This document shows positions 1 through 24,090 of a DNA stretch of 24,090 nucleotides, in pieces (positions within the stretch are counted from its first letter, which is position 1; every line of letters starts with the position of its first letter). The notes below the pieces were generated by a model. It was not told where the DNA came from. It made no database searches and saw only the letters and a list, made by a program, of their open reading frames with translations. The DNA is from an uncultured Erysipelotrichaceae bacterium. GTDB taxonomy: Bacteria > Bacillota_I > Bacilli_A > Erysipelotrichales > Erysipelotrichaceae. The stretch covers positions 1-24,090 of the forward strand of contig CAZHIG010000002.1 in the NCBI GenBank assembly GCA_964532705.1. Reading direction: 5' to 3'. The translations under genes and the position numbers were made by a program.

Positions 1-15032: not shown

Positions 15033-15569
15033 TTAATGATGAATTTGATAGGCTTTATACCTTTCATCTAGGATCTCAACTTCCTCAATCACAAGCTTTG
15101 AATTCATGACATTAAGATATTTAACACTGTCTTTGAATTCTTTTTGTGTAAGCGGAAATAAGGAATCCTTTTGATAAGCTTGTTGGTTGATGACCAATTC
15201 ATCTCGCATCAGATGACCCTCTTTTATCCAAGGAAACGAATTAATCCAAACCAACATATCTAAATAGTCTTTTGAGTGGTGTTGATAAAATAGTGCAATC
15301 CATAGAATGAAAAGAATAAGCATTCCAAACTCTACCTTCATTTCAAAACTTGAGATAAATACCCATCCAAGATTAATCAGTATGAATAAGATTCTACGAC
15401 TCATTTGAACATAACGACGATTAAGCAAAACTTTTAAAGCGAAGTAAAAGATAGGAATGCTTATAAAATTCTCTAATGAGATTCTGATTGTAAGCATCAA
15501 AAATCCATATATACATGTAAAGATTAAATCTTGGTATTTTAGACCTTTCAAGAACACTTTTTTTCTCAT
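15033..15569 (-). CDS. Hypothetical membrane protein: about four N-terminal TM helices and an ~80-aa soluble C-terminal part
   Basis: 178-aa ORF that fills the gap between tsaC and the XRE gene. Hydrophobic stretches at about residues 14-32, 34-49, 60-75 and 79-95. No family recognised. Confidence 0.8.
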   Translation of the reverse strand: MRKKVFLKGLKYQDLIFTCIYGFLMLTIRISLENFISIPIFYFALKVLLNRRYVQMSRRILFILINLGWVFISSFEMKVEFGMLILFILWIALFYQHHSKDYLDMLVWINSFPWIKEGHLMRDELVINQQAYQKDSLFPLTQKEFKDSVKYLNVMNSKLVIEEVEILDERYKAYQIHH

Positions 15570-15594
15570 TTTTTACCAGTATAGCCAGTAAAAT
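15570..15594. promoter_or_regulatory. Candidate XRE operator 1 (imperfect palindrome)
   Basis: TTTTTACCAG-TATAG-CCAGTAAAAT. Same left half-site as operator 2; overlaps the -10 of the membrane-protein gene and abuts its ATG. Confidence 0.65.
15578..15583 (-). promoter_or_regulatory. -10 box of the membrane-protein gene, near-leaderless
   Basis: TATACT lies 8 nt before ATG 15569. No SD and no good -35. Confidence 0.5.
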
Positions 15595-15597
15595 AGA

Positions 15598-15622
15598 TTT
15601 TTACCAGTCAGGCTGGTAAAAA
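15598..15622. promoter_or_regulatory. Candidate XRE operator 2 (perfect palindrome)
   Basis: TTTTTACCAG-TCAGG-CTGGTAAAAA, a perfect 10-5-10 inverted repeat starting 28 bp after operator 1. Confidence 0.72.
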
Positions 15623-15646
15623 CACAGACTTTTACACGCATCGTCG

Positions 15647-15652
15647 TATAAT
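15647..15652 (+). promoter_or_regulatory. -10 box of the XRE gene, near-leaderless
   Basis: Perfect TATAAT lies 9 nt before ATG 15662. No SD; the -35 position (ACAGAC) is poor. Confidence 0.6.
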
Positions 15653-15661
15653 TTTTAAACA

Positions 15662-16048
15662 ATGACTAAAACACGATTTTCATATCGTCTTCAAAACCTG
15701 CGTGAACGTAAAGGCTATACTCAAGCAGAACTAGCAAAGATTTTAGGCTGTTCTCAACAAACAGTGTCAAATTGGGAGTCCGGAGATTTAAGCCCAAATT
15801 TTGACTATGTGCTAAAAATCGTAGATTTTTTCAAAATATCGATTTCTGAATTATCCCCAGAAAACAGCGTCAGTGAGTCTGAACAAAGTTACCATACAAA
15901 AAAAGATCTCTTTGAGACCTTCTTTACTTCTAAATTTTTTCTAGAATTCTATCCCAAACTTACAATAAAACAAGCTCTTAAACTCAGTAAATTGGTTCAA
16001 GCTTATATCGATTTATTAGAAGACAACATCACAGTTGACGAACAATAA
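15662..16048 (+). CDS. XRE/Cro-C1 family helix-turn-helix transcriptional regulator
   Basis: RLQNLRERKGYTQAELAKILGCSQQTVSNWESGDLSP is a typical HTH_3 domain. Short C-terminal helical region; no S24 peptidase domain. Confidence 0.92.
   Translation: MTKTRFSYRLQNLRERKGYTQAELAKILGCSQQTVSNWESGDLSPNFDYVLKIVDFFKISISELSPENSVSESEQSYHTKKDLFETFFTSKFFLEFYPKLTIKQALKLSKLVQAYIDLLEDNITVDEQ
15898..15919 (-). terminator. Candidate terminator of prfA-prmC located inside the antisense XRE gene
   Basis: Minus-strand RNA GGUCUC-AAA-GAGAUC-U7 (6-bp stem with one G-U pair), about 110 nt past the prmC stop. Confidence 0.4.
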
Positions 16049-16877
16049 GAATGCGATCTTTATGATTCAAATCTTGAATGCATTCAACATCAGCCTTTGG
16101 AAAGTATTCACGCACAAGATGAGTCAGCGTAATCCTTTGATCCCATCCCATTTCAAAAGCCATAATACTTCTAGGCTTCAATATCAAATGGGCTTTCTCT
16201 AATACCTTTCGATAAAAATACAAACCATCTTGTCCACCAAATAATGCCACATGAGGCTCATAGGCTTTGACACTGTTTTCAATCACTTCATCTTGTGGAA
16301 TGTAGGGTGGATTGCACACCAGAACATCTGCTAAGATTTTTTCATCCACAAATGGTTGTGCCATGTCACCTTCTAAGAATGTAACCTCAGCCTCTAACAT
16401 TTGAGCATTTTTCTTTGCTTGAATCAAAGCTTCTTTAGAAATATCTGATGCATATACCGTAGAGTGCTCAATCTCTTTTTTAAGGACACAAGCAATCGCA
16501 CCTGAACCCGTTCCAATGTCTAGGACAGAAACGGATTTATCTTCAAAATGTTCATCAATTTCCATGATGACGCGAAGTACTAATTCTTCGGTTTCATATC
16601 TTGGAATTAAAACGGATGGATTGACTTCAAATGGATATCCATAAAAATATTGAATCCCCATCACATACGCCAAGGGTTCATCCTTTTCAAGACGTTCTAA
16701 TTTAGCTTCAAAATCTAAAGCTAGGTCTTCATCCATTTCAAGATCTAAATGTTCATAAAGATTAAGCTCTTTTTTTAAATACAATTCATTGAGTACGTAC
16801 TTCGCATAGGATTCTGGAACATCTACCCTCATGAGCCTTTTCTTGGCAAGACTTAAAGCTTTTCGAGCAGTCATCAT
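16029..16877 (-). CDS. prmC: Release factor glutamine methyltransferase
   Basis: VLIPRYETEEL, SAM motif LDIGTGSGAIA and NPPY motif; ATGA overlap with the prfA stop. Confidence 0.96.
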   Translation of the reverse strand: MMTARKALSLAKKRLMRVDVPESYAKYVLNELYLKKELNLYEHLDLEMDEDLALDFEAKLERLEKDEPLAYVMGIQYFYGYPFEVNPSVLIPRYETEELVLRVIMEIDEHFEDKSVSVLDIGTGSGAIACVLKKEIEHSTVYASDISKEALIQAKKNAQMLEAEVTFLEGDMAQPFVDEKILADVLVCNPPYIPQDEVIENSVKAYEPHVALFGGQDGLYFYRKVLEKAHLILKPRSIMAFEMGWDQRITLTHLVREYFPKADVECIQDLNHKDRILIVRQL

Positions 16878-17953
16878 TCACCCGCTAACTTTTGTTTTTG
16901 TTCTTCAAAAAGAAGGGCCGCAATCACATCATCCAACTTGCCTTCAACAATACGATCGAGTTGTTGTAGAGTTAAACCAATACGATGATCTGTAACTCGA
17001 TTCTGTGGATAATTGTAGGTACGAATTTTTTCTGAACGATCTCCAGTCCCTACTTTTGCTTTACGAATCTCTCCTTTTTCAGCAGCAGCTCTCTCTTCTA
17101 AGACTTCAAAAATACGAGCACGAATTAAACGCATCGCTGTCGCTTTGTTTTCATGTTGAGAACGACCATCTTGGCAATTCACAGAGATGCCTGTGGGTAC
17201 ATGGGTAATGCGAACCGCTGAGTCTGTTTTGTTTACATGTTGTCCCCCAGCCCCTGATGCGCGATGGGTTTCAATGGTTAAATCTTGTGGATTAATATCG
17301 ATGTCTTCTTCTTCAACTTCTGGCATGACAAGTACTGTTGCCGTAGAGGTATGAACGCGACCTTGTGTTTCGGTTTTTGGTACACGCTGGACACGATGAG
17401 AACCTGATTCAAACTTAAAATAACGATAGGCATCATTACCTTTTACTAGAAATGAAATTAAAGTAAAGCCCCCCATTTCAGCTTCAGATGCTTCCATAAT
17501 TTCAAGTTTAAACCCAAGAGATTCTGCATATTTGGTATACATGCGGTAGAGATCTCCTGCAAAGATATTCCCTTCATCACCGCCTGCTGCCCCACGAATT
17601 TCAACAATCGCATTGTGATCATCGTTAGGATCTTTAGGGATAAGTTCAATTTCGAGTTCTTCCAAGATCTTTTCAAGTTTAGGTTCAAGTTCTTCAAGTT
17701 CTAATCGAGCCATATCCGCCATTTCTTCATCTGAATCTTGACTCATGATTTTAGCTTCTTCAATATGTTCTTGAAGTTTCAATAGAAGATGATATTTCTC
17801 TACAATAGAACCAATTGAAGCATGACGTTTCGCTACCTTCGCATATTCTTTCTTTTGTGTCATCAAGGCTGCGTTTAAAACTTGTTCAGAAAGAACGGAA
17901 TGTTCTTCCTCTAAAGCTCTTAATCGCTCCAACATGACTTGTATGTTTTCCAT
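16874..17953 (-). CDS. prfA: Peptide chain release factor 1
   Basis: GGQ motif (ASGAGGQHVNKTDSAVR) and RF1-specific PxT (VPKTE); AAGGAG SD; tdk-prfA-prmC synteny. Confidence 0.98.
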   Translation of the reverse strand: MENIQVMLERLRALEEEHSVLSEQVLNAALMTQKKEYAKVAKRHASIGSIVEKYHLLLKLQEHIEEAKIMSQDSDEEMADMARLELEELEPKLEKILEELEIELIPKDPNDDHNAIVEIRGAAGGDEGNIFAGDLYRMYTKYAESLGFKLEIMEASEAEMGGFTLISFLVKGNDAYRYFKFESGSHRVQRVPKTETQGRVHTSTATVLVMPEVEEEDIDINPQDLTIETHRASGAGGQHVNKTDSAVRITHVPTGISVNCQDGRSQHENKATAMRLIRARIFEVLEERAAAEKGEIRKAKVGTGDRSEKIRTYNYPQNRVTDHRIGLTLQQLDRIVEGKLDDVIAALLFEEQKQKLAGE

Positions 17954-17968
17954 AATTTCTCCTTATCG

Positions 17969-17998
17969 AAAAGAAAGTAACCAAAAAATGGTTACTTT
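17969..17998 (-). terminator. Perfect inverted repeat between tdk and prfA (weak terminator or operator)
   Basis: AAAGTAACCA-N5-TGGTTACTTT (17974-17998) followed by CTTTT on the minus strand. The stem ends 20 nt before the prfA ATG. Confidence 0.5.
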
Positions 17999-18022
17999 AA
18001 CACTCTCTTTACATTTAAATCG

Positions 18023-18619
18023 CTAGCGTTTAATGCTTGGACGATCAACCACTTCATGACAATGTCTGCAACGTGCTTCATAGGATTCTGATGCGCCAAC
18101 TAAAATAATTGGATCAACAAATCGGGCAGGTTTTCCATTAACAATCCGTTGTGTACGGGTCGCAGGTGCACCACATTTTGTACATACAGCTGTCAGTTTA
18201 GTCACAAATTCTGCTTGTGTAATCAGTTGTGGCATCACACCAAAAGGTTCAGCTCTAAAATCAGTATCTAAACCAGCAACCATGACACGTTTGCCCAATC
18301 GAGCTAAATGATCGACCACGAGTAAGATTTCATCATCAAAAAATTGAACTTCATCAATCGCAATAACGTCGGTATCTTCTTTAACAAAGTCTAAAATAGA
18401 TCTGGCATCCGCAACCACAATGCTTTCAGTACTGCTTCCAGCATGCGAAACCACTTTAGTGTCGCTATAACGATTATCAATGCTGGGTTTAAATACTAAA
18501 ACATTCTTCTTGGCAAATTCTAAAACTTTGATTCTACGAATCAATTCCTCTGTTTTGCCTGCAAACATGCACCCTGAAATCACTTCGACATAACCAGGTC
18601 GATACATTTGATACATCAT
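18023..18619 (-). CDS. tdk: Thymidine kinase
   Basis: [11 protein letters not shown] Walker [20 protein letters not shown] and Zn-binding CTKC..CRHC motifs. Confidence 0.97.
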
Positions 18620-18646
18620 GATTTTATAACCTCACTCAACGCTCTT

Positions 18647-18655
18647 ATTTTAGCA
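18647..18655 (-). promoter_or_regulatory. Extended -10 promoter of tdk-prfA-prmC
   Basis: TG-C-TAAAAT immediately downstream of the rpmE terminator; a GTGAGG SD-like sequence follows. Confidence 0.55.
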
Positions 18656-18656
18656 C

Positions 18657-18680
18657 AAATAAAAAGGAACCTAAGTTCCT
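18657..18680 (-). terminator. Intrinsic terminator of rpmE
   Basis: AGGAAC-TTAG-GTTCCT followed by TTTTATTT; the stem starts 2 nt after the rpmE stop. Confidence 0.78.
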
Positions 18681-18682
18681 GT

Positions 18683-18889
18683 TTATTCTTTAATTCCGTA
18701 TTTACGATTAAACTTCTCAACACGACCAGCAGCTTGTGCAAAGCGTTGACGACCGGTGTAGAATGGATGGCAATTCGAGCAAGTATCCACACGAATTTCC
18801 TTTGAGGTTGAGCCAGTTTCAAATTCAGCGCCACAGGTAATGCAATGTACCTTGACTACAGCGTACGCTGGATGAATTCCTTTTTTCAC
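18683..18889 (-). CDS. rpmE: 50S ribosomal protein L31, zinc-binding type
   Basis: MKKGIHP, CITC and [10 protein letters not shown] with all four cysteines; GTG start with AAGGAG SD. Confidence 0.97.
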
Positions 18890-18903
18890 GTTTTCTCCTT
18901 CCG

Positions 18904-18930
18904 CCTTGAATCTTTAATGTAGATCCAAAG
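18904..18930 (-). promoter_or_regulatory. Hairpin in the rpmE 5' UTR (candidate L31 leader)
   Basis: CUUUGGAUCU-ACAUUAA-AGAUUCAAGG, a 10-bp stem with two G-U pairs, ending 3 nt before the SD. Confidence 0.45.
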
Positions 18931-18943
18931 TAAGTGCGCATTT

Positions 18944-18973
18944 AATATACCACAGCGATTAAACTTAACGCAA
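18944..18973 (-). promoter_or_regulatory. Sigma-A promoter of rpmE
   Basis: -35 TTGCGT, 18-nt spacer ending in TG-G, then -10 TATATT. Confidence 0.65.
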
Positions 18974-18994
18974 GCCCTTATCTTATCGTAAAAT
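18965..18994 (+). promoter_or_regulatory. Promoter of yaaA, probably leaderless; its -35 overlaps the divergent rpmE -35
   Basis: TTAACG-18 nt-TAAAAT, then 6 nt to ATG 19001. No SD sequence. Confidence 0.55.
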
Positions 18995-19000
18995 GGTTCT

Positions 19001-19726
19001 ATGAAAATCCTTTTATCCCCCGCAAAAACCTATCAAAGCAAAACTCGAAATATTTCTTTATTAGAAGAAGAATTACTGTTTAAGAAAGAAGTGTCTACTC
19101 TTTATCGAAAGCTAAAGAACTTGAGTGTTGAAGAAATTAAAGCAACGATGAATCTTTCTGATAAGTTAGCTCAGGAAACACATCAACTTTATCAAAAGCA
19201 TAAAGAATCTGACATTAAAACAGCTGCCCTTGAACATTATAGTGGACTGGCTTTTCGTCAACTCAATCTCTTAGCATATACCCAAGACCAATTCGACTAT
19301 TTAGATCAACATCTTCGCATCTTATCTGCACTCTATGGGATTCTAAGGCCAAGAGATGGTATTCATCCCTATCGTTTAGACTTCACCATGAGTCTATCTG
19401 ATTTAAAACTTAGATCGTTATGGAAGAAGAGAATTAATCCTTACTTTAAGAATGAAGATTGGATCTTAAATTTAGCTTCTGAAGAATTTAGCTCACTTAT
19501 TCAGCATCCAAACATCCACTCTGTTGAATTCTATGATCAAAAAGAGGGTAAACATTTCATCAATTCAGCTGAAGCTAAGAAAGCACGAGGCCTTTATCTT
19601 GAACAATGTATGATTTATAAGGTAAGTGAGATCCACGAACTAAAAAACTTGTCACTTTTTGGCTATGATTTAATTGAACACACAGATAAAAATACCATCT
19701 ACCTTAAACAAAAGAAAAGCGACTAA
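19001..19726 (+). CDS. yaaA: Peroxide stress protein YaaA (UPF0246/DUF328)
   Basis: MKILLSPAK, YSGLAFRQL, LSALYGILRPRD.IHPYRL, LNLASEEF and AKKARG family motifs. Confidence 0.9.
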   Translation: MKILLSPAKTYQSKTRNISLLEEELLFKKEVSTLYRKLKNLSVEEIKATMNLSDKLAQETHQLYQKHKESDIKTAALEHYSGLAFRQLNLLAYTQDQFDYLDQHLRILSALYGILRPRDGIHPYRLDFTMSLSDLKLRSLWKKRINPYFKNEDWILNLASEEFSSLIQHPNIHSVEFYDQKEGKHFINSAEAKKARGLYLEQCMIYKVSEIHELKNLSLFGYDLIEHTDKNTIYLKQKKSD

Positions 19727-19737
19727 AGTCGCTTTTC
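19710..19737. terminator. Bidirectional intrinsic terminator shared by yaaA and the GNAT gene
   Basis: GAAAAGCGAC-TAAA-GTCGCTTTTC (19714-19737). Core GCGAC/GTCGC is followed by TTTT on plus and TTTTCTTTT on minus. The two overlapping stop codons sit at the loop. Confidence 0.8.
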
Positions 19738-20154
19738 CATATCCTTGTGTTTAATGTTGGCTTCTAAGTAGGAATCACTCACAATTGAATATCCATTCTT
19801 TTCATAGAATGGAATCGCATGTTCCTGAGCACTTAAGATGAAGTGTTGGCCATTTGTGATGCGTTCAATTTCTTGAATGAAGTAAGATCCATGACCGCCT
19901 TTACGTTCTTTCTTTAGGATCGCAAATCGTTGAATTTTGATTGAACCTTCTTTTATTAAGGTTCTCGCAGTACCAATTGGCATTCCATTTACAATGAGTA
20001 AGTAATGTGTACATCTTGTATCCTCTAAAACATCATGTGCATCGATCTCAATATCCCGATCGACTGCTTGTTCTTGAATAAAAACTTCTTCTCGAATTTT
20101 TAAACATACTCGTAGCTGAACTTCATTATGAACCTTTAGAACTTGGCGAAACAT
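19723..20154 (-). CDS. GNAT family N-acetyltransferase (YjcF/ElaA-like)
   Basis: IREEVFIQEQ.V, IGTART, acetyl-CoA motif RKGGHG, LSAQEHAIPFYEKNGY and EANIKHKDM; TAATG overlap with the murA stop. Confidence 0.88.
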   Translation of the reverse strand: MFRQVLKVHNEVQLRVCLKIREEVFIQEQAVDRDIEIDAHDVLEDTRCTHYLLIVNGMPIGTARTLIKEGSIKIQRFAILKKERKGGHGSYFIQEIERITNGQHFILSAQEHAIPFYEKNGYSIVSDSYLEANIKHKDMEKRL

Positions 20155-21419
20155 TAAGGGAGAACCTCACGCCAAATCTTAGCACCACAAGCCTTTAACT
20201 TATTATCTAAATCTTCATAGCCACGATCAATGTGATAGACATCATGAATTTCAGTGACACCTTTGGCCATTAAACCCGCAAGAACCAAAGAAGCTCCGGC
20301 TCTAAGATCGGTAGCCGTAACCACATCTCCATAGAGTTCAGTGGGCCCATTGATGATTGCGGTAGCGGGAACCAAGTTGATATTGGCACCCATCCGCTGT
20401 AGTTCTACACAATGCTTAAATCGTTCAATATAGATGGTTTCTTTAATGGTACTTGACCCAGCAGCTTGTGTTAACAGTGAAGTTAAGGGTTGTTGGAGAT
20501 CAGTCGCAAAACCGGGGTAGGGTTGTGTTTGAATATCTACTGCCTTTAGATCTTTTCCACCTAAGATGGTGACTTTATCAATCTCTACTTTTAAGTCAAC
20601 TCCCATCTCTTCAAGCTTAGAAAGCAATGATTCTAAATGATGAGGAATGATGTTTTCAATCACCATTTTTTCTGCAGCTGCTGCAGCCAAAACAATAAAA
20701 GTTCCAGCCTCAATACGATCAGGAATGATTTCATGGACACAACCAGTCAATGTGTTTACACCATCAATGGTGATGATGTTTGTTCCTGCCCCACGAATCT
20801 GTGCACCCATTTTATTTAAGAACGTAGCGACATCAATGATTTCGGGTTCTTTTGCTGCATTCTCAATGGTGGTACGCCCTTTCGCATACACCGCCGCCAT
20901 CATGATATTGATGGTTGCCCCAACTGATGCAATATCTAAATAGATCTTAGCGCCCACTAACTCTTTGGCACGAATGTGATAAGAACCTTGGGCATATTCA
21001 ATGCTTGCACCTAAAGCTTCAAATCCTTTTAAATGCAAATCGATGGGTCGAGGTCCTAAGTAACAACCTCCGGGCATCTTCATTGATACTTGATTAAATC
21101 GACCTAAAAGTGCCCCCATAAAGTAATAAGAGGCTCTAAGTTTAGTAACGGCAGGATGATCCATCGCTTTTTCAATCATATTAGTAGGATCGATTTCTAA
21201 ATGGTCTTCACTGTGTTGATCCACTTTTACGTCTAGAGATTCTAAAAGTTCAGCCAAATAACCCACATCTGAGATGTGAGGCACTCCATAAATGGATACT
21301 TTGCCTTCTTTTGCAAGAATGGATGCGGGGATTAAAGCAACGGTCGCATTTTTCGAACCACTGATGCGCACAGTACCGTTTAACTTGTGCCCACCTTCTA
21401 TTTTTAGGACTTCTTCCAT
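20154..21419 (-). CDS. murA: UDP-N-acetylglucosamine 1-carboxyvinyltransferase (MurAB/MurZ-like)
   Basis: [15 protein letters not shown], active-site [12 protein letters not shown] (Cys present), [23 protein letters not shown] and HIDRGYE. Position downstream of pyrG and upstream of rpmE matches B. subtilis murAB. Confidence 0.96.
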
Positions 21420-21428
21420 AACTTCATT

Positions 21429-21437
21429 ATTCTATCA
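21429..21437 (-). promoter_or_regulatory. Extended -10 promoter of murA-GNAT, near-leaderless
   Basis: TG-A-TAGAAT lies 9 nt before ATG 21419. No SD sequence. Confidence 0.6.
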
Positions 21438-21443
21438 TTATCC

Positions 21444-21472
21444 AAAAGAAAAGATAAGGTTTAGCTTATCTT
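21444..21472 (-). terminator. Intrinsic terminator of pyrG
   Basis: AAGATAAG-CTAAAC-CTTATCTT followed by TTCTTTT; the stem starts inside the TAA stop. Confidence 0.75.
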
Positions 21473-23075
21473 ACTTTTCAGAATATTCAGAAGATGCCTT
21501 AACAAATCCCGCAAAGAGTGGATGTGGACGATTGGGTCTTGATTTGAATTCGGGATGGAATTGACACCCTACAAACCAAGGATGGTCTTTAAGTTCCACA
21601 ATTTCCACCAAATAATTGTCTGGACTTAAACCACTAAAAATAACCCCATTCTTTTCAACCACTTCACGATAATCGTTGTTGAATTCATAGCGATGACGAT
21701 GACGCTCTAAGACTAAGTTTTCACCATAAACTTCATGGGTTTTGGTTTCTGCTTTTAGCTTACACGGCCAGTTGCCTAAACGGAGAGTACCTCCCATGTT
21801 GGTAACATCATTTTGATCAGGCATTAAGTGAATAATTGGATTCTTCGTAGAATCATCCCACTCCACAGAGTTTGCGTCTGCGTAACCACAGACATTACGT
21901 GCAAATTCTATCATTGCAATCTGCATGCCTAAGCAAATTCCAAAGTAGGGAATCTTATTGACGCGGGCATAACGTGCTGCATCAATCTTACCTTCGATTC
22001 CACGTCCACCAAAACCACCTGGGACAAGGATTCCATCCACTCCTTTTAAAGCTTCTTCAATATTCCCATGCGTTAACTCTTCTGAATTCACCCAACGAAT
22101 GTTGATTCTTGCACCAATTTGAAATCCAGCATGCTTCAGTGATTCTGCAACCGACAAATAAGCATCATGGAGTTGAACATACTTACCCACCAAAGCAATT
22201 TCAACCGTTTTGGTTAGATGTGTTGCTTTATACAACATTTCATTCCATTCTGTCATATCTGCTTTAGGCGCTGTGATGTTGAGTTTATGTAAGACATAAT
22301 CATCGAATCCTTGTTCTTGAAAACGTAAAGGAATTTCGTACAGATTCTCTACATTCACCGACTCAATAATCGCATTGGGTCTTACATCACAAAACATTGC
22401 AATTTTCTTACGGATATCATCGCCAATACGTTCTTCACAACGGGTCACAATCACGTTGGGTTTAATCCCTAGAGACATCAATTCTTTATAACTGTGTTGG
22501 GTTGGCTTGGTTTTAAGTTCACCTGAACCTGGTACTTTTGGGATAAGAACAGTATGAACAAAAACCACATCATCACGATCACATTCACTGTGTACTTGAC
22601 GGGCAGCTTCTAGGAAAGGGGAAGATTCAATATCCCCAACCGTTCCACCGATTTCAGTAATGACAATATCCGCTTTAGATTCAGCTGCTGCTGCATAAAT
22701 TTTAGCCTTAATCTCGTCGGTAATATGCGGAATAACCTGTACAGTTGCTCCTAAAAAATCCCCACGTCTTTCTTTGGTCAAAACATTCATATAAACACGA
22801 CCTGAAGTGATGTTGGCGGTTTGTGTGAGCTCTTCATCAATGAAGCGCTCATAGTGACCTAAGTCTAAATCTGTTTCTGCACCATCTTTGGTGACAAAAA
22901 CTTCACCGTGTTGGTATGGAGACATGGTTCCAGGGTCCACATTGATATAAGGATCAAACTTTTGTAGAAAGACTTTAAGCCCACGATTCTTGAGAAGTCT
23001 TCCAAGCGAAGTCGCTGCAATGCCTTTTCCTATTCCACTGACAACGCCACCCGTTACAAAGATATACTTAGCCAT
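21471..23075 (-). CDS. pyrG: CTP synthase
   Basis: [36 protein letters not shown], glutaminase GICLGMQ and QFHPEF. Start moved from 23138 to ATG 23075 (AAAGGA SD; 534 aa). Confidence 0.99.
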
Positions 23076-23104
23076 ATGTTCACATCCTTTCGTATGATTT
23101 TTAT

Positions 23105-24090: not shown

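Follow-up and report, generated by a model that had tools for sequence, protein, structure and literature searches.

An XRE-type gene and an orphan partner gene occupy the slot between prmC and tsaC

The window (the whole stretch of 24,090 nucleotides that was analyzed) carries on its minus strand a run of housekeeping genes comprising tdk, prfA, prmC, tsaC, rpiB, glyA, and upp. The slot between prmC and tsaC holds two further open reading frames (ORFs), a plus-strand one of 128 amino acids (aa) and a minus-strand one of 178 aa, with 92 bp between them. An earlier note on this DNA had placed both ORFs in the prmC-tsaC run, and direct reading confirmed its coordinates and description. The XRE-family regulator gene extends from 15662 to 16048 on the plus strand, its 3' end overlapping convergently with that of prmC by 20 bp, and the partner gene lies at 15033 to 15569 on the minus strand. 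The organism's habitats are bioreactor, groundwater, wastewater, and freshwater metagenomes, and the organisms compared here are uncultured Erysipelotrichaceae, all of them MAGs. The order tdk-prfA-prmC, pair, tsaC-rpiB-glyA-upp was seen at all loci compared, and genes of integrase, phage, restriction-modification (R-M), or toxin families were absent both from the window and from about 20 orthologous loci. This agrees with the earlier remark that neither an integrase nor an att site is present.

The 128-aa protein was assigned to the XRE family by a match to Pfam HTH_3 (PF01381) over residues 10 to 64 (60.8 bits against a cut-off of 23, E=1.3e-16). It consists of this N-terminal HTH domain and a conserved C-terminal extension of about 60 aa. 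In the alignment of its orthologues (A5), the SQQT..WE recognition helix is kept, and the HTH is followed by the motif V.E...Y.t..D...S..F. The dN/dS ratio was about 0.11 for the XRE gene and about 0.06 for prmC. The HTH itself is ordinary, being closest to the ImmR, CylR2, 434, and P22 repressors. Searches of Pfam and NCBIfam matched HTH families only and left the C-terminal 60 aa unmatched; no S24 peptidase or autocleavage domain was found in the 128 aa, as the earlier note had it, and an autocleavable repressor of the lambda cI/LexA type was ruled out for this reason.

The partner could not be assigned to any family. It matched nothing in Pfam, NCBIfam, or PADLOC, and none of the 24 members of its family had a Pfam match at a meaningful E value. 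Relatives were found in only 3 clusters among 1.84 billion representatives, and a profile search returned 13 proteins; the orphan family comprises fewer than about 30 known sequences. The dN/dS ratio of the partner gene, 0.3 to 0.45, marks it as a genuine coding gene on which purifying selection is relaxed. It is the fastest-evolving gene of the locus, and its alleles are mosaic between strains: between the window and locus L013, dS is near 0 for XRE and prmC and 0.35 for the partner, and between the window and locus L011, dS is 0.07 for the C-terminal part of the partner and 0.85 for XRE.

A single-sequence AF2 model of the partner was unusable (pLDDT 48.8), and we took instead the model based on a 24-row alignment (pLDDT 83.8), in which 4 transmembrane (TM) helices precede two further helices, each of them followed by a hairpin. 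The protein is thus predicted to have 4 TM helices and an alpha/beta domain of about 80 aa (residues 98 to 178). According to the positive-inside rule, both termini would lie inside, and the C-terminal domain would be cytosolic. This domain, with the motif FPLxxxE, is the conserved core of the protein, and E144 is invariant across 24 homologues; the number of TM helices in the N-terminal part differs between lineages, from 4 to a single weak one to none. Foldseek gave no PDB match with E<=0.001 for the model, shape searches of AFDB clusters and the Atlas matched residues 94 to 178 to unnamed proteins only, a wide VIA-align search returned only generic four-helix-bundle matches to residues 1 to 99, and the best score of an Atlas feature search (0.80) was at chance level.

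Two palindromes with a fixed spacing cover the putative partner promoter

The 92-bp gap contains two copies of the pattern TTTACCAG-N5-CTGGTAAA, one perfect and one with 2 mismatches. The imperfect copy (weak site, candidate operator 1) lies at 15570 to 15594, overlaps the -10 of the partner gene, and abuts its start codon; its 21-nt core (15572 to 15592) has 2 mismatches among 16 specified positions. The perfect copy (strong site, candidate operator 2), at 15598 to 15622 with its core at 15600 to 15620, consists of perfect 10-nt arms around a 5-nt spacer (10+5+10) and covers the -35 position of the partner gene. The start-to-start distance between the two palindromes is 28 bp. When the window was scanned for the pattern with at most 3 mismatches, exactly 2 sites were found against 0.11 expected, and none of 100 shuffles of the window reached 2 or more sites. 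The two palindromes reported in the earlier note, 28 bp apart, were thus borne out.

Direct reading suggests promoters for both genes. The putative -10 of the partner gene (TATACT, 15578 to 15583, minus strand) lies 8 nt before the ATG, inside the weak site, and a 17-nt spacer from this hexamer places the -35 within the strong site. At the orthologous loci, a -10-like hexamer is likewise found 6 to 9 nt ahead of the partner ATG. For the XRE gene, the putative -10 (TATAAT, 15647 to 15652, plus strand) lies 9 nt before the ATG, and the -35 is poor (ACAGAC, 15624 to 15629), beginning 1 bp past the end of the strong site at 15622. The earlier note had drawn the same geometry, with operator 1 on the -10 and start of the membrane gene and operator 2 on its -35 position, ending just upstream of the poor XRE -35, and both parts hold by direct reading.

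No Shine-Dalgarno sequence was found upstream of either gene. The XRE TATAAT and its surroundings are invariant in alignment A1 and in locus L020, and the hexamer is present in all congeneric intergenic regions; in some congeners, a leader of about 25 nt that includes a Shine-Dalgarno sequence comes after it. In the lineage of the window, the hexamer is followed by 9 nt only. Because the TATAAT is kept in every orthologous intergenic region and lies this close to the ATG here, it is probably the real XRE -10, and a leaderless XRE mRNA is plausible. The partner mRNA may also be leaderless, given the position of its -10 and the lack of a Shine-Dalgarno sequence, which makes the leaderless layout proposed earlier for both genes a plausible one. 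One 472-nt contig spans positions 15263 to 15734, across the intergenic region; the run from which it comes is taken to be RNA by guess only, and DNA may have been carried over. Such contig-level RNA-labelled data give neither strand, ends, nor transcript level.

The earlier note had also raised transcriptional readthrough from the partner gene into tsaC. This was upheld insofar as our scan found no terminator-like site between the partner stop (15033) and the -10 of tsaC. However, tsaC appears by direct reading to have an extended -10 of its own (TGATAGAAT, 15000 to 15008, minus strand), 7 nt before its ATG at 14992. Readthrough is therefore possible but not required.

The control region is better conserved than the genes around it

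We compared the window with six syntenic loci from other metagenomes, whose partners are 69 to 98% identical. The mean identity was 95% for the 92-bp region, 91% for prmC and tsaC, 88% for XRE, and 83% for the partner gene, and the flanking genes had diverged among these loci to a dS of 0.5 to 0.85. Between the window and L011, for example, the intergenic region differs by 6.5%, with a dS of about 0.85 for XRE and prmC. The intergenic changes are few and cluster in the 7 nt between the sites. In L017 and L018, a palindrome arm carries a change that was left uncompensated. Furthermore, at L020, where XRE is 52% and the partner 39% identical to those of the window, the strong site is still perfect, with a different 5-nt spacer, and the weak site, its 28-bp distance from the strong one, and the -10 region are kept as well. 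Operator conservation beside XRE homologues, proposed earlier as a check, was thus found for both sites and their spacing in the six loci and in L020. This comparative evidence supports the view that the palindromes are functional operators tied to the XRE.

A second site pair precedes a gene for a putative surface protein

In the 1.2-Mb assembly, sites with 0 to 2 mismatches occur at two loci only, each of them a 28-bp pair. One is the XRE locus; the other lies on contig C95 and consists of one perfect site and one with 2 mismatches. Sites with 3 to 4 mismatches were as frequent in the genome as those of a reversed-pattern control. The regulon scan suggested in the earlier note was therefore productive as far as the XRE locus and the C95 pair are concerned, but it gave no further sites above the control rate.

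The gene downstream of the C95 pair encodes a protein of 480 aa that combines a signal peptide with a GLUG motif and a Listeria-Bacteroides repeat. At its C terminus, an IPETG motif is accompanied by a hydrophobic stretch and by a basic tail, and by these features the protein is a predicted sortase-anchored surface protein. The sites are about 95 to 120 bp upstream of the best -10 of this gene (TATAAT, 25 nt before the ATG).

A 48%-identical orthologue of the surface protein, the sole close homologue with upstream DNA, is encoded at locus L096; this locus and one of the syntenic XRE loci were recovered from a single sample. There, the module of weak and strong site is present twice, in a 155-bp duplication, and its orientation relative to the surface gene differs between C95 and L096. 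Two further candidates, P0019/L097 and P0018/L098, were set aside as an unrelated Flg_new protein or as lacking upstream DNA. The six modules (those of 3 XRE intergenic regions, the C95 module, and the 2 in L096) come from four kinds of locus and align in register, with invariant arms (A7). The high similarity of the modules, spacers included, could partly reflect recent duplication or gene conversion and not independent constraint.

The earlier note had viewed the cassette as a stand-alone module. This did not hold, as the same operator pair precedes a surface-protein gene both here and in a related lineage. In the congener G225, a GLUG/LPDTG surface-protein gene directly adjoins XRE. We also searched the complete genomes of the congeners G034 and G110, each with its own palindrome, and found it solely in the XRE intergenic region, with no second target; as far as tested, the surface-protein link is therefore lineage specific and not genus wide. 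Finally, scanning the family for single operators with at most 1 mismatch gave single matches in 22 of the 400 genomes and no pairs. These single matches were discarded as background because their rate was similar to that of the reversed-pattern control. Two pattern scans of JGI metagenome contigs, a set that may lack this genome and its near relatives, gave no match to the operator pair.

XRE and partner are gained and lost together, and the operator type changes with the XRE lineage

A single-protein search found XRE orthologues (31 to 37% identity, 121 to 139 aa) in 12 of the 20 congeneric species genomes, each beside prmC. The partner profile gave exactly one match in each of these 12 genomes and in a single genome from a second genus; in all 13, the partner was adjacent to XRE and divergent from it. 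Neither gene was found in the remaining 8 congeners, and the profile had no match in the other 387 family genomes searched. As the profile was built from these very sequences, the presences are partly circular; this does not apply to the one-to-one adjacency or to the absences. Four near-complete congeners that lack the pair have either rpiB immediately after prmC or another ORF, of 111 aa, and then tsaC. We conclude from this pattern of presence and absence that the slot is variable and that the pair is an accessory module in it whose two genes are gained and lost together. The co-occurrence that the earlier note had proposed as a check was thereby found, and the pair is no one-off insertion: it is kept vertically, and co-gained or co-lost, in one uncultured Erysipelotrichaceae genus.

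The congeneric intergenic regions, next to XREs of 31 to 37% identity, contain half-sites of the GTTGTAT/ATACAAC type. These are arranged as an abutting palindrome in G034 and G110, as a palindrome with a 5-nt spacer in G225, and as three direct repeats in G281, and nearly every occurrence within each 3.3-kb locus sits in the intergenic region. The recognition-helix region also differs, reading C-SQQT-V/I-S-N/S-WE in the lineage of the window and Y/F-S/T-QQT-I-x-K-WE in the other lineages, and the genome encodes only one other HTH_3 relative at E<=0.01. Because operator type and recognition helix both change by lineage and only one other such relative exists, the adjacent XRE is the natural candidate for the protein that binds the sites.

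A model for the XRE regulon and its alternatives

We consider it probable that the XRE protein acts as a repressor on the pair of weak and strong sites as two dimers, shuts off the partner promoter, and also controls the surface-protein gene. In this model, a lineage-specific XRE repressor would bind the 21-bp palindromes TTTACCAG-N5-CTGGTAAA as two cooperating dimers, 28 bp apart. The dimers would cover the -10 and -35 of the partner gene and thereby repress it, and the XRE's own promoter, with its perfect -10 and a poor -35 just outside the strong site, would be left free or modulated. The same site pair would put the gene for the sortase-anchored GLUG/Listeria-Bacteroides-repeat protein under the same XRE. 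Repression of the partner gene is the natural reading because the operators cover the core promoter of the divergent gene, as the earlier note had proposed. The partner itself would be a regulated product, membrane tethered and with a conserved small cytosolic domain, and, more speculatively, it may feed back on the XRE.

As to what the partner does, it may be no more than an effector under XRE control, such as an envelope or surface-related membrane protein that works together with the anchored GLUG protein, with the signal reaching the XRE from elsewhere. We hold this possibility tentatively. The operators on the core promoter of the partner, the presence of the surface protein in the same putative regulon, and the fast evolution and mosaic alleles, which are typical of envelope-exposed or conflict-related genes, are all consistent with it. 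However, a membrane function cannot be the conserved one, because some orthologues have one weak TM helix or none, and the extracellular loops are just a few residues long. Alternatively, the two proteins may form a double-negative switch in which XRE represses the partner and the partner inactivates XRE, its cytosolic domain binding the C-terminal extension of XRE and titrating it at the membrane, so that expression of the surface protein would be bistable or signal responsive. The strict joint gain and loss of the two genes and their constant adjacency would fit such a switch, as would a cytosolic domain that is conserved next to a variable membrane anchor (4 TM, about 1 TM, none) and the conserved non-HTH extension of XRE. 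There is precedent both for the pairing of an XRE protein with a multi-TM partner that induction requires (CylR1/CylR2; PMC3709268) and for loops in which a repressor is titrated (SinR/SlrR; PMC3917956, PMC10134886). Yet the partner has no similarity to SinI, SlrR, or CylR1, and a regulator and the target dedicated to it would be expected to co-occur just as much; we regard the switch as rather doubtful. Unlikely, too, is that the orphan partner is a membrane-tethered anti-repressor representing a new domain family and forms with XRE a minimal two-protein, phosphorelay-free switch, in which XRE would repress the anti-repressor gene and the anti-repressor would sequester XRE, for the on/off display of a sortase-anchored adhesin in uncultured environmental Erysipelotrichaceae. 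If it were, the anchor in the membrane would serve as an input module that is optional and can be exchanged, with 4 TM helices, 1, or none by lineage.

We consider two further explanations highly improbable. The palindromes might be RNA or DNA hairpins, serving as a weak bidirectional terminator or insulator between prmC or antisense-XRE transcription and the partner gene. Indeed, the strong palindrome could form a weak minus-strand hairpin with a T-rich tail (-11.4 kcal/mol, z=-3.65), and a terminator consensus scan marked it as terminator-like on that strand, but its stem has just 3 to 4 G-C pairs, and it is the sequence of the arms that is conserved, not pairing alone, as seen from the uncompensated arm change in L017 and L018. 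A weaker second copy at a fixed 28 bp in every instance and the same sequence upstream of an unrelated gene, in either orientation, are not what hairpins would call for, and the direct repeats found at the same place in a congener cannot form hairpins and thus argue against a hairpin-only function. The pair might also be the remnant of a mobile element, such as a prophage cI/cro-type switch, an R-M controller with C-boxes, or a type II toxin-antitoxin system with a membrane toxin. The similarity of the HTH to the ImmR, CylR2, 434, and P22 repressors, weak PADLOC matches to "control protein" (E about 0.006), and the variability of the slot from prmC to tsaC/rpiB among congeners would fit such an origin. 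Against it stand the lack of integrase, phage, R-M, and toxin-family genes in the window and in about 20 loci, the same chromosomal slot in two genera, and a partner that has no HTH, and is therefore not Cro-like, and no PADLOC, Pfam, or NCBIfam match. Each of the three forms was ruled out in turn: a prophage lysogeny module because no integrase, Cro-like, or phage genes are adjacent and the housekeeping synteny is seen at all loci, an R-M controller because the neighbors in about 20 loci are prmC, which encodes a protein methyltransferase, and tsaC, the PADLOC matches being this weak, and a type II toxin-antitoxin pair because the genes are divergent, and not co-transcribed as in such pairs, and because the partner lacks a family match.

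The favored model, repression by XRE from paired sites, makes the locus a clean and experimentally tractable putative regulon, in which one regulator would act on two targets through a defined 21-bp operator in a fixed two-site architecture. The model also links an orphan family, with no Pfam entry and fewer than about 30 sequences, to a specific regulator. If the partner modulates XRE, a new small cytosolic domain with interchangeable membrane tethering would join the few XRE antagonists; if it does not, the two are an ordinary repressor-target pair. In either case, the operator definition allows regulon prediction in related MAGs.

Comparison with described regulatory systems

Overall, we see a small, lineage-specific putative regulon whose type is familiar except for one partner, which could not be placed in a described family. 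What is new in it is the partner family, the conserved C-terminal extension of XRE, the pairing of sites at strictly 28 bp, and the connection with a sortase-anchored protein. A literature search for modules in which an XRE gene has a divergent membrane partner brought up only phage, plasmid, and genome-survey papers.

In Enterococcus faecalis, the XRE-type HTH repressor CylR2 acts on an inverted repeat in overlapping divergent promoters, and it is paired with CylR1, a small multi-TM protein required for the response to signal (PMC3709268). The HTH of the XRE protein is similar to CylR2 (E about 5e-10). However, CylR2 is a 66-aa HTH only, whereas XRE has an extra C-terminal domain. The cylR1 and cylR2 genes are co-transcribed and diverge from the toxin operon, whereas XRE and the partner diverge from each other. 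CylR1 has 3 TM helices and no cytosolic domain, unlike the partner with its 4 TM helices and cytosolic domain; the two share no sequence or profile similarity, and the target of CylR is a lantibiotic operon. As only the HTH similarity is shared, a pair of the CylR1/CylR2 type was ruled out on the grounds of the extra XRE domain, the divergent genes, and the 4-TM partner.

The arrangement also resembles OR1-OR2 of lambda and 434 and the C-boxes of R-M controllers, in that two adjacent graded sites lie in a divergent promoter region and the proximal one abuts a weak -35. It differs from these in having no third site with a shown function, no S24 domain, and no Cro-like or R-M partner. Furthermore, the centers of the sites are 28 bp apart here, and the strong site is centered near -49 of the putative XRE start instead of -42. 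Any self-activation of the lambda OR2 or C-box type, as suggested in the earlier note, would be from that site.

The Rco operators of pLS20 are farther apart and act by looping, in the context of plasmid conjugation, and the anti-repressor Rap is a soluble peptide-sensing protein. Rco is, as we propose for XRE, an XRE-family repressor of divergent promoters with two operator regions, and it is relieved by an anti-repressor (PMC3814332).

Finally, SinR of B. subtilis is, like the XRE protein in our model, a small XRE-type HTH repressor of about 110 to 130 aa with a C-terminal non-HTH extension, and it binds multiple short repeats in its target promoters and controls surface and matrix genes. 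In contrast to the SinR system, the partner is unrelated to SinI and SlrR, membrane tethered, and divergently transcribed, and the operator sequence and the fixed 28-bp pair are different. The profile of the XRE orthologues matched SinR chain 1b0n_A over positions 5 to 107 (E=7e-8), with most of the score coming from the HTH.

Allelic and positional variation around the XRE-partner pair

The gene for the 178-aa membrane protein that lies divergent to XRE, the HTH_3 regulator gene (partner gene; window 15033-15569, minus strand), showed the greatest divergence of any gene at this locus in comparison with the syntenic loci L011, L013, L014, and L017 from other metagenomes. Its alleles are mosaic across strains, the N-terminal half grouping with L013 and L014 and the C-terminal half with L011. 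This pattern indicates intragenic recombination or allele exchange in the partner gene, inside flanks that are otherwise near-identical between strains.

In species devoid of the XRE/partner pair, the prmC-tsaC slot harbored a different, co-directional ORF of 111 aa (L115 2357-2692 in the congener G194; L116 2358-2693 in G159). In the congeneric genomes G250 and G294, rpiB directly follows prmC, and tsaC is absent from the locus. In the window, tsaC appears to possess an extended -10 of its own (TGATAGAAT; 15000-15008, minus strand), located 7 nt 5' of the ATG at 14992, and the GTG at 15016 that opens the longer tsaC ORF is probably not the real start.

On the other side of the module, the convergent coding regions of XRE and prmC overlap by 20 bp (window 16029-16048). 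We found no terminator-like site between the two genes at this overlap, and transcription of prfA-prmC would therefore cross the XRE gene antisense. This overlap is missing from the congeners G034 and G110, where the stop codons of XRE and prmC are immediately adjacent. In G225 and G347, a gene encoding a large GLUG-repeat and Listeria-Bacteroides-repeat protein with an LPDTG motif, a TM segment, and a basic tail (L048 3-1439 and L050) immediately adjoins the XRE orthologue in convergent orientation, between XRE and the expected position of prmC.

Operator modules and surface-protein genes

Additional half-site-like sequences were found next to the XRE -35 position (TTTTACAC; window 15630-15637) and downstream of the second operator pair of the genome, on contig C95 (TTTCTACCAG; L095 2617-2626). 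Both could be low-affinity third sites; TTTTACAC is retained just loosely in the more distant locus L020. Upstream of the surface-protein gene orthologous to that of C95, a 155-bp tandem duplication (L096 284-552) holds the weak and strong operator module along with a hairpin (ACAAGAACATGTTCTTGT) that precedes a T-run.

The two genes 5' of the C95 operator pair and surface-protein gene (L095 156-1148 and 1182-2408) look defence-related. One is HNH-nuclease-like, with matches to the Cas9-HNH region (E=2.6e-10, PADLOC); the other encodes MrcB_N and NOV_C domains (E=3e-30 and 2e-16, Pfam) and matches PDC-S36 (E=1e-30) as well as being PD-T4-1-like (PADLOC). A strong hairpin terminator (-14 kcal/mol; L095 ~2440-2475) lies 3' of both genes.
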